From NCBI GenBank assembly GCA_963768175.1, contig CAVYGQ010000001.1, positions 510,305 to 574,304 of the forward strand: DNA of 64,000 nt. The letters are read 5' to 3'. A program made the translations under genes and the position numbers. Of this stretch, positions 1-64,000 are shown one piece after another. This stretch comes from Candidatus Doudnabacteria bacterium (GTDB taxonomy: Bacteria > Patescibacteriota > Doudnabacteria > UBA920). Below the pieces are notes generated by a model that worked only from the letters and a program-made list of their open reading frames with translations, ran no database searches and was not told where the DNA came from. How positions within the stretch are numbered: the stretch's first letter is position 1; each line of letters begins with the position of its first letter.

Positions 1-1788
1 TGAATTGGCAACTACAATATTCCCCGAGGCCGCGGGCGGCCCGAGCTGAATGACCATTTTTTGGTACCAAAGGTAGGTTGTCGGTGCAATTTTCACAATC
101 GCCTGTCCACCGCCAACGGTAACCGTCGGGCTTGAACCAAAATTATTGCCGTAAATCGTAACGTAAACGCCGTTATTATTTTCCCCGCCGGTGTTCGGGC
201 CGGATATTAAATCTGTAAAAAACAAAACCGGCGCGCCGTTGCCGGAAGGCGGTGGCTGGACTGCGGTAACCGTTACGACGGTTTGGGCGGTCACGCTGCC
301 GCTGCTGTTGGTGGCAGTCAACGTGTAAGTAGTGGTATTAGAGGGGCTGACTGTTATTGAAGAGCCGCTGAGTGTGCCCACGCCGTTATCAATGGACAAT
401 GAGCTGGCTCCGGAGACCGACCACGACAAAGTGGCCGATGAACCGGAGTTTATGGAAGACGGCGAGGCGGAAAAGGAAGAGATGGTGGGGGCGGGCGTGG
501 AATTTGAAACGGTAACGGGCACGGCAGACGTAGTTGTTTGGTTGCCGGCCGCGTCACTGGCTAAGGCGGTCAAAGTGTGCGAACCATTGCTGGCGGCCGC
601 GGTGTTCCAAGAATAAGAATATGGCGCTACCGTAATTAATGAGCCAAGGTTGCTGCCGTCAAGTTTAAATTGCACGCCCGCCACCCCGACATTATCGGAC
701 GCGCTGGCAATAACGGAAATTGTGCCGGTCACTGTACCGCCGGAAGTTGGGGATGTAATGCTTACTGTGGGAGGCGTAGTGTCGGAAGAAGAAACTGTCA
801 CTGTAGTTTGGGCAGTCACGGTGCCGGCGGAATTGGTTGCCGTTAAAATGTAAGTCGTGGTTTGCGTCGGCGAAACAGAAACCGATGAGCCGGAGACCGT
901 ACCTACTCCGTTATTTATAGAAAGTGCCGGTGCCGGGCTGCCTGAAACCGACCACGACAATGTGGCCGACGAGCCGGCGGTTATGGAAGACGGCGAGGCG
1001 GAAAAAGAAGAAATCGCAGGCGCAGTTGAGGAAGAGCCTCCGGAAGCAGCCTTAAAAGTCACAACCAGTGCCCCGATTTCATAATCGGAGCCGTGGGTGA
1101 AGCTTCCGGTAGCGGCGTATTGGCCGGCGGCGGAAACAATTTGGTCTTCGGCAAAAGAGCCTCCTTGGGTTTTGCGGGCGGCAAAACCGCTGCCGGCCGT
1201 CCAGACCGGAATGTCAGATTGAGCCTCGCCGGCAAAACCCCACAATACTTCATTGGCCTGGGCGGTAGTAGCCGTAGTGCCGCTTGTAAAACTGGAACCG
1301 CTGTTATAACCGTTGTCATATTTTTGTGATTGGTCCAGGGGCGCCGTAGTGTCCGCCCCGCTGTATTCGCTGACAATTACGTCTATTCCCCCATATGGCG
1401 CGGCAACCGTAACCGAGGTGGCGCCGGCCGCGATATTTTTTGCGTAATAAACCGCGAACCTGTTGCTGGAAACACTCAGGCTGGAAGCAAGAGTAAACGA
1501 GTCGCTTTTATTATCCGCTACCGAAGTCGGCAAACCGTTGGATGAATTAACACCCACAACCAGCAAGTCCCCGACCGAGGTGGCGGCCAAACTTACGCTG
1601 ACCGAAGTTCCGCCGCTTGTGGTGTTGCCGGCGGTTTGGACTTGCATTATGGTGCTGGCTCCCAATACCTGACCCGAAGCATTTAAAAGCTCCTGCCAGG
1701 TTAGGGCCTGGGCGCTTTGGAATGCCAAAACCCATCCGATTGTTAAAAATGCAAAAAATTTTAAGCTTTTTCTTTTTAGTTTGTTCAT
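1..1788 (-). CDS. Large secreted repeat-containing surface protein, N-terminal part; ORF runs off the window start. Signal peptide MNKLKRKSLKFFAFLTIGWVLAFQSAQA, then Ser/Thr/Gly-rich tandem Ig-like repeats.
   Basis: Hand translation of the minus strand from ATG at 1788 gives a clean signal peptide and an open frame toward position 1. The plus-strand ORFs 332-616 and 857-1084 are near-identical antisense shadows of two tandem repeat units. No stop in this frame within the window, which is consistent with its absence from the ORF track. Confidence 0.55.
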   Translation of the reverse strand, partial: MNKLKRKSLKFFAFLTIGWVLAFQSAQALTWQELLNASGQVLGASTIMQVQTAGNTTSGGTSVSVSLAATSVGDLLVVGVNSSNGLPTSVADNKSDSFTLASSLSVSSNRFAVYYAKNIAAGATSVTVAAPYGGIDVIVSEYSGADTTAPLDQSQKYDNGYNSGSSFTSGTTATTAQANEVLWGFAGEAQSDIPVWTAGSGFAARKTQGGSFAEDQIVSAAGQYAATGSFTHGSDYEIGALVVTFKAASGGSSSTAPAISSFSASPSSITAGSSATLSWSVSGSPAPALSINNGVGTVSGSSVSVSPTQTTTYILTATNSAGTVTAQTTVTVSSSDTTPPTVSITSPTSGGTVTGTISVIASASDNVGVAGVQFKLDGSNLGSLITVAPYSYSWNTAAASNGSHTLTALASDAAGNQTTTSAVPVTVSNSTPAPTISSFSASPSSINSGSSATLSWSVSGASSLSIDNGVGTLSGSSITVSPSNTTTYTLTATNSSGSVTAQTVVTVTAVQPPPSGNGAPVLFFTDLISGPNTGGENNNGVYVTIYGNNFGSSPTVTVGGGQAIVKIAPTTYLWYQKMVIQLGPPAASGNIVVANS

Positions 1789-1971
1789 ATTTATTTTTTG
1801 TGCTTTTCCAAGCACGTTAGTAATAAAAAAGCAGAGTTAACCGGCGAAAAGATTAATCTCTGCATGAGAAAGTTTTAAAATATATTTTTCGGCTTTTATC
1901 TGGTAATTCGGATATGGCATAAATTTAAAAAATTCATAAAGGTAAAATTATTATAGCATATCTGATATTTT

Positions 1972-2898
1972 TTACATAACGATGTCCCGTGGTTTTTTTT
2001 GCCGAATATTGTGGCCGCCAAATTGCTTGCGAAGCAGCGCTACGAGCTTATTGGAAAATTTTTGTTGGTTTTTCGGCTCTAAGGATTCCTGCCGAACTTT
2101 AAAAGAATCTTCAATGACGCGGGCGTCAACTCCCAGCTCTTTGGCAGCCTGGATTGTCCACTCGCCTTCGCCGGTGGATTCAATTACGCCCGAGGTATTT
2201 TTAACGTCTTCTTTTTCAAAAATGTTTCGCGTTAAATCCACCAGCCAAGACTTTATGACCGAGCCTTCCTGGTAAATTTTGGTAACTTGCGCTAAATCCA
2301 ATTTAAAATCGGACGCATTTAAAACGCCATAACCTTCGGCAATGGCTTCCATCATGCCGTATTCGATGCCGTTGTGCACCATTTTAACAAAATGCCCGGC
2401 GCCGTTTTCGCCAACCAGTCCGTAATTTTCCCCGCTGGACAAAGCCTTAAAAATTGGCTCAATTTTCGGCCAAAACAATTTTGGCCCGCCGACCATTAAG
2501 GCAAAACCGTTCTGTTCCCCCCACACGCCGCCGCTGGTGCCGCAATCAAAGTAGGCCACTCCTTTTGCTTCCATTTCCCGGGCGCGGCGGATGGAATCTT
2601 TATAAAAACTGTTGCCGCCGTCTATCACTATATCCGCCAAATTAAAATATTTACTCAGCTCGTTGTTCAAAAAATCGTCCACCGCCGTATGCGGCAGCAT
2701 CAGCCAAAAAACCGCCCTTTCGCTGCCTATAGCTTTTATAAGCTCGGCAATATTGCCAAAGGTTTTAACCCCGGCCTTGGCGACTTCCTGCCGCGGCCCC
2801 TCGCTGCGGTTCCATGCCAAAACCTCAAAGCCTTTATTGTGCAGTCGTCGAGCAATTTGGCTGCCCATTTTTCCTAAACCAAAAACCACAATTTGCAT
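1972..2898 (-). CDS. gnd: 6-phosphogluconate dehydrogenase (decarboxylating), short Gnd/YqeC-like form
   Basis: N-terminal Rossmann motif MQIVVFGLGKMGSQIARRL, GGNS...GTSGG motif and 6PGDH C-terminal domain. The ORF track starts 14 codons upstream (2940), but the canonical start is the internal Met at 2898. Confidence 0.8.
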   Translation of the reverse strand: MQIVVFGLGKMGSQIARRLHNKGFEVLAWNRSEGPRQEVAKAGVKTFGNIAELIKAIGSERAVFWLMLPHTAVDDFLNNELSKYFNLADIVIDGGNSFYKDSIRRAREMEAKGVAYFDCGTSGGVWGEQNGFALMVGGPKLFWPKIEPIFKALSSGENYGLVGENGAGHFVKMVHNGIEYGMMEAIAEGYGVLNASDFKLDLAQVTKIYQEGSVIKSWLVDLTRNIFEKEDVKNTSGVIESTGEGEWTIQAAKELGVDARVIEDSFKVRQESLEPKNQQKFSNKLVALLRKQFGGHNIRQKKPRDIVM

Positions 2899-2907
2899 AA
2901 GTTTATT

Positions 2908-2996
2908 CACATGATTGACATGATTGATCAAGAATGACAAGATTGTCAGACCTTAATCATGTCAATCATTTAATTCTTTTGATTCTTGTCAATCAT
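2908..2996. promoter_or_regulatory. Cluster of palindromes and inverted ATGATTGACA motifs between zwf and gnd
   Basis: ATGATTGACATGATTGA (2911-2927). Perfect palindrome TGACAAGATTGTCA (2935-2948). ATCATGTCAATCAT (2956-2969) is the reverse complement of the upstream copy. TTGATTCTTGTCAATCAT (2979-2996). Confidence 0.35.
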
Positions 2997-4489
2997 TTCG
3001 TCCACCACTCTTTGGCGTCCCTCTTTATCCATTCATCCGCCTCCTTGGGGCCGTTGGACCTGGGCTTGTAAATATGGTTCGGCAGATTCCTGAACTCTTT
3101 GGCCTCGGTAATGCTGTCCACAAACTTCCAGCTGGCCTCTATTTCGTCGCTGCGGATGAACAAACGCTGGTCGCCTTCCAAAAAATCCAACAGCAAACGT
3201 TCATAAGCTCCCGGTATTTCCCCCTTAAAGGCGCGCCCGTAGCCGAATTCAAAATCGCCGCGGTGGAGGTTTACGCCAAAACCGGGAATTTTGTTGTTAA
3301 TCTGCAAATGCACCGATTCGTCCGGCTGGATTTGGAAAGTTAAGACGTTCGGCGCGTAGCCTTCAAACAAACTGCGGACCGGCTCGCGGAAATGGATGGA
3401 AATTTGGGTCAGCTTTTTGGAAAGTTTCTTGCCGGTTTTTAAATAAAAAGGCACGCCGGCCCAGCGCGGCAAATTGACGTAAGTTTTCAGCGCAAAGAAC
3501 GTTTCCGTCCGGCTTTGCTCCCCCGACTCGCGTGCCCAGGGCGAAACCGCGACTTCTTTTGCGTAACCCTGATACTGCCCCTTAACCAACCGCGCAGCCA
3601 ATTTTTCCGGCGTAAACGGCTCTAAAGCCTGCAGGACTTTTATTTTTTCGTCGCGGATGAATTCCGCCGTCAGTTTATACGGCTCGTCCATGGCGATTAA
3701 CGCCAACATCTGCAAAATATGGTTTTGCAAAAAATCTTTTATGGCGCCGGTGGAATCGTAATAGCCAATCCGCCCGGCCGCGCCGTCCTTTTCCAAAACC
3801 GAAATTTCCACATGGTCTATAAAGCGGTTATTCCATAGCGGCTCAAACAAGCTGTTGGCAAACCTTACCACCATCAGGTTCTGCACGGTTTCCTTGCCCA
3901 CATAGTGGTCAATGCGGTAAATTTGGTCCTCGGTAAAATATTTCAGCAGCAGCTGGTTTAAATTTTGCGCGGATTTTAAATTAAACCCGAACGGCTTTTC
4001 CAGCAACACCCTGACTTTGCGCTCATGCTCGGCGCAGGAAACCAGCAGACCCGAAGCTTTTAAAATTTTAGTGATAGGAGCAAACTGCTGGGGGTTGGTG
4101 GCAAAATAAAACAGGCGATTAAAGCAGACGTGTTTGGGCTGGTCGTGGTCGGCCAAAATTTTGGCCAAATCGGTAAACTGCTCCGCATGGTCAAAATCCC
4201 CGGAATAATATATCAAATGTTTTAAAAATGCGGATTTCTTGGTCGCGCTCAATTTTTTTACGACGCGGGATTTCTTGATTATAAAATTCAAATACGCTTT
4301 TGCCGTAAACGGGCGCCTGGCCACGCAAACCAACTTAAAAGTTTTTGGCAGCAATTTGTGCTCGTCCATATGCAAAAGAGCCGGGATTAAATAATCCGCG
4401 CTTAAATCCCCGGTCGCGCCAAAAATAGTTAAAATGGTCGGCGGCAAGTTTTGGCTAATACTATGGGAATGTATGTCTTCTTTGGCCAT
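2993..4489 (-). CDS. zwf: Glucose-6-phosphate 1-dehydrogenase
   Basis: Diagnostic RIDHYVGKE active-site motif, N-terminal NADP-binding GATGDL, length 498 aa. Confidence 0.9.
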   Translation of the reverse strand: MAKEDIHSHSISQNLPPTILTIFGATGDLSADYLIPALLHMDEHKLLPKTFKLVCVARRPFTAKAYLNFIIKKSRVVKKLSATKKSAFLKHLIYYSGDFDHAEQFTDLAKILADHDQPKHVCFNRLFYFATNPQQFAPITKILKASGLLVSCAEHERKVRVLLEKPFGFNLKSAQNLNQLLLKYFTEDQIYRIDHYVGKETVQNLMVVRFANSLFEPLWNNRFIDHVEISVLEKDGAAGRIGYYDSTGAIKDFLQNHILQMLALIAMDEPYKLTAEFIRDEKIKVLQALEPFTPEKLAARLVKGQYQGYAKEVAVSPWARESGEQSRTETFFALKTYVNLPRWAGVPFYLKTGKKLSKKLTQISIHFREPVRSLFEGYAPNVLTFQIQPDESVHLQINNKIPGFGVNLHRGDFEFGYGRAFKGEIPGAYERLLLDFLEGDQRLFIRSDEIEASWKFVDSITEAKEFRNLPNHIYKPRSNGPKEADEWIKRDAKEWWTK

Positions 4490-4552
4490 AAAATTGGCTA
4501 TTGCCCATTAAATATACCATAAATCCCCGGTGCAAAAAAGCCCGCGCCACGA

Positions 4553-4583
4553 CAAGGGGCATCCTTTTGTAGCAAAAGGATGC
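4553..4583. terminator. GC hairpin GGGGCATCCTTTTG-tag-CAAAAGGATGCCCC between the AI-2E gene and zwf; weak U-tract
   Basis: Perfect 14-bp stem seen directly. The flanking T-run is weak in both orientations. Confidence 0.3.
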
Positions 4584-4605
4584 CCCTTATTATGGTTAGT
4601 CGTTA

Positions 4606-5628
4606 TTATTCTTTCCCCTTAATCTCCGTCCGGTATATTTCCACCAGCGCCACAAAAATTGCCATAAGTATCGGCCCAAGCAATACGCCCAAAACGCCAA
4701 AGCTCACAATCCCGCCCAAGATGGCGAATATGGTCAACAGTGGATGCAGCCGCACCCGGGAAGAAACCAGCTTGGCGGCCAAAATGTTGTCTATTAGCGC
4801 CACGCTAAAACCCGCCCAAATTGCCAGGCCAACCGCGCCAGCCACATTGCCGGTTAAATATAAATAGCAGACTGCCGGTATCCAGACCAAAGATGTTCCG
4901 AAAGTCGGCACAAAAGCCGCCACAAACATCGCGCACCCCCACAACAAAGAGTTGGGCAGGTCAAAAATGGTAAAACCAATAAAAGCTGCCGTGGAAATTG
5001 TCAGCACCACCAAAAACTGTCCCTTAACCACGCCGCTAACCGCTTGCGTAAGTTTGGTAAATAAAATATTTTCGTTGGCCTGGGAAAGCGGTAAAAGATC
5101 TATCAACAATTTTTTAATTTTCTCCCAGTCGCGCAGTAAAAAGAAAGTGCTGAAGGCCACTACTATTAAAGAGCCAAACAGCCAGCCCAAGCTGGAAAGC
5201 AGCCCCGACAGGCTGGTAAAAGCCTGGCCAGTGAGCTGAGAAGCCCAGGTGTGAAGATCGACGTTAAAACTTAAAGTTAATTGCTGTAAAGACGGTGGCA
5301 GATTTTGGATAAAATTATTTGACTGCCCGGCCAAATTGTCCAAGTTGAGCGATTTATAAAAATTCGCCAGTTCAAAAAAGACCTGTTGGCCAATTAGAAG
5401 AACCGGCCCGGCAATAATTGCCGCGATTAGCAATACCACAAATCCGGCCGACATGTTAGGCATTTTTGTATGCTGAACTATGCGGTTATAAAATGGATGG
5501 AACAGCACGGCCAAAACCACGGCAAAAGCCAGCAGTTCCCAGAACGGCCAAAAAATCTTTAATATAATTAAAGCGACAATTGCCAATAGCACAAAGAAGC
5601 TGATGGTTTGGGTTTTTTGTTTCAACAT
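4606..5628 (-). CDS. AI-2E family (PerM/UPF0118) transporter, multi-pass membrane protein
   Basis: About 8 hydrophobic helices with a typical AI-2E topology pattern; 340 aa. Confidence 0.65.
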   Translation of the reverse strand: MLKQKTQTISFFVLLAIVALIILKIFWPFWELLAFAVVLAVLFHPFYNRIVQHTKMPNMSAGFVVLLIAAIIAGPVLLIGQQVFFELANFYKSLNLDNLAGQSNNFIQNLPPSLQQLTLSFNVDLHTWASQLTGQAFTSLSGLLSSLGWLFGSLIVVAFSTFFLLRDWEKIKKLLIDLLPLSQANENILFTKLTQAVSGVVKGQFLVVLTISTAAFIGFTIFDLPNSLLWGCAMFVAAFVPTFGTSLVWIPAVCYLYLTGNVAGAVGLAIWAGFSVALIDNILAAKLVSSRVRLHPLLTIFAILGGIVSFGVLGVLLGPILMAIFVALVEIYRTEIKGKE

Positions 5629-6154
5629 AAGGTTTGATACTGATATACGGATTAATACTGACCCGCCTGCCTACGCCTTCTGCCAAATTTTGATGGATAT
5701 TGATAATAAAATCAATAACCAACATCCATCGGACAGGCACAGACGGCATTGGCGGGCAGGTGATACAGATAATACGGATGTGTGATATCAGTATTATCAG
5801 TATAATCCGCATGCATTAGTATATCGGTATCTTATAAATATTATAGCAAATTTTTGCGAAAAAAGCATTTTGAATAAAGTACCGGTAGTTAGCCCATTCA
5901 TGGGCTGTTATGTTTTCTTATGAAGACAGCTGATAAATCAGCTAACTACACTACATGGCTGCCAACATTGACAAAACGCCAATATTTATGCTATATTTGT
6001 AGCGCAAACCCGGAAGAAGCGGGGTTTTTATTTGAAAATATAGAACACGGATTTACGGATAAAGAACGGATCTACCGATATCTACCGATTCTAACAAACA
6101 ATATCCGTAGACATCCGTTGATCCGAATCCAATCAGTAGATCCGTGTTAATTTT

Positions 6155-8134
6155 ATGAAACGCGACAACATCCGCAACATCGCCATAATCGCCCACGTTG
6201 ACCACGGCAAGACTACTTTGGTTGACGCCATGCTCAAGCAAACCCATACGGTTAAGGACAACCCCGAGACCAAAGATTTAATTATGGACAGCATGGATTT
6301 GGAGCGCGAGCGCGGCATTACCATTCGGGCGAAAAACGCTTCGCTTATTTATAACGGCATTCACCCCGTTAAATCCGCCGAAGGCGGGGCTGCTTCGCAG
6401 CCATTTAACGGGGTGAAAATTAACCTCATAGATACGCCGGGCCACACGGATTTTGGCGGCGAAGTGGAGCGGACTTTGCGTATGGCCGACGGCGTACTTT
6501 TACTGGTGGACGCCAAAGAAGGCCCTATGCCGCAAACCAAATTCGTGCTTAAAAAAGCTTTGGAGCTCGGTCTTAAAGCCATTGTCGTAATTAATAAAGT
6601 AGATAAACCAGACGCACAGGTGGAAGAGTCCACCAATAAAACTTTTGATTTATTTGTAAAACTGGATGCCAAAGATCACCAACTGGATTTCCAAATTATT
6701 TACGCGGCGGGCAGTTTGGGTTTGGCCGATACCGATTTAGAAAGTTTAAGATCCAAAATCAAAAGCCATGCCGCGCCGGATGTTGCTCCCCTATTTGAGT
6801 CCATAATTAAATTTATTCCAGCACCCGACGTAAAACCTGAAGATCCTTTTGCCATGCTGGTTTTGGCTTTGGTTTACGACAACTACAAAGGCAAAATGGG
6901 CATTGGTAAAATTATTTCCGGCTCCATTAAAAAAGCGCAAACCATTTGCAGAATCAAGACCGACGGCCAGCGCGACAACGGCAAAATTACTTCCTTACAA
7001 ATGTATGAAGGTTTGGCGCCCGTGAACGTGGAAGAAGCCGTAGCCGGCGACATTGTGGCCATTGGCGGCTTTGACGACATTTCCATTGGCGAAACTTTAA
7101 CCGATCCCCTAAATCCCATCCATTTGGAGCCGGTAGAAATAGAGCCGCCCACAATTAAAATGACCTTTGGCGTGAACACTTCCCCGTTTGCCGGCAAAGA
7201 GGGCAAGTTTGTGACCTCCCGCAATTTGCGGCAGCGGCTTTACAAAGAGCTGGAAATAAACGTGGCGCTTAAAGTTGCCCCGTCCGAAGAAGGAGCCGAA
7301 AGCTTTTTGGTTAGCGGACGCGGCGAACTGCATTTGGGAGTTTTGATTGAAACGATGAGGAGAGAAGGTTTTGAACTGCAGGTTTCCCAGCCGCAGGTTA
7401 TTTACCATTATGCTCCAAAATCTCACCCCCACCTAGCCTCCCCCCTCAAGGGGGAGGAAAACAAAGTTTCCCTCCCTGGAGTGGAGGGGTCAGGGGAAGG
7501 TGATATGATTAAGCTTGAGCCCTACGAAATTGTCAGCATAGATGTGCCCAGCGAATATCAGGGCGCGGTAATAGAAAATTTGGGCAAGCGCGGCGGGGAA
7601 ATGCAAGGCCTGGACACCAGCTCAAGCGGCGAAATGCACGCGGAATATCTTATCCCCACCAGAGGGCTTATTGGCCTAAAAAGCTTATTGCTTACCCAAA
7701 CGCGCGGCACCGTAATAATGAACAATTTATTTGACAGCTATAAACCCGTACACGAAATAGATTCCCACGCCAATGACCACGGCAGTTTAATTTCCAGCGA
7801 AACCGGCGTATCCAACGCTTACGGCCTTAACAACGCGCAGGAGCGCGGCATCCTGTTTATCGGCCCAGCCGTGGATGTTTACGAAGGCATGGTAGTAGGA
7901 AAAAACTCTGTAGATACGGACTTGGAATTAAACGTCTGTAAAACTAAAAAACTCACCAACATCCGCTCCTCCGGCACGGACGAAGCCATAATCTTAACCC
8001 CTCCCCGCCCCATTGAGCTGGACTTTGCGTTGGAATACATCGGCCCTGACGAGTTGGTGGAAGTTACCCCCAAGAGCATTCGCATTCGCAAAAAAATCTT
8101 GAACGCCACCGAACGCAAACGCGCCGCCCGCTAA
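6155..8134 (+). CDS. typA: Translational GTPase TypA/BipA (carries two in-frame insertions)
   Basis: [13 protein letters not shown]1 motif, [20 protein letters not shown], and the BipA C-terminal domain. Length 659 aa versus about 600-610 for canonical BipA. Confidence 0.9.
6359..6418 (+). repeat. Palindromic element inserted in-frame in typA. It is a perfect 14-bp terminal inverted repeat ATTCACCCCGTTAAAT / ATTTAACGGGGTGAA enclosing two nested hairpins (CCGCCgaaGGCGG and GGCTGCttcGCAGCC).
   Basis: Seen in sequence. Encodes [18 protein letters not shown] inserted between YNG and [11 protein letters not shown] of the otherwise canonical G domain. AACGG is duplicated at both junctions. Confidence 0.65.
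7421..7504 (+). repeat. Second GC-rich hairpin-bearing in-frame insertion in typA. Hairpins are CCTCCCCC-TCAA-GGGGGAGG and CCCTCC-ctggagt-GGAGGG. Outer ends TCACCCCC...GGTGA resemble the first element.
   Basis: Encodes about 34 extra residues ([34 protein letters not shown]) between the conserved QVIY and IKLEPYE segments. Confidence 0.45.
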
Positions 8135-8136
8135 CC

Positions 8137-8200
8137 TACCTGTCATTCCGGCCTCCGAGCCGGAATCCATATCACGCAAAACCCCGCCAACCGGCGGGGT
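8137..8200. terminator. Bidirectional intrinsic terminator after typA. Main hairpin AAAACCCCGCC-AACC-GGCGGGGTTTT, preceded by a second hairpin ATTCCGGC-ctccga-GCCGGAAT.
   Basis: Perfect stems with an A-tract and a T-tract, so it works on both strands (typA on plus, the 8213 gene on minus). Confidence 0.6.
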
Positions 8201-8212
8201 TTTAAATTAAAG

Positions 8213-8965
8213 TCAAACTTCCAAATCAAAGGAAATATTTTTTTCTACCCACAGAAGTCCTTTTTTAGTTAAATGCGCGGAATCGTTCCGAAAATCTAAT
8301 CTACCATCAACATTTAATTCGTTTAGCTGCCGTCGCAAAACTCCCTTGTTAGTATATCCTGTCCAATCAAAAATATCGTCCAAAGAAATATTTTCCGGAT
8401 ATTTCTGGTAACAAAAAACAAGGACTTTTTCTTTTACATTTAACTTTGAATTTAGACATTTTAGCCGGCCACCAATTTCTTCAATTATTGGTACTTTTCG
8501 TTCAATAATCTTTTTAATTTCAGCCTGAGCTTCACAGGGAGTCATTTGCGTTTCTAAACGAACCAGCTCGGCAACAATCCAATTGGCTGCATTAAGCACA
8601 AATATAGAATCCACCTCATTTACGTCTACCGCACCTGGGTGTGCTACATTCCGCTTATTGCGAAAATCCAAAATAAGCTCAGCCAACCCGAGGATGTGAA
8701 AGCGTAAAGATTCATCGAGGCTTACATTTTTCCGCACAGCGGAAGCTATAACAAGTCGCTTAATTTGAGTCCCAATTGCAGTATACTTACTCGAATGTTT
8801 ATATTCTAAAATCCGAAAAACAATTTCTGCAAATCGTCCGCCGTCTAACTGACTTGGTTCCCAACGCCCAAGAAAATACTGCTGGTGCAGTTTTTGAAAT
8901 TCAGTTTGAAGATCATTGACTAGACTGCCCGGCAAATTACTTAGGTGTTGGGTTAGTGGGTTCAT
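8213..8965 (-). CDS. Hypothetical protein with a putative HEPN-like Rx4-6H motif (FRNKRNVAHPG); possible Abi or toxin-like nuclease
   Basis: 250-aa ORF in a low-GC islet. The R-x6-H motif is embedded in a predicted helical region. The assignment rests on the motif only. Confidence 0.45.
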   Translation of the reverse strand: MNPLTQHLSNLPGSLVNDLQTEFQKLHQQYFLGRWEPSQLDGGRFAEIVFRILEYKHSSKYTAIGTQIKRLVIASAVRKNVSLDESLRFHILGLAELILDFRNKRNVAHPGAVDVNEVDSIFVLNAANWIVAELVRLETQMTPCEAQAEIKKIIERKVPIIEEIGGRLKCLNSKLNVKEKVLVFCYQKYPENISLDDIFDWTGYTNKGVLRRQLNELNVDGRLDFRNDSAHLTKKGLLWVEKNISFDLEV

Positions 8966-9350
8966 TGGTTAGAAATTTACTAAAAAATTTTTCCCCTGTT
9001 TGTGAAAGATCGAGGCTCCCATCTATCGACCTCACATACCCATCCTTAATTGCTCTACTTAATAATGTATTCGCATATTTACCATCAAATTTTCCGTTCT
9101 TCCAGCCTTCTTTTAATTCTACTTCAGTGAGTGGCTGCCGTTTCAAAATTTTTTCGTAATACCCAACAATAACACCAATTTTTTCTTGCCCCGATTTAAA
9201 ATCTTTACCCTTTATAATTTCTGCCAAGGCAGGTTGTTTACCTTTGCCCGTTCCAAGATCCGTGGTTTGAATTCCACCCTTTTCAAGTATGGTGATCCTT
9301 TTCTCGTGATCATTGAGTTGTTGAACTATTTGCTCTAAGTTGTGTGCCAT
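8937..9350 (-). CDS. Hypothetical small protein with a helical N-terminus and a possible winged-helix segment (TLLSRAIKDGYVR)
   Basis: 137-aa ORF that overlaps the downstream gene by 29 bp, suggesting an operon. Confidence 0.45.
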   Translation of the reverse strand: MAHNLEQIVQQLNDHEKRITILEKGGIQTTDLGTGKGKQPALAEIIKGKDFKSGQEKIGVIVGYYEKILKRQPLTEVELKEGWKNGKFDGKYANTLLSRAIKDGYVRSIDGSLDLSQTGEKFFSKFLTNEPTNPTPK

Positions 9351-9378
9351 AATAATTAATTAATGCTAATATGTAGAC

Positions 9379-9795
9379 CTATTTTCTTTCTGCGTAAGCC
9401 CATTTTTCTTTCCCTTCAGGATTTTGAGCAGGGACTCGAACTAAAACTCGATTTTGAACCAAACGTATCAACGCTGTTGAAATAACTTGGCGCGTATAAT
9501 GGAAGCCGGCTTGTTGTAACTTCTGTAAAACCTGGGGTAAAGTCTTCGGACTTTTTAAATCACCGTCTTTTAATAAAAGCAAAATTCCACCCTTTGGCCC
9601 TTTAAACTTAAGCACTTTTGGATGCTCCTTATTCTTTGCTGTTAGTACAGAACTCTCCCCCATATTCTTAGCTAATTCGGTTAAAAGCGATTGTATTTCG
9701 CTAATAATATCAAGGTTTCTTTTGTTTGTATCCATAAATATATGTTTAATTATTACATCTTGATTAGTATATACCGTATTCTTCCTTATTGTCAA
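9379..9795 (-). CDS. Hypothetical small protein with a C-terminal winged-helix DNA-binding-like segment (BlaI/MarR-like: QVISTALIRLVQNRVLVRV)
   Basis: 138-aa ORF. A likelier start is the internal Met at about 9735. Confidence 0.45.
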   Translation of the reverse strand: MTIRKNTVYTNQDVIIKHIFMDTNKRNLDIISEIQSLLTELAKNMGESSVLTAKNKEHPKVLKFKGPKGGILLLLKDGDLKSPKTLPQVLQKLQQAGFHYTRQVISTALIRLVQNRVLVRVPAQNPEGKEKWAYAERK

Positions 9796-10116
9796 GGGCT
9801 AAATTTAAAACTAAAATGATTACACAAGTAAACAAATTATTAAATACGTTCAATGAAAGTAAATAAACCTTTCAAATAAAGCTAAATTTGGAATTTAAAA
9901 TAAACAGTTTTGTTAATCTTAATAATCACATAAAAATGTCCAGCTACTAACTTTGGACCTAATATAAAGGGTCACATGCTTTTCATAACCCTAAAATGAC
10001 TATTTTGGGCAGGGGGGTTATAATACCCATATAACCATATGTGCGGAGCGTTTTCCATTTTACATCCTATGGCCAAGCTCTAATTCGCGCGAATAGGAGA
10101 ACGCTAAAAATCATAA

Positions 10117-10147
10117 AACCCCGGGGCTTTGGCTTCGGGGTTTTGGT
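10117..10147 (-). terminator. Hairpin plus U-tract immediately after the hicA stop
   Basis: AAAACCCCG...CGGGGTTTT stem with a T/A run on both sides. Confidence 0.4.
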
Positions 10148-10341
10148 TATTTTAGATGTATTGTCGGCAGCCCTAAATCTTTACAAATCTTTTTGCCTAA
10201 AAAAGTGTTTATTTCTTTATGTCTTGGTACCGCGGAAACTTGGCCCGAGGTCGGATTAATGAATATTGTGTGCGAACTGCCCTCACGCTCAACTAAACAA
10301 CCAAAAGATAAAATATACCTCACCAGGGCTTTACGCTTCAT
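10147..10341 (-). CDS. hicA: HicA family toxin (mRNA interferase)
   Basis: 64 aa with MKRKALVRYILSFGCLVEREGSSHTIFINPTSGQVSAVPRH, matching the HicA consensus (K.L....G....R..GSH..F.HP.....T.P.H). Confidence 0.75.
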   Translation of the reverse strand: MKRKALVRYILSFGCLVEREGSSHTIFINPTSGQVSAVPRHKEINTFLGKKICKDLGLPTIHLK

Positions 10342-10346
10342 AAAAG

Positions 10347-10555
10347 CTAAGCTAAAACAAGGGTCTCTTTGGTAACTTTAGCTTTGCCCAATTCCTTGCG
10401 AAAATATTTATTGCGCGCGGACAATACTAAAGTCAAAGCTTCTTTTAAGTTCTTTTCGGCTTCTTTTTTTGTCCGCCCTTGGGTGTTGGCCCCGGAACTT
10501 CCAATACCCACGCGGAATAATATTTGCCTGATTTTTTATAAATTGCCGTATACAT
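10347..10555 (-). pseudogene. hicB: HicB-family antitoxin interrupted by a -1 frameshift at a GGGG run near 10490
   Basis: Hand translation: frame 1 gives MYTAIYKKSGKYYSAWVLEVPG, then the reading frame shifts to ANTQGRTKKEAEKNLKEALTLVLSARNKYFRKELGKAKVTKETLVLA. The stop lies 5 bp upstream of the hicA ATG. Confidence 0.5.
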
Positions 10556-10634
10556 GAAAAGGTTTTGTTAGCTTAACTTAATATTATATCGCCTCCGGCA
10601 TACTGTCAATCGCCTTCCCCCATAAAGCACGCAA

Positions 10635-11615
10635 TTAAGTCAACAATTGCGAAACTATCAGGTCCAAAAGTAACCTTGGCGGAGCGCTGGAACTTTTTAG
10701 CTCTTCGTCCAAAGCTTCCAGCTTATTTAGGAAATCCAAGATTTTTTTGGGCGGAAAGCGCGCGGCGATTTTTTTCATTACGAACAGCCGGCCCGGTTTC
10801 CAGCCGGTGATTTCCAAAATTTGGTTTTCCGATTTTTTTGCCGCCATAAAATCCTGCACCGCCGCGACATTCCTGAATTGCTCGGAAAGCAAAGCGTTTA
10901 GCTGGATTATTCCAATTTTCTCGTCACTGCCAGTCTGTTCTTTTAAAAAGCGATGCAAAAGCCCCATGGCTTTTTGCTTTTGGTTGTCGGCAATCGCGTT
11001 GGTTAAATCAAACACGTCCACTTCCCCGTTTTCCGAAACCAAATCCTCCACTTCTTTAGTTCCTATTTCCGCCTTTCCGGCAAAAGCCAAAAGCTTTTTT
11101 ATTTCGCTGTCCGCCTGCCACAAACTAAAAACTTCTTCTGCCGATGTTACCTTGCCTGCTACTTTAATTTCTTTTCCGTTGTCGCGCCCCAAACGGACAG
11201 CCAGCAAATCTACGGCTTCCTTGCTCATTGCGCCGCCATAAAACTTAACCCGCTTGGCTATCCATTCGTTTAACTCCCTGCCGTGCGGCAAAACAAATTC
11301 TTTTATAGTGATTTTTTTATTCGATAGCAATTCTTTGTTTTCCTTTTTCCTTTTGTCTAAAGCTTTAAGGGAAATTACTATATTATTGGCTGTTGCGATC
11401 ATTTTTTCAATTTCCGGCTTCGTAAATTCTGGCATAACGTTTTGCAGCATAAAAACCTTCGGCTTGGAAAACAAATCCGTTTCTAAAAACTGGCCGTTAT
11501 TGGGCAATTGATCACCTTCCGAAAACATTACCAAATCGGCTCCTTTGTCTTTAACTAAAGAGTCTATAAAATCTTTTTTGGAAAAATCATCCGGACCTAA
11601 AAGAAGTATAAGCAT
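10635..11615 (-). CDS. holA: DNA polymerase III delta subunit (HolA-like)
   Basis: Family-level call only: 326 aa starting MLILLLGPDDF, position adjacent to tRNA genes. Confidence 0.55.
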   Translation of the reverse strand: MLILLLGPDDFSKKDFIDSLVKDKGADLVMFSEGDQLPNNGQFLETDLFSKPKVFMLQNVMPEFTKPEIEKMIATANNIVISLKALDKRKKENKELLSNKKITIKEFVLPHGRELNEWIAKRVKFYGGAMSKEAVDLLAVRLGRDNGKEIKVAGKVTSAEEVFSLWQADSEIKKLLAFAGKAEIGTKEVEDLVSENGEVDVFDLTNAIADNQKQKAMGLLHRFLKEQTGSDEKIGIIQLNALLSEQFRNVAAVQDFMAAKKSENQILEITGWKPGRLFVMKKIAARFPPKKILDFLNKLEALDEELKSSSAPPRLLLDLIVSQLLT

Positions 11616-11622
11616 AAAGACT

Positions 11623-11657
11623 TGAGTTTATTGGAAATTTAGTGTAAAATATCGGAG
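11623..11657 (+). promoter_or_regulatory. Candidate sigma70-like promoter for tRNA-Lys (TTGAGT, 17-bp spacer, TAAAAT)
   Basis: -35/-10-like hexamers with 17-bp spacing, about 15 bp upstream of the tRNA 5' end. Confidence 0.3.
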
Positions 11658-11670
11658 ATAGTATCGTCAC

Positions 11671-11746
11671 GGGTTGGTAGCTCAGTTGGTAGAGCAGCGG
11701 CCTCTTAAGCCGCTTGTCGTGGGTTCGATCCCCACCCAACCCACCA
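11671..11746 (+). tRNA. tRNA-Lys(CTT), CCA encoded
   Basis: Hand fold: acceptor GGGTTGG/CCAACCC, D-arm GCTCAGTTGGTAGAGC, anticodon stem GCGGC/GCCGC with loop CTCTTAA, T-arm GTGGGTTCGATCCCCAC, then ACCA. Confidence 0.9.
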
Positions 11747-11937
11747 AGTCAAAACATTCAGGATTTTCAGTATACTTTTTTGGGCGACGCTGTGCGTCGC
11801 CCATTGTGTCTATGGGGAAAACTGCAATTCACGATTTTTTAAAAACAGGTTCAGTAGGAATTCCGACCCAATAAAAAATCGCCTACCCAAAAAAGCAATA
11901 GATAATGCTTTCTATTCTATAACTATCCTAACAAGCT

Positions 11938-12186
11938 TTACTCTTCCAGTTTAGAAACAACAGCACCGACATCTACCTTTTGGGCAACCTTCACCCCAAT
12001 CACTTCTTTAGCCTTAGCCACTGAGACAGCGGCGTGCTCCAATTGCATGGAATCCACCACTTGTTCAAACTCGGCATGCTTGTCTTGAATCTTGATTTTG
12101 TCACCCACTTTTAAGGCGCCGGAGAGCTCAATAATGGCCACTCCGATCTTCCCGTAATAATGGGTAACTTTGCCAATTTCTTTCAT
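11938..12186 (-). CDS. Small beta-barrel protein, possibly EF-Tu domain-2-like; no confident family assignment
   Basis: 82 aa with MKEIGKVTHYYGKIGVAIIELSGALKVGDKIKI. Confidence 0.4.
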   Translation of the reverse strand: MKEIGKVTHYYGKIGVAIIELSGALKVGDKIKIQDKHAEFEQVVDSMQLEHAAVSVAKAKEVIGVKVAQKVDVGAVVSKLEE

Positions 12187-12214
12187 AGTAAGTTAATTAT
12201 AGCAGAAAACTTAA

Positions 12215-12290
12215 TGGCGCACCCGGTAGGGTTTGAACCTACTGCCTCGTGGTCCGAAGCCACGCGCTCTATACTTCACCCTGTCGCTCA
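12215..12290 (-). other. tRNA-like remnant. It has a canonical T-arm (GTAGGTTCAAACCCTAC), a CCA end and an anticodon-like hairpin (CGTGG-CTTCGGA-CCACG), but no pairable acceptor or D stems.
   Basis: Hand folding fails for the acceptor stem (5 of 7 pairs) and the D stem (0 of 4 pairs). It could be a degenerate duplicate of the adjacent tRNA-Arg. Confidence 0.3.
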
Positions 12291-12367
12291 TGGTGCCCTC
12301 GGCAGGAATTGAACCCACATTACTGGTTCCGAAGACCAGCGCTCTAATCCATTGAGCTACGAGGGCT
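12291..12367 (-). tRNA. tRNA-Arg(TCG), CCA encoded
   Basis: Reverse complement folds as acceptor GCCCTCG/CGAGGGC, D-arm GCTC-AATGGATTA-GAGC, anticodon stem CTGGT/ACCAG with loop CTTCGGA, T-arm GTGGG-TTCAATT-CCTGC (two G-U pairs), then ACCA. Confidence 0.75.
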
Positions 12368-12532
12368 TAACATGAGCGACAGGGCAAGAATGCTTGTCCG
12401 CCGAAGTCCGCATCAAGCGGACGAAGGTGGAAGCTACGGAGTCTCGCCATAAGTTTCAAGTATCATTATAACCAAAATAGGCAATCTTTACCAACGGAAG
12501 GTTACCTGTATCTTATCCTATGATTGTTGCGT

Positions 12533-12590
12533 GAGGACTGTCCTTTTCAGAGATATTGCCGTGGAAAGGACAGTCCTCTTTTCTTATAAG
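12533..12590 (+). terminator. Strong intrinsic terminator: 14-bp perfect stem GAGGACTGTCCTTT / AAAGGACAGTCCTC followed by TTTTCTT on the plus strand
   Basis: The U-tract is present only in the plus orientation. It lies just downstream of the minus-strand pil operon end at 12591, so it may act on both strands. Confidence 0.6.
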
Positions 12591-12908
12591 CTACTGCGTA
12601 GGCTGTAACACAACCTGGGTAGCGAAAGGGTTATTGGTAATTCCTCCCGTAGGCTGAAAGTTGTCCGCCTGCTGTATCCTGCTTACCGCCTGGTTGTAAG
12701 CATCAAAATTAATCTTAACCTGTTTTTCGTGCCCAATAACCGGCGCCTGGTTGATGTCGGAGACCACCGAAAAGGAATTCCTAACCTGGAAAATCTCCAA
12801 GACCACTATAAGCAAAAATACCGCAAAAAACAGCCATCTTAAATTTTTAACCAAGCTGCCGAAAAAATTCTTTACGCTCACTAAATTTAAGTTTATGTTT
12901 TTTGCCAT
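12591..12908 (-). CDS. Small single-pass membrane protein, last gene of the pilus operon (hypothetical pilus assembly component)
   Basis: 105 aa, one TM helix, 1-bp gap to the pilO-like gene. Confidence 0.45.
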   Translation of the reverse strand: MAKNINLNLVSVKNFFGSLVKNLRWLFFAVFLLIVVLEIFQVRNSFSVVSDINQAPVIGHEKQVKINFDAYNQAVSRIQQADNFQPTGGITNNPFATQVVLQPTQ

Positions 12909-12909
12909 A

Positions 12910-13464
12910 TCATTTTTTTAAATAAAAATTCGCCGTCATGCTTGCGGTCACGTTTCCGCCGTCGGCGGCCTCTATGGAAATATTGGTCGGGTTGGTAATA
13001 AATTTTAAATGCTCGAGGCTCTCAATAAAATTTACGACCTGGAAAAAATCTCCGCTTAAACTTATGCTGTACGGCACTATGGCTATCGGGGTTACGGTAT
13101 TGGCGCTTTGCAAAGAGTTAATGGTTCCCGCAACTCCCGAAAGCTGCATTTTTAAATTATACTTGGCGGCCAGATTTTCCAAAGTCTGTATTTCATTTAC
13201 CAGTGAAATATCGCTGGTAAAAAAATCTTCTGGCTGCGGCGATTTTTCATTCGCCAGTTTATCCAAATCGGCCTGGGCCTGTTTATAGCTGGCGTATTGA
13301 GCCTGCAAAGCCGCCAAGTTACTTCTCTCCTGGGCCATAGAATCCAAAGTGGCTTGATTTTGGTTATCAAGCAGTTTGAACAAATACATGAACATCACCA
13401 CGCTTAAAATCAGCCACACCAGTAGCAGTAATATTATTTTATTTTTTGCGGATATCTTTCTCAT
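12910..13464 (-). CDS. pilO: Type IV pilus assembly protein PilO-like
   Basis: N-terminal TM helix, coiled-coil, then a periplasmic domain. Position after pilM and pilN. Confidence 0.55.
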   Translation of the reverse strand: MRKISAKNKIILLLLVWLILSVVMFMYLFKLLDNQNQATLDSMAQERSNLAALQAQYASYKQAQADLDKLANEKSPQPEDFFTSDISLVNEIQTLENLAAKYNLKMQLSGVAGTINSLQSANTVTPIAIVPYSISLSGDFFQVVNFIESLEHLKFITNPTNISIEAADGGNVTASMTANFYLKK

Positions 13465-13477
13465 ATGCCAATTACAA

Positions 13478-14035
13478 TTACTGCTGTAAAAGTTTATCCT
13501 GAATTTTAAAAGTAAAATGGTAATTCACGTTCACCGGGTTTACCACATTTTCCAAAGGATAATCTATGCCGTAAAAATCATCGGTGTCCCGTAAAATATT
13601 ATTGTAAAGCGCAATTACCAAATCACGAGTGGGGCTAAGTCCAGTAATATTGATTGTTTTTTGGATTGGGTTAATGGTAAAAGTGCTGATTTTAACACCG
13701 GGCGGCGGCAAAGGCGCAAAAGCCTTAATTACCTTAGACCAATGGGGCGAGCTATTGGCTAAATTCAGGTAATCTGAAACCAAATTATTAACCGCTGCGA
13801 TTTTGGCTTTAATTTCGGTATTTTGCTGTTTGTTTACCTGGCTCTGCAGCTGCGCGACCTGTTGCTTAATGGCATTATCCTCATACTGCAAATAAAATTT
13901 TGTGGCAAACTGGGCTAAAAAAACCAAAATAAAACTGACCAAAGAAAGATTGACTACAACCCAGAGGCTATGTAGTATAATTTCGTAGCGCAGTTCCTGC
14001 TGTCTGGTTTTGGGTAAAAGATTGATGGTCTTCAT
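13478..14035 (-). CDS. pilN: Type IV pilus assembly protein PilN-like
   Basis: INLLP motif at the N-terminus, single TM helix, coiled-coil. Likely start at the internal Met (MKTINLLPK). Confidence 0.6.
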   Translation of the reverse strand: MKTINLLPKTRQQELRYEIILHSLWVVVNLSLVSFILVFLAQFATKFYLQYEDNAIKQQVAQLQSQVNKQQNTEIKAKIAAVNNLVSDYLNLANSSPHWSKVIKAFAPLPPPGVKISTFTINPIQKTINITGLSPTRDLVIALYNNILRDTDDFYGIDYPLENVVNPVNVNYHFTFKIQDKLLQQ

Positions 14036-14039
14036 CGCT

Positions 14040-15146
14040 TTAATTGGCCTCGTAGGCGGCGCCTCTAGCGGCAAGGCCTATTGCCGTGGCAAAACTCAAA
14101 CTTTCTAAAACGCCTAAGTGTTCGCTATTGGTTATTTTTAAATTTTGCAAAGGGTTAGCTAATTCCACGTTGGACACTCCCACTTCCGAAAGCTGGGTCG
14201 CCAGAAATTCCGGCAAATTCTTAAGCTTACCGCTGCCGCCGGCAATAATAACCCTTTGGACTTGGTTTAAAGAATGCTCGCCATGAAATTTTAGGATATT
14301 TTTTATCTCCGCGGCCAAATTATATAATACCGGTAAAAGCTCGGTCTTGATATTCGGGTATTCCGTGGTGTTAGCAATACCGACTTTTTTCTTAATTTCT
14401 TCGGCTTTGCTGCTGGAAACGCCGAGGGCCCTGGCAATACTTTCGGTAAAAGTATTGCCGGCAATAGGGATGGTAGAAGTAAACTGTAAATTGCCCTGTT
14501 CTACCATTATTAAACTGCTGCGGAAACTGCCCAAGTCTACCAAAAGCGAAGTTTCCAGGCTAGCGGGTTTTACAGCCGCCCTTAAACAACTCTGCGATTC
14601 CACTTCCATCGCCACGGTTTTTAGCCCGGCTTTATCCAAGACCTCCAAATACTTGTCAACGAATTCCTTAGGAGAAGCAATCATTAAAACATTCATTTTG
14701 CCCACTTCGGCTAGGCCTGCTTCAACCCGGCCTGCCTCGCCTGGCTGTCCGACGATTTTTTGCCAGTCCAAATAAACCTGATCTATGGGCAAAGGAATAA
14801 AACTCTCGGCTTCAAACGGCACGGCGTTATTGGCTTCACTATCGCTCATTTGTGGAATTTGAATAACACGCACAAAAGATTTGGATTCCGGAAGGCTGGC
14901 AATCACATGGTTAGTATCAAACTTGCCGTATTGCGGCTTATCCAAGGACTGTTTTAACAAAAAGCTAAAAGTTTTAACATCCGTTATCACATCATTAATA
15001 ATTAAGCCTTTTGGCAAAAAAGCCTCATGATAACTTTTTAACCTAAACTGTTTGGCCTGTTGTTCCAGCCTCACAATTTTTAAGGAATTGGCGCTTACAT
15101 CGAGGCCAAAACTGGGCAAAGTTTTAGAAAGGAAGTTAAACTTCAT
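14040..15146 (-). CDS. pilM: Type IV pilus assembly ATPase-like protein PilM (actin/FtsA fold)
   Basis: GLDVSANSLKIV N-terminal motif and actin-like fold signature. Likely start MKFNFLSK (the ORF track extends to 15188). Confidence 0.75.
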   Translation of the reverse strand: MKFNFLSKTLPSFGLDVSANSLKIVRLEQQAKQFRLKSYHEAFLPKGLIINDVITDVKTFSFLLKQSLDKPQYGKFDTNHVIASLPESKSFVRVIQIPQMSDSEANNAVPFEAESFIPLPIDQVYLDWQKIVGQPGEAGRVEAGLAEVGKMNVLMIASPKEFVDKYLEVLDKAGLKTVAMEVESQSCLRAAVKPASLETSLLVDLGSFRSSLIMVEQGNLQFTSTIPIAGNTFTESIARALGVSSSKAEEIKKKVGIANTTEYPNIKTELLPVLYNLAAEIKNILKFHGEHSLNQVQRVIIAGGSGKLKNLPEFLATQLSEVGVSNVELANPLQNLKITNSEHLGVLESLSFATAIGLAARGAAYEAN

Positions 15147-15150
15147 AAAT

Positions 15151-16359
15151 TTAGCTAGCATTCTGATAAATACTGTATATAGGGGCAATTAGGGCCAAAG
15201 CCAGCAGACCGACAACCGCTCCGATAGTCAAAATAAGCAGCGGCTCAATTACGGAAGCCAAATTTTTTAAGGTGTCATCAACCTCGGCTTCATAGTGAAT
15301 GGCCAGCTGTTCCAAAATTTCCTGCGTACTGCCGCTCTCCTCACCCACGGCTACCATTTGCTGCACCAATACGGGAAAAAGTTTTTCGCTTTTGCTTAAG
15401 GACTCGGCCAGAGGCTTGCCTATCCTGACGTCTTCCGCGGCCTGCACCAGCAGTTCCTTATAAAGCACGTTATCCAACGATTCCGCCACTACTTCTAATC
15501 CCTGAACTATCGGAACTCCGCTTTTAAGCATGGAACTTAAAATTCTGGCAAACCGCGCCAAATTTATTTTTTTTACGATTCCCTTTACCACAAAAAGATT
15601 CAGGCCAACAATACTGGAAGTCCGCTTGCCGGCCGCGGTGCGAAAAAAAGCGACGGACACAACAGCAATACCTATCATTCCCCCAATTGCCAAAACGGCA
15701 TGGTGGCTCATAAGATTGGATATGGCGATGACAATGCGGGTGGTAAGCGGGAGGGCAACGCCCTGCTCGGTAAAAATGGACATTAAGCTCGGCAGGACAA
15801 AAATAGACATAAGCACCCCAATGACAATCATAGCTATCACAATAACCGAAGGATACATCATGGCTCCCTTGACCTTGCTCTTTAAATCGGCTTCCCGCTC
15901 AAGCTGGATGCTTAAATATTCCAGGCTCCTGTCGAGGTTGCCGGAAAGTTCGCCGATTTTTATCATGCTCGTGACAATATTCGGAAACACGCTGGGATAT
16001 TTTGACAAAGCCTCGGCCAGGCTTTTCCCCTGCTGAACCTGATTATAAACATCACTAAGAATGTCCTTAAATTTTTTGTTGTGCGTTTGCTTGACCAAAA
16101 TTTGCAAACAACGGCTTATGGATATCCCGGCTTTGAGCATAACGCCCAAATTTTGCACAAAGTTAATTTTTTCGGACAGTGAAACAAAGGAAAAATTTTT
16201 TAAAAAGGAAAAAGTGGTTTTTGCCCCCTGCTCGCGGATTTCCGTAGGCAAAAGGCCCTGCTCTTTAAGCAGGTGCCCGGCCGTAGCCAAATTCGCCGCC
16301 TCAATTGAGGAGCTTTCTTTGCGGCCGTCTTTGGTTATGGCTGTGTAGGTGAATTCCAT
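15151..16359 (-). CDS. pilC: Type IV pilus inner-membrane platform protein PilC (GspF family)
   Basis: Two T2SS-F repeats and three TM segments; 402 aa. Confidence 0.8.
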   Translation of the reverse strand: MEFTYTAITKDGRKESSSIEAANLATAGHLLKEQGLLPTEIREQGAKTTFSFLKNFSFVSLSEKINFVQNLGVMLKAGISISRCLQILVKQTHNKKFKDILSDVYNQVQQGKSLAEALSKYPSVFPNIVTSMIKIGELSGNLDRSLEYLSIQLEREADLKSKVKGAMMYPSVIVIAMIVIGVLMSIFVLPSLMSIFTEQGVALPLTTRIVIAISNLMSHHAVLAIGGMIGIAVVSVAFFRTAAGKRTSSIVGLNLFVVKGIVKKINLARFARILSSMLKSGVPIVQGLEVVAESLDNVLYKELLVQAAEDVRIGKPLAESLSKSEKLFPVLVQQMVAVGEESGSTQEILEQLAIHYEAEVDDTLKNLASVIEPLLILTIGAVVGLLALALIAPIYSIYQNAS

Positions 16360-16374
16360 AATAATTTAAATTCG

Positions 16375-16500
16375 AAGCACTAAGTCCGAAGTTCGAAACA
16401 AATTCAAATATCTAAATAATAAATTCTAAACTCGAGATATCCCTGTTTAAATATTAAATATTTGTATTTAGATATTGTTTCGGATTTCGATATTCGAATT
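16375..16500. repeat. Long imperfect palindrome (about 45-bp arms) in the pilB-pilC intergenic region. The core inverted repeat is AAATATCTAAATA / TATTTAGATATTT, flanked by TTCGAA and TTTCGAT direct repeats.
   Basis: Seen in sequence; AT-rich, with no ORF. Confidence 0.4.
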
Positions 16501-16507
16501 TCGATTT

Positions 16508-18262
16508 TTATTCCTTTGATACTCTCACCAGTTCCTCAATAGTCGTAATACCCCGTGCCGCCTTAATAAAACCGTCTTCCCACATTAAAATCATACCTTC
16601 TTTTTCCCCCTGTTCCTGAATTTCCTGGGAGCTTTTATGGGCCATGATCATTTGGGCTATAGCCGGAGTCACCTCCAATATTTCGTGAATGCCCAACCGG
16701 CCCCGGTAGCCGGTTTTGGAACACTTATCACAGCCCTCGCCTCTGTAAAACTTTACTTCTTTTAAGCTTTTGCATTTGGCCGGAGCCACTCCCGCGCGCG
16801 TTAAGACCGGCAAAAGTTTGTCCAAATGGAATTGCTTGGACAAAGCTTCTATCGCGGCATCATCCAAAACAAACGGTTTTTGGCAGTCTTTGCAAATTAC
16901 CCTGACTAACCTCTGGGCCAAAACGGCGTTTATGGTAGAAGCGATTAAGTATGGCTCCACGCCAATGTCTAAAAGCCTGGGCAGGGCCGAGGCCGCGTCG
17001 TTGGTATGCAAAGTGGAAAACACAATGTGCCCGGTCATGGCGGCGTGGACCGCCTCTTCGGCGGTTTCCTTGTCGCGGATTTCGCCGATCATAATAATAT
17101 TCGGGTCTTGCCGAAGCAACGCCCGCAGACCCACATCAAAAGTCAAACCGATTTTAGGATTAACCTGCATCTGGTTGGCGCCGACAATCCGGTATTCAAC
17201 GGGGTCTTCAATGGTGGAAATATTGACGCTTTTTGTATTAAGCATGGACAGCACAGTATACAAAGTCGTGGATTTTCCGCTGCCGGTCGGGCCGGTAACC
17301 AAAAGCATGCCGTGGGGTCTTTTTACGTTGCGGTTAATGACTTCATACGAATCTTTTTCAAAACCCAGCTCTTCCAAAGTCATGGCTTTGGCCGATTCGT
17401 CCAAAAGCCGGATAACGACTTTTTCACCGTCAAAAATCGGAATGGTGGATACGCGCAAAGAAAACTTATAGCCGTCTTTTTCTATTTTAAACCTTCCGTC
17501 CTGCGGCAGGCGATGCTCATCTATTTTTAGGTTGGAGATAACTTTAATGCGCGCAACAATTGCCGCCTGGATGACTTTAGGCAATGTCATAACATCGTGC
17601 AGGACTCCGTCTATGCGGTAACGCACGGTCACGGCGTTTTCCTGGGGCTCTATGTGGATGTCGCTGGCCTTTTCCAATACCGCGTATTCCAGCAGCGTGT
17701 CCACCACGCGGATAACCGGAATTTCCTCGGCCATTTTTTTTAAATTATCATCCTTCGCGCTTTCCCCTTCCGCTTGAGCAGCCAAGGGTTTGGATGACGG
17801 CGAAAACAAATGTTTTATTTCCTTTTCCAGGGAGGAATGGTATTTGGAAAGGCCAAAATCCAAACTGGCGCGGCCGATTAAAAAAGTCTTGATTTTCAGG
17901 CCGGTCTTTTTTTGGATAAACTCTTTGGTCTGGATATCTTCCGGATCCTGCATGGCTAAAGACAGCTCGTCCTTAGTTTTGGCAAAGCTAATAACCTGAT
18001 GGCGGTGGGCAATAGGCTCCGGCACCAAATTGAGCACGTCCTGGGGAATTTGCAGGGTGGTTAAATCTATAATCGGAGCACTAAGCAGCTGGCTTTTAAG
18101 CGCCAAAAGTTGCTGTTCAGTTACCGCTTTCTTTTCAATTAAAAAATCTTCCCAAGTTGTTGGGATTTTTACCTGAGACAAATCCTTTTCCAAAACTTCC
18201 AGCTTGTCCTCGGTTAAAATTTTATTTTGTTTTAAAGCCGTGTTTAACTCTTGTTTGTCCAT
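16508..18262 (-). CDS. pilB: Type IV pilus assembly ATPase PilB (GspE family)
   Basis: Walker A GPTGSGKST, GspE N-terminal domain, and the tetracysteine motif CKDC...CDKC. Confidence 0.85.
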   Translation of the reverse strand: MDKQELNTALKQNKILTEDKLEVLEKDLSQVKIPTTWEDFLIEKKAVTEQQLLALKSQLLSAPIIDLTTLQIPQDVLNLVPEPIAHRHQVISFAKTKDELSLAMQDPEDIQTKEFIQKKTGLKIKTFLIGRASLDFGLSKYHSSLEKEIKHLFSPSSKPLAAQAEGESAKDDNLKKMAEEIPVIRVVDTLLEYAVLEKASDIHIEPQENAVTVRYRIDGVLHDVMTLPKVIQAAIVARIKVISNLKIDEHRLPQDGRFKIEKDGYKFSLRVSTIPIFDGEKVVIRLLDESAKAMTLEELGFEKDSYEVINRNVKRPHGMLLVTGPTGSGKSTTLYTVLSMLNTKSVNISTIEDPVEYRIVGANQMQVNPKIGLTFDVGLRALLRQDPNIIMIGEIRDKETAEEAVHAAMTGHIVFSTLHTNDAASALPRLLDIGVEPYLIASTINAVLAQRLVRVICKDCQKPFVLDDAAIEALSKQFHLDKLLPVLTRAGVAPAKCKSLKEVKFYRGEGCDKCSKTGYRGRLGIHEILEVTPAIAQMIMAHKSSQEIQEQGEKEGMILMWEDGFIKAARGITTIEELVRVSKE

Positions 18263-18265
18263 TTG

Positions 18266-18365
18266 CCCGCCTAAATTTTGCCATTTTTGGCACGTTTAAT
18301 TGTTCATCCGCCGTTTGGTTTACTAATACATCCCTATAAGTATTGTATAGCAAAATTTAGGCGGG
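18266..18365 (-). promoter_or_regulatory. 16-bp perfect inverted repeat (CCCGCCTAAATTTTGC ... GCAAAATTTAGGCGGG) starting 4 nt upstream of the pilB start codon; candidate 5'-UTR hairpin or operator
   Basis: Seen in sequence; the arms are separated by about 68 bp. Confidence 0.4.
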
Positions 18366-18703
18366 TGAATTTTTGTTTCTTATACCTTAATTCGCTTAAT
18401 TATTATACCACAAAAAAACTATAGCTCAAAATAAATAAACAAATTCACACGAATACCGCAAACGAATAAACACAAATCCGAGATTCGTGTTTTCGTGCCT
18501 ATTTGTTATTAATTTATGTTAATTGGTGGCTAGCGATCCTGCCTTTCGACCCATTTGACTTAACTCAGGGTCGCCTCGAGTATAACCAAGATGGCGACAG
18601 GCTCAAGACAGGGTCTAGCGACCATGCCCGCCTTCTTGTAAAGCTTTCGACTTCGCCAAGGCTTCGTCGGACGAGTCGGCGGACTGCGGTCTATAATATA
18701 AAA

Positions 18704-20005
18704 TTATCTCCCCTGCCAGGTAAAAATGTAATAGATGGTTTTGAGAATAATTTCCAAATCAAACAGGAAACTGCGGTGTTTAATATAGTAGAGATCGTAT
18801 TGCAGTTTAAGCTTGGTTTCTTCCAGGCTTCCGGCGTAAATGTTCAGCTGGGCCCAGCCGGTTATGCCGGGTTTTACCAAATGCCTTTCGTCGTAAAACG
18901 GAATTTGTTTTTTTAAGTCCTCAACAATGTGCGGCTGTTCCGGGCGCGGTCCGACTAAGCTTATGTGACCAAGCAACAAATTAACAAACTGCGGCCATTC
19001 GTCTATGCGGCTCATGCGCAAAAATTTGCCGACCTTGGTTATGCGGGGATCGTTGACCGAAGTCCAGGTATTGGTGGGTCCGCCGCTCATGCTGCGGTAT
19101 TTATAAACTTTAAACAGCCGCCCCTGTTTGCCCACGCGCTCCTGCACAAACAGCACCGGGCCCGGGCTGGTTAATTTAATCGCTAGCGCGCAAAACGGAT
19201 AACTGATTAAAAATGCCAGCAGGCCGACAACGCCAAACAGAATATCAATTGTCCTTTTTACCAGATTGTAAAACCGCTTTTCCTGGTAATTGATGTTTTC
19301 CAAAAACCAAATTTCGTTGATTTGCGAAAGGTAAACGCGACGCAACAGCTGTTCGTAAAAAGTTTTGTGGTTGTAAAAACGCACGCCGGCGGTGCGCAGC
19401 TGGTAAAGCTGTTCGGCAATCTGCGAGTTAGCCTGGAGGTTGTCCGGCAAAATTACGCTGGAATTTTTATCCAAAGACGCCGTGGCCAAACTTTGCTGGT
19501 TCAAATGGCCCAAAACTTTATAACCCAAATATGCGTGCTGCACAATAGCCTCCTGCAACTCGGCCAGCTCGTTGTTAAAAGAAAAAAGATAAACGGATTC
19601 GGTCAGCCGGTTTTTAAACGCGTACTTGACCAGCAAATACCAAAGTAGCAGTAAAACAAACGCCACGCCTACCAGTAAAAGCAAAATGCGCCTGGGAGTT
19701 AAAATTAAGTTGGGCTGGAAATAAAAATAAATAATGGCCAAAACCAAATTTATGGCCATGGCCGAGATCAAATTAAAAAACAAACTGCTGTAGCGCCGAA
19801 ACGCCCGGATGTCAAACAGGCCGTGGATATAAAACACCAACGTCCAAAAAATATAAATTACGGTAAAGGCCTTCAGGTGGGCCTGCCAGTCTACGCCGCT
19901 TAAATTTCCCCCGTAACGAAGGAACACAGCCAGCCATAAGCTTAAATAAAGCAGGCAAATATACGGCAAAACTATTAATAAGAAACGCAGGCTTGGACGC
20001 GACAT
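18704..20005 (-). CDS. Polyprenyl-phosphate hexose-1-phosphate transferase (WbaP/PglC-type bacterial sugar transferase); priming enzyme of the glycan locus
   Basis: 4-5 N-terminal TM helices plus the C-terminal sugar-transferase domain (KLTSPGPVLFVQERVG...YRSM...PGITGWAQ). Confidence 0.8.
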   Translation of the reverse strand: MSRPSLRFLLIVLPYICLLYLSLWLAVFLRYGGNLSGVDWQAHLKAFTVIYIFWTLVFYIHGLFDIRAFRRYSSLFFNLISAMAINLVLAIIYFYFQPNLILTPRRILLLLVGVAFVLLLLWYLLVKYAFKNRLTESVYLFSFNNELAELQEAIVQHAYLGYKVLGHLNQQSLATASLDKNSSVILPDNLQANSQIAEQLYQLRTAGVRFYNHKTFYEQLLRRVYLSQINEIWFLENINYQEKRFYNLVKRTIDILFGVVGLLAFLISYPFCALAIKLTSPGPVLFVQERVGKQGRLFKVYKYRSMSGGPTNTWTSVNDPRITKVGKFLRMSRIDEWPQFVNLLLGHISLVGPRPEQPHIVEDLKKQIPFYDERHLVKPGITGWAQLNIYAGSLEETKLKLQYDLYYIKHRSFLFDLEIILKTIYYIFTWQGR

Positions 20006-20030
20006 AAAAGAATAAATTACAAATGAAACG

Positions 20031-20780
20031 CTAAAAACCCATAATAATCCGCAATTTTAGTATTATTTTGGCCGGATAATAATTCGGGTAGCCCTCCCGG
20101 TTAATTTGCATTTGCTCAAGCTGCTCCCTTAAAATACTGCGGAACCTCTCCTTATTATAGTGCGGCAAGGTGTAGTTGGTAAATACCTCTTGGAAATTAT
20201 ACACTTTACCAAGCTTGCCCAGCCTGAGCCATAAGCCGTAATCTTCGGCTTCATCACGCCGGCCGGGCAAAAAACCGCCCGATCTTAATGCCTCTTCCCG
20301 CTTGAACATGACGGTGGAGGTAAAAAAATTGTTTCTCAAAAGCATGGTGGAGCGGATATCCTTGTCGGTTTCTACCCGAAATTTGGCGCCTAATGACTTA
20401 TCCGCGTCTATCATCATTATGCCGCCTCCCGTTAGTACGACATCCGGATATTTTTGGAAATAGTCAATTTGTTTTTGCAGCTTTTGCGCGTCCACCCATT
20501 CGTCGTCGTCGTCAAGCGGGGCAATATACTGTCCCAAGCTTTCCTGCAAAGCTTCGTTGCGGCTAAAAATTTTACCTTTTGACTGCTGATGATTAATATC
20601 TTTAAGCGGCATGCCTTGCCTTTTAAATTGCTCTATTACGGACGCCGTTTCGTCGGTGGAGCTGTCATTAATCAACACAACCTCGTAATCACCAAAACTT
20701 TGGCTGGCAACGCTCCGCAAAGCCCGGACCAATAACGGAGCGCGGTTTTTTGTTAAAATATTTACCGATATCAAAGGCAT
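20031..20780 (-). CDS. Glycosyltransferase family 2
   Basis: ISVNILTKN...DSSTDET and a DDDD motif. Confidence 0.7.
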   Translation of the reverse strand: MPLISVNILTKNRAPLLVRALRSVASQSFGDYEVVLINDSSTDETASVIEQFKRQGMPLKDINHQQSKGKIFSRNEALQESLGQYIAPLDDDDEWVDAQKLQKQIDYFQKYPDVVLTGGGIMMIDADKSLGAKFRVETDKDIRSTMLLRNNFFTSTVMFKREEALRSGGFLPGRRDEAEDYGLWLRLGKLGKVYNFQEVFTNYTLPHYNKERFRSILREQLEQMQINREGYPNYYPAKIILKLRIIMGF

Positions 20781-20784
20781 AAAT

Positions 20785-21603
20785 TTACTTTTTAATTTCC
20801 GCAAAATAATTGGTGGTCAAAAAAATCTCCTCGGTTTCACTGTACACTTTTATAGGATACAGCCCGTTTTTTAAAATCCGGTAAATATTATAATCGTTGC
20901 CCAAAAGCCGGAAAAAATCCTTAAAATAAATCCTGGAATCTATAGCCGTGCCGCCGAACTCAAACTGCAGAAAGCGGATTTTTTTGGCCTTGAGCATTTG
21001 CGCGGCTCCGCGCAAAATCGCCAGTTCGTGGCCTTCCACGTCAATTTTCAAAAAATCAATAAACCCGATAGGGTTCTGCGAACAAAAACTGTCCAAAGTT
21101 GCCAGTTGTACGGTTTCGCGCTTGTTCAAAAAAATCTTACTTTCAGCCAGGTCACGGTCATAAAGCGAAGCCAGCTCGCTTCCGCCGGCATCCTCAAACA
21201 GGACCGCGGTTTTATCGGTATCGCTCAAACCGAGATTAAAAGTTTTGATATTTTTAAAGGCTTGCGCCTGTGATTTTAGTTTGGCAAAGCCCGAAGCGGA
21301 AGGCTCAAAGGAATAAATCACAAACGGACGGCGGCTTTGTTCAAAAATCTCATTCAGCAATAAGCTGTAATTGCCGGCATTGGCCCCGACGTCAAAAAAG
21401 ACAGCCGGCCGTCCTAAAACGAATTTTAATAACGACCGGCAAACATATTCTGCGGCGAACTTTTCCCCGCTGGTCCGGAAATTTCCCGCCCCGCCCGCAT
21501 TCATGCCTTTTAAGGAAAGCAAATAAAGGTTCCGGAATAAAAACTGGAATTGTTTTTTGCCCAGCCAGGGACTTAGGAAAAATTTTAGGATTTTTTTTGA
21601 CAT
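20785..21603 (-). CDS. FkbM-family SAM-dependent methyltransferase
   Basis: FDVGANAGNYS motif with FkbM domain layout. Confidence 0.6.
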   Translation of the reverse strand: MSKKILKFFLSPWLGKKQFQFLFRNLYLLSLKGMNAGGAGNFRTSGEKFAAEYVCRSLLKFVLGRPAVFFDVGANAGNYSLLLNEIFEQSRRPFVIYSFEPSASGFAKLKSQAQAFKNIKTFNLGLSDTDKTAVLFEDAGGSELASLYDRDLAESKIFLNKRETVQLATLDSFCSQNPIGFIDFLKIDVEGHELAILRGAAQMLKAKKIRFLQFEFGGTAIDSRIYFKDFFRLLGNDYNIYRILKNGLYPIKVYSETEEIFLTTNYFAEIKK

Positions 21604-22808
21604 TATTTTGCTAATGTAACTTCCTCATTAGATTTACCAAAAACTGTTTGCTTAAAAAACCGCCAAAGCTTAACCGGCCAATCTTTGTCCATGCACGGCC
21701 GCTCGATTAACAAATAAAACACCCCGCAAAACACCAAAACGCATGGTAACATAATAGCAGATTGGACCAATAAAGTCAGCGGGTAAGAGCCGGCGAAACG
21801 GATAAAGGTAATATGGTTGCCTACGGCCGAGATTACGGTGTCATGCCACAAATAAATGGAATAGCACATGCCGCCAATGATGGCTAGCCAGCGCAGACTA
21901 AAAATCCGTTTCCATAGTCCGTCCGTTAAGGCCAGCATAAAAACCCCAAAGAGCAAAACTATAAAAATATACTCATTGTATAAATGGGAATATAAATCCA
22001 GATAAGGCATGGCGGCCAGCATCAGCAGCCCCCCCGTAAAACTTAAGGAGCGGCTAATTTTAAGTTGCCAGCCATTAAGGTAAAAATCCAGCAGCAAAAA
22101 TCCGAGCAAAAAATATTGGATAAAATTATAGACCGCCAAATACGGCGTCGGAAAGATATGCTGAAGCAGGATCGCCAAAACAATTGCGTTTGTTAAAATT
22201 GTCCTGCGGTAAATTTTCGGCAGCTTTAAGATTAGCACCAAAACAGGCAACAAAATATAAAATTGAATTTCTATTTCCAACGACCAAAGCACCGGCGACA
22301 GCGGCGTTTGGTTAACGAACAAAATATTGTGCATGTAAATTAAAGACGAACCGACAACCGGAAATAAGCCCCAAAAACTTTTGTCCGGAAAAAATGAGCC
22401 AAACTGGTGGCTGCCGAAAAAAACCAGCAACACGGCCAAAGCCAAAACCGTTAAAATGTAAGGCGGCTCCAGCCTGGTCAGTCTCCGCAAAAAATATTTT
22501 TTTATGCTGACCGGTTTGCCGTTTTGCCAAAAAGCTTTGGCAAACGGCATAGCCAAAATAAAACCGCTGATGGCAAAAAACAGCAGCACTCCTTTGCGAC
22601 CGTTAATATAAAACATATAATAAAGCGGCCAGACAGCTTGGGGCCTGACCGAGGCGGCAAAGACCACCTTGTTGGTTACAAAGGTATTTATGTGCTCAAA
22701 AATCACCAGCAGCAAGGCTAAAAACCTTAAACCGTCTATTTGGGGGATGAACGCGGTGGAGACGGTTTTGCGCTGCAGGTGGCTGTATAAATCGCCAATT
22801 TTAAACAT
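21603..22808 (-). CDS. Acyltransferase family 3 (OatA-like membrane O-acyltransferase)
   Basis: About 10 TM helices; conserved H and R near the N-terminus (FEHINTF). Confidence 0.65.
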   Translation of the reverse strand: MFKIGDLYSHLQRKTVSTAFIPQIDGLRFLALLLVIFEHINTFVTNKVVFAASVRPQAVWPLYYMFYINGRKGVLLFFAISGFILAMPFAKAFWQNGKPVSIKKYFLRRLTRLEPPYILTVLALAVLLVFFGSHQFGSFFPDKSFWGLFPVVGSSLIYMHNILFVNQTPLSPVLWSLEIEIQFYILLPVLVLILKLPKIYRRTILTNAIVLAILLQHIFPTPYLAVYNFIQYFLLGFLLLDFYLNGWQLKISRSLSFTGGLLMLAAMPYLDLYSHLYNEYIFIVLLFGVFMLALTDGLWKRIFSLRWLAIIGGMCYSIYLWHDTVISAVGNHITFIRFAGSYPLTLLVQSAIMLPCVLVFCGVFYLLIERPCMDKDWPVKLWRFFKQTVFGKSNEEVTLAK

Positions 22809-22859
22809 ATAATTGTCAGAGTTTACGCCGTCCCTAAAAGCGGCGACGTGGTACTCATG

Positions 22860-23594
22860 TCATTTCGTGAATTCAAACATCCCGCAGGCATACCAAGCCT
22901 GTTCGTAATCTTGCCATTGGGTGTTTTCGTAATACCTGCCGTCGTCCCCGACCGCGGAAAAACTTAAAAGCTTAAGGCCGGAAAAATATTCCAAAATGGT
23001 TTTGGGGTTGTGCACGCGGTGGGCGTTAAAATAAGTAGCGGGCTTGCCCACCGGCAAAGCAAAATACAGCTTGCCGCCCGGGGCCAAAACCCGCGCCAGC
23101 TCCAAGCAGGCTTTTTGCGTGCCCAGCGGATCCAAGGGGTCGCCGTACCTGCCCAGACCGATGTGCTCGGCCACGTGCAGGCAGGACAAAGACTTTAAGG
23201 AATTATCCGGATACGGCATGGCCAAAATACTGCCTTGGGTAACTTCAAAATTGTCAAAGTCCGGCTTCACCGGCCTGATATCCACAAAAGTGGTAGGGGC
23301 AACCGTAGAGGCCATGGACAAAAAACGGATGGACGAACCCACGTCCACATGGTTGCTTGGCCGGGCATGTTGCAAAAATTTAAACGCCCAGCGGTCCATA
23401 TAAACATAATGCTTGTCAAAAGTATGTGACGAGGGGTCTTTATCAAAAACCAAAGGCAATACGTAAAAAGGCGTGCGGATATTTTCGCTCCTTAACATGG
23501 CGCGGTATTTAAACAAGTCGCGTCCATACCAAAACGGGGCTTTAATTAAAGCCTTAAGTAGGCGCCAAATTCTGCGAAAAATCTTTTTTATCAT
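22860..23594 (-). CDS. Putative SAM-dependent methyltransferase (DUF268-like)
   Basis: VDVGSS motif I-like and a D/E acidic loop. Weak assignment. Confidence 0.35.
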   Translation of the reverse strand: MIKKIFRRIWRLLKALIKAPFWYGRDLFKYRAMLRSENIRTPFYVLPLVFDKDPSSHTFDKHYVYMDRWAFKFLQHARPSNHVDVGSSIRFLSMASTVAPTTFVDIRPVKPDFDNFEVTQGSILAMPYPDNSLKSLSCLHVAEHIGLGRYGDPLDPLGTQKACLELARVLAPGGKLYFALPVGKPATYFNAHRVHNPKTILEYFSGLKLLSFSAVGDDGRYYENTQWQDYEQAWYACGMFEFTK

Positions 23595-23694
23595 AACCTT
23601 TTCAGAATTTACAGGGTAAAAGGGTAAAATAAACTCTAAGGTAAGCCGGAGCTACTTTTACAGTTGATAAAATTCCTGAGGGGTAACTTTAAAT

Positions 23695-24615
23695 TCAATC
23701 TTTTATAACGTCTAAAAATTTTTGGGCAACAACCGCATTGGTAAAATTTTGCAGATGATATTGCCGGGGAGAAAAATTATTGATTTGCGATAAGAAACCC
23801 TCCAGCCTGTCTGCGAAATCTTCGCTGCCGGAAAAAAACACTCCCACCTGCGAGGTTAAATAAGGCGCCGGGCTGCTGGTTTGCCATTCATAATTTTTTG
23901 TTTTTAAATGGCCGCCACTGTACACCAAAGTAGGAACATTAAACATCCAGGCCTCATGCAGGGCCAGCCCCTGGCTTTCGGAAGCCGATAAAAAAACCAT
24001 AAACTTACTCTTGGCCAACTTTTTTAAATAATCAACCCTGGCGTATTTCCCGTATTCTGCCACAAAATAAGGAATTTTTCTTGCGACCAAAACCTTAAGT
24101 ACTGCCAAAAAAGTTTTATTGTCGGGATTTTTTTTATAAACCACACAGCCGGTCCGTTCTTTAGCCAGGACGGTATCGGCCAAAGTTTCCACGCCAGCGG
24201 CCCAAACCCGGATTTTTTGCTTGAATCCGGGGTGAAAAGAATCGCAATACTCGCCGACCCATGGACTGGGCACCAAATAAACATCAATTTCCGGATGGTA
24301 AATAAGGCCCTTGTGCTGAAGCGGGAACGAAGTAATCCCCGGACCGGCAACAATCTTTTTTATTAAACCAGCTTGCTTCTTTTTGATGATTGCTTTAAGC
24401 GTGAAAGCGCCGCTAATCACACATGCGACGTCTATGGGCTGAGCCAAAGGCTGATTCAGAAAAAAAGGGACGTTAAGCTCCCGCAGTCCGCTGTACAAAC
24501 TTTGCTCCATGGCGCCAAGGCCTCCCCGGCTACGGCCGATCAGTTTTTTTACCCAATTTTTCGCCGCCCCCCGCGCGGTAAAAGCCTCGTCAAAAATATA
24601 TAACGGTTGCTCCAT
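23695..24615 (-). CDS. Putative GT-B fold glycosyltransferase, short form
   Basis: ESQGLALHEAW E-x7-E-like motif in the C-terminal half. Confidence 0.4.
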   Translation of the reverse strand: MEQPLYIFDEAFTARGAAKNWVKKLIGRSRGGLGAMEQSLYSGLRELNVPFFLNQPLAQPIDVACVISGAFTLKAIIKKKQAGLIKKIVAGPGITSFPLQHKGLIYHPEIDVYLVPSPWVGEYCDSFHPGFKQKIRVWAAGVETLADTVLAKERTGCVVYKKNPDNKTFLAVLKVLVARKIPYFVAEYGKYARVDYLKKLAKSKFMVFLSASESQGLALHEAWMFNVPTLVYSGGHLKTKNYEWQTSSPAPYLTSQVGVFFSGSEDFADRLEGFLSQINNFSPRQYHLQNFTNAVVAQKFLDVIKD

Positions 24616-24620
24616 ATTAA

Positions 24621-25232
24621 TTATTTGGGTTTGCGCCCGTGCCTGGCCGCAATATGGTCAAAATAATCCTGGAAGTAACTGGTAATCAAATGCAGTATCG
24701 CGTTGTGTACGCTTTCCACCACGGAATATTTTCCGGCTTGGGTTTTGATTAAAATTTTTGCGTCGGCAAGTTTGTTAAGCTGCCCGCCGGTAAAGCCCGA
24801 CAAGCCGATAACCGGAATATGCCGGCTTTTGGCCAGCTCCACGGCCTTAATAATGTTTTTAGACTTACCGGAACTGCTGATGGCAATAACGCAGTCGCTT
24901 TCCTGCAGGTAATTCTGCAGGGGTCCGGCAAAAACCATTTCATAACCCACGTCATTGGCCCAGGCGGACAGCTCCTCTTCCGTGCTCGGCAAGCGCATAG
25001 TCTGAAAGCGCTTGGTTTGGGAGCTTAAATTGTGGTCAAACACCGTTTTATTGAAATCCGCCACCCAGTGCGTGGCCATGGCCAGCGATCCGCCATTGCC
25101 GAAAACATAAATCCGCCCGTCCCGCTCGTAAACCGATTGGATAATATTAATAGCCTTGGCTATTTCTTCCGCGGGCAATTGTTTTAACTGCAACGCCACT
25201 TCGTCCGCGAATTTTTCAATATAGTTAAGCAT
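24621..25232 (-). CDS. gmhA: Phosphoheptose isomerase (SIS domain)
   Basis: VFGNGGSLAMATH...SSSG SIS motifs; 203 aa. Confidence 0.7.
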   Translation of the reverse strand: MLNYIEKFADEVALQLKQLPAEEIAKAINIIQSVYERDGRIYVFGNGGSLAMATHWVADFNKTVFDHNLSSQTKRFQTMRLPSTEEELSAWANDVGYEMVFAGPLQNYLQESDCVIAISSSGKSKNIIKAVELAKSRHIPVIGLSGFTGGQLNKLADAKILIKTQAGKYSVVESVHNAILHLITSYFQDYFDHIAARHGRKPK

Positions 25233-25269
25233 AAATATTCATAGAAAAATTTAATTATTAACCGAAGAA

Positions 25270-26265
25270 TTAAATAATATATCCACGCCGGATTGGGAAA
25301 ATCCAAACGGGATTTCCCAAGACTTCCCGTAATTTATTTTTTTTCGCCTGCTTGTCCAAAACGGCTTTTATCTTTTCGTGATTTCTTGGCGGAGCCAAAA
25401 ACAGCAGGCAGCCGCCGCCGCCAGCTCCCAAAATTTTTCCGCCCCAGGCACCGGCCTTTATACCGGTTTCATATAAAGAGTCAATCTGCGTATTACTGAC
25501 GTTCACGCCTAGGCTTTTTTTCCTAAGCCAGCCCTCGTGGAGCATTTCCGCGGCCGCCTTAAAATTGCCGGCTACGATATAATCCCGGAATTTCGGCACG
25601 GAATCGGACATTTTTTTATAGGTTTCAAAATTTTCGGAAACTTTTTTGCTCTGTTCGCCCAGCACGCTGGAAGCATTTCTGGTTATGCCAGTATAATAAA
25701 GCAGTAAGTGGTCTTCCAAAGCGGTCCGGACTTTAAAATCCAAAAACACCGGTTCAACCAAAACGCTGCCGTCGGGATTAAAAGTTATAACGTTAAAACC
25801 ACCAAAAGCCGCCGCGTATTGGTCCTGCTTGCCTATAGGTTCCTTTAAAATATCAATTTCCAACCGGCTGGCGGCTTCCGCGGCTTGGGCTTTGCCGATG
25901 GTCTTGCCCATATAAGCATTCAGAGCCTTAATTAGCGCCACGGAAAAACTGGAAGATGAGCCGAGCCCGGTTTTTGCGGGCAAATCCATAAACGAAGCAA
26001 TTTCCATACCCTTGCTAACCAAGCCTAAATCCAGCAAAGACTCCCGGAAACGGTCATGAATTAAGTCTTTCGGGTGTTTAACGACTTCCGTTTCCCGATA
26101 CTTCATTATGAACTCATGCAAAAAATCCGCCGGGTTTACCACAATGTAAACAAACTTGTCTATGGTGGTGGAAATTACCCTGCCCGGATAGCGGCTGTAA
26201 AAACTTTTTAAGTCGGTCCCTCCTCCCACAAAGCTTATCCGTAAAGGCGCGCGCGCGATAATCAT
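25270..26265 (-). CDS. hddA: GHMP kinase, D-glycero-alpha-D-manno-heptose 7-phosphate kinase-like
   Basis: RAPLRISFVGGGTDL N-terminus and the GHMP motif PAKTGLGSSSS. Confidence 0.7.
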   Translation of the reverse strand: MIIARAPLRISFVGGGTDLKSFYSRYPGRVISTTIDKFVYIVVNPADFLHEFIMKYRETEVVKHPKDLIHDRFRESLLDLGLVSKGMEIASFMDLPAKTGLGSSSSFSVALIKALNAYMGKTIGKAQAAEAASRLEIDILKEPIGKQDQYAAAFGGFNVITFNPDGSVLVEPVFLDFKVRTALEDHLLLYYTGITRNASSVLGEQSKKVSENFETYKKMSDSVPKFRDYIVAGNFKAAAEMLHEGWLRKKSLGVNVSNTQIDSLYETGIKAGAWGGKILGAGGGGCLLFLAPPRNHEKIKAVLDKQAKKNKLREVLGNPVWIFPIRRGYII

Positions 26266-26327
26266 AGTTTTTAAATTAAATCATACTTTATTAAGTTTAG
26301 CATTTTCCCGCAAACTTGAAAACCGCC

Positions 26328-27686
26328 CTATTTTGGGCGGTTTTGATCTCTTTTACCGGTAATTTCCCGAGTCGCGCTTAAAACATTTTTATAGATTCTA
26401 AAAAGTTTTTTCGTGCCAAATTTGTTGTCGTGGCAGGCGTAACCCGTGGCCACGCCCAAAAATTTGACCCCGGAGTTTTCCGCGGTTTTGGCGTCGCGGC
26501 AGGAGTCGCCGATAAAAAAACTTTTTTTCAAATTTATGTTTAAATCCCCGGCTGCCTGCCTGACCAGGCCGATTTTTGGCTTGCGGCATTCGCAATCAAT
26601 GGCATACTTTTTTACCGGATGCAGCACCGTGCCGTCTGCTTTATGGTGCGGGCAAACGTATATGGCGTCCAAAAAAGCACCCCTTTGGCCCAACTCCCAT
26701 TCCAGTTTGTTGTGGATTTCCCTAACTCCTGCTTCGGTAATATACCCGCGGGCAATTTGCGGCTGGTTGGTTAAAACAACGGCCAAAACTCCGGCCTCGT
26801 TCAGCAGCCGCACGGCTTTTGCCGCAAAAGGATAAATATGCAAATCTTCCAAACGGCTTAACTGGTTAACTTCTTTATTTAAGACGCCGTCGCGGTCTAA
26901 AAACACGGCGGGCCGCGCGGATTTAAAACTGCCTTTAGCAAATTTCCCCTGCGCGAAATCCCGCCTGACCTGGAGCAGGCGCTTAGGCGTGCCCATGTCT
27001 TTAAAATATTCAGCCGACCGATAAGCCAACAGCACCTTGCCTTGCGCAAGCAGCTTGGGAAAAATTGTATGGCCCAAATCCGAGCCTTGATATTTTTTTA
27101 AATAGGGAAAAATTTTCGGGCTTAAAATCCGCGCGCCGGTGGTGACTAAATTTTGGAAGCTTTGCCCTGGTGGATGTGGCTTGGTATGGAAAGCCACAAT
27201 ACAATGAGTGTCGTCCTCTTCCACCAAATCGCTGTCAAACGGATGGTTATTGGGGTGGACTACCAAACTGGCAATTTGCCCGCGGCGATTCTGACGGTGG
27301 AAATTAACAAAACGCGAAATATCAAAATTCATCATTACGTCACCATATAGCAGTAAAAAATCATCCTTAATTTTGCCGCTTAGCGCGGCCACGCGGTCGG
27401 CCGTATTCATCTCCACCGGCCCCTGGCTAAGATGCAGGCGCATGCCGAACCGGCGGCCACTGCCGCAATATTCAGCAATCTTTTCCGCCAAATAGCCGGT
27501 CAAGATATAAACGTCTTTAATGCCGGCACCGGCCAAAAGGCGCAGCTGGTGCTCAAGTACTGGCTTGCCGAAAACGGGTACAAGCGGCTTAGGTAATTTT
27601 TTGGTCAGGCGGCCAAGGCGCTTCCCCTGCCCGCCGGCTAAAATTACAGCTTTCATAATTTTTTTATTTTTTCTGATAAGCGCCAA
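26328..27686 (-). CDS. Bifunctional protein: N-terminal sugar-1-phosphate nucleotidyltransferase (HddC-like) fused to a C-terminal HAD-IIIA D,D-heptose 1,7-bisphosphate phosphatase (GmhB-like)
   Basis: N-terminus AVILAGGQGKRL...KPLVPV. C-terminus VFLDRDGVLN...CPHH...CRKPK. Confidence 0.7.
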   Translation of the reverse strand: MALIRKNKKIMKAVILAGGQGKRLGRLTKKLPKPLVPVFGKPVLEHQLRLLAGAGIKDVYILTGYLAEKIAEYCGSGRRFGMRLHLSQGPVEMNTADRVAALSGKIKDDFLLLYGDVMMNFDISRFVNFHRQNRRGQIASLVVHPNNHPFDSDLVEEDDTHCIVAFHTKPHPPGQSFQNLVTTGARILSPKIFPYLKKYQGSDLGHTIFPKLLAQGKVLLAYRSAEYFKDMGTPKRLLQVRRDFAQGKFAKGSFKSARPAVFLDRDGVLNKEVNQLSRLEDLHIYPFAAKAVRLLNEAGVLAVVLTNQPQIARGYITEAGVREIHNKLEWELGQRGAFLDAIYVCPHHKADGTVLHPVKKYAIDCECRKPKIGLVRQAAGDLNINLKKSFFIGDSCRDAKTAENSGVKFLGVATGYACHDNKFGTKKLFRIYKNVLSATREITGKRDQNRPK

Positions 27687-28435
27687 GAGCGGAATCCTAA
27701 AATAGCATTGGCTAATTTCGCCAAAGGATAGCGGCCGGCAAACATCTTAATTAATAATTGCTGTTTACGGTAAAAACCCAAAAGTTTTTCCGGAGAATAG
27801 CTTGGCACGCGGTAATCAGTATAAACTTCTTGGCTATTGTGCATTTGGCCCAAAAGTCCCAGCCGCAGCCAGCAATAATAATCTTCCGCGTAATCGTTTT
27901 CCAAAAAAATAAATCCGCCGGCCCGCTCAGCCGCCTCCCTCCGAAACATAACCGTGGATGTGAAAAAATTATTTCGCAGCAGCATGGTGCGGCGGATGCT
28001 CCAGTCGGCTTGCACGCGGAATTTAATTCCCAAAAATTTGCCGCTGTCGTCTACTTTCCTGACACCCGCCCCAAGCAAAACCACGCCGCTATGGCTGTTT
28101 AAAAAGGCTGCTTGCTTGGCAAGCTTGTTTTTGTCAATCCAAACATCATCGTCATCCAATGCGGCTACAAAAGCTCCGCGGCAAGCTTTTAGTACCCGCT
28201 GGCGGTTTTCGGTAATGCTAACTTGCGGATTATGGTAAAGGCGGGTAATCGGTATCCCCTGGGACTGCAACTGTTCAATGACTTCCCGGGTGTTGTCGGT
28301 AGAATTATTATCGCCCACCACGATTTCAAAATCGCCAAAGCTTTGCCCAGCCGCGCTTAACACCGCCCGTTTCAGCAATTTTGAACGGTTGTAGGTAAGG
28401 ATCATCACGGAAACTTGCGGAATGGTTTGGTTCAT
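27653..28435 (-). CDS. Glycosyltransferase family 2
   Basis: VSVMILTYNRS...DNNSTDNT and a DDDD motif. A paralog of the 20031 gene (shared RTMLLRNNFFTSTVMF). Confidence 0.7.
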   Translation of the reverse strand: MNQTIPQVSVMILTYNRSKLLKRAVLSAAGQSFGDFEIVVGDNNSTDNTREVIEQLQSQGIPITRLYHNPQVSITENRQRVLKACRGAFVAALDDDDVWIDKNKLAKQAAFLNSHSGVVLLGAGVRKVDDSGKFLGIKFRVQADWSIRRTMLLRNNFFTSTVMFRREAAERAGGFIFLENDYAEDYYCWLRLGLLGQMHNSQEVYTDYRVPSYSPEKLLGFYRKQQLLIKMFAGRYPLAKLANAILGFRSWRLSEKIKKL

Positions 28436-29325
28436 AAAATAAATGTCTCGATCAATTTAGCGTGGACTTTTGTGTGCAGAGCCAAATACATGCTGACGCC
28501 GTCGGGAACGGCTTTTGGCAGGCCGGCTATTTCCGACAACTTCTCCCCCGCCTGCAAAAAGATCCGGTAACCCAGCTGATTTAAAAACTCAAAAGTCTTA
28601 TTAAAATTTTGGTTATAAAAATTGCCGGCTTTAATTGTCTTGGCGGACTCATACCAAATTACCGGCTTAAACGAGCCCAAAAGACCGGCACAGCCCTGCA
28701 GGACATCCAGTTCCAGCCCTTCCACGTCAATTTTCATAAAATCCGGGCCAGGTAAGTTTTCCGCCTTGGCAAAATCATCCAGCCTTACAATTTTTACCGT
28801 CCTGGACGCCCCAGCCTGCTTGCCCACAAATTCCCGGTTAAAACTGCTGCCGGTGCCGGCCAAAAATATTTGCTGCTGACCGTTTTGGTTGCTTAAGCCC
28901 ACATTGTAAACTTTGCAAAGATTCTCCAGCCGGTTTAATTTTATGGTTTCTTCCTCCACCCGTTTAAACTCCAATACCGGTTCAAAAGCGTAGCTGCTTA
29001 TTTTCCCCTGCCCTAAAAAAGCCGCCAAAATGCCGAAATATCCGGTGTTGGCGCCGACATCAAAAAAAGTCAGGCGTGGCTTTTCCGCAAGCAGGTATTG
29101 TAACAAATTGGTAACCAGCTTGCTGCCGTCTGCCTCTATTACGCCATTAGACAAAATGCCGTTGGCAATGTCAGAGCTGTCCAATATCCAACCCGCGTAC
29201 CAAAAGCCCAAAGACGACTTCACCGCGGTCAGGGTGTTTTGGCTGGCTTTGGGGAAATAGGCAATTTTTTTGCCCGTCAGCTTTTCCAAAACTTTTAAAA
29301 ATTTGGTAAAAATAAATTGCTTCAT
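28432..29325 (-). CDS. FkbM-family methyltransferase
   Basis: FFDVGANTGYFG motif. Confidence 0.6.
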   Translation of the reverse strand: MKQFIFTKFLKVLEKLTGKKIAYFPKASQNTLTAVKSSLGFWYAGWILDSSDIANGILSNGVIEADGSKLVTNLLQYLLAEKPRLTFFDVGANTGYFGILAAFLGQGKISSYAFEPVLEFKRVEEETIKLNRLENLCKVYNVGLSNQNGQQQIFLAGTGSSFNREFVGKQAGASRTVKIVRLDDFAKAENLPGPDFMKIDVEGLELDVLQGCAGLLGSFKPVIWYESAKTIKAGNFYNQNFNKTFEFLNQLGYRIFLQAGEKLSEIAGLPKAVPDGVSMYLALHTKVHAKLIETFIL

Positions 29326-29329
29326 GTAT

Positions 29330-29935
29330 TTACTTTGCCATTGACTCCCACTTGGTCTGCCGGATTTTTAACCTCGGGTCGGAAACCAGTAAATGCCAAA
29401 TTACCGCCTGAAAGCCTTCGGTGTGCGGGGTAATTTTGTCCGCTCCGGCCTCGGGCACCAAAACGCAGGCGTCCGCGACTTCGGCCGTATACCCGCCTTT
29501 GGGCCCGACAATCCCGCCGATTTTGCAGCCGACTGTCTTGCCGTATGCCAAAGCCTCAACCAGATTCGGGCTGATATTTTTTTCCTTGTTGCCGCCGCCG
29601 ACGGAAAAAACCAGCAGCATATCCTGGGACCGAAGTTTGCTGCCCTTGAGCCATTCCACAAACACGCTGGCCCAGCCTTCGTCGTTGACTCTAGCCGTAA
29701 GTTCGGAAGCGTTGTCCGTGGGCACATAAGTTTCTATGCCGCAAATCTTGCGGAAATCGCAGGACGCGTGTGAAGCATGCCCCGCTCCGCCGCCCACGCC
29801 CAAAATAAACAGACGCCCCCCCTTGCCACGCGTGTCCGCGAGCAAATTAATCAAGCTGTCAATGCTGGGCACGTCCAGTTTGGAAATAATTTCTGCCGAT
29901 TCCTGTAAATATTGTTTGATGAAATCTTGCGTCAT
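29330..29935 (-). CDS. SIS-domain sugar-phosphate isomerase (second GmhA-like paralog)
   Basis: LFILGVGGGAGHASHASCDF with an SIS fold. Confidence 0.65.
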   Translation of the reverse strand: MTQDFIKQYLQESAEIISKLDVPSIDSLINLLADTRGKGGRLFILGVGGGAGHASHASCDFRKICGIETYVPTDNASELTARVNDEGWASVFVEWLKGSKLRSQDMLLVFSVGGGNKEKNISPNLVEALAYGKTVGCKIGGIVGPKGGYTAEVADACVLVPEAGADKITPHTEGFQAVIWHLLVSDPRLKIRQTKWESMAK

Positions 29936-29939
29936 AAAT

Positions 29940-30986
29940 TTAAACCATTAATTTTTTAATTTTTTCCAACTTGTTACTTTTAGCGGAGCAGTATAAAGCT
30001 TCCAAAGCCAAAACGACTTCAACGTTGTCTTGGGCGCTGGCCAAAGGCTGACGCTTTAAAATAATTGCCTGTCTGAATTCCTTCCACTCTTCCTTCCAGG
30101 AAACATCTTCCCCGACAAACTCAAAAATTTCTTCCAAAGGCGCGCGCCCCTGCCCGACATCCGTGCCTAAGGTTAAAGTCTCTACCCCATAGCTTTTGCC
30201 CAGACCGTTGATAATCAAGTAGCCTTTGTTGCCGTAAATTTCAAAATTAAACCTGTTTTTCCACTGCGTCAGGCTGGCATGGAAAAAAACATTGGCGCCG
30301 CCGGCGGACTCCAAAAGGGCAAAAGAATTGTCCTCCAGCCGGCTTTTGTGCCAATATACATTCTTGTTGACGGCAAAAGCTGACTTAAACTTGCCCAAAA
30401 ACCAAAATGCCAAATCTATAATATGCACGCCTTGGTCAAACAATTCCCCTCCGGGGGAATATTTTTTTTGCATGCGCCACTCTAAATCGTAGCCTGGCCT
30501 GGCGCCATGGCCGTAAACGCTGCGGATGTACATGGCCTTGCCGATTTTACCGGCTTTGTAAAGTTCAAAAGCTTTTGCCACGGCCGGATGGTGGCGGTGG
30601 TTAAAGCCGACTTTTAAAATTTTGCCGCTCTTTTGGGCGGCCTTGCTTACGGCCAAGGCGTCCTTGGATAAACTGCCCAAAGGTTTTTCCACCAAAACAT
30701 TTTTTTTGGCCGCCAAAACTTTTAGCGCCAAGCCCAAATTAACATCGGTAGTGGCAGCAATAACCACGGCATCAACTTTGCTGTTGTTAAAAATGGCGCC
30801 TAAATCCCGGACGGCGGCCGCGTGGGCGGCATTAGCCAGGGCTTGAGCTTTTTTGAAATTGATGTCGTAAACTGCAACCACTCGGTCAGTTTTTAAATCT
30901 AAAATCGCCTGGACCCTTTTAGCCCCAATGTTGCCGGCGCCGATTATGGCGATGTTTAATTTACGGTTTTTTATCCCGTTAGGCAT
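29940..30986 (-). CDS. Gfo/Idh/MocA family NAD(P)-dependent oxidoreductase
   Basis: IAIIGAGNIGAKR Rossmann motif and a Gfo/Idh/MocA C-terminal domain. Confidence 0.7.
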   Translation of the reverse strand: MPNGIKNRKLNIAIIGAGNIGAKRVQAILDLKTDRVVAVYDINFKKAQALANAAHAAAVRDLGAIFNNSKVDAVVIAATTDVNLGLALKVLAAKKNVLVEKPLGSLSKDALAVSKAAQKSGKILKVGFNHRHHPAVAKAFELYKAGKIGKAMYIRSVYGHGARPGYDLEWRMQKKYSPGGELFDQGVHIIDLAFWFLGKFKSAFAVNKNVYWHKSRLEDNSFALLESAGGANVFFHASLTQWKNRFNFEIYGNKGYLIINGLGKSYGVETLTLGTDVGQGRAPLEEIFEFVGEDVSWKEEWKEFRQAIILKRQPLASAQDNVEVVLALEALYCSAKSNKLEKIKKLMV

Positions 30987-31057
30987 ATAATTTTATGCGC
31001 GATTTATTAATCAAACTGCTTATTTTATCTGTCTTTGTTCCCCGATAAACGAAATGT

Positions 31058-31915
31058 CTAATGGGATTCATAAAAATATTTGTTATCAATTCTCCTTAAA
31101 GTATAGCTCGAATTTCGATTAATTTCGTCCACTATTTTTTTGCTGAATGTTTTCCAACCGTCCCACTTGACGGATATCAACTTGCCGGTTAGGTTATGGG
31201 ATTTGGTGGAACATAAAAATAAAATCAGTTCCGCCGCCAGTTCGGCGGAATCTCCGCCGCTTTGCTTTTGTTTTAAGGCCGCGTAGAATTCGCTGTCCCC
31301 GGCTTTTTTGCCGGCTTTTAAAGTTTCTGCTAAAAACTTGGTGTTAATCGCCCCCGGCGCAATGGAGTTAACCTGAATATGGTATTTCTCGTACTCCCGC
31401 GCCAAATTTTCCGTCAGTCTGACTACCGCGGCTTTGGAAACGGCATAGGCGCTAAAATTCGGCCGCGGCTGTACTGCGCCGCCGCCCGACATATTAATAA
31501 TTTTCCCGCTTTTCTGTTTGGCCATTTTCGGCAATACCGCCATGGCCATATGCACCGTCCCTAAAAGGTTTATGGCAATTGTTTTTTGCCAATCCTTAGC
31601 CGAAACTTTAGCGGTCTCCCCCACCGGCCCCAATATTCCGGCGCAATTTACCAAAACGTCAACCCGTTTGAATTTGGATAAAACTTTTTTTACCGCCGCC
31701 CGGGCCTGCCGAAAATCTGAAACATCGGCAGCCACTGTCAAACAAGGGGAAATAGCCAATAAAATTTTTGCGGCCGTGTTTAATTTTGCGCGGCTGCGAC
31801 CAACTAAGGCCACAGACGCACCGGCTTTGGCAAAAGCCAAAGCCGCGGCCCAGCCGATGCCGCTGGCGCCTCCGGTTATTACCACAACTTTATTTTTAAA
31901 TTCTTTTCCCGTCAT
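31058..31915 (-). CDS. Short-chain dehydrogenase/reductase (SDR)
   Basis: VVVITGGASGIG, NAG, and YxxxK (YAVSKAA) motifs. Confidence 0.75.
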   Translation of the reverse strand: MTGKEFKNKVVVITGGASGIGWAAALAFAKAGASVALVGRSRAKLNTAAKILLAISPCLTVAADVSDFRQARAAVKKVLSKFKRVDVLVNCAGILGPVGETAKVSAKDWQKTIAINLLGTVHMAMAVLPKMAKQKSGKIINMSGGGAVQPRPNFSAYAVSKAAVVRLTENLAREYEKYHIQVNSIAPGAINTKFLAETLKAGKKAGDSEFYAALKQKQSGGDSAELAAELILFLCSTKSHNLTGKLISVKWDGWKTFSKKIVDEINRNSSYTLRRIDNKYFYESH

Positions 31916-31919
31916 AATT

Positions 31920-32909
31920 TTAAATTTTGGAAATTACCTCCGCCCCCTCAAGGCTAAATTTATACGGCATTTGGGTCATGCCCGCGTGTTGCATAATTTT
32001 TATAAAACTCTCCCGTTCTTTGGGGACAAAAAACAAAAACAGCCCGCCACCGCCGCTGCCCATAATCTTCCCGCCTTCGGCGCCGTTTTTTAAGGCCAAA
32101 TCGTACAGTCCATCCAGCCACGGGTCCGACATTTTGGCGGAGATGGTTTTTTTGGTCAGCCAATGCTCGTGCAACAGTTTGCCGAAATTTTTTATGCTGC
32201 CTTTTTCCATTTCGGCTTTCAGCTGCCGGCCAATGTCTTTAATTTTGAGCATGGCGGTTTCCGTCTGCGAGCCGCTGATTTTGGCTTTTTCACTTTGCTC
32301 CTGCAGAATGCTGACGGTGTCGTGCTTTTGATGGGTATAAAAAATTAAGGTTTTTTGCTCCAACTCGCTAATTAACTCTTGGCTGAAATTTGGCCGCCTG
32401 ACTTCCACTTTTCCATTTTTTTCTATTTCCATTTCCACAAACCCGCCAAAAGCAGCTAAATATTGGTCCTGCTTGCCCACTGGCTTATTTAAAATATCCA
32501 CTTCTATATGGTAAGCCAGCTCGGCCAAATCCTGCGGCCCAATGTCCTTTCCCTGCCAAGCGTACAAAGCTTTTAACAAACCGACAATATAACTGCCCGA
32601 AGAGCCCATGCCGGTGCCGGGAGGCAAATCTGCAAACGAGACAATTTCCATTCCCTGGGCCGGGATTTGCACGGCTTTTAAAGATTCCCTGGCTAAATCG
32701 TGCTTAACTTCCTCCAGAGTATTGGCAACTTCGGCATCGGAGTGAGTTACGCGGATTAAATTTTCCACCGCGGACTTGTTTAGCCCAATGTACAGATATT
32801 TGTCTATGGTGGCGCTGAACAAAAACCCGCCGTGCTTTTGATAAAAAGCCGGTAAATCCGTGCCCCCGCCGCCTAGGGGGATCCTAAAAGGCGTTCGTGT
32901 AATAATCAT
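31920..32909 (-). CDS. GHMP sugar kinase (second heptose-7-P kinase-like paralog)
   Basis: RTPFRIPLGGGGTDL...PPGTGMGSSGS. Confidence 0.7.
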   Translation of the reverse strand: MIITRTPFRIPLGGGGTDLPAFYQKHGGFLFSATIDKYLYIGLNKSAVENLIRVTHSDAEVANTLEEVKHDLARESLKAVQIPAQGMEIVSFADLPPGTGMGSSGSYIVGLLKALYAWQGKDIGPQDLAELAYHIEVDILNKPVGKQDQYLAAFGGFVEMEIEKNGKVEVRRPNFSQELISELEQKTLIFYTHQKHDTVSILQEQSEKAKISGSQTETAMLKIKDIGRQLKAEMEKGSIKNFGKLLHEHWLTKKTISAKMSDPWLDGLYDLALKNGAEGGKIMGSGGGGLFLFFVPKERESFIKIMQHAGMTQMPYKFSLEGAEVISKI

Positions 32910-33619
32910 TTGCCGATAAAATATTGGTTAGCTTTTTCTAAATATTCCAAAGTATCCACCCCAAATAATGCTTCTTTAGGGTCAATAATGTAGGCCTGAA
33001 GTGGCATTTGCTGTTTTAACATTTCGGGAAAAACTTCTTTGCCAAAATCATAAAACCGATTTTCGGGAATAAGCTTAAATATTTCCGGCGTGCATTTGTA
33101 AACCCCGCCGTTTACGTAAGGGATTTCGGGCCGGCTGATGCCTTCGTAAAAGCCGGTTATTAAACCGTCGCTGACTTCCACTACCCCGCCGGCCGCGCCG
33201 CTGTTGGGGTTAACCGTCCGATCAAACAATAATACGGAACACGCGGACTTTAGAGGCTGATTCGCAATTCCCAAAAAATCCAGATCAAAAACATTGTCGC
33301 CGTAAACCACTAAAAATTCTCTTTCGTCCGTAAACTCGTCTTCAACTTTTTTTAAGCCTCCAGCAGTGCCCAAAATTTCCGGTTCAAAAGAATATTTTAT
33401 TTCAACGCCCCACTTGCCGCCGTTGCCAAAATAATTCGGCACCGCCTCCGGAAAATAATGGGTGTTAATTACCAAATCCCCGACGCCGGCCTTTTTTAGC
33501 TGGCCAATGGTCCGCTCCAAAATTTTTTTGCCCCCGACCTCCAACATAACTTTGGGCTGGCTTTCAGTAAGAGGCCGAAGGCGCGTGCCCAAACCAGCGG
33601 CTAAAATAAAAGCTTTCAT
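32906..33619 (-). CDS. Sugar-1-phosphate nucleotidyltransferase
   Basis: KAFILAAGLGTRLRPLT...KVM N-terminal motif. Confidence 0.65.
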   Translation of the reverse strand: MKAFILAAGLGTRLRPLTESQPKVMLEVGGKKILERTIGQLKKAGVGDLVINTHYFPEAVPNYFGNGGKWGVEIKYSFEPEILGTAGGLKKVEDEFTDEREFLVVYGDNVFDLDFLGIANQPLKSACSVLLFDRTVNPNSGAAGGVVEVSDGLITGFYEGISRPEIPYVNGGVYKCTPEIFKLIPENRFYDFGKEVFPEMLKQQMPLQAYIIDPKEALFGVDTLEYLEKANQYFIGK

Positions 33620-34557
33620 TTTCCTGATACGTACTGCTTAATGTAATCTATACTTTCCTGCAATCCCTGCTCCAAAGAGGTTTTCGGCTCCCAGCCAAGC
33701 GCTTTGGCCTTGGTAATATCCGCCAAATTTTCCTGGGCTTCGCCTTCCAAATTAGGCTTAAATTCCGGTTCCAATTTACTGCCAATTAACCTTTGGATGA
33801 TTTGGAAAATTTCCAAAACGGAAACATTTTTCCCGGTGCCCAAATTATATACCTGGCCGTTGGTTCGGTCGTCGTCCATGGCTAACATATGAAAGTCGTT
33901 TATGTCGTCCACATAAATAAAATCGCGGCGTTTGCTGCCGTCGCCGTAAATTACCGGCCTTTCGCCCTTTAAAAGTTTGATAATAAAGGCGGAAAACACC
34001 GGCGGAATGCTGCGGCGGTAATCCTGCCTTGGCCCATATACATTAAAATAACGCAGGGCCGTGGTTTTTATCCCGGAAAAACGTTCAAAGCCTTGGGCAA
34101 AATATTTGGAAGCCATTTTGGCGCAGGCGTAAAAACTTTCCGGATGCTCGTCCTCTTCCGGGGTTGGTAAAATTTTACTGCCTTCGTAAATGGCGGAACT
34201 TTCCGCGTAAATTACCTTCCTGACTTTAGCGGCTACGGCGGCGACAAAAATGTTTACCGTACCGGTCACGTTAATGTCCGCGGTCTCTACGGGATCTTTT
34301 TGGCAATCGGAAATAGAATTTTTCGCGGCCATATGGAAAACCGTATCCACGCCTTTAAATACCGGATAAATATCTTTGGAGCGGATATCCAATTTGTAAA
34401 ACTTGACGCCCTGGGGAATTTGCTCTTTTGGCCCGTAAGCTAAATTATCTATCCCCAAAACTTCATAGCCTTCTTTTAAAAGCCGGTCTGCCAAATTGCT
34501 GCCGATGAATCCGGCCACTCCTGTAATTAATACTTTTTTTGGCATAAATTTAAGCAA
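33616..34557 (-). CDS. NAD-dependent epimerase/dehydratase (extended SDR)
   Basis: VLITGVAGFIGS Rossmann motif and YxxxK. Confidence 0.75.
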   Translation of the reverse strand: MLKFMPKKVLITGVAGFIGSNLADRLLKEGYEVLGIDNLAYGPKEQIPQGVKFYKLDIRSKDIYPVFKGVDTVFHMAAKNSISDCQKDPVETADINVTGTVNIFVAAVAAKVRKVIYAESSAIYEGSKILPTPEEDEHPESFYACAKMASKYFAQGFERFSGIKTTALRYFNVYGPRQDYRRSIPPVFSAFIIKLLKGERPVIYGDGSKRRDFIYVDDINDFHMLAMDDDRTNGQVYNLGTGKNVSVLEIFQIIQRLIGSKLEPEFKPNLEGEAQENLADITKAKALGWEPKTSLEQGLQESIDYIKQYVSGK

Positions 34558-34623
34558 TAAATCTAATGAAAACTAACTAATCTTACCATAAATTAGCCGG
34601 ATTCACAAACAAGGCGACCGTTT

Positions 34624-35265
34624 TTATTTTACAATTTCCAATATTTCTTTTAAACTTTTTGCCTCGTAAAATGCCGGTTTTTTAAAATTTTTATCAGCGG
34701 CGGGATATTTGTAATCCTTATTATATTCTGTGCGGATAAAAATATTTTTTGTGCCCGCGGCAATCCCCGCTTCCATATCCTTGCCCGAATCTCCCACCGT
34801 GTAGCATTCCGCCAAATCCAAATGATAATCTTTGGCCGCATCCAAAAGCAACCCGGGTTTCGGCTTGCGGCAATTGCAGTTGTCGGCTTTATCATGCGGA
34901 CAGACATAAATTGCATCTATGGCCGGGATGTTGGTCTTTAAAAAATCATTCATTCTCATCAGTTCTTCCCAGCTCATCTTTTTCCGTGCCACGTCCGGCT
35001 GGTTGGTATGGACAATATTCAGCCACCCGCGCATTTTCAGCTCGTTTAAAACTTCCGCAGCGCCGGCCACCAGCTTGAAATCCTCAAATTTTTGCGGGCC
35101 GACGTTTTTTTCACCATCAAAGGGCCTAAACGCCAAAACGTGGTTTAGCACGCCGTCGCGATCCCAGAGAATTGCTTTACCCCGCCCCACTTTTCCCAAA
35201 TTTTTGTTTATACCCATAAAATATTTTTTTGATTTATTAAACTCCCAAATTGAAATCTCTTCCAT
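34624..35265 (-). CDS. gmhB: HAD-IIIA phosphatase, D,D-heptose 1,7-bisphosphate phosphatase-like (second GmhB paralog)
   Basis: ILWDRDGVLN...CPHDKADNCNCRKPKPG zinc-binding motif. Confidence 0.65.
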   Translation of the reverse strand: MEEISIWEFNKSKKYFMGINKNLGKVGRGKAILWDRDGVLNHVLAFRPFDGEKNVGPQKFEDFKLVAGAAEVLNELKMRGWLNIVHTNQPDVARKKMSWEELMRMNDFLKTNIPAIDAIYVCPHDKADNCNCRKPKPGLLLDAAKDYHLDLAECYTVGDSGKDMEAGIAAGTKNIFIRTEYNKDYKYPAADKNFKKPAFYEAKSLKEILEIVK

Positions 35266-35282
35266 AAAAAGTGGGGCGGGGT

Positions 35283-36506
35283 TTATTCATAATAAAACTT
35301 CCTTATAAAATTATACGTCTTGGGAAATTTAAGGGTAAATAATTTCCCCCAAAAAAACGGCATGGCTTTTAAATTATGCCAATATAAAATTATATAACCC
35401 TTAACTTTACCGAAAAAAGTGTTGTGGTAATACCTTTGGCAGGCCGCCGCAAAATCCGCGTTAATTTTTTTGCTCCATTTTTCCATGCCAAAAATTTCCA
35501 GCGCCCTAGAGCGCGCCAGCTGCCCCATAGACCGAATTTGATTCTTATGCTCCACCACCCATTTCATATTTTCAAAATAAGCGTCAACATCGCCGGCCTC
35601 GCACCAGCGCGCAAACGACGGGTCAAGCAAGTCCAAATGGTCGTTGTGTACGGGCGATTTGTGGGTTAAAATCGGATTGCCAGCCAGCATAGCTTCGGCT
35701 ATTGCTATTCCGACGGTCTCGCCGTCCTTGCGGGCATGGGCCAGCACGTCTATTTCATGGTAAAACTCCGCCAGCTTGTTGAAATCGGTAATTGCCGGGC
35801 GGAACTCCATATTTTTTACGCCCAGCTCTAATGCCAACTTTTTCCAAGCCGGCGGCGGGCAAACCACAATGTATTTTACCTTATCTCCATAAGTTTCCTC
35901 GAGTTTTTTAAAAGCCTTTAGCGCAATAGGGTCAAAAATATCATCATTCCCCCGGCCAATACGGCCAAATACGACCGTGCCCGAAACCAGGGGCTTATTT
36001 AAAATTTCCGGGGAATAATCGGTAAGCGGGTTAAAAAACCATTCCACATTTTCCACTCCCCGGCTCTTTATCCTTTCTCGGTTGCCCCGGCCCGAAACAT
36101 AAACTTTGTAAACATTGCCATTGCTAAAATAATGCCCGAACGGCGAAACTAAAACCAGCGGGATGCCGGCCGGGATTCTGTTTATGGGAAATTGGTAATG
36201 GGCGAACACGGGAGTATGAACGCACTGAATTGAATATTTTTTTATGATTTGGCTCAAAGTTGGCATCATATTTAAACAGCGGAACGGCTCGCGCTCCTGC
36301 CTTTTGGAAAAACTAAACGGCACCAATATCACTCCGGCGGCTTCCAACTCTTTAGCCTCCTGCTCGTCGCGGTTTGGCCCATGGGCAAAAAATACCCGAA
36401 AGTTTGGGGCTAAAATTTTTGCTATCTGGCGCTCAAGTTTTTGCGTGCTACCGTAAAAAAATCCCTGCTCGTCAAAAATTAAAATGTTAGGTTTTAGCAT
36501 CTTCAA
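35283..36506 (-). CDS. GT-B fold glycosyltransferase (GT1/GT4-like)
   Basis: HARKDGETVGIAIAEAMLAGNPIL (E-x7-E region). Confidence 0.5.
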   Translation of the reverse strand: MKMLKPNILIFDEQGFFYGSTQKLERQIAKILAPNFRVFFAHGPNRDEQEAKELEAAGVILVPFSFSKRQEREPFRCLNMMPTLSQIIKKYSIQCVHTPVFAHYQFPINRIPAGIPLVLVSPFGHYFSNGNVYKVYVSGRGNRERIKSRGVENVEWFFNPLTDYSPEILNKPLVSGTVVFGRIGRGNDDIFDPIALKAFKKLEETYGDKVKYIVVCPPPAWKKLALELGVKNMEFRPAITDFNKLAEFYHEIDVLAHARKDGETVGIAIAEAMLAGNPILTHKSPVHNDHLDLLDPSFARWCEAGDVDAYFENMKWVVEHKNQIRSMGQLARSRALEIFGMEKWSKKINADFAAACQRYYHNTFFGKVKGYIILYWHNLKAMPFFWGKLFTLKFPKTYNFIRKFYYE

Positions 36507-37341
36507 TCTCGGCTAAAATTTGTTTTTTACCTTTCTGATATTCCGCTTCCTCTTTTTCAACTGTAATACCATGTTCCAACTCATACATCCTGGTAGCCAC
36601 CATAAGCCGGAAAAACATAAATAACATACCGTTAAGCAAACCAATCTTGCCTAGCCTCCAGCCGCCTTTTAAATAAAATATGCGGAAATAGTTTAACATA
36701 CTGCCAAAAGTATAACGCAGGCTGAATTTGCGTACGCCGTTTTCAAATTTATACTTGGCCGCCTCATTGGCGTAGCGCATGTGGCCTTGGATAAACCGGT
36801 TCAAATCATACAGGCTAAAATGGTAAACTGCCGCCCGCTCGTCATAAGGCAGCGCCAAGTCCTCTTCCGGCTTGCCCAAAAAAGTCCCTAAATTATGGAT
36901 ATAATTGCCTTTAAAGGTTACATATTCCTTGATGAAAAAGCATGGATATTTGGCCCGCAACATGACATGGTGAAAGTCTCCCCACATATAAGTATAAACC
37001 GGCAAAAATACCCGCTTGTAAAAACTCTGGCGCGACAGCTCCACCATTTTATCCAGCAATTTTTTAGTCAGCAAATTGTCTACCCAGCCGTAATACATCC
37101 ATTCTGTCTTGCATAAAGTTTTGGCAAAATCCAAAACTTCTTCCGTATCCGCATAAGGCTTGTCGCTTTTAGGCCGCAAGTAAAATTTGGCGCCGAATTT
37201 TTCCGCCACTTCTTTGGTATTGTCCGTGCTGCCGCCGTCTAAAATAATAACTTCTCCATATTTTGTCAAGTTGCGAATAGCATACTCTATTCGGAACGCT
37301 TCGTTATACGCTGCTAAAAAAAACGTGATATTACTTTGCAT
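36487..37341 (-). CDS. Glycosyltransferase family 2
   Basis: ITFFLAAYNE...LDGGSTDNT. Confidence 0.65.
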   Translation of the reverse strand: MQSNITFFLAAYNEAFRIEYAIRNLTKYGEVIILDGGSTDNTKEVAEKFGAKFYLRPKSDKPYADTEEVLDFAKTLCKTEWMYYGWVDNLLTKKLLDKMVELSRQSFYKRVFLPVYTYMWGDFHHVMLRAKYPCFFIKEYVTFKGNYIHNLGTFLGKPEEDLALPYDERAAVYHFSLYDLNRFIQGHMRYANEAAKYKFENGVRKFSLRYTFGSMLNYFRIFYLKGGWRLGKIGLLNGMLFMFFRLMVATRMYELEHGITVEKEEAEYQKGKKQILAEIEDAKT

Positions 37342-37386
37342 TATTATATTGTTTTAAAAATTCTGTAACCTTGTCCGTCATATATT

Positions 37387-38560
37387 TTATTTTATCGGCA
37401 GAACTCCCTGATGACACCCCAAAACCATGCCGGTTTTCATAATTCGCTCGGTATTGGGATATTCTTTCTGTGCCAGCCGGCGGGGAATTTTTTTAAAGCC
37501 GGGCTGCTTTAAAATATTGCCCGTAAAAATCGGGCGGGTTTGGATATTGGAATTCTCCAAAAATGTTACTAAGTCAAAACGCGAAAACGGGGCGGAAAAT
37601 TTTATGATTATGGGAAAAGACAGCCAGACGGTATCGGCGTTTTCCGTAGTTTTGGGTAAGATAAAATATTTTTCGTATTTTTGGAAAAATCGGTATAACC
37701 GGTTAAAGCTGTCTTTTCGGATTTTAGCGAACTTTGGCAGTCTTTTCAGCTGCTCCAGGGCAAAGGCTGAAGAAATTTCCAGAGGCAAAAAATTGTAGCC
37801 AATTTCGCTAAAAATAAATTTATTATCATACGGCACACCGCCGATCTTGCTTCTGAAACGATTAGCTAAAATTTCCGAATTTTGTTTCTCGCCAAAAAGG
37901 GACGACTGCCGCCCCAGCCGCGCAATACTACCAAACGATCCGCCCAAGCTGGATTGTTAACGCAGACCATTCCCCCGCCACCAGCCCCGTTTATGATATG
38001 CGAACCATAAAAACTGGTAGTGGTAATGTCGGAATATCTACCAGTTGGCCGGCCGGCAAATTAACCGCCCAGGGTGTCGCAGGAGTCCTCAATAAAAAAC
38101 AATTTGTGTTTTTTTGCAATGGCAGCCAAGCGCTTCATGTTGGGATGTTTCCCAACAGGGAAGGTATCATCAACGCGCGGGTTTTTTTGGTAATGGCCTT
38201 TTCTAATTGTTCAATATTTATTAAATAGGTGTTTAAATCCACATCCACAAAAACCGGTACCAGTCCTTTTTGAATTATCGGAGCTACTGCAGTTGAAAAA
38301 GTCAGTAATGGTGTAATTACTTCGCTGCCCTTGGGCAATTGAAGCAATTCAAATGCAAGCAAATTTGCCGAAGAACCACGATCGACCATAATCCCGTAAT
38401 TTTTCTGAAAAATTTTGGCAATTTTTTTTTCAAACAGCTTGGTTCTGTTTCCCAAAGCGGTATTGTCTTTTAATACTCCCACAACGGCATTAATTTCCTC
38501 TTTACCGTGGACAGATAACGCATACGGTACACGCATATTTTGTAATTTTTTTTTCGGCAT
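37387..38560 (-). pseudogene. DegT/DnrJ/EryC1/StrS-family PLP aminotransferase disrupted by at least 3 frameshifts
   Basis: N-terminal ORF 38135-38560 and C-terminal ORF 37387-37947 are both DegT-like. Hand translation of the 37948-38134 gap shows the middle segment (MKRLAAIAKKHKLFFIEDSCDTLGG, then ...TSFYGSHIINGAGGGGMVCVNNPAWADRLVVLRGWG) in three different frames, with breaks at A/T/G homopolymers. Confidence 0.6.
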
Positions 38561-38725
38561 GGATATAATTAATTAGTAATATTTTTAATTGTCTTTATTA
38601 TAACTACTTTATCGTTATTTAGCAAAAGGGCGGACTTGTATCCAACCTTATTAACCAATTATATAATTTCCCTCTCCCAGTTGAATGAATTGCTCTTATC
38701 AAAAGAATTTAACTCTGCCCAAACT

Positions 38726-39748
38726 TTAATGAAACCGGAAATTGTCATCAAGCCTGCCTTTACTTTGCAAATCTTGAATTGTTTGCAAACGGAAGTAGCG
38801 CGGTTTCAGCCATTCTTCCTTGGTCAGGCCGTGGTTTATATAAGCCTCGTACAACTCCGCAATCCCCTTACGCAATGTCCATTGAGGATTATAGCCAGGT
38901 AACGTGGTTTCAATTTTTTTAAAACTTACTCGATAATTACGCAAATCAGCTGAAGCGCCAGGTGAAAATGCCACCGATGAATTTGGAACTATCTCGGCTA
39001 CTATCTCGGCCACATCTCGTATACGAAAATTCTCACCGGTACGGCCTACATTAAATGCCTGATTATGCACAAGAGCGATAGGCGCTGTTAGACAACATTT
39101 AAAGGCATCTATAATATCAGCAATATGGACGAGTGGCCGCCAGGCGCTGCCATCGCTTTTAAGGAGCACTTTTCCTTCTGTCACGGCGTATCCAACTAGG
39201 TTATTCACAACAAGGTCGGCGCGCAAGCGGCGGGAAACTCCGTAAGCTGTAGAATTGCGCAAGTATACAGGGCTAAACTTACTGTCGGCCAGCTTGGATA
39301 GCGCCTGCTCAACCAGGACTTTCGACTGTCCATACTCAGTGACCGGATTAAAAACAGCTTCTTCGTTAACATAGCCGCCTGCACTTGCACCGTAGAGGCT
39401 ACAGGAAGAGGCAAAAAGAAATCGCGTTACCCCGGCCTTTTTGGCTGCACGGGCAAGCTTCATTGAAGCATCAAAATTTATCTGAGTGGTTATTGGCGGT
39501 TTTAGCCTGCCCAAAGGGTCACTAGACAGCGCAGCCAGATGGATTACCGCGTCAAAACCCTTACAATGTTCAAATGTTACATCGCGCAAGTCAATGTTAT
39601 ACTCTGTAATTTTATCCGGAGGGTTGATAAAATCACAACCGTCGTAATAACCTACGTCCAGCCCTACTATCTCGTGTCCCGCAGCACGCAAGGCTGAAAC
39701 CATTTCAACACCGATATAACCCCTATGGCCAGTAATCAATATTCTCAT
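38726..39748 (-). CDS. NAD-dependent epimerase/dehydratase
   Basis: ILITGHRGYIG Rossmann motif; 340 aa. Confidence 0.7.
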   Translation of the reverse strand: MRILITGHRGYIGVEMVSALRAAGHEIVGLDVGYYDGCDFINPPDKITEYNIDLRDVTFEHCKGFDAVIHLAALSSDPLGRLKPPITTQINFDASMKLARAAKKAGVTRFLFASSCSLYGASAGGYVNEEAVFNPVTEYGQSKVLVEQALSKLADSKFSPVYLRNSTAYGVSRRLRADLVVNNLVGYAVTEGKVLLKSDGSAWRPLVHIADIIDAFKCCLTAPIALVHNQAFNVGRTGENFRIRDVAEIVAEIVPNSSVAFSPGASADLRNYRVSFKKIETTLPGYNPQWTLRKGIAELYEAYINHGLTKEEWLKPRYFRLQTIQDLQSKGRLDDNFRFH

Positions 39749-39842
39749 TTTGCCGGTTTTAATTATAAATAATTTTATTTGACTTTTAGTTTAAGTTTGA
39801 AAATTTTAGGCAGAGGCTGTTAATTGCAAGCCAAACTTACAA

Positions 39843-40595
39843 TCACGGCCACAGTTTCCAAAAAGGATCCTTTTGCCAAAAGATATTTAATTCTTCCATA
39901 TCCTTGTAAGTATCCATGGCTTTCCAAGGGCCTTCATGCTCAAAAACACTTAATTCCCCTTTTTCAATCAAAGGTACAAAAGCTTCCTCTATCATGGAAT
40001 TCGGCTTCAAGTAATCAAAAAATTCCTTTTTAAAAACCATAAATCCGCCATTAATGTAATCTTGAGAAGGGATATGCCTGATCTCATTAACATTGTCCTT
40101 GTTCCGCGACATAGAAACAATGGTGACCTGGTGGAAACCTTTAATTTTTTTGGTAATGTCGTCCTTTTCAATTAACCCAAAACGGGTGGCCGGATGCACG
40201 CCCGTCAGAGTGCCGATGGTGTTTTGCCGGCGGTGAAAATCCAGAAGCCTTTTGATATCAATGTTTGCCACGCCGTCGCCATAGGTCACCATAAAATCTT
40301 CCTTATCCAAAAAAGCACTCAACCTCCTGATCCTCTCTCCTGTTAAGCTTTTTTGACCGGTATCCACGCACGCGACACTCCAGCCTTCTTCTTTATTGGC
40401 GTCAAAATAATCTTTAATCATTTCCCCTTTATAGCCCAGGGCCAAAATAAAATCCGTAAAACCGTAAGAAGCGTAAATTTTCATTATGTGCCATAAACTC
40501 GGCTTGCCGCCAACTTCCACCAATGGCTTTGGCTTAAATTCTGTTTCTTCCTTCAGGCGTGTGCCTTCGCCGCCGCACAAGATAATAACTTTCAT
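39843..40595 (-). CDS. rfbF: Glucose-1-phosphate cytidylyltransferase
   Basis: MKVIILCGGEGTRLKEETEFKPKPLVEVGGKP matches RfbF closely. The ORF track start at 40637 is probably 14 codons too long. Confidence 0.75.
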   Translation of the reverse strand: MKVIILCGGEGTRLKEETEFKPKPLVEVGGKPSLWHIMKIYASYGFTDFILALGYKGEMIKDYFDANKEEGWSVACVDTGQKSLTGERIRRLSAFLDKEDFMVTYGDGVANIDIKRLLDFHRRQNTIGTLTGVHPATRFGLIEKDDITKKIKGFHQVTIVSMSRNKDNVNEIRHIPSQDYINGGFMVFKKEFFDYLKPNSMIEEAFVPLIEKGELSVFEHEGPWKAMDTYKDMEELNIFWQKDPFWKLWP

Positions 40596-40681
40596 AAATT
40601 TAAAAATTAAGTGCCTGCCGTTTGTAAAATACTCCACCGTTTGCTTTAATCCTTGATCAAGCCCTACCGTCGGCCGCCAGT

Positions 40682-41542
40682 TTAAATATTTTTTGGCCTT
40701 GCCACTGTCCAGCCCAAGCGCATTAGTTCTCCCGGCCGGTCGGGCTCGTATTTTGGCCCAATGTCCGGCCGGCCAAGCAAAGCGGCAATTTTTTTATAAA
40801 CCGTATTCAAACTTGTTTCTTTGCCGGTGCTTAAATTAAATATCGGTACCACCCCTTTTTGAGGTTTATAATCCAAAACCATTAAATTAGCCCTGACGAC
40901 ATCACCGATATATAAATAGTCCCGCGTTTTTTTCCCGTCGCCGTAAATTGCCGCCTGTCGGCCGCTGTTTATTGAACGGATGTAATCGGCCATGGCCCCG
41001 CCCACCTGCCGCGGCCCGTAAGTCGTGGAATAACGGAAAATGACAAAATCCAAACCATAAGTCTTGCCGTAAAATTGCACATAATTTTCTACCGTGGCTT
41101 TGGAAATAATATAAGGGTTGTCCGGCAAAACGGGTTCGCTTTCTTTGGTCGGCAAATGTCTGGCATTGCCGTAAACAAAACTGGAAGAAGAAAACACGGC
41201 CTTTTTGGCGCCATAGCGCCGGCAGTATTCCAAAGTCTTTAGGCTGCCGGTAATGCTGCCGCAGTCATATAAAGGATCTTTAACGGATTTAGGCACGTTG
41301 GTGTTAAAACCAAGCATAAAAACAATTTCCGGTTTTTCCTTTTTAAAAACCCGCTCAAATTTTGGATCATTCATGTCCATTTTATAAAACACCGCTTTGG
41401 GATGAACGTTTTCGCGCCGGCCGGTGCTTAAATTATCTACGATGACGACTTTTGCCCCGCGTTCAACCAGCGCCGCCACCAAGTGCGAGCCAATGAATCC
41501 AGCCCCTCCGGTCACCATAATTTTTTTGCCTTTTAGGTCCAT
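40682..41542 (-). CDS. NAD-dependent epimerase/dehydratase (short form)
   Basis: IMVTGGAGFIGSHL and YxxxK. Confidence 0.7.
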   Translation of the reverse strand: MDLKGKKIMVTGGAGFIGSHLVAALVERGAKVVIVDNLSTGRRENVHPKAVFYKMDMNDPKFERVFKKEKPEIVFMLGFNTNVPKSVKDPLYDCGSITGSLKTLEYCRRYGAKKAVFSSSSFVYGNARHLPTKESEPVLPDNPYIISKATVENYVQFYGKTYGLDFVIFRYSTTYGPRQVGGAMADYIRSINSGRQAAIYGDGKKTRDYLYIGDVVRANLMVLDYKPQKGVVPIFNLSTGKETSLNTVYKKIAALLGRPDIGPKYEPDRPGELMRLGWTVARPKNI

Positions 41543-42450
41543 AAATTATTTTTTTGATTTGCTAAAAAATGCGCCACACGCATCAATAACCAAAAAGGGT
41601 ACCTTAAACCAGTGTAAACCAGTTGCCAGCGGCTTTCCATAAATTCTTTGTAATGAGGGGCTAAACTTTGCAACAAAACCCATTGGCCGCTTTGCAACAC
41701 ATTTTCCAAATTGTATTTTTTTGCCCTATTATAATACCAAAAATCCAGCTTATAATATACCCCAAAGCGCAAGGCTATAACCGCGGCTTCAATCTCCTGC
41801 CAAGGCGCTTTGCCGGTGGAAAGCCCTAAGCCTTCGTCCAAATAATAACCTAAATTCCCGGGAGTCTTTTTGCCCTCCGCGGCCAGCGCCAGCCTGGCGG
41901 CGTAATCAAAATCCGCGCCGCTTTTAAACTGCTCGTCCCAGTAGCCGATTTTTTGGCACAGGCTTTTGCGCCACATATAAAACGGCCCCGCATACATAGA
42001 TTGCACAAAAGCCTTCCTGTTAAATTCCGGCACCGTGGCCTGCCTGCCTAAAGCGGCCTGCCATTTAATTACGACTATAAAATCACCGTAAGTAAAACCC
42101 ACACCCGAATTTTCGTCCAAAGTCTTTGTCATTTTTTCCAAAGAGTCGGCGGTGCGCAAATCATCCACGTTCCAAATGCAAACGTATTCCCCTAAAGCGG
42201 CTTTTATGGCGCGGTTGGTGGAAACGGCCAACGGCTCCTTGGGCACAACAATGTGGTTGATTAAATCCGGATGTCTTTGCCGGAACTGCCTGACTATTTC
42301 CAGCTCCTGCTGTGAAGGCTCGTTGTGCACCAGCACAATTTCCGTTTGGTCCGCAATGGTTTGCGCGGCGCAGTTCGCCAAAAACGCCGGCAAATATTTT
42401 TCTCCCTTATAGCAGGAAACAATGGCGCTGACCTTAATATGCTTTGTCAT
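41533..42450 (-). CDS. Glycosyltransferase family 2
   Basis: VSAIVSCYKGEKYL and a DD motif. Confidence 0.6.
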   Translation of the reverse strand: MTKHIKVSAIVSCYKGEKYLPAFLANCAAQTIADQTEIVLVHNEPSQQELEIVRQFRQRHPDLINHIVVPKEPLAVSTNRAIKAALGEYVCIWNVDDLRTADSLEKMTKTLDENSGVGFTYGDFIVVIKWQAALGRQATVPEFNRKAFVQSMYAGPFYMWRKSLCQKIGYWDEQFKSGADFDYAARLALAAEGKKTPGNLGYYLDEGLGLSTGKAPWQEIEAAVIALRFGVYYKLDFWYYNRAKKYNLENVLQSGQWVLLQSLAPHYKEFMESRWQLVYTGLRYPFWLLMRVAHFLANQKNNLWT

Positions 42451-43273
42451 CGGGGGTATAAATTTTTTTGATGGGTCTTAAGGCTTTCCGTATAAAGTTA
42501 GCGGCTTTAGCGTGTTTATCCGCCCATTGGCGGGCTTTGTCGTAAAATCTCCGGTATGGCTGGCTGTCCAAATCTTTTTTTAAAGCATAAAATTTCCTGT
42601 GCCCAATACGGGACGATGCCAAAGCCGCGGCAAGAATGGGGTTTTCGTAAACTTTTTCTTTTTTATACCTCAATAAGCCAAATCCGTTGCCGTGGCACCA
42701 GGAAGTCAGGTCCCATTTTTCAAAAGGCAATTCCCGGAAGAGTTTGGCCTTGTCTTTTATGTAAATATCGTCAATTAAAATAAAAGCGCCGTCTTTAAGC
42801 AAAGGTTCGTAAACGTCGTATTCGTCTTTGACCTGCTGGTAAAAATGTACGGTGTCGGTAAAAAGAAAATCTATATCGTGCGGAATGTCGCCTTGATAAA
42901 TATTTAAATCCAGCGCGTCGCCCCAGACAAAACGCACCCGCGTGTCCTTGAATACCTCTTCAGGGACATAACGTTGGTCTTTATCTATATCAACTGTTGT
43001 GAGTTTGGCCTGCGGAGGCAGCTCGGAGTACATCATAACCGTGCTTATGCCGTAAGCGTTTCCCAGCTCCAAAATATTTTGGGGCTTAAAATACCGCACA
43101 AATAAAGGCAAAAACTGATAATAAAACCCACCCTGGCCCTGGACAATATAAGACATAACCAATTTATCGTCTTGCGCCAGCCTCAATAGGTTTAGCGGAA
43201 CTTGGTAACGCTTGCCTTCTATTTCGCCGCGGATTTTTTGCAATAGCTCCTGCACTTCCTGTTTTTCTAACAT
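42434..43273 (-). CDS. Putative SAM-dependent O-methyltransferase (CmcI/cephalosporin-hydroxylase-like fold)
   Basis: ILELGNAYGIST motif I-like and a D-rich motif. Weak assignment. Confidence 0.4.
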   Translation of the reverse strand: MLEKQEVQELLQKIRGEIEGKRYQVPLNLLRLAQDDKLVMSYIVQGQGGFYYQFLPLFVRYFKPQNILELGNAYGISTVMMYSELPPQAKLTTVDIDKDQRYVPEEVFKDTRVRFVWGDALDLNIYQGDIPHDIDFLFTDTVHFYQQVKDEYDVYEPLLKDGAFILIDDIYIKDKAKLFRELPFEKWDLTSWCHGNGFGLLRYKKEKVYENPILAAALASSRIGHRKFYALKKDLDSQPYRRFYDKARQWADKHAKAANFIRKALRPIKKIYTPDDKAY

Positions 43274-43288
43274 ATTTTTTTAAAAAAA

Positions 43289-44029
43289 TTAATGGCTCTT
43301 ATTTTTATCGGGAAAATTTAGCTTATTTTTATATTTTCTGTAAATCAAATACAAAGAAGGAGGATACCCCTTCAGCCGCGCCAGAAATTTTATAAAATCC
43401 TCTTCACTGTTTTTTTTATCTGTCAGATAATCCAAGACATCAATCCCCCCATGCTGGTAATTTTCAAAAAATCCAAAATCGCCTTCCCACAAAATTTTAA
43501 AAAACCTGGCGTCGCCTTGAGGCGGGGTATGATGGGCCAACCAAGGCAAATGAACCCAAGGATATTTAAATGTAAAGCGTATTTTACCTTCAAATAAATC
43601 CAAAATCCAATGGTGGTGCACCGCTCCAGCTAATTTTTTGGCTTCTATGCCATAAGAAGTTTCGTAAAGCCTGGACGGGGTTTCAATATACCCGGCCTTG
43701 CCAACGCGCAAAATTTCGCTGCAAACCCATATTGGGTCGCGAATATCTTCTAAGACATGGGAACAAATGACAAAATCAAAAAACTTGTCGGCAAAAGGAA
43801 ACGGCTTGCGGTCACAAATATCATGCTCAATCCAGGTTTCTTTGGTACATTTTAATTTATCCCCGCCCCAAATTTGGTTTCTGTTCATTTTTTCAAAGGT
43901 AACATAATCCATAATATAATCCGCGCGAGCGCAGGGAGCGGCCGCTCCGCCGACGTCTAAAATTTTAAAATCAGCCGGAAGATCCTTAACAATTTCGCTT
44001 TTATCTCTTTGGGTCGAATGTAAAGGCAT
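43289..44029 (-). CDS. Putative class I SAM-dependent methyltransferase
   Basis: ILDVGGAAAP motif I and an acidic motif II. Confidence 0.45.
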   Translation of the reverse strand: MPLHSTQRDKSEIVKDLPADFKILDVGGAAAPCARADYIMDYVTFEKMNRNQIWGGDKLKCTKETWIEHDICDRKPFPFADKFFDFVICSHVLEDIRDPIWVCSEILRVGKAGYIETPSRLYETSYGIEAKKLAGAVHHHWILDLFEGKIRFTFKYPWVHLPWLAHHTPPQGDARFFKILWEGDFGFFENYQHGGIDVLDYLTDKKNSEEDFIKFLARLKGYPPSLYLIYRKYKNKLNFPDKNKSH

Positions 44030-44078
44030 GAATTCTTGACTTTATCACAATAAAATTTTAATAATTATTTCAGTTTAG

Positions 44079-44936
44079 CTACTTTTTTGGTATGCTTGTG
44101 GCTGGCCGGTTTTTTGGCCAATACTCTTTTATAAACTTTTTTAAACGCAATATTAAACCAGGATCGGAAACGCCGGGCCAAAATTTCACCGGATGGGTAA
44201 AATCAAATTTATTCCTGAAAGGAACATATGTTGTATTGTCCAAAGAAATGCGAATAGAAAAATAAGACCTTAAATCTTTAGCTTCAATCCCATAGTACCG
44301 TAAAACCGTGTGAGGAATTTGCTCAGTACCTCCAACCGGAAATTGTTCTAGCTTTGTATCATCTAACAATAAAAGATTTTCCCTGCTGGTTGCTATAAAG
44401 TCACCATTGCCAGACAGGATAGTAGGGACACCCTCGAAAGAATAAGGAAAATTTTGTATAAGCACTTTCTCATAGGTTTTAAAAATTTTATCTTTAACGT
44501 CCCCTTCCGAGATATAATGCCTTAAAAACGGAAACAGATCTCTTGCGCTCTCTTTGCTTTTCATGCCTTTTTGCCAATTAGGAAATGGCTGGCCAATAAC
44601 GGCATATTCACCTGAACCAACAAGCTTGCTAATTTCATGGTCGGCCGGCTTAACTAAAACATCGTAATCGTGCGCTATCCAAAAATCTATTTCCGGATAT
44701 TTTTTTGCAGCATTCTTCCAGACCAAAAATTGTTGGCCTAAAATACTTCCATTTAACCCTTTACCTAAATAGGGAAAAAGTTTAAAATTCTCCGTCTCCA
44801 AAAACTGGCCGGCGTCAACCGTGGCCTGATTGTAAGCAATGACCAAAAAATCCGTGCGTCCGCCGGATAAATAATATTCCTTAATCGGCAAAATCAATTC
44901 CTGCCGGTGGGTTAAAATAAGCCTTCCTAGTTTCAT
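44079..44936 (-). CDS. Hypothetical protein (possible glycosyltransferase-like), no recognisable motif
   Basis: 285-aa ORF embedded in the glycan locus. Confidence 0.35.
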   Translation of the reverse strand: MKLGRLILTHRQELILPIKEYYLSGGRTDFLVIAYNQATVDAGQFLETENFKLFPYLGKGLNGSILGQQFLVWKNAAKKYPEIDFWIAHDYDVLVKPADHEISKLVGSGEYAVIGQPFPNWQKGMKSKESARDLFPFLRHYISEGDVKDKIFKTYEKVLIQNFPYSFEGVPTILSGNGDFIATSRENLLLLDDTKLEQFPVGGTEQIPHTVLRYYGIEAKDLRSYFSIRISLDNTTYVPFRNKFDFTHPVKFWPGVSDPGLILRLKKFIKEYWPKNRPATSIPKK

Positions 44937-44941
44937 AAAAA

Positions 44942-45685
44942 TTATTTAAGAGCCGCCATTTTAGCCTGGTCTTTGATAAAGCTTTCCAAGTCTTCCGGAG
45001 TGGCCCAGCCGAACATTTTTTCCGTCGCCACTTCAAAAATTTTTACTTTTTTATCCTGCAAAATTAACTCGTTGTAAACCGGGCAAATAAAAAATTCATT
45101 GTTGGAACGAATATCTTTTTTTATCATGTTTTCCGCGGCAACGACAAAATCACCACCATGCCTAAAATAGTAAATTCCCGCCGAAGCATTGTCGCTTATA
45201 GGGTCTTTCTCGGCCGTCTCCATTACCAAACCGTCTTTGCCAACTTTGGCAAACGACCATTTCGGGTGGGTAGATTTAAAGGTCAAAATCAGGCCGTCAA
45301 CGACTTGGGTTTGGGCTGTCTTTAAAAATTTATTTATGTCAAAATCCACATACTGGTCCGAACCCGCAACTACCAGCTCACCTTCGCCGTCAATAAATTC
45401 CTTGGCCAGCAAAACCGTACAAGCAGCGCCAGCCGTTGGGGCGTTCAGTACGACAACTTTGCAATTCGGCGCGATAATTTGGAGCATGGAGTTAAGCTTA
45501 TACTTTTCGTATAAATCCCTTAGGCAGACAAAAATAAAACGGTGCTCCGCTTTGGGAGTCAAGTTCCTGACCACCCACTCAATCATAGGGCGGCCATTGA
45601 TTTCAATGAGCGGCTTGGGGAAAGTATAGCCTTTTTCCGCAAATCTCTTTCCCGCGCCGGCCATGGGTATAATAATGTTGACCAT
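44942..45685 (-). CDS. Sugar-phosphate nucleotidyltransferase (LicC/IspD-like fold)
   Basis: IIIPMAGAGKRF...KPL N-terminal motif. Confidence 0.55.
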   Translation of the reverse strand: MVNIIIPMAGAGKRFAEKGYTFPKPLIEINGRPMIEWVVRNLTPKAEHRFIFVCLRDLYEKYKLNSMLQIIAPNCKVVVLNAPTAGAACTVLLAKEFIDGEGELVVAGSDQYVDFDINKFLKTAQTQVVDGLILTFKSTHPKWSFAKVGKDGLVMETAEKDPISDNASAGIYYFRHGGDFVVAAENMIKKDIRSNNEFFICPVYNELILQDKKVKIFEVATEKMFGWATPEDLESFIKDQAKMAALK

Positions 45686-45689
45686 AAAA

Positions 45690-46403
45690 TTAGGGTTTAA
45701 TTATATAAGCTGTAGGGCAATTGAAATCCAAAATACGGATTTGCACGTCTTTATTTTCAAAAAATTTGTCCACGCCCAAAGACTCTGACCACTGGTGATA
45801 GGCATACTCGTCGAACACCACCAACCCTCCCCGGCTGACTCTGGAATAAAAAGCTTCCAAGGCCTTTTGGGTCGGCTCGGCCAAATCCAAATCCAAATAT
45901 AATAAAGAAATTTTAAAACCCGGGCGTTTTGCCACGAATTCCGAAGCGGTTTTATTAATATCCCCCCTGACTAATTCGTAATCCGCCCCGGAAAAACCGG
46001 CAGATTCAATTTTTTCCCTGACCCAGGATTCCGCCCCGGCCTCGTGCTTAAAGTTCCTGTCTTCAAATAATTCCTTCATTCTAAGCTTGTCGGTACCTGA
46101 CAAAGATTTTACCAAACTGTCCGTGTCAAAAAAATCAAAACCAATGACCTTTTTCATGGAATTAGGAAACAAAAGTTTCTTTATTTTCAGCCACGACAGC
46201 ATGCCAGAACCTTTAAACACGCCGCATTCCACTATATCCCCGGGTACTTGCCGGGTTTGTTCGGCTAAAAGCGCGCGGGCCAAAAGCTTGCCTAAAACTT
46301 TTGTGTCGTCGCTAAAAATAAAATCGTTAAACGCGTCGTAAATTTTTTGGCTGGTATTAATGGCCGCTCTTTCGGCATTGATAAACTCACTTTGTTTGCT
46401 CAT
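45690..46403 (-). CDS. TylF/MycF-family (macrocin-type) SAM-dependent O-methyltransferase
   Basis: PGDIVECGVFKGSG motif typical of the TylF family. Confidence 0.55.
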   Translation of the reverse strand: MSKQSEFINAERAAINTSQKIYDAFNDFIFSDDTKVLGKLLARALLAEQTRQVPGDIVECGVFKGSGMLSWLKIKKLLFPNSMKKVIGFDFFDTDSLVKSLSGTDKLRMKELFEDRNFKHEAGAESWVREKIESAGFSGADYELVRGDINKTASEFVAKRPGFKISLLYLDLDLAEPTQKALEAFYSRVSRGGLVVFDEYAYHQWSESLGVDKFFENKDVQIRILDFNCPTAYIIKP

Positions 46404-46419
46404 AAAAATAAGGTTAATG

Positions 46420-47241
46420 TTATGGCTGCCGTTTATGGCAATTGGCTAAAAAATAATCCAAATCTTCGGGCGTTCCCAAACCCCAGACTTCGGGCAGTAC
46501 GGCGGCCCGCAAGCGCATCCCTTTATTTAACAAACGCTGGTAAAGCGGCGCGATGTAAAATTCCCCTTTGCCGGAAGAACCGCTGGTTTCATTTTTTGCC
46601 ATGACTTGTTCCGCTTCCCGCAAAAAATATTTGGCCTTAAAAAAATAATAAGCCCCAATGTTGGCCGGCGCGCCTTTTTTCATCAGCTCCGGATCCTTTT
46701 CGCCCACCTGGATAATTTCATCCGTGCCGGGCTTCAGCAAAGAATAGCTCCACCTGGCAATGCCGTCGTTGGGCGGAGTAAACACGGGAATAATACCCGC
46801 GTTTTCTTTGAACTGGTTAATAATTGCCTGCCCTAGAATTGAGCCGTCAAAATAATGGTCCGAATCGGAAAATATCACGTCTTCCTCGGGATCCAAAAAC
46901 GGCTTTGCCTGATAGGCGGTTTCCGCCGCCCCGCGGGTGACTTGCGGCAAAACAATGACATTTACGTCCCACGAATAAATTTCCTTAAGTCTCTTTTCTA
47001 TTTGGTAGTTATCGTTATGTTCTTTTAAAATAATAAAAATTATGTCTTTGGGTGCCACCTTCAAGACGCCGTTGACGGTTTGCCCGGGATGCTCTACAAA
47101 CGGCAAAGAACCCGTAGCCCACCTGACCATCGGGAAACCTCTGATATTAATAAAAGGCTTGGGTTTGCTGTATTCGGGGTTTTTATCCGCCACTCTGGCG
47201 AATCTGGTTCCCAAACCGGCCATGGGTATAACCAATTTCAT
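46420..47241 (-). CDS. Sugar-phosphate nucleotidyltransferase
   Basis: LVIPMAGLGTRF N-terminal motif. Confidence 0.55.
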   Translation of the reverse strand: MKLVIPMAGLGTRFARVADKNPEYSKPKPFINIRGFPMVRWATGSLPFVEHPGQTVNGVLKVAPKDIIFIILKEHNDNYQIEKRLKEIYSWDVNVIVLPQVTRGAAETAYQAKPFLDPEEDVIFSDSDHYFDGSILGQAIINQFKENAGIIPVFTPPNDGIARWSYSLLKPGTDEIIQVGEKDPELMKKGAPANIGAYYFFKAKYFLREAEQVMAKNETSGSSGKGEFYIAPLYQRLLNKGMRLRAAVLPEVWGLGTPEDLDYFLANCHKRQP

Positions 47242-47245
47242 AAAT

Positions 47246-47569
47246 TTATCCGATTAAATGTTTATCATCCGGTACCGACGGAATTTTTATGACCACGGTC
47301 GCCCCTGATTGCAAACACTTAAAATCCGCCGGCTCACCGGGAGGCAAGTCAACAATGTCACCCTGCCCCAATTCCTTATTGTTCATCAAAAATTTTCCGT
47401 TGACTATGGCCGTAATTTCGCGGGCAATCTTGTGGACATGTTTCTTTTCGGTATCGCCGGAACGATAATCTTTTATGGCTACCTCAAAGCCTTCGTTTTT
47501 ATAAAGCGAGGGAACAAAATTCCCGACCAGCCAGCCTTTGGTAAAATTTTCCAAACGGTTAATTTGCAT
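47246..47569 (-). CDS. Small cupin-domain protein
   Basis: 107-aa beta-rich protein with conserved His (HVHKIAREITAIVNG). Confidence 0.35.
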   Translation of the reverse strand: MQINRLENFTKGWLVGNFVPSLYKNEGFEVAIKDYRSGDTEKKHVHKIAREITAIVNGKFLMNNKELGQGDIVDLPPGEPADFKCLQSGATVVIKIPSVPDDKHLIG

Positions 47570-47570
47570 A

Positions 47571-48188
47571 TTAAAACAAATGGGGCAGATGATTTTTAAA
47601 AATATACAGGTTCACGTCATTGGCATTATCCACGACAATAACCTTTGCTCCCGAAGCTTTCGCGGCCGCAACTCCGTGCGGCGCGTCTTCCACTATGATT
47701 GTTTCTTTCGGTAAAACGTGCAACTTTTTCATAGCGGTAAGATATATTTCCGGATGGGGCTTATTGTGCTTAACATCCTGATTGGAAAGCAATAAATCAA
47801 AATAATCTTTTAACAGGGCATTTTGGAGCATAACTTCCACGGTTTCGCGTATAGAGTTGGAACATACGCCAAGTTTAATGCCGGCTTTTTTAAGACATTT
47901 TAGCATGAGCTGCTTGTCAAAAGACGGCCTGGTGTTGACAAAAAGGGCACGGCGCGTATTTTGTTGCTTAAGATCATAAATTAACTTGTGCAGAGCCTGC
48001 GGGAAACCCTTGTCTTGGGTCAATTTCTCCAGCTTGGTGTAGGTTGGCAAACCGTTATAAAAAGCCTCGTGCTCTTTGCGGCTGATGGCAAAACCAAAAA
48101 TCTCCAAAGCCCGATTTAAAGCCTCGTAGTGCCACTCTCGGGCATCCACCAAAACCCCGTCTAAATCAAAAAGTATCGCTTTTATCAT
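47571..48188 (-). CDS. HAD-IA family hydrolase (beta-phosphoglucomutase-like phosphatase)
   Basis: AILFDLDGVLVD motif I, S/T motif II, and K...DA motif III. Confidence 0.65.
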   Translation of the reverse strand: MIKAILFDLDGVLVDAREWHYEALNRALEIFGFAISRKEHEAFYNGLPTYTKLEKLTQDKGFPQALHKLIYDLKQQNTRRALFVNTRPSFDKQLMLKCLKKAGIKLGVCSNSIRETVEVMLQNALLKDYFDLLLSNQDVKHNKPHPEIYLTAMKKLHVLPKETIIVEDAPHGVAAAKASGAKVIVVDNANDVNLYIFKNHLPHLF

Positions 48189-48197
48189 AATCTATGT

Positions 48198-48872
48198 TCA
48201 TTTTGACAAAATTCCCTTTAGCAGTAAAGGGTAATCCGTGCAAATGCCGTCAGCCTGCCAAAAGATAAAATCCTGCCAACGCTTTTGCGTATCCTCCAAA
48301 GAAAAATTATGCAAGTCAGGCGAAATGCAATAAACAAGCCTGCCGGCCTCCTTTAATTCTTTTAAGTCCTGCCGCTTGCTCCAAAAAGAATCAAACTCGT
48401 CCAGCCAAATAATTCTGGATTCCTTAACTTCTAAAGCCCTCAAAACAGTCTCGTTACGATCGCTGACCCGAACGGCACACTCCAGCTCGGGAGCGAGCTG
48501 ATGAATACGGTCAATATAATTTTGGGGGTCCGCGCCCAAAACTTCAAGATCAAAATCAAACAAAAAAACGTTGCTTAACACCCCTTGGATTTTTAAAAAT
48601 TCAACCAAATCCTGCTCGTAGCCAAGTTCTTTAATATTTAGGGCAATTTCACAGAATTGTTCTTTCCAAATTTTAGTGTGCTCTAGGGCATCATGTTCCG
48701 CATCCGGCTTGCGCCTCGGGTCGTGGGAAATGTAAAATTCACCGGAAGGAAGCCGGCGAATATCGGTTTCAAAAAACCGGCAATTCCCCACAGCTCGCCT
48801 AAGCTGGCTCAAAGTATTTTCTGCCAACTCATTTTTCCCATCAAGTAAGTAGCGGTGACTGATAATTTCCAT
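48198..48872 (-). CDS. Glycerophosphodiester phosphodiesterase-like (GDPD fold)
   Basis: ISHRY...ENTLSQL...FETDIRRLPSGEFYISHD resembles the GDPD HR...EN...E.D...HD pattern. Confidence 0.4.
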   Translation of the reverse strand: MEIISHRYLLDGKNELAENTLSQLRRAVGNCRFFETDIRRLPSGEFYISHDPRRKPDAEHDALEHTKIWKEQFCEIALNIKELGYEQDLVEFLKIQGVLSNVFLFDFDLEVLGADPQNYIDRIHQLAPELECAVRVSDRNETVLRALEVKESRIIWLDEFDSFWSKRQDLKELKEAGRLVYCISPDLHNFSLEDTQKRWQDFIFWQADGICTDYPLLLKGILSK

Positions 48873-48879
48873 ATTTGCT

Positions 48880-50430
48880 TTATAAGTCTTGCTTATTTCC
48901 CAGCAGCAAACGCGATCTAATTTTTTGCCAAAAAGCCATAAATAAATTCCTGTCTTCCTTTTCCATAAAACCTAAAGCCACATAAATCCCCAGGTAGACC
49001 AACACCGCCAAAGGACCAACAACTATTAAGCTGGCGAGGTTCACCACCAACCTTTGCACCAGATAATGCATTAATAAAAAATACAGGACGGTGACAGTTA
49101 AAATTTTTGAATATAAAACCCCATAATATCTGCCCATGTCCGCCAGTCCCAGATACTTTTTTTCCACCCAGTAAAAAATCAACGGCACCGGCAAAACCGC
49201 ACCCAAATAAGCCCAAGCCGCGCCGACAATACCCCACCTCGGCACCAACAAAAGCAACAAAATAATATTCAACACGGCCAAGGACACGGACACAAAGGTT
49301 AAAAATTTTACCTTGTTTAAGCCGAGCAAAAAATTGTTCAGCGTACCGAGCAGGGCTAATAGGAAATAAGTGACGGCCAAAATAATCAAAATGGCGGCAC
49401 CTTTATCCGCAAAGTCTTTGCCCAGCCAATAAAACAAAATCTGATAAGCAAATGCGATAATCGCCGAGGTGCAAGCGGCAGCCAGTAAGCTTATGTTACG
49501 TATGGCCTTCCGGTAAATTGACTGAATCTGTACGGCTTTTTTTTCGCCCGTAATGGCACTGGTTACCGGGAAAAGCACACCAACCAAGCTACCGGTAATA
49601 CCATAAGTTTTTTGGGCGACATTTCCCGGAAGGCTGTAATAAGACAGTGACGACGTGCCGGAAAATATCGGCACAATGAACCGGTCCAGCTGAATTAAAG
49701 AGTTAGAGGCAAAATTGCTCACGGCGGCCAAAATACCGAAACGGTAAGCTGTTGCCATGGAAGGCTTATCCCAATCAAAATTAAGCTTAATGTGGGGCAG
49801 GAGCTTTTTAAAATTGTGGCGCAGCGCAACCAGCGCTATCAAGATGGTAAAAATATTAATAATTAAAATAGCTTTGAGCTTAAAACCCAAAAGGACGGCA
49901 ACCAAAACGCCCACGTTAAACAAAAACAGCTGGCTTAAGTTAATTTTGGTTATAACGTCAAAGCGCTGCAACGCCGCTGGCACGCCAGCATATAAAGTGC
50001 TGATGCTGGTAAAAAAAAATAAAATTCCCCCCAAAAGGAAAACAGTAAATATGTGCGGCTGATTTTGGGAGGCTATGTGGAAAAGCGACAAAAAAAACTT
50101 TCCCAGAACCAAATAAATTACCATTCCCAAAGCTCCAATGCCTATATAGAGCAAATTGGCGGAACTAATCAGCTTTTGCACACCGTCGGAATTGCCTTCC
50201 GCATTGTATTGGGAAATATATTTAATTAATGCCGTACTTAAACCCAAATCCAACAAAGCCATAAAGGCCGCTATGGTATTGACCAAAATATAAATGCCGT
50301 AATCAGCCACCCCTAATTTATGCACGATTACCGGGGTAATAAAAATGGAAAATAAAATCGGCACCGTGTAACCAATAAAGGTATAAGCGGAATTTTTTAA
50401 GGTTTTATGGGAAAGCGATTGTTCGGCCAC
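48880..50430 (-). CDS. wzx: Polysaccharide flippase (Wzx-type, MOP superfamily)
   Basis: About 14 TM helices; 516 aa. Confidence 0.7.
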   Translation of the reverse strand: MAEQSLSHKTLKNSAYTFIGYTVPILFSIFITPVIVHKLGVADYGIYILVNTIAAFMALLDLGLSTALIKYISQYNAEGNSDGVQKLISSANLLYIGIGALGMVIYLVLGKFFLSLFHIASQNQPHIFTVFLLGGILFFFTSISTLYAGVPAALQRFDVITKINLSQLFLFNVGVLVAVLLGFKLKAILIINIFTILIALVALRHNFKKLLPHIKLNFDWDKPSMATAYRFGILAAVSNFASNSLIQLDRFIVPIFSGTSSLSYYSLPGNVAQKTYGITGSLVGVLFPVTSAITGEKKAVQIQSIYRKAIRNISLLAAACTSAIIAFAYQILFYWLGKDFADKGAAILIILAVTYFLLALLGTLNNFLLGLNKVKFLTFVSVSLAVLNIILLLLLVPRWGIVGAAWAYLGAVLPVPLIFYWVEKKYLGLADMGRYYGVLYSKILTVTVLYFLLMHYLVQRLVVNLASLIVVGPLAVLVYLGIYVALGFMEKEDRNLFMAFWQKIRSRLLLGNKQDL

Positions 50431-50448
50431 AATTTGTCCTTGCGTAAA

Positions 50449-51429
50449 TTAATGCTGAAGCTGCTGATTTATCCAGTCATAAGTCTTCTTTAGCCCGACT
50501 TTTAAAGGCTGGCTGGGCGACCAGTTGAGCTTTTCCTTAAGGAGCCGGTTGTCGGAATTCCTGCCCCGCACTCCCAACGGCCCGTCTATGTGCTTAATGG
50601 TAAGTTTTTTCCCGGCAATTTCCATGGCCATTTCCGCCAGTTGGTTAATTGTGACCATTTCCTCGGAGCCGATGTTTACCGGCCCGCGGAAATCTTTGGC
50701 GGCCATAAGCCTCATTACGCCTTCCAGACATTCGTCAATATACAAAAATGACCGGGTTTGCAGGCCGTCGCCCCAAATTTCAATTTCCCCACCGTCTTTT
50801 GCCTCGGCCACTTTGCGGCAAATGGCCGCCGGCGCCTTTTCCCGGCCGCCCTGCCAGGTACCCTGGGGGCCGAAAATGTTGTGGAAACGGGCGATTTTGA
50901 CGTTCAAATTATAATTGCGAACAAAAGACAAATACATCCGTTCGCTGAATAATTTTTCCCAGCCGTATTCGCTGTCAGGCTGGGCCGGATAAGCCGAATC
51001 CTCGCTACATTTCGGATTATCGGGATCCAGCTGGTTGTAAGCCGGATACATACAGGCCGAGGAAGAATAAAAAAATTCTTTTATGCCAGCCTTTTGGCCA
51101 AAATGCGCGGCGTTTAAATTTATAAGCGCGGAATTATGCATGACGTCGGCATCGTGCTGCCCGGAAAACACATAACCGGCGCCGCCCATATCCGCGGCCA
51201 GCTGATAAACCTCATCAAAGTCGCGGTCTAAAATTTTTTGCCAGACTTCCGGCTTACGCAAATCGGCAATAACAAAGTCATCCGCCTCGGTCTTGCCGAA
51301 CTCCGGATATTTTAAATCCACTCCCCTGACCCAGGCGCCATCCTGTTTGAGCCTTTTAACCAAATGACTGCCAATAAAGCCGCCGGCGCCGCAGACTAAA
51401 ACCTGTTTGTTGTGAATTTGTTTGTTCAT
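50449..51429 (-). CDS. NAD-dependent epimerase/dehydratase
   Basis: VLVCGAGGFIGSHL and YxxxK. Confidence 0.7.
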   Translation of the reverse strand: MNKQIHNKQVLVCGAGGFIGSHLVKRLKQDGAWVRGVDLKYPEFGKTEADDFVIADLRKPEVWQKILDRDFDEVYQLAADMGGAGYVFSGQHDADVMHNSALINLNAAHFGQKAGIKEFFYSSSACMYPAYNQLDPDNPKCSEDSAYPAQPDSEYGWEKLFSERMYLSFVRNYNLNVKIARFHNIFGPQGTWQGGREKAPAAICRKVAEAKDGGEIEIWGDGLQTRSFLYIDECLEGVMRLMAAKDFRGPVNIGSEEMVTINQLAEMAMEIAGKKLTIKHIDGPLGVRGRNSDNRLLKEKLNWSPSQPLKVGLKKTYDWINQQLQH

Positions 51430-51439
51430 AATTGTAATG

Positions 51440-51685
51440 TTACCAATCTTTTACTTTTGAAATAGTTTTCGTTTTTAATTTTTGGTAAGCGCCGGTGGCT
51501 TTTACGTCCAGCTCCGGAGACAGCAAAGTTAAAATCTCATGCCCCATAATCCGGTACTGTTTGCCGATTTTATTGGCGCGCAACAGGCCGGACTTTAGCA
51601 TGCGCTTAACCGTACTATTACTGATTTTCAGCAACTTTTGGGTTTCTTCGGTGGTATAAACTTCGTTGGGTTTTATTTCAGGCAT
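51440..51685 (-). CDS. Small helix-turn-helix DNA-binding protein, excisionase/MerR-like HTH_17 family
   Basis: YTTEETQKLLKISNSTVKRMLKSGLLRANKIGKQYRI matches the excisionase-family HTH consensus. Confidence 0.55.
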   Translation of the reverse strand: MPEIKPNEVYTTEETQKLLKISNSTVKRMLKSGLLRANKIGKQYRIMGHEILTLLSPELDVKATGAYQKLKTKTISKVKDW

Positions 51686-51767
51686 AAGGCAATTTAAAAA
51701 TTTAAATATAAAAAGATTTAAAGATTACATTAGAATATTTAATCTTTCAAAGTCCAGATACTGCTGA

Positions 51768-51867
51768 GTTGATGACGGTCTTCTGGCGTGAATGTTTTAA
51801 AACGATCAATTTTAACCAAAATTTAAAATTTTTAAGAACGTATTTGCCAGAAGACCGTCATCAAACG
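51768..51867. repeat. 19-bp perfect inverted repeat (TTGATGACGGTCTTCTGGC / GCCAGAAGACCGTCATCAA) separated by an AT-rich spacer of about 60 nt
   Basis: Seen in sequence, between the HTH gene start and the stop of the CgeB-like glycosyltransferase gene. Confidence 0.4.
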
Positions 51868-51938
51868 TATGATCTAAATACACCCCCATTATATCAAGAG
51901 GTGTATTTAGGTGTCAATAAGTGTCAATAGAGGCCAAA

Positions 51939-53012
51939 TTACATTATTTTAGAGAAGATATCCACAAAGCGCCGCTGATAAGTATGCTCTTTAATTGTCC
52001 TTTGGTAGCCGGCTTGGGCTATTTGTTTTCTTTGTTCTTCGTGCACCAAAAAGTACCGGCATTTTTCCGCCATGTCCACGGCATTCTTAAACACCGCTAT
52101 TTCTTTTTCGAGTTCGTAATACTCGGCCAAATTATCATCAACGATTTGTGTCAACAAAAATCCGCCGCAAGCCGGAATCTCAAAAGTCCGGCCCTTTATA
52201 GCGCGCCTGCGCATGGACAAAAATGCTCGGGCGTTGGAAACCAAATGGTGGCCGTCAAACCGCAAGCTCCCCTGTTGTTTTTTGACCACTAACTTAGCGG
52301 CATTGCGCAATAGCCCTCTTAGGCCGTAATTGTGGGTTTCCGAAAAATTCAAATTTATTTTGCTGTAGGAAAAAATCTCCAACATTTTCTGCTGGCTCGC
52401 CCGGCCAGCCGGCCAACCATTGCCATAGCTTTCGGCAGGCAACCGATGATTCCTTAAATAATCAATATATTTTCCCCGATTGCCGTAATTCTTTCCCACG
52501 AAAGTTATATTATAGCTTCCGATTTTCCGATTTTCCGATTTTCCGGCCGGTTGGTATAAAAATGTATTAGCCGCCCATTGTGTTTTTATGACATTGGTAA
52601 TGCCATAATGGCGGTAAATTTCCAATGCGCTTGAATCCGTAGTGGACACCATGGTAAACAGCGACGCCCAGTAGCGGGAAAAAACCGGTATACGCCAGTG
52701 GTCATCGGCAAACCAGTTAAAAGTTTTGGTTTTGGTCTTTTTGGTAATATAAGAAATAGTTTCTTTTTCCAATTCTTCTGAAAATAAAAAACAGAATAGC
52801 AAATCCGGCTTGGTCTCCTCAACGGTTGCAATCAGCAGGCGGTTCATCTCCTCCCTGCCGAGAGCCGATGTTTGCTCATCTGTGGCAAAAAATTCCGCCT
52901 CAACGCCGGGCATGCGCTTTAGTGCGTCAAAAAAATTCGCATACTCCATGGACAGCCCCAAAGAGGGTTTGCCATAGTCGTATTTAAAGCTGCAAAAGAG
53001 GATTTTAGTCAT
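51939..53012 (-). CDS. CgeB-like glycosyltransferase (Glyco_trans_1_2 family)
   Basis: C-terminal KGRTFEIPACGGFLLTQ matches the CgeB family motif. Confidence 0.5.
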   Translation of the reverse strand: MTKILFCSFKYDYGKPSLGLSMEYANFFDALKRMPGVEAEFFATDEQTSALGREEMNRLLIATVEETKPDLLFCFLFSEELEKETISYITKKTKTKTFNWFADDHWRIPVFSRYWASLFTMVSTTDSSALEIYRHYGITNVIKTQWAANTFLYQPAGKSENRKIGSYNITFVGKNYGNRGKYIDYLRNHRLPAESYGNGWPAGRASQQKMLEIFSYSKINLNFSETHNYGLRGLLRNAAKLVVKKQQGSLRFDGHHLVSNARAFLSMRRRAIKGRTFEIPACGGFLLTQIVDDNLAEYYELEKEIAVFKNAVDMAEKCRYFLVHEEQRKQIAQAGYQRTIKEHTYQRRFVDIFSKIM

Positions 53013-53184
53013 TTAAAAATTTAAAAATTTAAAAAATAAAATAATTTAAAAATCCTGGCTTTGCAAATAATCAAACAAAACCCGGCCTTGCCTGCCGCCC
53101 CACAAATTTAAGCTAAGCAACTTCATATTGTTGTTGGTGTTTTTTTCAAAAACCTGCGGCTCTAAAAACGGCCGGCAAAGGCCT

Positions 53185-53841
53185 TTAAATCCGGGCTTGC
53201 TTTAAAGCCGCCTCGTATCTTTGGGCGAATTCGTCTATACTGCCTTGGGTTTTGGGATGGGTAAAACCGGCTTCCAAAAGCTCCGGGCTGACAGTTAAAA
53301 TGTCGCCCCTGGTCAGCATAGCCATTTCCAAATCCGCCGGGGTGCGCAGGCTACCGACAATAATTTCGGACTTCAGCCCGTTTTGGACAATAAATTCCTT
53401 GGCGCGGTTGATTTCCCTGACCGAATCCACACCTGCGTCGCGGCCGCGGCAAAAAAACTGGCTGACATAGTCGGCACCCTGCTGCGCCGCTAATGCCAAT
53501 TGCCGAAAAGTCATTAAAGCGGTAACGTTTAATTTATAGCCCTCCGCTTTTAAAATACGGATGGCCTGCATCCCGTGGATATTGCCGGGGATTTTGATAA
53601 TTATATTTGACCCTATGGTAGCCAGCTTCCTGGCATCCTGACAAATTTGCTCGGTGGAATTGGCGTAAACCACTTCCGCGCTTATCGGCAAAGTCGGCAC
53701 CAAGGCGCACATTTGAGCCAACTTCTCTTCCTGCTTTATTCCCTCTTTGCTCATAATAGCCGGATTGCTGGTCACGCCGTCCACTAACTTTTGGTATTTT
53801 TTTATGGCCTCCAAATTCGCTGTATCCAAATAAAACTTCAT
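53185..53841 (-). CDS. tal: Transaldolase / fructose-6-phosphate aldolase (TalC/FsaA short subfamily)
   Basis: MKFYLDTANLEAI...VTSNP; 218 aa from the internal Met. The ORF track start at 53871 is 10 codons longer. Confidence 0.8.
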   Translation of the reverse strand: MKFYLDTANLEAIKKYQKLVDGVTSNPAIMSKEGIKQEEKLAQMCALVPTLPISAEVVYANSTEQICQDARKLATIGSNIIIKIPGNIHGMQAIRILKAEGYKLNVTALMTFRQLALAAQQGADYVSQFFCRGRDAGVDSVREINRAKEFIVQNGLKSEIIVGSLRTPADLEMAMLTRGDILTVSPELLEAGFTHPKTQGSIDEFAQRYEAALKQARI

Positions 53842-53924
53842 AAATTGGCGGTTAATATTAATTAATATCAAATAATAGCACGGCTAAGCTTTAAAAGCAA
53901 GCCATTGTTAGCTATAATGTCCTT

Positions 53925-55028
53925 ATGCGTTTATTATACATTATAACCTCGGCCGACGGCGGCGGGGCGCAAAAATACGTCTTGGATTTAGCCGAATACT
54001 TTAAAGCGCCGATTGCCGCGGGCAACGAAACCGGCCGGCTTTTTGAACAGGCCAAAGCCCGCGGCCTTTCAACTTTTGGGCTCAAACATTTAAAAAGAAA
54101 CCTGCACCCTCGGCACGATTTTTTGGCCGTTGGGGAAATTTACCGCATTATTAAATTAACCAACCCCGACATTGTCCATCTCAATTCCAGCAAGGCCGGG
54201 GTATTGGGCGCCGTGGCCGCGAAACTGGCCCGCAAAAAAGTAATTTTTACGGCTCACGGCATGTATTACTTTACCAATACGCCGCCGCTTAAAAGATGGG
54301 CTTATGCCTTGGCCGAAAAATTTGCCGCGCTGTTTTGGGACCGGCTCATTGCCGTAAGCAAAAAAGATGCCAGCTTGGCACTAAAATACCACTTGTTGCC
54401 GGCCAAAAACATTAACGCAATTTATAACGGTTTGCCGCCCATCGTTTTTTTACCAAGAGACCAGGCCCAAAAACAATTAGGAGCCAGCCCAGATAAAATA
54501 ATCTTAGGCTGCGTTGCCCAATATTACCACCGAAAAGGCCTTGATATTTTAATTCAGGCGGCCGCGGCTTTGCCGCAACAGCTGAGGCAGAATACGGAGA
54601 TTTTTTTAATCGGACAGGGGCCGGAGCGGACAAATTTGGAAAAACTGATTAGAGACCTGAATCTGCAAAAAACCGTCAGTCTAAAAAACTTCCAAGCCCA
54701 GGCTTCTACCCTGCTTAAGGCTTTGGATGTTTTTGTTTTGCCTTCCCGCTACGAAGGCCTCCCTTACGCCCTTTTGGAAGCCATGCAGGCCGGCTTGCCC
54801 ATAATAGCGACAAAAGTCGGCGGCAACGCCGAGGCTTTGGGCGATGCCGGAGTTCTGGTTGAGCCAGAAAACAGCAAAGCTTTAGCCGAGGCCATCACAA
54901 ATTTAATCGGCAACGAGCCGATGAGAAGCACCCTTTCCCAAAAAGCCTTGGAGCAATCCAAACTTTTTACCGAAGAAAAAATGCTAGCGGAAACCGAAAA
55001 AGTTTACATAAAAATGCTAAATAGATAA
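53925..55028 (+). CDS. Glycosyltransferase family 4 (GT-B)
   Basis: LLYIITSADGGGAQKYV N-terminus and the C-terminal EGLPYALLEAMQAGLPIIAT motif. Confidence 0.75.
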   Translation: MRLLYIITSADGGGAQKYVLDLAEYFKAPIAAGNETGRLFEQAKARGLSTFGLKHLKRNLHPRHDFLAVGEIYRIIKLTNPDIVHLNSSKAGVLGAVAAKLARKKVIFTAHGMYYFTNTPPLKRWAYALAEKFAALFWDRLIAVSKKDASLALKYHLLPAKNINAIYNGLPPIVFLPRDQAQKQLGASPDKIILGCVAQYYHRKGLDILIQAAAALPQQLRQNTEIFLIGQGPERTNLEKLIRDLNLQKTVSLKNFQAQASTLLKALDVFVLPSRYEGLPYALLEAMQAGLPIIATKVGGNAEALGDAGVLVEPENSKALAEAITNLIGNEPMRSTLSQKALEQSKLFTEEKMLAETEKVYIKMLNR

Positions 55029-55086
55029 CAACCAATCAATAGAGGGGACACCTCTTCCAGAGGTGTCCCCTCTATTTCGCATAACC

Positions 55087-57324
55087 TTATTTAAGGGAAT
55101 TTATAAAATCCTGAAAATGCTTGGCATCAGCGGCATCTTGGGTAATTAACGATTGGGCGATGGCAATGGCCTCTTGCTTGTTGCCAAGCTTGGCGTCATC
55201 CTGCGCCAAGGCCCAAAGATCCTGCAAAGCGCTCGGGTCAATTTTTACCGCGAGCCGGTAAACATCCGCGGCAGCGGCAAAATTATTTTGCTTATCGTAT
55301 AAAGCCCCAAGCCAGTCAATTTGCCTGGCCGCGGTGGGCTGGTAGCCGGAGTTTAGAACCTCCCGGGCGGTTTGCATAGCTTTATCGCTTTGGTTGGAAT
55401 AATAGTAAATAACCGCAAGCTGAAGTTTTGCTTCGTTATCCTGCGGGATATCGCCGACGATTTTTTCATATATGGCCGCCGCTGCCGTTAGATTATTTTG
55501 CGAAATGTCAAGGCGGGCCAGCATTTCCTCGGGCTCCGGGCGCTTGGGCGCCAAATTCACGGCTGTTTGGGCGGCCAATACTGCATTTGGATCCAAAGCG
55601 GTTTTGTTATAAATGGAATTTGCCAAATACAGGTTGGAAAGATCCTGCCAAGCGGTCGGATCGTTAGGCACCCGCTTTACAGCCTCCTGCTCAGCATTAA
55701 TGGCATCCTGCAGATTTTGACTAATGAACTGGGCTGTTACGCCTGAAGGAGGATTGCCCGCCAAACTCGTGGCAAAATCCGCATACTTTAAGATAAATTG
55801 GACGGGGTCAAAATCAAACGGAGAATTTAACCCTTTGTCAAAATAACTTTTGGCAATTTGCGGGTCAACGGCGGCATAGGCATAGCCGAAATTTACGTCC
55901 TTAGCCACCTGTAGGCCGGTAATATTGCCCAAATAAACAACATATAAAATTACCACGGCCGATATGCCGAACGCCACGCCGGAAAACATCGGATCCAAAC
56001 CGGATTTCCTGTTTTTGTTCGGCGCATCAACCGCGCGTGATTCGTGCCACAAATAAGCCATCAAGCCGATATATATAAAAAATGCCATGCTGGCGCCGAC
56101 GGTATCAAAGACGAATAAATTTTGGATTTGGTAAACTATCAGCCCGCAGACCAACAAACAAAATTCCGGCAGGAGCAAAATTTGTTTGCGGAAGGCCGCC
56201 CACATCGCCCAGAGGGAAAACACCAGCAAACCCAGGTAAGCGGCAAAGCCAAAAATTCCGCTGGTCACCAAAACTTCTATTAAATAATTGTGCGGCTTGT
56301 CAAACCAGCTGGGGTCGTACTGGTAAATTGCGGGGTTGTAATATTTATTGGAAATAAAATAATAATTTTCCGGCCCCACGCCCAAAATCGGATGGTCTTT
56401 ATAGCCCTTAAGCGCCACCCCCCACTGTATCAGCCTGGCCTCAGTATTAACGTCGTTAAGGTTAAACACGCGATGCAGCATCCCCCCTTGCGGAAGATCG
56501 GCATGAAACGTAAACAGTAAAACAACAATAACTCCGAATGCCACGACTAAGGAGCCACCCCATATCCTAATTTTCCTGGCAGGATTTAAAACAACATATA
56601 AGACCGCCGCGACAAAAATACCGATACCCAAACCCACCACGCAGCCGCGGGTCTCGCTCAAAAAAATTACCCAAGCCTGGAGCAGTACAAATACCCAATA
56701 CATAATTTTTTTCCATACCGCCTCTTCCGAAACGGCAAAAAACGCGGCCAAAAACATCGGAATTACCATGAAACTGGCAATGAATATCGGGTTGCCAAAA
56801 GTGCCGGAAACCCTGCGGGTAAGAAGGGTCGTTAAGTAAAAAATGATTATGCGTCAACTGGACCATAACGCCGTCCAAAGAAAGGGTTACTCCAATGCCG
56901 ACCAAAAACTGTAAAAATAGACGCAAATAACGGACATTCATTTGCCCTATCATTAAAACGTAAAAATATAGCAAACAAAGATGGGCTAAATAAAACACGC
57001 CGCCCATGCGCTCAAAGTTGCCCCAAATGCTGCGCAAAGGATTAACCCCGAACAGTCCGGCAATCAGGTTAAACAAAAAAAAGCCAATATGGAAATAGTC
57101 AGGGGGTTTTTAAACGACGGGCGGTATTGGGGGTAGCGCAAAAATAAATACAAATAAAACGGCAGTGCCAATTCCACCAAAATACGGAGATAAAAAGCTT
57201 TGGAAGTGACAAAAGGAAACAGCAATTCCTTAAATACCATAAATGGCGTCAGCATCGCCAAAGCAACCAAACCGATAAATACAAAAGAAACAAATTTTTT
57301 ATTCACCCCGTTAGAAGTCGCCAT
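55087..57324 (-). CDS. O-antigen ligase/polymerase-like membrane protein (Wzy_C domain) fused to C-terminal TPR repeats. The coding sequence is split over three overlapping ORFs (57064-57324, 56567-57076, 55087-56769) by apparent frameshifts.
   Basis: N-terminal fragment MATSNGVNKKFVSFVFIGLVALAML. The Wzy_C-like region contains LVTSGIFGFAAYLGLLVF. The C-terminal 250 aa are TPR-like. The middle ORF decays into nonsense, consistent with a frameshift near 56.8 kb. Confidence 0.5.
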
Positions 57325-57859
57325 GGTTTTGGTATTTAGATAAAATGATATTAATTTAATGATTTATACCCCGAAAAAATTTTTAAATAACTTCTAACGG
57401 GGTTCATTGTTCGTGGGTCAATTAAGCTATACGATAACTTTACATAATACCGGGTGATTTTTCAAGCAAACATAAAATTTTCAAAAGGGAATCTTTGACC
57501 ATTACATCCTAAAACGCACCAAAACCGCCGTAAATATCGTATTAATAGTCAGACGGAAGGCCGTGCCCCGGCCGAATTTTCAATGTCCTAAAAAGGGTGT
57601 ATAATTATAAAGGATAAATAGATAATTATTAACATTTGAAACAAACAACATTTATTCACCCTGTTAGAAGCTTTAACCATTAAATTGGGGCTTTTAGAAC
57701 AGGGGGTTAAAGTTAAAAAAAATAACACAAAAATATGAACCCCGTTAGACATTTAACTCAAAATAATATTTTTGTAAAATTAAGCATCATTAAAATTATG
57801 AAAAATCTAAAAACAAAAATCATATCTAACGGGGTGAATGCTTCTAACAGGGTAAAAAA
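57301..57859. repeat. Array of at least 6 copies (both orientations) of a roughly 16-bp motif TCTAACGGGGTGAAT / ATTCACCCCGTTAGA between and overlapping the divergent starts of the ligase-like gene and the giant surface-protein gene
   Basis: Copies at 57301 (ATTCACCCCGTTAGAAG), 57391 (CTTCTAACGGGGTTCA), 57651 (ATTCACCCTGTTAGAAG), 57736 (TGAACCCCGTTAGA), 57824 (ATCTAACGGGGTGAATG) and 57841 (CTTCTAACAGGGTA), plus a degenerate copy at 57692. The motif matches the terminal inverted repeat of the typA insertion at 6359. Confidence 0.55.
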
Positions 57860-60513
57860 TAGTTTAACAATCAAGCTTACGGCTGCGGTCTTTGCTTTGT
57901 CCGTATTTGGGGCGGCAGGCACGGCTTTAGCTGCCACGCCGATTTTACAGGTAACCCAAAGCGGCAACAGCTATGTGCTTACGGTCAATAATGCCGATGC
58001 CAATGCCACGGTGAGCCTATACGAAAAACAGAGCGCTTCGCTATGGTCGGTAATCAGCAGTTGGGGCCAAACAAGCAGCAGCGGTAGCTTTAGTGCCACG
58101 CAGCCTTTGGCGTTTGACGGCAGCGGTAACGCCCTGCAATTGTATGTAATGGTCGACGGCCTGCAATCCTCTATAGTCAATGTTTATTCCAGCGGCACCT
58201 GTACCACCAACTGCGGCACCGGCACGCTTAGCCTAAGCCAGATGCTGGTAAATTTAAGCACCAACCAGACCAATGTTGTTACGGCCTACCCGACCAGCGG
58301 CAACATTTACGTTTCCGGCAACAGCAACGCCAATGCCGTAAATTACTCCTTAAACGGCAACCAAATCACCGTAACGGGTGTGGCCACGGGCAGCAGCATT
58401 ATTACCGTCTGCTCAAATGGCGGCAGCCAGTGCGGCACCATAACGGTTTCGGTTAACGGCGCGACTACCACCGGCATCACTTTTGACAACAGCAGCCCCA
58501 CCATTACGCTCGGCCAAAGCCTGAACGTCAATATTTACAGCAGCACGGGCAGCAGCAACGGCTTTTACGTTTCCAGCAACAGCAATGCCAACTCCGTAAA
58601 CGTCACGCAAAGCGGCAGCACGCTGACGATTTACGGCCAGCAGGTCGGCACGGCCAGTATTTCCGTCTGCCAGACCGGCACGTCGTTTTGCGGTACGCTG
58701 TCAGTGACTGTGGGCAGCAACGGCGGCCAAGCCGGCATGACCATAAGCACCAACACGCTCACTTTGCGCCCGGCCAGAGCGGCACGGCCACCGTGTCCAA
58801 TACCTACGGCTCCCTCTACATTTTCAATAACTCCAACAGCAGCGTAATAAGCGCCGGCATCAGCGGCCAGACCGTGACTGTTTACGCGATAGTCGCAGGC
58901 TCAAGCACGTTGAGCATCTGCCAAAACGGCTATAGCGGCTGCGTCAGCCTGTACGTGCAGGTCAGCGGCAGCAACAACTCCATTAGCGGCAGTTTGTCGT
59001 TCGGCACGGCCAATCCGGTTTTAACTATCGGCCAAAGCCAGAGCGATACCATTTATCCCCCAAACGGCAACTCAAACGGCTTTTACATTTCCAGTAACAG
59101 CAACAGTAACGCGGTCAGTACCACAATCAGCGGTTCAACTTTAACGATGTTCGGCCAGAACACCGGTACGGCAACTATTAAAGTTTGCAGCAACGATAAT
59201 TCTTACTGCGGCAATGTTTACGCCACGGTCAACGGCTATAGCGGCGGCGTGACATTCAGCCAGAGCACGGTTAATTTGAATCTCAACCAAAACTCCAGCA
59301 TTACCGTATCCGGCGGCACCGGAAGCTATGTGCTAACCAGCAATACCGGCCCGAACGTGGTTGCGGCCTCATTGACCGGCAGCACGCTGTATTTGAACGC
59401 TTTAAATAACGGCAGCGCCACCATTACGGTTTGCCAAAGCGGCAACACTTCGGCCTGCGGCCAGGTTATTGTAACTGTCGGCGGTTCAAGCAACGGCAAC
59501 AACATTATTACCTTCAGCAACAGCAGCCCGGCCGTGGCAGTCGGCCAAAGCCAGACCGTAACCGTCTACACCACCAACGGCTGGACCGGAAATTATTCCG
59601 TAACAAGCAACAGCAATTCAAACGCGGCAACCGTCAGCGTAACAGGCACTTCAATTAACATTACCGGCATACAAAACGGCAGTACTATTATCACCGTTTG
59701 CCAAACCGGCAGTTCGGTTTGCGGCACCCTGACCGCCACAATCGGTACCGGCGCTACCTCCAGCCCGGTTACTTTTGCCACCACCGGCCTGCCAGCCGGA
59801 ACTGTGGGTTTAAGCTACGGCTACCAGCTTCAGGCCCAGGGCGGCGCGGGAAGTTACACTTATTTCCTACCTTCGGGAAGTTTGCCGGCCGGGATTACGC
59901 TTTCCACTGGCGGGTTAATCCAAGGCATCCCCACTGCCACCGGTACCACCAGTTTTACCCTACAGGTTACCGACAGCGGCGGCACCAGCCAAAACTTGAA
60001 TTTCAGCATTACCGTAAACCCCGCTTCTCCGTCTGCCACAACTCCACAAGCTGCAGGCAATGGCACTTATACAAACGGCCAACTGATTAACGAAAACGGC
60101 ACCATATCAATCGTATACAAAAACACCAAAACCCCCTTTGCCAATGCCGCGGCATTTTTGGGTCTGGGTTTTAAGTTCAGCGATGTGTGGCGGTCAGCAA
60201 TTCCGGCTTGCCGCTTTCCAATAAAATAGTAGTGACGGCCGACGGCGGCCACCCGCGCGGCAGCTGGCTGTTAGTCGGTTCTACGGTTTACTTCCTAACC
60301 CCGAACGGAATGATTCCGATACCAAGCTGGGCAATATTCCTCAGTAACGGCGGCCAAGCAGGTTTTCTGGTCAAGGCCAACAGTTACGACCTTAATTTCC
60401 CCAAACTTCCACTAATGGTAGACAATGATGCAAGGTTGAAAATAATGCTAAAAAGTGACCCCACCTCGACAGAGAGGACACCCGAAACCGCGGATCGAAA
60501 TCCCACCCTTTAA
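57798..60513 (+). CDS. Giant secreted Cys-containing tandem-repeat surface protein. It has a signal peptide, about 8 tandem repeats of roughly 85 aa each with two Cys, a putative Ig (He_PIG-like) domain, and a C-terminal F-x-S-A-x-A-F-x-G-L-G-F module. It is interrupted by at least 2 frameshifts (near 58.75 kb and 60.19 kb).
   Basis: ORFs 57735-58847, 58688-60229 and 60187-60513 are consecutive pieces of one repetitive protein. The signal peptide is MKNLKTKIISNGVN...AVFALSVFGAAGTALA. Confidence 0.55.
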
Positions 60514-60844
60514 ACAAGCGGTTTTTTTATAGGGCTATTAAGTCTCCTAATAAGCCTGTTTTTGGGCGTAACTGTTTACCTGCTTGCCACGCCACACTGG
60601 AAATATTTGATATTGTCGTTTGCAAGGACATGCAAGTCAGTACCTTTGGTCATAACACATAAAAGGTAAGGGTGCGTTAGGTGATAAATAACGCCGCAAT
60701 TGGACAAGGAAATTACCGGCCGTTCGGATTTGAGATATCCACGTTTCGCCGAATTTTTGGGCCACCACGGTCCCTTTGGCAGCGCCTGCCACCAAACCTT
60801 GGCTCTATTCGGCTTGGGACATTATTTTCAAAGCCTTTTCCGAA

Positions 60845-61552
60845 TTACTCCCGGCTTAAATAGGTGGCGTTATAAAGTACCCGCAAGAGCAAAGAATATT
60901 GCTTTGCGGAAATAGCATAATTATTGTCGTTGTCCGGGTTAGGCAAGCCCAAGTCGGTATAAATCTCATTAAAACATTGCTGATTGATATTGTTCAAAAC
61001 ACATTTTTTGCCCCGTTGTCGGAAGAGATTATCATGGCTTCTATTAATTGTTCCACGGTATAACTCTTGCCGACTTGCAAATTTGAAGGGTTTCAAAAGG
61101 TACGCCGTTAATTTGATCCGCGGTGCTGGTGGAATATACCAAAGTTTTTTGCAAAACCGACGGATAGTTTCCGCTTCCTTATAAAATAAGTAATCATAAC
61201 GGCGACCTTCATCATGCTGGCCGGGGCGTAAGCGGTATTTTCGTTAATGCCCACCCAGCGGCCCAAAGTCAAATCGCGGAAATAAAAAGAAAAACCCTGC
61301 AATTGGGAATTATTCTTTCGGCTTACGGCGTTTTGTACTTCATTTATTAAGCAGGTATTCGTCAAATTCCTTAACATTGCCCGGAAGGTCATAGCCCAGC
61401 AAGGGATTAATATACTGTATAAGCATTGTCGTTTTGGCGCGAAGGCTTAACCTGGTCGGCGATATTTTTAATGACGCCATTGTATAAAAATGCCAACAGA
61501 CGGAAGCCACCAATATTCCGGCGATAAAAGCCAGAACGCAATAAACCACCAA
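60845..61552 (-). pseudogene. Possible class A beta-lactamase-like or penicillin-binding-type serine hydrolase split into 3 frames (SxxK-like APASMMKV)
   Basis: Three consecutive short minus-strand ORFs. The N-terminal one has a TM helix; the middle one has a GINENTAYAPASMMKVAVMI motif. Weak assignment. Confidence 0.3.
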
Positions 61553-61664
61553 ACACGGCGATTTTGGAAAAATTTGGTTTTATTTTCGGAATCTTGTTGC
61601 ATTGTAAATTTACAGATTCAATCTATAATTCCCAATTATAGCACACGCCTATGCAATACTGAAA

Positions 61665-61738
61665 GGTGAGCAAAGATTCCCTCAATTGCTCACCTAAATC
61701 AAAACCCCGCTCTGCCTTATGGCGGGGCGGGGTTTTTA
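61665..61738. terminator. Two consecutive hairpins: AGGTGAGCAA...TTGCTCACCT (61665-61696) and AAAACCCCGC...GCGGGGTTTTT (61702-61738). Likely a bidirectional terminator downstream of the minus-strand giant gene.
   Basis: Perfect 10-bp and 8-bp stems with flanking A-tracts and T-tracts. Confidence 0.55.
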
Positions 61739-61789
61739 TTTAGTTTCTTCAATTTCTTCTTATTTCTCAATTTCTACTTCTACGGGCTA

Positions 61790-64000
61790 AGCTGTCCGGT
61801 TACGCGGACAGACATAACGCCGGATTGCTGGAGAATATTTATCCGCGGCATTGGCCGGGACAACATCGGCAAGTTTATAGCCCCAGGTACCAAGCACATC
61901 CATGGAAGGGATACCCATTAAGCTAGCCGGGCCAACCAGTTGGACTGTGCCGTTGTTATTTACCAAAACGCCTGGGCGATGCGCGCTTGCGGCATCGCTG
62001 ATGTTGGAGTTCGTGGCCTAAAACGAGACATCGCCGGTAGTTGTGTGTTTAAAGCTAAAACCCAAACCGGTAAACACGGCGGCCGAAGTAAAGGCCGCCC
62101 TTTTGCCGCCGGTAATAAGATAGCAAGTGCCTTTTACGGCGTAGGAGTTGTCGGTCTGAGCAGACAATTTTGCCGTCCATGGGAGGAATAAACGCGCTAT
62201 CCTGACGTTAAAAGCCTCATCGGCCGCGTTAGCAGGCACTACCTGGCTAAACGACAAATAACCGTAAGACAAAACGCTCCGCCGGAAGTAAAGGCCCTGC
62301 GCGTCCCGTCCGGCATGACAAACCACACCGTGCCGTCCGAAGTCAAAACCGCCGACCCCGGGGCGTGCGCCCCTGCCGTGCCGGGCGCTTGAAGGCCGCC
62401 TCCATTTGAAGGAGGATTCAACAACCGTAGCCGATCCGACCGCAACAGTTACCGTTTGGGTAACCGTGCCGCCGCTGCCGGTAACAGTTAAAATATAAGT
62501 GGTAGTGACCGCAGGAGTCACGGTTTTTGTGCCGGAAACAGCCACAGTCCCAATCCCTTGGTTAATACTAACAGCCGTAGCGTTAGTGGTCGTCCAAGTC
62601 AAAATGGCCGACTGTCCGGTGGTAATAGTAGTATAGTTGGTGCTAAAAAGGCTGTAGGAGCCGGGCAGTATAAGACCCACCGCCGCCTCCACCTCCGCCG
62701 CCTCCGTAATAAGCCAAAGGACCAATACTGGCAGAAGTGGCGCTATCGTGCCCGTTGGCGGTAAATTTCAAAGTAAACGTTTCGTTTGGTTGAGAATAAG
62801 TTAAGGTGCTAAAGGTAGCCAACCCGGCTCCCCCGGCGGTATTTGCCGTGGCATTAGTTAAGGGCCGTTTTCTGAAACTACGCTCGCGGTAACAGTCACC
62901 CCATCGGCCACATTATTACCCTGCTGATCGACGACTTGGACAACCGGTTGGGTGGAAATCGGATAAATCGTATAAGTTCCGCTTCCTGCAGGCTGTGGGG
63001 TTATAGTTAGAGCATAAGCCGCACCGGGATTTAAAGCCAAAACCGAAGTTGTGGCGCTGTTGTAACCGTTAGACTGGAATTTTACGACAAACTGGCTTCG
63101 CCGTGATTTTTAAAATACTCCCAAGAAAGGTGGAAAAAGTAGCTAAACCGGATACCGTGGTTGTGGAAGTATTCCGCAAAACGCCGGTGCCCGATGTGGT
63201 AGTGGCGGTCACGCTAGTACCATCAGTCACATTATTGCCATAAACATCCTGGACTAAAATTACCGGCTGGGTTTGCAAAGCCGTATCTCAACTGTGCCGT
63301 TGGTGTTGGCAGTGCGGGCGTGTTTAAGGTTAAAACGCCGTTCCTGCTCGGATTGACAGTTATGCCGCTCTGACTGCCGGTCTTGGGGGAATCGGTCACG
63401 GTTACGCTCTGCGTGCCCGACTTTATCAGAACCAAGCCATTAGTAAAGGCATGGGTCCCCGCTGTCGCCGCCGATGAAAGTATAGGCGGAAGGCAAAGTG
63501 GCTGACGCGTCACTGGAAGAAAATGTGATAGTCCCCAAATAATCGGTCTTGATGTTATTATTGTGTCATAACCAATAACCACAGGCGTGGTGGTGCCGGC
63601 GGCAGTCGGGCTGGCAATGCCGGTTACGGTAAAGTGGTCAATTGCTCCGGGATTAACAGTTACCACGTTGGATGCCGGAGTTGGAGTCAGTGAGCCTGAA
63701 GACCCGATAATGGTAGTAGTGCCGGTTACGGTGCGGGTAACATTATTAAACGTCGCCAAACCGGAAACGGCATTAGTACCGGTGCCATTAATTACAAGAC
63801 CGGTATTCGGCGTAACCGTAACCGCATCTGTATCGGTGAGGTCTGGTTGCCGAACTGGTCGGTAATTTGAATGGTAAATAAGTCCAGGTTGTCCGGGCTG
63901 GCCGTAGCGGTAGTAGGCCGGTTGCTGTTATTGCCCTCATACCAACTTATTTTTTGTCCCCACGACCGTGGCCAATGTGCCAAAAATTAGTCGAGCCGTC
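61790..64000 (-). CDS. C-terminal part of another giant surface protein with Ig-like (Big-type) repeats and a C-terminal F-x-S-A-x-A-F module. It is fragmented into at least 6 ORFs by frameshifts and continues past the window end.
   Basis: ORFs 62018-62725, 62239-62445, 62858-63040, 63069-63278, 63232-63759 and 63792-63983 all contain (Q)PVVQVVDQQGNNVADGVTVTA-type repeats. Hand translation of 61790-62017 gives a further in-family C-terminal segment VLVNNNGTVQLVGPASLMGIPSMDVLGTWGYKLADVVPANAADKY. Confidence 0.5.

Follow-up and report, generated by a model that had tools for sequence, protein, structure and literature searches.

A putative palindromic mobile element read in frame in typA of a Candidatus Doudnabacteria genome, with relatives across bacterial phyla

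The typA gene of a Candidatus Doudnabacteria genome carries a 54-nt segment that is very probably a copy of a non-autonomous palindromic mobile element, placed among the codons of a BipA loop and read as 18 extra residues. Its termini are those of a distinct repeat family, for which searches of Rfam and of the literature gave no match. In-frame selfish DNA in proteins has so far been viewed largely as a curiosity of Rickettsia. Here the same phenomenon extends to the streamlined genomes of CPR bacteria and to many other uncultivated phyla, in one family with identical ends. Such inserts are a source of confusion in annotation, alignment and structure prediction.

An in-frame insert in TypA

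In the stretch of 64,000 nucleotides that we analysed (the window), a plus-strand ORF at 6155..8134 encodes a TypA/BipA protein of 659 amino acids. A phmmer search against solved BipA structures gave E-values of 1e-169 to 1e-171, and the alignment was full length except for two insert gaps. A database protein identical to this TypA matched Pfam PF00009, PF03144, PF00679 and PF21018 (GTP_EFTU, EFG_C and BipA_C among the domains), that is, the G domain, EF-G-like domains and BipA C-terminal domain of the TypA/BipA family.

When compared with BipA of E. coli and Vibrio, the protein has a gap-free insert of 18 residues directly before the conserved (V)KIN-IDTPGH. The 54 nt at 6360..6413 encode about residues 69-86. 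The insert lies between strands 62-66 and 87-93, in other words in the beta2-beta3 loop of the G domain; it falls opposite a gap in the alignment with solved BipA and has a pLDDT below 50 in the predicted structure. On this structural model, the insert occupies a surface loop between beta2 and beta3. No insertion was present at the site in 117 of the 120 nearest typA clusters, and the three closest relatives (86-88% identical) are insert-free. Empty alleles at the site read GGC-ACC-AAA, GGT-GTA-AAA or GGC-ATT-AAA. The first-pass annotation, which had described an in-frame insert in an otherwise canonical BipA G domain and expected it to be lineage-specific and to map to a surface loop, was borne out on these points.

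In one distant Doudnabacteria typA (locus L001), the site is occupied by a 60-nt version that encodes a similar peptide. The L001 segment is also palindromic, with compensatory changes in its arms. L001 was the sole other carrier; we found no unrelated lineage with the 18-residue segment and without the palindrome. With the same site filled in two distant typA lineages, either a target preference or many precise losses would be needed. A metagenome scan with AAYGGNATTCACCCCGT for further typA copies gave mostly chance matches and, among the matches listed, no further typA.

The insert might instead be an adaptive, lineage-specific BipA loop with a role at the protein level, the DNA palindrome being incidental or a relic (exaptation). 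The similar peptide in a second lineage could be explained in this way, and so could the retention of an in-frame, stop-free insert in an essential gene. We consider such a loop quite unlikely: the peptide is predicted to be disordered, almost all relatives have no insertion at the site, and the same arm-encoded peptides are found in unrelated proteins around arbitrary interiors. Furthermore, an N-to-D change in L001 follows DNA pairing rather than peptide conservation.

The palindrome and its predicted fold

The whole palindromic unit of 58 nt (6360..6417) consists, by sequence, repeat finding and folding, of two 15-nt arms and two inner hairpins in a predicted T-shaped three-way junction. 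On the plus strand, the left arm TTCACCCCGTTAAAT (6360..6374), which is a family terminus, and the right arm ATTTAACGGGGTGAA (6403..6417) are 100% complementary, with 28 nt between them. A perfect terminal inverted repeat of 14 bp had been annotated; the perfect pairing stood, and the repeat finder corrected the length to 15 nt. The two annotated inner hairpins were recovered, also on the plus strand, as CCGCC-GAA-GGCGG (6375..6387) and GGCTGC-TTC-GCAGCC (6388..6402). The last four bases of the right arm, TGAA (6414-6417), are at the position of the native target tetranucleotide, which is TTAA in empty alleles and in L001. The predicted RNA fold is a three-way junction of -39.8 kcal/mol (z = -6.7), and none of 200 shuffles was as good. 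The predicted DNA fold of the palindrome has a value of -27.9 (z = -8.4).

Insertion boundaries and target

Filled and empty alleles could be compared for typA and for Tex, another host gene. For Tex, both occur in one sample, Ga0104751. In Tex, empty CTGTTTG|TAAA|GGG corresponds to filled CTGTTTG-[TTCA+68]-TAAA-GGG; in typA, empty GGCA|TTAA|AAT corresponds to filled GGCA-[TTCA+56]-TTAA-AAT. From these comparisons, and from core plus 4 being a multiple of 3 in coding copies, the DNA gained by typA is taken as 54 nt on the plus strand (6360..6413), made up of an element-borne TTCA (6360-6363) and a 50-nt core CCCC...GGGG (6364-6413). As judged from allele sequences, the unit of TTCA plus core lands directly 5' of a native T(A/T)AA, and the target is not duplicated; neither of the two filled/empty comparisons showed a target-site duplication of the MITE type.

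The first-pass annotation had read AACGG at the junction as a target-site duplication, and this had to be given up. TAACGG is present twice (6352-6357 and 6406-6411), but its second copy is integral to the right arm in hundreds of unrelated copies, and the junction, according to the empty alleles, is GGCA^TTAA. A 4-bp TTAA or TNNA duplication, or crossover by a serine or tyrosine recombinase, was rejected for the main class, which is flanked by TTCA...TAAA; in Tex, the empty allele contains TAAA only once. The flanking tetranucleotides are identical in only about a third of the copies, and flank class correlates with arm subfamily.

The two TAACGG copies, 54 nt apart, form a direct repeat, and native typA codons for Y-N-G-V/I-K (TAYAACGGNGTNAAA) resemble the right arm. 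Both could be explained by a local origin, in which template switching during replication inverted the native AACGGNGTNAA and no mobility was involved. This is very improbable: the GGCA^TTAA junction is not the AACGG that it implies, and no resemblance to the arm is seen in Tex, LipA and other cases. The presence of the same arms at at least 120 unrelated loci in many phyla already contradicts it.

A family with invariant termini in many phyla

The family termini are TNNA-CCCCGTTA(G/A)A...T(C/T)TAACGGGG-TNNA. In a scan of contigs from one genome per species, the paired-terminus pattern was found at at least 120 loci, against about 8 expected by chance (our calculation). The matches listed came from at least ten phyla, among them Patescibacteria, Omnitrophota, Planctomycetota, Bacteroidota, Nitrospirota, WOR-3 and Cloacimonadota. 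All copies read 5'-CCCCGTTARA...TYTAACGGGG-3'. The 14-nt termini are unchanged across phyla and the interior is free, from 9 to at least 75 nt. Perfect arms are usually 11-13 nt counted from CCCC, plus a 4-nt flank. Up to several copies lie within one 8-kb locus, and two copies in different genes of one Parcubacteria genome share 40 of their 44 core bases. The copies are thus short and non-coding, with terminal inverted repeats and several dispersed similar copies per genome, as is defined for MITEs. Termini-only sharing between genomes is odd for a MITE.

The arms change slowly. Among Tex alleles, 34 of 34 arm positions are identical while the genes are 84% identical (P about 0.003). Between the window typA and L001, arm identity is 27 of 30 positions and gene identity 73%; of the three arm changes, two are compensatory. 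Slow-evolving arms, the identity of termini across phyla and an orientation biased about 3:1 with respect to gene direction could mean a host function.

The hairpin could accordingly be a functional cis-element kept by the host as RNA or DNA, either an mRNA structure tuning translation or decay or a protein-binding palindrome, with a regulatory copy in typA. Besides the arms, which evolve more slowly than the surrounding gene, the bias (about 19:6) is found in both flank classes, and many intergenic copies coincide exactly with a gene's start or stop and contribute the GTG or TGA codon there. We nevertheless think this unlikely. The copies are patchy among close relatives and, when intragenic, occupy unrelated positions in at least ten unrelated proteins. 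Interiors are not conserved, and the T shape is found in only 30 of 127 copies. The sense strand of coding copies usually has the C.A mismatch rather than being the G.U-compatible strand, which argues against selection for an mRNA stem. Rfam gave no match in 18 loci from other phyla; in the window it found only two tRNAs, the best hit on the element being a chance miRNA match (E = 0.09).

Only three matches were found on viral contigs, suggesting that phages are not the main carriers, and BLAST against plasmids and phages gave chance-level matches only. Literature searches with arm 10-mers, arm peptides, MITE plus CPR, and palindromic in-frame insertions returned nothing relevant beyond a review on Rickettsia palindromic elements (RPEs) and MITEs.

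Copies within genes

About a fifth of the copies (~22%) are intragenic, and their host genes include those for CarB, GltB, LipA, aldolase, Tex, PolA and RecG. The core length is 2 mod 3 in 26 of 28 coding copies, which are stop-free and keep the frame. Non-coding copies show no length bias (39, 34 and 26 in the three length classes). Coding copies are frame-filtered and non-coding copies are not; intragenic copies would therefore be read through rather than removed, and we infer from this filtering that they are translated. Only one frame is open through both arms regardless of the flanks, (I/V/L)(H/N)PV(K/R)...(S/F)NGV(K/N), so that surviving coding copies look alike; the HPVR..SNGV frame was found in 21 of the 25 coding copies with a listed frame. 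Frame-closing copies are intergenic.

The very stable stem juxtaposes both junctions of the insert. The element might then be removed after transcription, or bypassed by the ribosome, to leave a protein without the 18 residues. To such a mini-intron or bypass, frame and stops should not matter, yet nearly all coding copies preserve the frame and are free of stops. We found no out-of-frame copy that splits a gene, and we regard removal or bypass as extremely improbable. Eleven copies had seemed to open a long ORF on in silico removal, as expected of split genes or splicing; all of these proved to be intergenic or located at the start of a gene (hisF/hisI, icd-like, folK). A link to prepilins was also dropped as not general: the right arm can read ...LTG|FTLIE, but in just a few loci.

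Comparison with known elements

RPEs are restricted to Rickettsia, in which some ten families, with elements about 100-150 bp long, code for a conserved peptide (Ogata et al. 2000, cited from the summary in PMC10969869). The first-pass annotation had noted a resemblance to them. The likeness is functional: both are short, palindromic, non-autonomous repeats found in frame in unrelated housekeeping genes, apparently read through (here, as judged from frame filtering) and tolerated in surface loops, with other copies intergenic. Identity with RPEs was not upheld, on grounds of size and host range rather than of sequence comparison. Copies of the present family may be only about 30-60 nt long (54-60 nt in typA); the family conserves only its termini of ~14 nt and has no conserved element-wide sequence or peptide. 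Its hosts are Patescibacteria and other phyla, at least ten in all, rather than Rickettsia.

MITEs such as Correia, ERIC and Nezha, in their classical form, duplicate the target site and can be traced to a parent IS that shares their terminal repeats (PMC10969869). The family shares with them its small size, terminal inverted repeats, dispersed near-identical copies per genome, occasional in-frame copies, and start codons or signals at gene ends. It differs in having no target duplication in the typA and Tex comparisons. In ~1 Mb of family loci, no parent element was found, nor any pair of termini 0.3-4 kb apart enclosing an ORF.

The ends of IS200/IS605 elements are two separate subterminal hairpins, whereas the present family has one long terminal stem. 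As in IS200/IS605 derivatives (PATEs) and REP/BIME elements, the ends are defined by a hairpin, insertion is beside a specific tetranucleotide and without duplication, one conserved tetranucleotide is carried along, orientation is biased and there is scope for seamless excision. Insertion beside a fixed tetranucleotide, with no duplication and with the element's own terminal tetranucleotide, is of the IS200/IS605 type. REPs, which are extragenic, have a GTAG on their 5' side; our copies have no GTAG, are flanked by TNNA and are intragenic in about a fifth of cases. A crude regular-expression scan, a weak test, found no Y1/RAYT motif near any copy in ~1 Mb of loci, including the RAYT-like N-terminal motif.

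Integron attC sites have the order 5'-RYYYAAC...GTTRRRY-3'. They too are imperfect palindromes with conserved GTT/AAC core boxes and a structured interior that varies; their biology is likewise strand-specific and their phyletic spread wide. The order here is the inverse, 5'-GTTRRR...YYYAAC-3', within CCCC/GGGG, and the copies lie outside cassette arrays.

A possible mode of spread

The element would be selfish or neutral for its host, and an enzyme acting in trans could move it by recognising the folded hairpin together with its flanking tetranucleotides. Because insertion is next to a tetranucleotide and leaves the target unduplicated, and because copies are biased in orientation and seem to be lost precisely, we prefer a single-strand mechanism of the HUH/Y1 type ('peel and paste') to a DDE transposase, as a possible but still doubtful fit. 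Perfect pairing of the arms may be maintained through ongoing turnover, through conversion by other copies or through template switching that corrects quasi-palindromes.

As a broader hypothesis, which we hold tentatively, the copies would belong to an undescribed minimal hairpin family with invariant termini of ~14 nt (TNNA-CCCCGTTARA) in many phyla. The family would spread without duplication beside T(A/T)AA or TTCA and leave seamlessly, driven by widely shared machinery, possibly single-strand and HUH-type. Essential proteins in uncultivated members of CPR, Omnitrophota, Planctomycetota, Nitrospirota and other groups would repeatedly gain loops of 10-25 residues from it. If this is true, there is an unrecognised mobilisation system with a very wide host range and an unusual, duplication-free insertion chemistry. 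It would account for many of those 'lineage-specific inserts' of MAG proteins that are short and disordered, for example the variable length of Doudnabacteria TypA, and the copies would serve as natural insertion scans marking permissive loops of essential proteins.

Other copies in the window

The terminal motif recurs in the window at 57302-57316, 57393-57403, 57739-57749 and 57825-57835, while an exact 11-mer is expected about 0.06 times per 64 kb (our calculation). The first-pass annotation had suspected a dispersed family from a recurrence at 57.3-57.9 kb; these four matches, and copies far beyond the window, agree with it. At least three family copies are present besides that in typA, and copies B, D and E are among those lying exactly at gene starts or stops. 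Copy B (57302..57406, 105 nt), identified like copy D by motif searches and copy comparison, reads TTCA-CCCCGTTAGAAG...CTTCTAACGGGG-TTCA with an AT-rich interior; it overlaps the start of a minus-strand ORF (57064..57324) whose product starts MATSNGVNKK. Copy D (57736..57838, 103 nt) is ~70% identical to copy B in inverted orientation and overlaps the 5' end of a plus-strand ORF (57735..58847), reading ...ISNGVN.... It is nested within a degenerate outer copy (57655..57856) with arms TTCACCCTGTTAGAAGC / GCTTCTAACAGGGTAAA, detected as an inverted repeat with 32-nt arms that are 81% complementary. Inverted-repeat and motif searches also found a relative of ~110 nt with variant arms ATTTGCCCGCCTAAAT / ATTTAGGCGGGTGAAT at 18261..18370, which abuts the start codon of a PilB/GspE-like gene on the minus strand (16508..18262).

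A palindromic element in the G domain of TypA

The typA/bipA gene (6155..8134, forward strand; 659 aa), assigned from its ORF, alignment with BipA structures and Pfam, contains a perfect palindrome of 58 nt at 6360-6417. Its left arm TTCACCCCGTTAAAT (15 nt, 6360-6374) and right arm ATTTAACGGGGTGAA (15 nt, 6403-6417) show 100% complementarity and enclose two inner hairpins, CCGCC-GAA-GGCGG (6375-6387) and GGCTGC-TTC-GCAGCC (6388-6402). The single strand is predicted to fold into a three-way junction with zero unpaired bases at the junction, with an energy of -39.8 kcal/mol as RNA (z = -6.7) and -27.9 as DNA (z = -8.4); an equally good fold was seen in 0 of 200 shuffles. When compared with the BipA structures solved for E. 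coli and Vibrio, the window TypA aligned over its full length with two gaps only, an 18-residue insert directly preceding (V)KIN-IDTPGH and about 30 residues following VIYH. The palindromic segment that the first-pass annotation placed within the typA G domain was thus confirmed by sequence, repeat finder, fold and structure alignment. In an AlphaFold model built with 35 relatives as input, which was mediocre (mean pLDDT 58.8), residues 69-84 form a coil of low confidence that links strands 62-66 and 87-93. The model places the insert, as predicted, in the β2-β3 turn between switch I and the DxxG motif.

Ortholog alignment agreed with the proposal that the insert is lineage-specific. The window genome belongs to Candidatus Doudnabacteria (Patescibacteria/CPR), as do the named neighbours of its TypA. 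Of the 120 nearest typA clusters, 117 have the canonical spacing of 12 residues here, the three exceptions being the window genome and clusters P0079 and P0041. In the closest relatives (86-88% identical), the site reads TAT AAC GGC ACC AAA ATT and has no element; other empty alleles have GGT GTA AAA or GGC ATT AAA. P0079, from a distant Doudnabacteria whose typA has 73% nucleotide identity to that of the window, also has the element at that junction, in a 60-nt form, ATTCACCCCGTCAAAT-CCCCC..GGGGG-GCAGCC..GGCTGC-ATTTGACGGGGTTAAA. A T>C change in its left arm is paired with A>G in its right arm, at the cost of an Asn-to-Asp change. The insertion in P0041, in the same β2-β3 loop, is an unrelated hairpin of 21 nt, CCTGCCT-ACCGGC-AGGCAGG (encoding NPAYRQAG), suggesting that this loop is tolerant of insertions from several origins.

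Insertion boundaries

Alleles with and without the element (filled and empty) defined its ends, with a junction ambiguity of at most 1-2 nt. For typA, the nearest relative of P0079 is empty, GGCA|TTAA|AAT, and P0079 reads GGCA-[TTCA+core]-TTAA-AAT, where the core is the CCCC..GGGG part. In Tex of Nitrospiraceae, a 72-nt copy is present in three alleles and absent from a sister allele and all others; the site reads CTGTTTG|TAAA|GGG when empty, CTGTTTG-[TTCA+68 nt]-TAAA-GGG when filled. One filled and one empty Tex allele (L094 and L253) come from related Nitrospiraceae populations in the same metagenome, Ga0104751. The typA and Tex pairs indicate that TTCA plus core went in directly upstream of a native T(A/T)AA and that there was no target-site duplication. 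The AACGG at the junction, read by the first-pass annotation as such a duplication, is therefore coincidental. A DDE-type MITE is disfavoured because target duplication is lacking; nor was a parent IS, as known for MITEs, found in about 1 Mb of fetched loci. Family-wide flanks were consistent with this mode of insertion: most copies have TTCA on the left, and on the right 44 copies have TAAA, 35 TTCA, 6 TGAA, 4 TTTA and 3 TTAA.

Copies in the window and across bacteria

Besides the typA element, exact ACCCCGTTAGA copies form two more inverted pairs in the window, copy B (57302-57406) and copy D (57736-57838), each of about 105 nt, AT-rich inside and overlapping a gene start. They have opposite orientations and about 70% identity. 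A degenerate outer copy (57655-57856) encloses the nested copy D, and a variant-arm relative lies at 18261-18370. The dispersed family claimed from the termini at 57.3-57.9 kb is borne out by copies B and D and by at least 120 loci elsewhere.

These loci came from a scan of one genome per bacterial species (596 Gb) with the pattern CACCCCGTYARA-N(20-50)-TYTRACGGGGT, for which about 8 chance matches were calculated in the whole collection. All the matches listed were MAGs, and the hosts among them were many Patescibacteria classes, Omnitrophota, Planctomycetota, Bacteroidota, Cloacimonadota, WOR-3/Stahlbacteria/TA06, Nitrospirota, Nitrospinota, Thermodesulfobacteriota and Gammaproteobacteria. 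Some copies sit on contigs of 0.15-1.7 Mb. Mis-binning may lie behind some host assignments; for example, the 'Gammaproteobacteria' copy L091 is nearly identical to the Parcubacteria copy L031. The viral contigs scanned gave only 3 matches, and the plasmid and phage collections searched gave no match above chance.

Between genomes, even of different phyla, the termini alone are in common, with perfect pairing mostly extending 11-13 nt inward of CCCC; interiors are near-identical within a genome and different between genomes. Of 127 copies, 30 have the two-hairpin T shape seen in typA. The inner arm bases (GAA, GAT, AAT, GAG, GAC) define subfamilies, and these correlate with the flanking tetranucleotides.

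Several local arrangements were also observed. Head-to-tail tandem arrays, with one TTCA common to adjacent units, occur in L075 (2403-2644) and L106 (7023-7129). Seven WOR-3/Stahlbacteria loci (L045, L048, L062, L066, L081, L092, L118) have the same 7-9-nt direct repeat on both sides (AATCTGCGT / AATCAGCGT); here the element either belongs to a larger composite repeat or entered a specific repeated target. In L008, L214 and L242, the right arm runs on as ...ACGGGGTTCACCTTAATTGA, whose other frame gives TG|FTLIE, a prepilin cleavage motif; chance, or fusion of the arm with the starts of pilin-like genes, may account for it.

Copies of 105-110 nt lie on the 5′ ends of genes 57064..57324 (-), 57735..58847 (+) and 16508..18262 (-), where the arm reads SNGVN in the N-terminus or adjoins ATG. 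In L086, the element flank follows AAGGAG. Element copies may donate translation signals to adjoining genes.

Copies within genes

Long open frames contain 28 of the 127 distinct copies; 99 are non-coding. The CCCC..GGGG length was 2 mod 3 in 26 of the 28 coding copies, and the non-coding copies were spread over the three length classes (39/34/26). This length rule implies a net gain of core plus 4 nt, that is, 50+4 = 54 nt in the window typA and 56+4 = 60 nt in that of P0079. One arm frame has stops (TAG or TAA, both sides), a second (FTPLE...LTGF) is open with certain flanks only, and the frame used in typA, HPV(R/K)...(S/F)NGV, was found in 21 of the 25 coding copies with frame listed. By Pfam, the host proteins of the coding copies are CarB, GltB, LipA, class II aldolase, a Xer-like recombinase, pyridine-nucleotide disulfide oxidoreductase, RecG, Tex, GT1 glycosyltransferase and DNA polymerase I. 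Copies closing every frame were intergenic on inspection, often exactly at gene boundaries: in L104, the left flank holds the hisF stop TGA and the right arm the hisI GTG start. Random insertion with later purifying selection leaves just such a frame pattern. With coding copies frame-filtered and frame-breaking copies intergenic, neither splicing nor ribosomal bypass can be the general rule. On the evidence of their reading frames, intragenic copies are read through, not removed.

Turnover and possible mode of movement

Vertical inheritance of the typA element would need about 20 precise losses, versus 2 gains. Orientation relative to gene direction is biased about 19:6 in both flank classes; L040 (5362-6076) has two copies with the same flanks and reverse-complemented, 'flip/flop'-like interiors; and in the Tex clade tree, the empty allele is placed, weakly, among the filled ones. 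Together these results indicate that the element was gained repeatedly at a preferred tetranucleotide in a permissive loop, that it is often lost seamlessly, or both.

The arms are more conserved than their hosts. In Tex, they are identical at 34 of 34 positions versus 84% for the genes (P ~0.003), with interiors diverging about as much as the gene; between the window and P0079 typA, the arms match at 27 of 30 positions versus 73% for the gene (P ~0.02, our binomial estimate). Such strong conservation could mean that the hairpin has a host function, which we consider a minority possibility.

Judged from sequence, this is a multi-copy palindromic insertion family with no target-site duplication, tetranucleotide-adjacent insertion, and coding copies that are frame-filtered and read through. 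We infer a non-autonomous selfish element mobilised in trans. Movement might, tentatively, be by Y1 HUH-type single-strand transposition. The Y1 HUH systems IS608/ISDra2 and REP-RAYT have hairpin ends, use one element-borne and one target tetranucleotide without duplication, and show orientation bias and seamless loss; by analogy with them this sub-mechanism is possible, if somewhat improbable, and the single long terminal stem is atypical. A crude motif scan and a terminus-pair search in about 1 Mb of fetched loci found no transposase.

The element also lacks the GTAG of REPs and is not restricted to extragenic locations, and its core-site order is not that of attC. No Rfam family matches it, and neither arm sequences nor arm peptides were found in the literature searched. 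The likeness to Rickettsia palindromic elements (RPEs) proposed earlier holds in part: RPEs and intragenic MITEs are its functional counterparts (PMC10969869), and in size, element-wide conservation and host range it departs from RPEs.

Other inverted repeats and typA insertions

At 35179-35282, an element of about 104 nt has an AT-rich interior between perfect terminal inverted repeats of 16 nt, ACCCCGCCCCACTTTT/AAAAGTGGGGCGGGGT, and overlaps the 5′ end of ORF 34624..35265 (-). Its architecture is like that of copies B and D and the variant-arm relative; its arms are different. The tRNA gene at 12294-12366 (-) is bracketed by a perfect 14-nt inverted repeat, CCCTGTCGCTCATG / CATGAGCGACAGGG (span 12279-12384).

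A second, unrelated insertion in the window typA (7409-7501, residues ~419-449), after VIYH, is a G/C-rich imperfect palindrome, CCTCCCCC-TCAA-GGGGGAGG, GGGAGGAAAAC/GTTTCCCTCCC (fold z = -2.2), encoding 31 residues. Insertions recur at this hot spot: 19-39 extra residues occur there in about 20 of the 120 nearest typA clusters, of differing sequences and often multi-hairpin (e.g. SPLPLGEGQGEG types). P0079 typA has a third insert, DKCFDSAKGARGGGSNPAPLVGGGDASPIE, following INKV (L001, ~6455-6540), and in several relatives ALKV is followed by an insert of 9-10 aa (TLDGVPLTAEASSGGG type; alignment columns ~440-450). Because of such inserts, Doudnabacteria TypA ranges from 611 to 660 aa in length.

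Follow-up and report, generated by a model that had tools for sequence, protein, structure and literature searches.

The typA (bipA) gene of this Candidatus Doudnabacteria bacterium carries, in frame, a GC-rich palindromic segment (insert B), which raises the question of what kind of element this is and how a conserved gene accommodates it. The preliminary description had read it as the second of two palindromic insertions (the first is termed insert A here) by an active element family in an essential gene. In this study, "the window" denotes the whole 64-kb stretch of DNA that was analysed; the features of the locus are listed in Table 1. We consider it probable, at roughly 0.7, that insert B is a diverged pair of BoxC/PIT/TM_ECO repeats, a DNA-level repeat that is tolerated at the tip of the hairpin between BipA domains III and V and gives rise, on translation, to a disordered loop.

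The TypA protein of the window matched the solved E. coli BipA with an E value of 6.6e-171 and retained every BipA Pfam domain. Its closest homologues were TypA proteins of Candidatus Doudnabacteria, whose baseline length is 611-613 aa. Between ...QVIYH and KLEPYE, the window protein has 34 residues versus 5 in empty-site relatives, a net gain of 29 residues (87 nt). Relatives that are 94% identical to the window TypA over the shared alignment columns have only the 5-residue turn, as does E. coli BipA in the alignment. These results indicate that insert B is indeed an insertion compared with its orthologues, and the segment is not conserved in distant BipA homologues, where its conservation would have argued otherwise. 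Among 80 metagenome typA loci fetched (L004 to L083), the site was readable in 65, and 52 of these have 5 residues there; some insert is present in about one-sixth of the relatives. In L001, the empty site reads CAC, GAAAAAGGCGGCGTC, AAA. The GC content is 0.61 in 7421-7504, compared with 0.49 in the rest of typA and 0.45 in the window, and the only one of the six frames that is open across insert B is that of typA itself.

According to the alignment, insert B lies at the tip of the beta-hairpin linking BipA domain III (303-385) to domain V (386-482) (PMC4543647), at the position of E. coli residues 390-393. In an AlphaFold2 model of the window TypA, which was mediocre overall (mean pLDDT of 62.9), residues 424-449 had a pLDDT below 50 and no secondary structure, and they were flanked by strands at residues 418-421 and 451-454. 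The loop is of low complexity, with many P, G, S, and E residues. The alignment and the model thus agree with the earlier view that in-frame insertion is tolerated here. Under standard conditions, bipA is dispensable in E. coli; therefore, the "essential" nature of typA is only an assumption for this organism. Insert B would most likely be transcribed and translated into a 29-residue loop rich in G, P, S, and E, predicted to be disordered, solvent-exposed, and without a required function. The repeat would persist in typA because the position tolerates extra residues and the reading frame contains no stop codon.

Table 1. Features of typA and insert B in the window
Feature	Position	Strand	Description and basis
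typA/bipA gene	6155..8134	+	659 aa; host gene of insert B; ORF
Variable segment, 34 codons	7409..7510	+	Replaces ancestral 5-codon turn E(E/K)(D/N)G(V/Q); DNA and protein alignments (empty-site relatives, E. coli BipA)
Left outer arm TCACCCCCACCTAG	7423..7436	+	C-rich; its minus strand supplies the G/T-rich third strand GGTGGGGG and CTA loop of unit 1; fold and triplex-rule scan
Unit 1: CCTCCCCC-TTGAG-GGGGGAGG-CTA-GGTGGGGG	7426..7457	-	Pyrimidine arm, purine arm, G/T third strand
Hairpin 1: CCTCCCCC / CTCAA / GGGGGAGG	7437..7457	+	Perfect 8-bp stem, 5-nt loop
A/T-rich spacer AAAACAAAGTTT	7458..7469	+	Between units 1 and 2
Hairpin 2: CCCTCC / CTGGAGT / GGAGGG	7470..7488	+	Perfect 6-bp stem
Unit 2: hairpin 2 then GTCA-GGGGAAG	7470..7499	+	Degenerate triplex-type copy; 6-nt stems, 1 third-strand mismatch
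Right outer arm GTCAGGGGAAGGTGA	7489..7503	+	Imperfect pairing with left outer arm

The GC-rich palindromic segment proved to be real, and it comprises a weak outer stem that encloses two exact hairpins. Both perfect stems were found as they had been described, whereas the loop of hairpin 1 had been counted one nucleotide short, as 4 nt. The ends of insert B, TCACC (7423-7427) and GGTGA (7499-7503), extend into the imperfect outer stem. The folding energy was -44 to -49 kcal/mol, which was only modestly better than that of shuffled sequences (z = -2.2 and -2.7) because runs of C and runs of G pair easily. On the other hand, the arrangement of a hairpin plus a third strand occurred in none of 200 Markov-shuffled windows (7- or 8-nt stems). 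In a triplex-rule scan, unit 1 had stems of 8 nt separated by loops of 5 and 3 nt, and each of the 8 positions of its third strand obeyed the rules for purine-motif triplets (G.G-C and T.A-T), without a mismatch. Under the ITxF criteria (stems of 6-15 nt and loops of 1-6 nt), both units have the architecture of a purine-motif (class II) intrastrand triplex, unit 2 with 1 mismatch, and the tail of unit 2 fits the family tail of the relatives, G(T/C)C(A/G)GGG(G/T)(G/A)AGG(T/G)T. As for a G-quadruplex, the family consensus has four G3 tracts, and the window copy lacks four regular tracts. Insert B can thus be read as a tails-outward inverted pair of diverged units, each of which would run from a C-rich arm over a loop to a G-rich arm and, after a short loop, end in a second G-rich block. 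As a DNA-level entity, the repeat could fold into hairpins when single-stranded, and unit 1, judging from its sequence, could also form a purine-motif triplex.

Repeats termed BoxC, PIT, or TM_ECO have been known since the 1990s. The preliminary description had missed this family name and the literature on the intrastrand-triplex motif. The earlier sources are Bergler 1992 and Hoyne & Maher 2000 (as cited in PMC4666352), and the published TM_ECO pattern is 5'-CCCTCNCCC-N3-6-GGGNGAGGG-N3-GGGNGAGGG (Holder et al. 2015, NAR 43:10126, PMC4666352). Triplex formation by TM_ECO was demonstrated in vitro by CD and NMR; triplex was not detected in vivo in E. coli, and RNA reportedly does not form purine-motif triplexes (PMC4666352). 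The motif has been tied to local genomic instability, and the published count took in 262 proteobacterial genomes (PMC4666352).

Insert B shares with this family the order of its parts, in which a C-rich arm and its complementary G-rich arm enclose a loop of 3-6 nt, and a further loop of approximately 3 nt leads to a second G-rich block that obeys the G.G and T/A.A triplet rules. It also shares the inverted "palindromic" pairing seen in the hrpB-mrcB spacer of E. coli, and its locus is likewise unstable and fast-changing. We confirmed the inverted motif pair in the K-12 spacer, where the RefSeq annotation has no entry at the copy; the tails point inward there, in contrast to the outward tails of the window pair. 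However, drift has taken the window copy away from the strict consensus, with CCTCCCCC and CCCTCC (8 and 6 nt) as arms in place of CCCTCNCCC and with the T/A position shifted. Since the strict pattern is missed, family membership rests on the architecture and on the relatives that carry an insert at the same site. The inserts of these relatives fit the published pattern exactly; that of L004, CCCTCTCCC-TCT-GGGAGAGGG-TCA-GGGTGAGGG, is a perfect TM_ECO match. The inserts of L005 and L048 are inverted pairs with the same three-stem layout and border codons (YAPK... ...DMI) as in the window, and B-type inserts of the relatives end with AACC(T/C)CTCCC...GGGGAG(A/G)GGTT.

Related units were also found outside typA. 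Close relatives hold several copies within loci of roughly 22 kb, including intergenic ones (L004 at 4319-4351, and the regions upstream of typA in L005 and L006), and dispersed Doudnabacteria units often end with AACC...GGTT. A second conserved gene contains in-frame copies in L004 and L002, and its empty form is seen in L008 and L021. In the window, no second copy of the hairpin-plus-G-tail motif was found when all 64 kb were searched, insert B being the only one. The proposal of a palindromic GC-rich family is supported by related genomes, where units occur both between genes and in frame. Across 185,579 species genomes (one genome per species), the motif gave at least 120 matches, and those listed included Proteobacteria, Bacteroidota, Chloroflexota, Planctomycetota, Cyanobacteria, Actinomycetota, and other phyla. 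A separate scan of viral contigs also yielded matches, those listed being a minimum. In-frame copies were present in Pfam-confirmed genes for CN_hydrolase, LeuRS, IleRS, HsdR, an Eco57I-like methylase, Mu transposase, and MuF. The 23 TM_ECO copies of E. coli K-12 are all intergenic (PMC4666352), whereas insert B lies in frame within a conserved gene, and its host is a candidate-phylum bacterium (Patescibacteria) as opposed to the published proteobacterial census. In view of the in-frame copies in other phyla, an intergenic location may not be a true defining feature of the family. No Rfam family covers the motif in the motif-bearing loci of E. coli, Pseudomonas, and Xanthomonas. A 40-aa query with the insert peptide returned no candidates from a set of 5.8 billion proteins, and the source protein itself was likewise not returned.

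Filled and empty typA alleles are interleaved on the tree, and the proteins they encode can be as much as 98% identical. Between lineages, the cassette has diverged about as much as the gene (identities of 83% versus 77%, and 75% versus 73%), which argues for age over recent activity. In addition, the presence of the same cassette type and border codons in L005 and L048 points to an old allele and not a fresh hit; on the sequences compared, insert B is a diverged form common to other Doudnabacteria lineages. Co-converted flanks were considered as evidence of recombination and rejected: the apparent dip in identity beside the insert arose because the replaced turn codons themselves were counted, and the divergence of the 60-nt flanks on each side was not elevated (p = 0.15, 0.94, and 0.80). 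Therefore, recombination is only a putative cause of the patchy distribution, and the route by which insert B arrived and the mode in which filled and empty alleles are exchanged are likewise inferred.

Among the known systems closest to insert B are also the Rickettsia palindromic elements (RPEs), which are short, lie in frame in apparently functional host genes, add a peptide, and can occur more than once in a gene (PMC3733652). Similarly, insert B is a palindromic repeat in frame, with the reading frame and the domain set of typA intact. However, RPEs are a Rickettsia-specific family with no known sequence relation to the typA element; RPE-4 and RPE-6 carry a CGTC tag and RPE-1 is longer, whereas the typA element is of the hairpin-plus-G-tail type and is found in many phyla.

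It is unlikely that insert B is instead an active MITE- or REPIN-like element that jumped recently, forms one family with insert A, and depends on a transposase elsewhere. The ends of this palindromic element are short inverted repeats, but they are perfectly inverted over 5 bp only, and MITEs have terminal inverted repeats of approximately 15-30 bp together with a target-site duplication. Duplication of the EKDGV turn on both sides of the inserts was examined as a candidate and discarded, the best matches (3-10 of 15) being within the background (95th percentile of 9); the borders of the window copy matched the ancestral 15-nt turn at no more than 6 of 15 positions, also within the background. 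REP units of the GTAG/CGTC type are known within genes, as single units and inverted dimers of about 20-30 residues (Di Nocera et al. 2013, PMC3733652), and the insert at the same site in L002 differs from the others in looking like a GTAG...CTAC-tagged REP pair. However, reading 7409-7510 for GTAG, CTAC, CGTC, and GACG revealed none of these tags, and BoxC/TM_ECO has no known RAYT association (PMC4666352). The motif showed no association with transposons in the study of Holder et al. (PMC4666352), and no transposase was among the best 25 of 70 Pfam families matched by the 57 ORFs of the window. Relatives do hold scattered related units, but the window contains no other copy and insert B is degenerate. 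These results do not support the "active" element put forward in the preliminary description. A common family for the two typA inserts was not borne out either, because insert A is a Y-shaped three-stem palindrome and insert B is an inverted hairpin-plus-G-tail pair; the TCACCCC by which the ends of insert B seemed to echo insert A is not kept in the B-type inserts of the relatives.

It is improbable that the peptide itself is what matters, that is, that insert B is a lineage-specific functional BipA loop that alters ribosome contacts, with the DNA hairpins being incidental. The site is at the junction of domains III and V, which, given the domain order of EF-G, is topologically the point of insertion of domain IV in that protein; the frame has been kept open, and about one-sixth of the relatives have some insert there, although the majority have none. 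However, TypA proteins P0001, P0002, and P0004, which are 94-96% identical outside the site, show three unrelated states at it, the repeat that the sequence matches usually lies outside coding sequence, and the loop is of low complexity and modelled with low confidence.

Equally open to doubt, and very improbable in our estimate, is a typA mRNA element, in which a cluster of stem-loops would slow ribosomes for co-translational folding or protect the mRNA. Its location at a domain junction and its folding energy agree with such a role. The three-stem layout and the hairpins are kept in the window copy, L005, and L048 despite sequence change, with 3 of 29 pairs changed on both sides, but the covariation term was unfavourable (+1.34), a weak measure because only three sequences entered it. 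DNA-level templated repair could presumably also keep palindromes. Most relatives manage without the insert, and neither promoter nor terminator activity was seen for PIT elements in E. coli in work that Holder et al. 2015 cite (PMC4666352). Rfam searches of the window at gathering thresholds and of 5800-8400 at E <= 10 gave nothing relevant. Intein, intron, and CRISPR readings were set aside, given an element of 87 nt that matches no RNA family and codes for no protein. Hairpin retention across the three copies could nevertheless mean selection on structure and not the neutrality that we otherwise suppose for insert B.

An assembly or chimera artefact has a negligible probability: assemblers can be misled by GC-rich palindromes and a look-up in the contig index did not return the exact window protein, but NCBI and ENA list an identical 659-aa protein from a 949-kb contig, independent metagenomes (L005, L048, L004, and others) carry homologous inserts at this codon, and the reading frame is preserved.

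Under the BoxC/PIT/TM_ECO reading, the same codon position in other Doudnabacteria lineages would be a hotspot at which different palindromic cassettes come and go. A broader version of this idea is speculative, and we hold it to be doubtful: the codon after His418 of Doudnabacteria TypA would be a hotspot for structured GC-rich cassettes that lineages repeatedly gain, replace, and precisely lose without a transposase, and BoxC/TM_ECO would be a pan-bacterial and also phage-borne class of self-propagating DNA. The cassette types named for this hotspot are BoxC/TM units, a GTAG-type pair, and an ACGCGG direct-repeat cassette. Candidate mechanisms would be gene conversion of very short tracts after DNA uptake, or fork stalling induced by hairpins or triplexes with subsequent template switching. 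If this were true, BoxC/TM_ECO repeats would be routinely translated into protein loops, and TypA would have a loop of very high variability where domain IV sits in EF-G.

The kind of element found here is already known, and its presence within a conserved gene is what deserves attention. The BoxC/PIT/TM_ECO-type unit is now seen in a candidate-phylum bacterium, across many phyla, and in viral contigs, and it lies repeatedly in frame in conserved genes such as those for TypA, tRNA synthetases, and restriction enzymes. The filled and empty typA alleles of nearly identical proteins provide material for defining the ends of the element and for testing its movement. For annotation, the element accounts for the common odd loops of the "PSPxGEGxGE" type in predicted proteins.

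The typA/bipA gene of the window encodes a TypA/BipA protein whose alignment to the solved E. coli protein is broken twice, at query residues about 67-84 and 419-449. Database matches place it closest to the TypA proteins of Candidatus Doudnabacteria (Patescibacteria/CPR), usually 611-613 aa in length. In the related locus L001, whose TypA (P0004) shows 94% identity across shared alignment columns, site B reads CAC-GAAAAAGGCGGCGTC-AAAATGGAG and is translated as His, a 5-residue turn (EKGGV) and then KMEPYE. A 5-residue turn, E(E/K)(D/N)G(V/Q/K), was found in 52 of the 65 loci in which the site was readable among 80 metagenome typA loci surveyed (L004-L083), and E. coli BipA has EIDGR. The window has 34 residues at this site (7409-7510; insert B), a net gain of 87 nt or 29 residues. 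The DNA at 7421-7504 reads as in the preliminary description, whose interpretation was borne out in part; the 34-residue segment that it took to be wholly extra is present, and 29 of these residues are gained. The GC content of 7421-7504 is 0.61, compared with 0.49 in the rest of typA, and the only open reading frame across insert B is that of typA itself.

We consider it probable (about 0.7) that insert B is a drifted inverted BoxC/PIT/TM_ECO pair which sits, in the typA reading frame, at a hairpin tip where TypA tolerates extra residues, and that its translation product is a disordered loop. The first unit of insert B consists of a pyrimidine arm, a purine arm that complements it exactly, and a third block; placed antiparallel on the purine arm, this block obeys the triplet rules of the purine motif (G.G-C, T.A-T) at 8/8 positions. 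No such hairpin-plus-third-strand motif with stems of at least 7 nt occurred in 200 Markov-shuffled windows, and no second one was found elsewhere in the 64-kb window. The folding energy of insert B showed a modest gain over shuffled sequences (z = -2.2 and -2.7), as expected because runs of C and of G can pair whatever their order.

Table. Features of typA, its inserts and related loci
Feature	Location or pair	Strand	Details
typA/bipA ORF	6155-8134	+	659-aa TypA/BipA; E = 6.6e-171 vs solved E. coli BipA
Insert A	about 6356-6415		54 nt, 18 codons; G-domain beta2-beta3 turn; insertion vs L001, L002
Inverted ends of insert B	TCACC 7423-7427, GGTGA 7499-7503		extend into imperfect outer stem (fold)
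Unit 1, CCTCCCCC-TTGAG-GGGGGAGG-CTA-GGTGGGGG	7426-7457	-
Hairpin 1	7437-7457		8-bp perfect stem, 5-nt loop
Hairpin 2	7470-7488		6-bp perfect stem
Unit 2	7470-7499	+	weaker copy of unit 1; 6-nt stems, one mismatch
T(R/Q)K(Y/F)AELDAE cassette at site B	L006 3482-3553, L019 2524-2598, L208		scattered lineages
TM pair vs different insert	P0001 (window) vs P0002		95.7% identity outside site B
TM pair vs empty	P0001 vs P0004		93.9% identity outside site B
TM pair vs empty	P0005 vs P0011		95.6% identity outside site B
T(R/Q)K(Y/F)AELDAE cassette vs empty	P0037 vs P0060		98.2% identity outside site B
Intergenic copy	L004 4319-4351		motif match
216-236-aa gene, filled	L004 3644-4291, L002 4721-5428	-
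216-236-aa gene, empty	L008 2977-3606, L021 5829-6431

BoxC, the PIT element and TM_ECO ("potential intrastrand triplex" element of E. coli) are treated as one family, with the pattern CCCTCNCCC-N3-6-GGGNGAGGG-N3-GGGNGAGGG (Holder et al. 2015, PMC4666352). At site B, the relative L004 carries CCCTCTCCC-TCT-GGGAGAGGG-TCA-GGGTGAGGG, and L005 and L048 carry inverted pairs in the window layout, in which an outer stem encloses two hairpins; the border codons YAPK... and ...(D/N)M(I/V)-KLEPYE are common to the window, L005 and L048. In the unit common to the relatives, a C/T-rich hairpin precedes G(T/C)C(A/G)GGG(G/T)(G/A)AGG(T/G)T. The site-B inserts of these relatives match the strict TM_ECO pattern; the window element departs from it and keeps the general architecture. 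On this architecture and these relatives, we call insert B a putative drifted member of the family, arranged as a tails-outward inverted pair.

Site B was filled in 21 of 120 close homologues, with several unrelated kinds of insert: TM-type units or pairs, ATCCGCC...GGCGGAT hairpins, a GTAG...CTAC REP-like pair, and an AT-richer cassette encoding T(R/Q)K(Y/F)AELDAExRG.. and built on the direct repeat ACGCGGAAATACGCGGAA. In L002, the nearest relative of the window, the site (11201-11332) holds a GTAG...CTAC-bounded GC hairpin pair and a further hairpin, 44 codons in all, which resembles REP dimers and is unrelated in sequence to insert B. Filled and empty sequences were interleaved in a neighbour-joining tree. 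Divergence within a cassette type roughly matches that of the genes carrying it (identity of 83% for the insert and 77% for the gene between L005 and L048; 75% and 73%, respectively, between L006 and L019), which indicates that these types are of long standing. If alleles of an ancient polymorphism were exchanged by homologous recombination, this could account for the patchy distribution and for the seemingly precise "losses", which would be replacements by the empty allele. Amino-acid differences between filled and empty sisters clustered in the exchanged turn and the residue after it, and nowhere else; nucleotide divergence was not elevated in the 60-nt flanks of site B (p = 0.15, 0.94 and 0.80), and no target duplication stood out at the inserts. 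Insert B is an old allele at a fast-turnover site.

Domains III and V of E. coli BipA comprise residues 303-385 and 386-482, respectively (PMC4543647). Insert B aligns between E. coli residues 390 and 393, at the tip of a beta-hairpin leading into domain V. From the established domain order of EF-G, we take this site to be topologically the position of domain IV in that protein. In an AlphaFold2 model built from 70 homologues, which was mediocre overall (mean pLDDT 62.9), both inserts were unstructured (pLDDT <50 at residues 70-84 and 424-449), and strands 418-421 and 451-454 flanked insert B. Together with a peptide rich in G, P, S and E, the model fits a tolerated, exposed and disordered loop. 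A separate 8-10-residue insert, (L/M)(D/E)G.P(L/I)... before SGGGE, occurs in domain III at about aa 376 in 24 of 120 relatives; its protein sequence is conserved among them, and the window lacks it.

The preliminary description noted an echo between the ends of the two typA inserts and suggested an active element family; neither the echo nor a single family for both inserts was supported. The shared TCACCCC is not conserved in the B-type inserts of relatives, and insert A, which lacks the hairpin-plus-G-tail unit, is a perfect three-stem palindrome with a Y-shaped fold (z = -6.2). Inserts A and B are independent in kind and belong to different families; common to them is that each occupies a beta-hairpin turn. 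L001 and L002 are empty at the insert A site, and the distant-lineage locus L210 (5001-6983; TypA 72% identical) has a homologous insert in which the outer stem and both inner hairpins are kept by compensatory changes. The TypA of L210 (P0079) also has a third in-frame, GC-rich, hairpin-forming insert (DKCFDSAKGARGGGSNPAPLVGGGDASPIE) at about aa 149, after INKV in the G domain, seen only there among the sequences compared.

Upstream of typA (6040-6150), the window has a set of three ACGGAT motifs preceding a set of three ATCCGT motifs, exactly inverted outer ends (AACACGGAT and ATCCGTGTT) and two copies of the direct repeat ATCTACCGAT, an arrangement that may represent an array of operators or a structured leader. 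Other features of the window are a 93-nt direct repeat, 82% identical (410-1033), type IV pilus-type T2SSE/T2SSF genes placed by ORF lengths (14000-18300), an extended cluster, all on one strand, of sugar-nucleotide and glycosyltransferase genes (18700-53000) and a repetitive coding stretch (58200-59700).

The proposal of a dispersed element family failed within the window and was upheld in close relatives, where copies occur beyond site B. The regions around CPR typA genes, about 948 kb in total, gave 12 motif matches, all 12 in Doudnabacteria close to the window and six of them at site B; unit copies lie upstream of typA in L005 and L006, and L004 has further C/G hairpins at 3180-4420. A scan of 185,579 species, each represented by one genome, with CCCTCYCC-N3-7-GGRGAGGG-N1-5-GGGDGAGG gave at least 120 matches; those listed include Pseudomonas, Xanthomonas, Enterobacter, Acinetobacter and Bifidobacterium, as well as Bacteroidota, Chloroflexota, Planctomycetota, Cyanobacteria, Omnitrophica and others. 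Three copies in Pseudomonas crudilactis (L091 421-755), 151-152 nt apart with near-identical 25-nt left flanks, suggest that a longer unit is repeated in tandem. Motif matches were present in 4,346 of 5,426 complete E. coli genomes. The K-12 hrpB-mrcB spacer (L206, NC_000913.3 164535-164729) holds perfect TM_ECO units, without RefSeq annotation, as a tails-inward inverted pair, unlike the tails-outward pair of the window. In K-12, all 23 copies are intergenic, and 3,610 copies are known across 262 proteobacterial genomes; the single strand forms a stable triplex in vitro, the duplex does not, and none is detectable in vivo (PMC4666352). The element had neither promoter nor terminator activity in earlier work and is significantly associated with local sequence instability (PMC4666352). 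Holder et al. found no link with transposons, phages or plasmids (PMC4666352). At least 120 pattern matches were obtained here in IMG/VR viral contigs (L211-L330).

Another conserved gene (216-236 aa; no Pfam match on record) has a site at which an in-frame TM_ECO unit is present in L004 (SSPLPMGEGRVRVD) and, oppositely oriented, in L002 (NPHPRPSPKGRGG); the site is empty in L008 and L021. About one quarter of the genome and viral matches listed lie well within ORFs of at least 250 aa. Nine in-frame cases were checked against Pfam, and each proved to be a genuine gene in which the motif falls within a recognised domain or between two: CN_hydrolase, LeuRS, IleRS, HsdR, an Eco57I-like methylase, an NHL/T9SS protein, a Mu transposase and two MuF proteins, the Mu transposase and MuF genes being those of viral contigs. 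The Cytophagales leucyl-tRNA synthetase ORF (L135 5682-8000) has the unit at aa 316-326, directly followed by an internal DUF559 (Vsr-like endonuclease) domain (aa 350-454). In-frame REPs and RPEs, which belong to other families, are already known (PMC3733652); no description of in-frame copies of the TM_ECO motif was found in the searchable literature. The finding is of moderate interest in that these units occur in CPR, many phyla and viral contigs, often in frame within conserved genes, and in that typA site B supplies pairs of filled and empty alleles.

Follow-up and report, generated by a model that had tools for sequence, protein, structure and literature searches.

A predicted HEPN-type toxin cassette with variable small partners in an inserted low-GC island of a Candidatus Doudnabacteria genome

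Which function can be attributed to three small adjoining genes that lie beside typA in a genome of Candidatus Doudnabacteria, in a segment of low GC content? The question is raised by the window (the whole stretch of 64,000 nucleotides analysed here), for which an original prediction described a small defence or addiction island, possibly a HEPN-toxin/wHTH-antitoxin module, with no recognisable housekeeping function. Patescibacteria (CPR) have tiny genomes in which little matches the catalogued defence systems, and here a whole operon of a CPR genome has no PADLOC match, and its matches in Pfam, NCBIfam and PHROGs all stay below threshold. Based on the sequences, structural models and genomic contexts, we consider it rather probable that the trio, referred to here as genes A, B and C, is an uncharacterised AbiJ-like HEPN toxin or Abi-type cassette. 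The features of the locus, in window coordinates, are as follows.

8178-8204, no strand assigned: stem-loop terminator (AAAACCCCGCCGG/TTGGCGGGGTTTT), read from the sequence and common to the convergent typA and gene A
8205-10634, no strand assigned: low-GC inserted island with hicBA and the C-B-A cassette, bounded by the terminator of typA and the stop codon of holA
8213-8965, minus strand: gene A, 250 aa, a HEPN-like domain and a C-terminal winged helix; conserved core of the cassette
8237-8437, minus strand: winged helix-turn-helix of A, residues 177-243, from Foldseek
8492-8965, minus strand: HEPN-like domain of A, residues 1-158, from the model and HEPN fold matches
8639-8662, minus strand: predicted catalytic motif R102-N-K-R-N-V-A-H109 (Rx6H), invariant or near-invariant in relatives
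8937-8965, minus strand: overlap of the B stop and the A start, 29 nt, probable translational coupling
8937-9350, minus strand: gene B, 137 aa, an N-terminal coiled-coil helix (DHExRxxxLE), a variable linker and a conserved C-terminal domain
9379-9735, minus strand: gene C, 118 aa, an N-terminal helix, a linker and a putative winged helix; of the three genes, the one that varies most
9766-9795, minus strand: sigma-70-like promoter (TTGACA, 18 nt, TATACT), 11 of 12 consensus matches
10114-10145: hicA terminator
10147-10341, minus strand: hicA toxin gene, a separate module (Pfam HicA_toxin, E 1.9e-9; phrog_353, E 2.6e-13)
10347-10555, minus strand: hicB antitoxin gene, in which this assembly has a frameshift near 10493 (G4 for G5)

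Between typA and holA, the island contains hicBA and the trio and nothing else, and these approximately 2.4 kb are interpreted as an insertion because the holA-typA gap measures only 148-290 nt, with nothing in it, in two relatives represented by metagenomic genomes (L036 and L037), whose holA protein is 76-77% identical to that of the window and whose DNA is 74-79% identical across holA and typA. The composition is equally deviant, with a GC content of 0.371 for positions 8213-9795 versus an average of 0.451 across the window (windows of equal length, sd 0.032). At the scale of 1.6 kb, the GC content of the 64-kb window is lowest here, the equally low windows of the same size all overlapping the islet, and the GC3 of 0.31-0.32, also the lowest in the window, compares with 0.47-0.56 in holA and typA. 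The noticeably lower GC content of the original prediction was thus borne out, and the locus combines the two attributes of a genomic island, i.e., a site that is empty in relatives and a deviant composition. The typA terminator is kept in the empty-site relative L036 and is therefore a core-genome element. The conservation of the flanking genes, which had been proposed as a check of island status, points in the same direction, given that the trio shows no synteny with typA, the site is empty in two relatives, and the flanks of the cassette differ in every other genome examined. A second copy of the cassette was not found within the 64-kb window. The locus is a clean case of an insertion in a CPR genome, with a defined length of 2.4 kb and empty sites that serve as a control.

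The hicBA pair that had been described next to the trio was confirmed, with HicA above the Pfam threshold and HicB recognisable, though frameshifted, through a weak phrog_497 match. The frameshift had been missed earlier: the window is one G short relative to a contig (L008) of 99.94% identity, with two differences, which encodes an intact 69-aa HicB-like protein. HicAB resembles the cassette in that both are small and mobile and lie within the same insertion, HicAB as a TA module, but the proteins are unrelated, and hicBA has its own promoter-like site and terminator. In the gene tables of all the other cassette contexts examined, hicBA is absent; it is a separate module and not part of the C-B-A cassette.

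On the minus strand, the open reading frames are located where they had been predicted (A at 8213-8965, B at 8937-9350 and C at 9379-9795, the latter as a TTG-started ORF of 138 aa). Three minus-strand genes are therefore present, although only A and B overlap, by 29 nt, whereas B and C, which had also been thought to overlap, are 28 nt apart. At all nine of the B-A junctions examined, the B stop lies approximately 24-29 nt inside A, and the overlap probably provides translational coupling, as judged from this arrangement. Gene C is taken to encode 118 aa rather than 138 because the TTG at 9795 lies in the promoter, as the first base of the -35 box TTGACA, and because 118 aa was also the length called independently on a contig of 99.94% identity (two differences); the ATG at 9735 is the most likely start. 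A comparable TTGACA...TAnAnT site, read by eye, is found 5' of the first small gene in approximately ten other cassettes, and no operator-like palindrome was found at the cassette promoter. The trio is best explained as a self-contained, horizontally mobile operon, in which its own promoter is followed by C, B and A and which ends at the typA terminator.

Protein A belongs to a large family, in which 1021 representatives of 50%-identity clusters were matched at E<=1e-3. A itself has 170 relatives, and identity is 60-79% among the 120 matches listed, nearly all of which are about 250 aa long. The AlphaFold model of the full-length protein has a pLDDT of 84.5, and that of residues 1-160 has a pLDDT of 87.5 and a pTM of 0.86. 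In these models, the N-terminus forms a four-helix core (residues 13-32, 38/41-58, 85-100 and 115-139), whose helices 2 and 3 are separated by a helical insert (residues 59-84, including a short helix at 70-79). The PDB fold matches ranked best for residues 1-160 are HEPN proteins (1ufb, 1wol, 2hsb, sacsin 3o10, 4nqf, Csm6 and AbiV), with statistically weak values (Foldseek E 0.2-4, TM 0.44-0.61); helical bundles readily yield false fold matches. No statistically significant match in Pfam, Foldseek or hhalign ties A to any HEPN family: there was no Pfam match at E<=1, the gathering threshold of Abi_C (PF14355) was not reached by the window protein, and a PDB sequence-profile search returned only S19e, at E 0.12. 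The use of tblastn against phage and plasmid collections recovered no relatives of A. Among 131 relatives of A, the most recurrent weak Pfam match is Abi_C (10 of the 131; best E 0.02), and the hhalign comparison of A with one bona fide Abi_C protein (E 0.074, very low probability) aligned DFRNKRNVAH on DAVRNNQSLAH, with equal Rx6H spacing.

The conservation of the R-x6-H motif (RNKRNVAH), which had been noticed in the 250-aa protein and is found at residues 102-109, extends across the family and goes beyond a chance match. The pattern DFRNxRNxxH is invariant in 44 of 44 close homologues, and in 131 diverse relatives (23-53% identity), no substitution occurs at E47, H109 or D119, and conservation reaches at least 90% at R102 and R105. 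In the model, the motif follows the helix at 85-100, at the end of helix 3, in a loop that is the lowest-confidence part of the structure (pLDDT 49-58), and the conserved R/H pair is located where the HEPN literature places such a pair (PMC3710099). The hallmarks of active HEPN RNases include a second conserved acidic residue in helix 2, typically Ex3[KR] (PMC3710099), and A has E47-IVF-R51, which is of this type, within its helix 2 (41-58). Structure prediction, which had been suggested as a check for the HEPN fold and its R/H pair, recovered both in silico, the pair being conserved and the fold statistics weak. Given these models, A is predicted to be a metal-independent HEPN endoribonuclease, similar to AbiJ/Abi_C, fused to a C-terminal winged helix. 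In the HEPN superfamily, such activity comes from a composite active site formed by a dimer.

The winged helix of A itself was absent from the original prediction. In Foldseek, this C-terminus matches the DNA-binding domains of MarR, IclR, MepR and PadR (probability ~1.0, rmsd 2-4 Å, ~70 residues), and the matches of A in the BFVD viral library are winged-helix proteins only, while some of the full-length fold or sequence matches are RNA-binding winged helices, i.e., those of SelB and ribosomal protein S19e. The latter matches, together with the winged-helix-like domain that is apparent in every cassette protein, would suit a scenario in which A is a non-catalytic, HEPN-like nucleic-acid-binding regulator, in the manner of MtlR or Roquin, and the cassette encodes a group of winged-helix factors, for transcription or RNA binding, by which nearby mobile or defence genes are controlled. 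HEPN domains without catalysis do exist, but non-catalytic families typically lose the R, N, H and E positions (PMC3710099), whereas in the A family, no residues are better conserved than these positions, by which catalytic HEPN domains are defined. In addition, there is no conserved regulatory target beside the cassette, because its flanks differ everywhere, and we regard a purely regulatory function as highly improbable.

The partners of A are far less uniform than had been predicted from the window. In every context examined, one to four small orphan proteins are found beside A, upstream in all but one, and the resulting cassettes have two to five genes with a variable partner set, in which B is the usual neighbour of A. 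The two partners of approximately 137 aa that were originally described correspond to B, which does have 137 aa, and to the shorter C, and they represent a variable array rather than a fixed pair. Five partner groups were recognised (B, s2, s1, C-like and F3), with s1 and C-like in a single BLAST cluster. Gene B has 37 relatives (46-62% identity), none of which has a Pfam or PDB match, and the PDB sequence-profile search with B returned coiled-coil noise only. In profile-profile comparisons, B and the s2 family are paralogous (97.5%, E 6e-12), and a likeness to the winged helix of A was found for the C-terminal domain of B (70%, E 4e-5). Gene C has a single relative (51% identity) in 5.8 billion proteins, located in a four-gene cassette whose last gene encodes 245 aa, and its winged-helix matches (GntR/FadR, AspA and BlaI/Penicillinase_R) are sub-threshold; paralogy between B and C was undetectable beyond the N-terminal helix. 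The BlaI/MarR-like winged helices that had been assigned to both partners may thus be present, as suggested by profile and profile-profile matches at the sub-threshold level. The effector candidate is the better conserved component, with A exceeding B in 78 of 78 genome pairs (mean identity 69.8% versus 49.4%). An apparent polymorphism in the partner genes of L028 versus L029 was discarded as a gene-calling difference on identical DNA.

If the trio is a HEPN toxin or Abi-type cassette, protein A would be its effector RNase, and the small upstream proteins, with their coiled-coil helix and winged-helix-like domain, would hold A inactive by binding it and/or act as repressors of the operon, behaving as an antitoxin or a sensor. 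Through translational coupling, B would probably be made in a fixed proportion to A. The loss or displacement of the partner, during phage infection or the failure of a neighbouring R-M system, for example, would then release the RNase and stop growth, following the overall logic of toxin-antitoxin or abortive infection systems. That A cleaves RNA and is toxic, that B and C neutralise it, and that the cassette responds to such a trigger and serves in defence are inferences. The fold and synteny checks support the original prediction of a defence or addiction island with a candidate HEPN-toxin/wHTH-antitoxin module, in which the toxin and antitoxin roles are putative.

The genomic contexts found elsewhere provide further evidence on these roles. 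The cassette is often beside R-M, TA or Abi genes, and most cassettes, including that of the window, have no adjacent R-M genes. In two contexts (L013 and L021), it is flanked by hsdM on one side and hsdS on the other, and the stop of A overlaps the start of hsdS; L021 has HsdR as well. In L034, it comes directly after type III mod/res. Among the others, one has HigB/Gp49 and a type III Res adjoining the cassette, one has a ParE-like toxin, SNase, Dcm and HNH nearby, one has a serine recombinase, Dam and Abi_C nearby, and one has an AAA_15/AAA_21 ATPase beside it, while L001, L009 and L028 have no nearby defence genes.

The location between hsdM and hsdS, and beside R-M and Abi genes in many loci, is a pattern typical of defence genes, which argues against a pure addiction (TA) module that would stabilise itself or its island by post-segregational killing and have no part in phage defence. 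This alternative does account for the type II TA-like layout, in which a small upstream gene overlaps a conserved downstream putative toxin, and for the adjoining hicBA and the scattering of the cassette among genomes with varied flanks. Cassettes of three to five genes, rather than two, are more difficult to accommodate, and while we consider addiction alone to be unlikely, a TA role and an Abi role are compatible.

On the other hand, the insertion in hsd operons, with the overlap of the A stop and the hsdS start, and the position after mod/res might indicate that A is an R-M accessory, i.e., a latent suicide RNase that is held in check by the R-M complex, as PrrC is with EcoprrI, and is not autonomous. 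PrrC and RloC are indeed HEPN RNases in hsd loci (PMC3710099). However, most cassettes have no adjacent R-M genes and carry their own promoter-like site, and A has no PrrC-type ABC-ATPase domain, so that only a slight probability is assigned to an accessory role.

The HEPN toxin or Abi-type cassette is the preferred reading, and its interest lies in an A family that is large (1021 clusters) and uniform in length, with all the sequence hallmarks of an active HEPN RNase. If validated, this would be a new family of HEPN effectors with an unusual regulation by variable small winged-helix partners, some of them related to the winged helix of the effector, and a tractable case of HEPN toxin silencing without an MNT, a CARF, an RNA antitoxin or a retron.

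In comparison with known systems, searches of NCBIfam, PADLOC and PHROGs gave no meaningful matches. In PADLOC-DB v2, A had none, and neither the MkoB match of B (E 0.0059 over 38 residues) nor the Cas6 match of C (E 0.031) was significant; the partners and distant A relatives had none, except for one weak match in the C-terminal portion of a CARF model. AbiJ/Abi_C (PF14355) shares with A a helical domain of the HEPN type carrying an equally spaced R-N-x5-H motif, the fusion of this domain to a second, probably nucleic-acid-binding domain, and the proximity of R-M genes. The domain order is reversed, however, given that AbiJ has N-terminal AbiJ-NTD domains, whereas A has an N-terminal HEPN domain and a C-terminal winged helix, and AbiJ, whose mechanism is itself not known (PMC13064643), acts as a single gene, whereas the A family is always accompanied by small partner genes.

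The conserved B-A overlap would suit a type II TA layout, yet the cassettes hold two to five genes with variable partners, and an array of one to four partner genes fits poorly, even under the preferred reading, with a simple two-gene TA module. The HEPN-MNT systems are similar in that a putative HEPN RNase toxin and a small partner gene form one mobile, island-borne operon, but the partners here are one to four coiled-coil and winged-helix-like proteins. Identity with HEPN-MNT was rejected, as no nucleotidyltransferase family match was found in B, C or the other partners. PrrC and RloC are comparable to the cassettes of L013 and L021, where a putative HEPN RNase gene is likewise inserted in an hsd operon, and differ in their ABC-ATPase domain, in the lack of such partner proteins and in their R-M loci, outside which most cassettes lie.

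A type IX retron was also considered and rejected, given that no reverse-transcriptase Pfam label occurs among the genes of the neighbouring contexts and that the island has no Rfam match at the gathering score. In this retron (Retron-Kva2), the active site of the HEPN nuclease stays shut in by a winged-helix protein until a phage infects the cell (bioRxiv 10.64898/2026.07.14.738597). Unlike A, this nuclease has no canonical Rx4-6H motif, and the winged-helix protein of the retron carries two extra HEPN-binding domains. It is nevertheless the nearest mechanistic precedent for winged-helix partners that silence a HEPN protein. A speculative extension of this likeness, which we hold as possible but rather doubtful, is a multi-component defence architecture in which A would be held in a hetero-oligomer by fast-evolving, exchangeable paralogous coiled-coil/winged-helix sensor-antitoxins, each of which could detect a separate invader cue or be a competitor of the winged helix of A for the same nucleic-acid ligand. 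Such an architecture would be widespread in the Patescibacteria, reaching other phyla, and would do with proteins alone what the winged-helix/msDNA cage does in the type IX retron.

The interval with the three minus-strand genes A, B, and C of the cassette, which the original prediction read as a low-GC islet, does stand out in its composition: its GC is 0.371 and that of the window 0.451 (sd 0.032 among segments of the same length). No segment of that size is as poor in GC unless it overlaps the islet itself, and the GC3 of A, B, and C (0.31-0.32) also lies below that of the flanking core genes holA (0.47) and typA (0.56).

The proposed status of this segment as an island is borne out by related metagenomic contigs (L-numbers), obtained by a search with the holA protein. 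In L036 (95 kb) and L037, holA and typA lie side by side and converge, and the 148-290 nt that separate them contain neither hicBA nor the cassette; the typA terminator and both flanks are conserved. Given this empty site, the approximately 2.4 kb at 8205-10634 represent an insertion. A housekeeping trio syntenic with typA was refuted by the empty site of these relatives. The features of the island and of its edge at typA are as follows:

8178-8204, GC-rich terminator stem-loop at the end of the operon, also terminating the convergent typA
8213-8965, minus strand, A, ORF of 250 aa
8937-9350, minus strand, B, ORF of 137 aa
9379-9795, minus strand, C in its long form, ORF of 138 aa with a TTG start
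9795-9766, minus strand, cassette promoter, TTGACA-18-TATACT, near-consensus (11/12 matches)
10114-10145, terminator-like stem-loop of hicA
10147-10341, minus strand, hicA, toxin gene
10347-10555, minus strand, hicB, antitoxin gene, frameshifted in the window by an indel near 10493

All three cassette ORFs lie where they had been placed, but the overlap attributed to them holds only for A and B, which share 29 nt, as B and C are 28 nt apart. Given the position of the promoter, the TTG that opens the long form of C coincides with the start of the -35 hexamer, and, from the sequence, C most likely starts at the ATG at 9735, with a length of 118 aa, which is also the length given by an independent gene call on a near-identical Logan contig (99.94%, two differences). 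A comparable TTGACA...TAnAnT site was seen by eye 35-60 nt 5' of the first small gene in about 10 other cassettes. At every B-A junction examined, the B stop falls approximately 24-29 nt inside A, and the last nine B codons are read in a different frame of the conserved N-terminus of A; the small partners are probably translationally coupled to A.

The adjacent hicBA pair was rightly recognised, given that hicA encodes a HicA toxin (Pfam E 1.9e-9), and both genes have a promoter-like site of their own. The indel in hicB corresponds to four G in the window against five in contig L008 (99.94%, two differences), which has an intact 69-aa HicB, and it reflects an error of the assembly in a homopolymer run or else a genuine loss of the antitoxin beside an intact hicA. 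The cassette promoter is separated from the hicA terminator by an AT-rich spacer of 350 bp (9796-10146, GC 0.32). This spacer has imperfect inverted repeats (9970-9991 with 10015-10036, and 10047-10056 with 10096-10105) and no ORF or Rfam match, and it may mark where two modules, acquired independently, meet. On the holA side, the region is flanked by tRNA-Lys(CTT) (11671-11746, plus strand) and tRNA-Arg(TCG) (12291-12366, minus strand), and the island is inserted at neither. The typA protein (659 aa) carries an insertion of approximately 17 aa (6359-6412, plus strand), in the part of its GTPase domain bounded by the switch region and the DTPGH motif. This insertion is missing in the 643-aa L036 orthologue, and a second variable insert lies further downstream.

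Protein A has no match to any Pfam, NCBIfam, PADLOC, or PHROGs model, even at E<=1. A collection of 5.8 billion proteins contains 170 relatives, of which the 120 listed are 60-79% identical, nearly all with a length near 250 aa; wherever a source is named, it is a Patescibacteria MAG. Among 1.84 billion cluster representatives, a profile of A returned 1021 matches at E<=1e-3 (643 at E<=1e-10), mostly of 245-265 aa. More distant members are also found outside Patescibacteria, such as one from a Solirubrobacterales MAG; all the named members are hypothetical proteins. Three cassette-bearing MAGs (L012, L014, and L019), one of them a single 1.34-Mb contig, are labelled as uncultured Gammaproteobacteria bacterium, and their A proteins are 71-74% identical to those of Patescibacteria; the label could be a taxonomic error.

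The full-length model of A (pLDDT 84.5) has helices at 13-32, 38-58, 70-79, 85-100, 115-139, and 143-155, followed by a beta-hairpin and a winged helix (177-243) similar to the DNA-binding domains of MarR, IclR, MepR, and PadR (probability ~1.0). When residues 1-160 were modelled alone (pLDDT 87.5, pTM 0.86), the top PDB matches were HEPN proteins, in line with the original prediction, namely 1ufb (TT1696), 1wol, 2hsb, the sacsin HEPN domain 3o10, 4nqf, three Csm6 structures, and AbiV, all of them statistically weak (E 0.2-4, TM on target 0.44-0.61).

The stronger argument for the HEPN assignment comes from the motifs. Active HEPN domains are defined by four features, among them a core of four helices in which an insert separates helices 2 and 3, a polar residue that follows the R, and an acidic residue in helix 2, often within Ex3[KR] (PMC3710099). 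All four are found in A: the insert lies at 59-84, the predicted Rx6H motif is R102...H109 with six residues as spacer, N103 is the polar residue, and helix 41-58 carries E47-x3-R51. The segment DFRNxRNxxH (100-109) is invariant in 44 close homologues, and, in 131 relatives of 23-53% identity, E47, H109, and D119 are invariant and F45, R88, R102, R105, W129, E133, and R136 at least 90% conserved. A HEPN fold is very probable, and it is improbable that A would be a non-catalytic HEPN-like regulator or RNA-binding protein, given that exactly the catalytic positions are the conserved ones.

Of the Pfam matches below threshold in these relatives, the most frequent is that to Abi_C, the HEPN family of AbiJ (10/131, best E 0.02). 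When A was aligned by hhalign with a genuine Abi_C protein from L011 (Pfam E 6e-9), GGRFAE fell on KGKFEEA and DFRNKRNVAH on DAVRNNQSLAH, with an E of only 0.074. We conclude that A is a HEPN-type protein which resembles AbiJ in its motifs but lies outside the Pfam Abi_C family.

In every one of approximately 20 other contexts, one to four small genes are found beside A, upstream except in L031. Their products form five groups, B, s2 (~136 aa), s1 (~130 aa), C-like (78-133 aa), and F3 (164-196 aa), and BLAST clusters B with s2 and s1 with C-like, leaving F3 separate. B has 37 relatives (46-62% identity), and its only Pfam or PDB matches are coiled-coil noise on the N-terminal helix. This conserved helix (DHExRxxxLE) leads through a variable linker into a C-terminal domain that is likewise conserved (KQxTLxEIIKGKxFKSGQEK, WxxGKFDGKY, and DLSQTGExFF). 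Profile-profile comparisons identify s2 as a paralogue of B (97.5%, E 6e-12); the C-terminal domains of B and s2 resemble the winged helix of A itself (E 4e-5 and 1e-4, respectively), and B and C have only the N-terminal helix in common. For C, just one relative could be detected (51% identity), in a four-gene cassette ending with a 245-aa gene. The C-like alignment has consistent sub-threshold matches to winged-helix structures of the PDB (FadR/GntR 0.13, AspA 0.15, BlaI 0.56) and, in 2/8 members, to Pfam Penicillinase_R (0.0024), so that the BlaI-like winged helices first proposed for the partners are plausible but not established. The partners examined have no Pfam or PADLOC match, except for one weak match to a CARF model, in its C-terminal part. 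These partners evolve faster than A, which is more conserved than B in 78/78 genome pairs (mean 69.8% vs 49.4%), and C is more variable than B.

The flanks of the cassette are different in every genome. For example, in the two MAGs L013 (2458-6922) and L021 (495-6934), the whole cassette and its promoter-like site are inserted in a type I R-M operon, where they separate hsdM from hsdS, with the A stop overlapping the hsdS start codon (ATGA) and, in L021, HsdR upstream. The cassette directly follows a type III mod/res in L034, which has the closest A homologue, and precedes HigB/Gp49 and a type III Res helicase in L023. An R-M accessory of the PrrC type would fit two or three such loci but not that of the window, and has little probability. 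Other cassettes are found among ParE-like toxin, SNase, Dcm, and HNH genes (L003/L015), or near a serine recombinase, Dam, T5orf172, and an Abi_C protein (L010/L011), an AAA_15/AAA_21 ATPase (L018), a DNA methylase, DUF6996/6997, and a weak HEPN_Cthe2314-like protein (L012), or integrase and transposase fragments (L031); in L001, L009, and L028, the neighbours are only housekeeping or unknown.

In L015 (5750-6139, equivalent to L003 6750-7139), an orphan ORF of 129 aa shares 4 nt with the A homologue at the stop of the latter. This ORF lies 5' of the Dcm methylase and HNH genes and may be an extra downstream component of the cassette in that lineage. The HEPN_Cthe2314-like protein of L012 (157 aa, 5805-6278) lies directly 3' of the A homologue, with a sub-threshold match (E 2e-5, 25.1 bits vs a cutoff of 27.1), and could be a second HEPN gene of the same locus.

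The cassette is shown in silico as a mobile operon with a promoter-like site of its own, the last gene of which, at the level of sequence, encodes every hallmark of an active HEPN RNase together with a winged helix. A would be a growth-arresting endoribonuclease, dimerising through its HEPN domain, and B and the other small proteins would bind A and hold it off, repress the operon, or both. Their coiled-coil helix might serve for this, or they might pair or compete with the homologous winged helix of A. The RNase would be released by infection or when an R-M system nearby fails. A toxin/Abi-type conflict module is the reading that we moderately favour, direct neutralisation by B has slightly less than an even chance, and a module of pure addiction is rather unlikely.

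The A family and all of its partners are missing from Pfam (above threshold), NCBIfam, and PADLOC; no description of the family was found in the literature searched, nor any described counterpart of a variable array of small partners, some of them related to the winged helix of the effector. The parts themselves are of known kinds, since HEPN toxins, partners with winged helices, and locations in defence islands all have precedents. In the type IX retron, a winged-helix protein and msDNA encircle the HEPN active site until a phage nuclease frees the HEPN (bioRxiv 10.64898/2026.07.14.738597), and this retron provides a precedent for the silencing of a HEPN protein by a winged-helix protein. The cassette has no reverse transcriptase gene or RNA family match.
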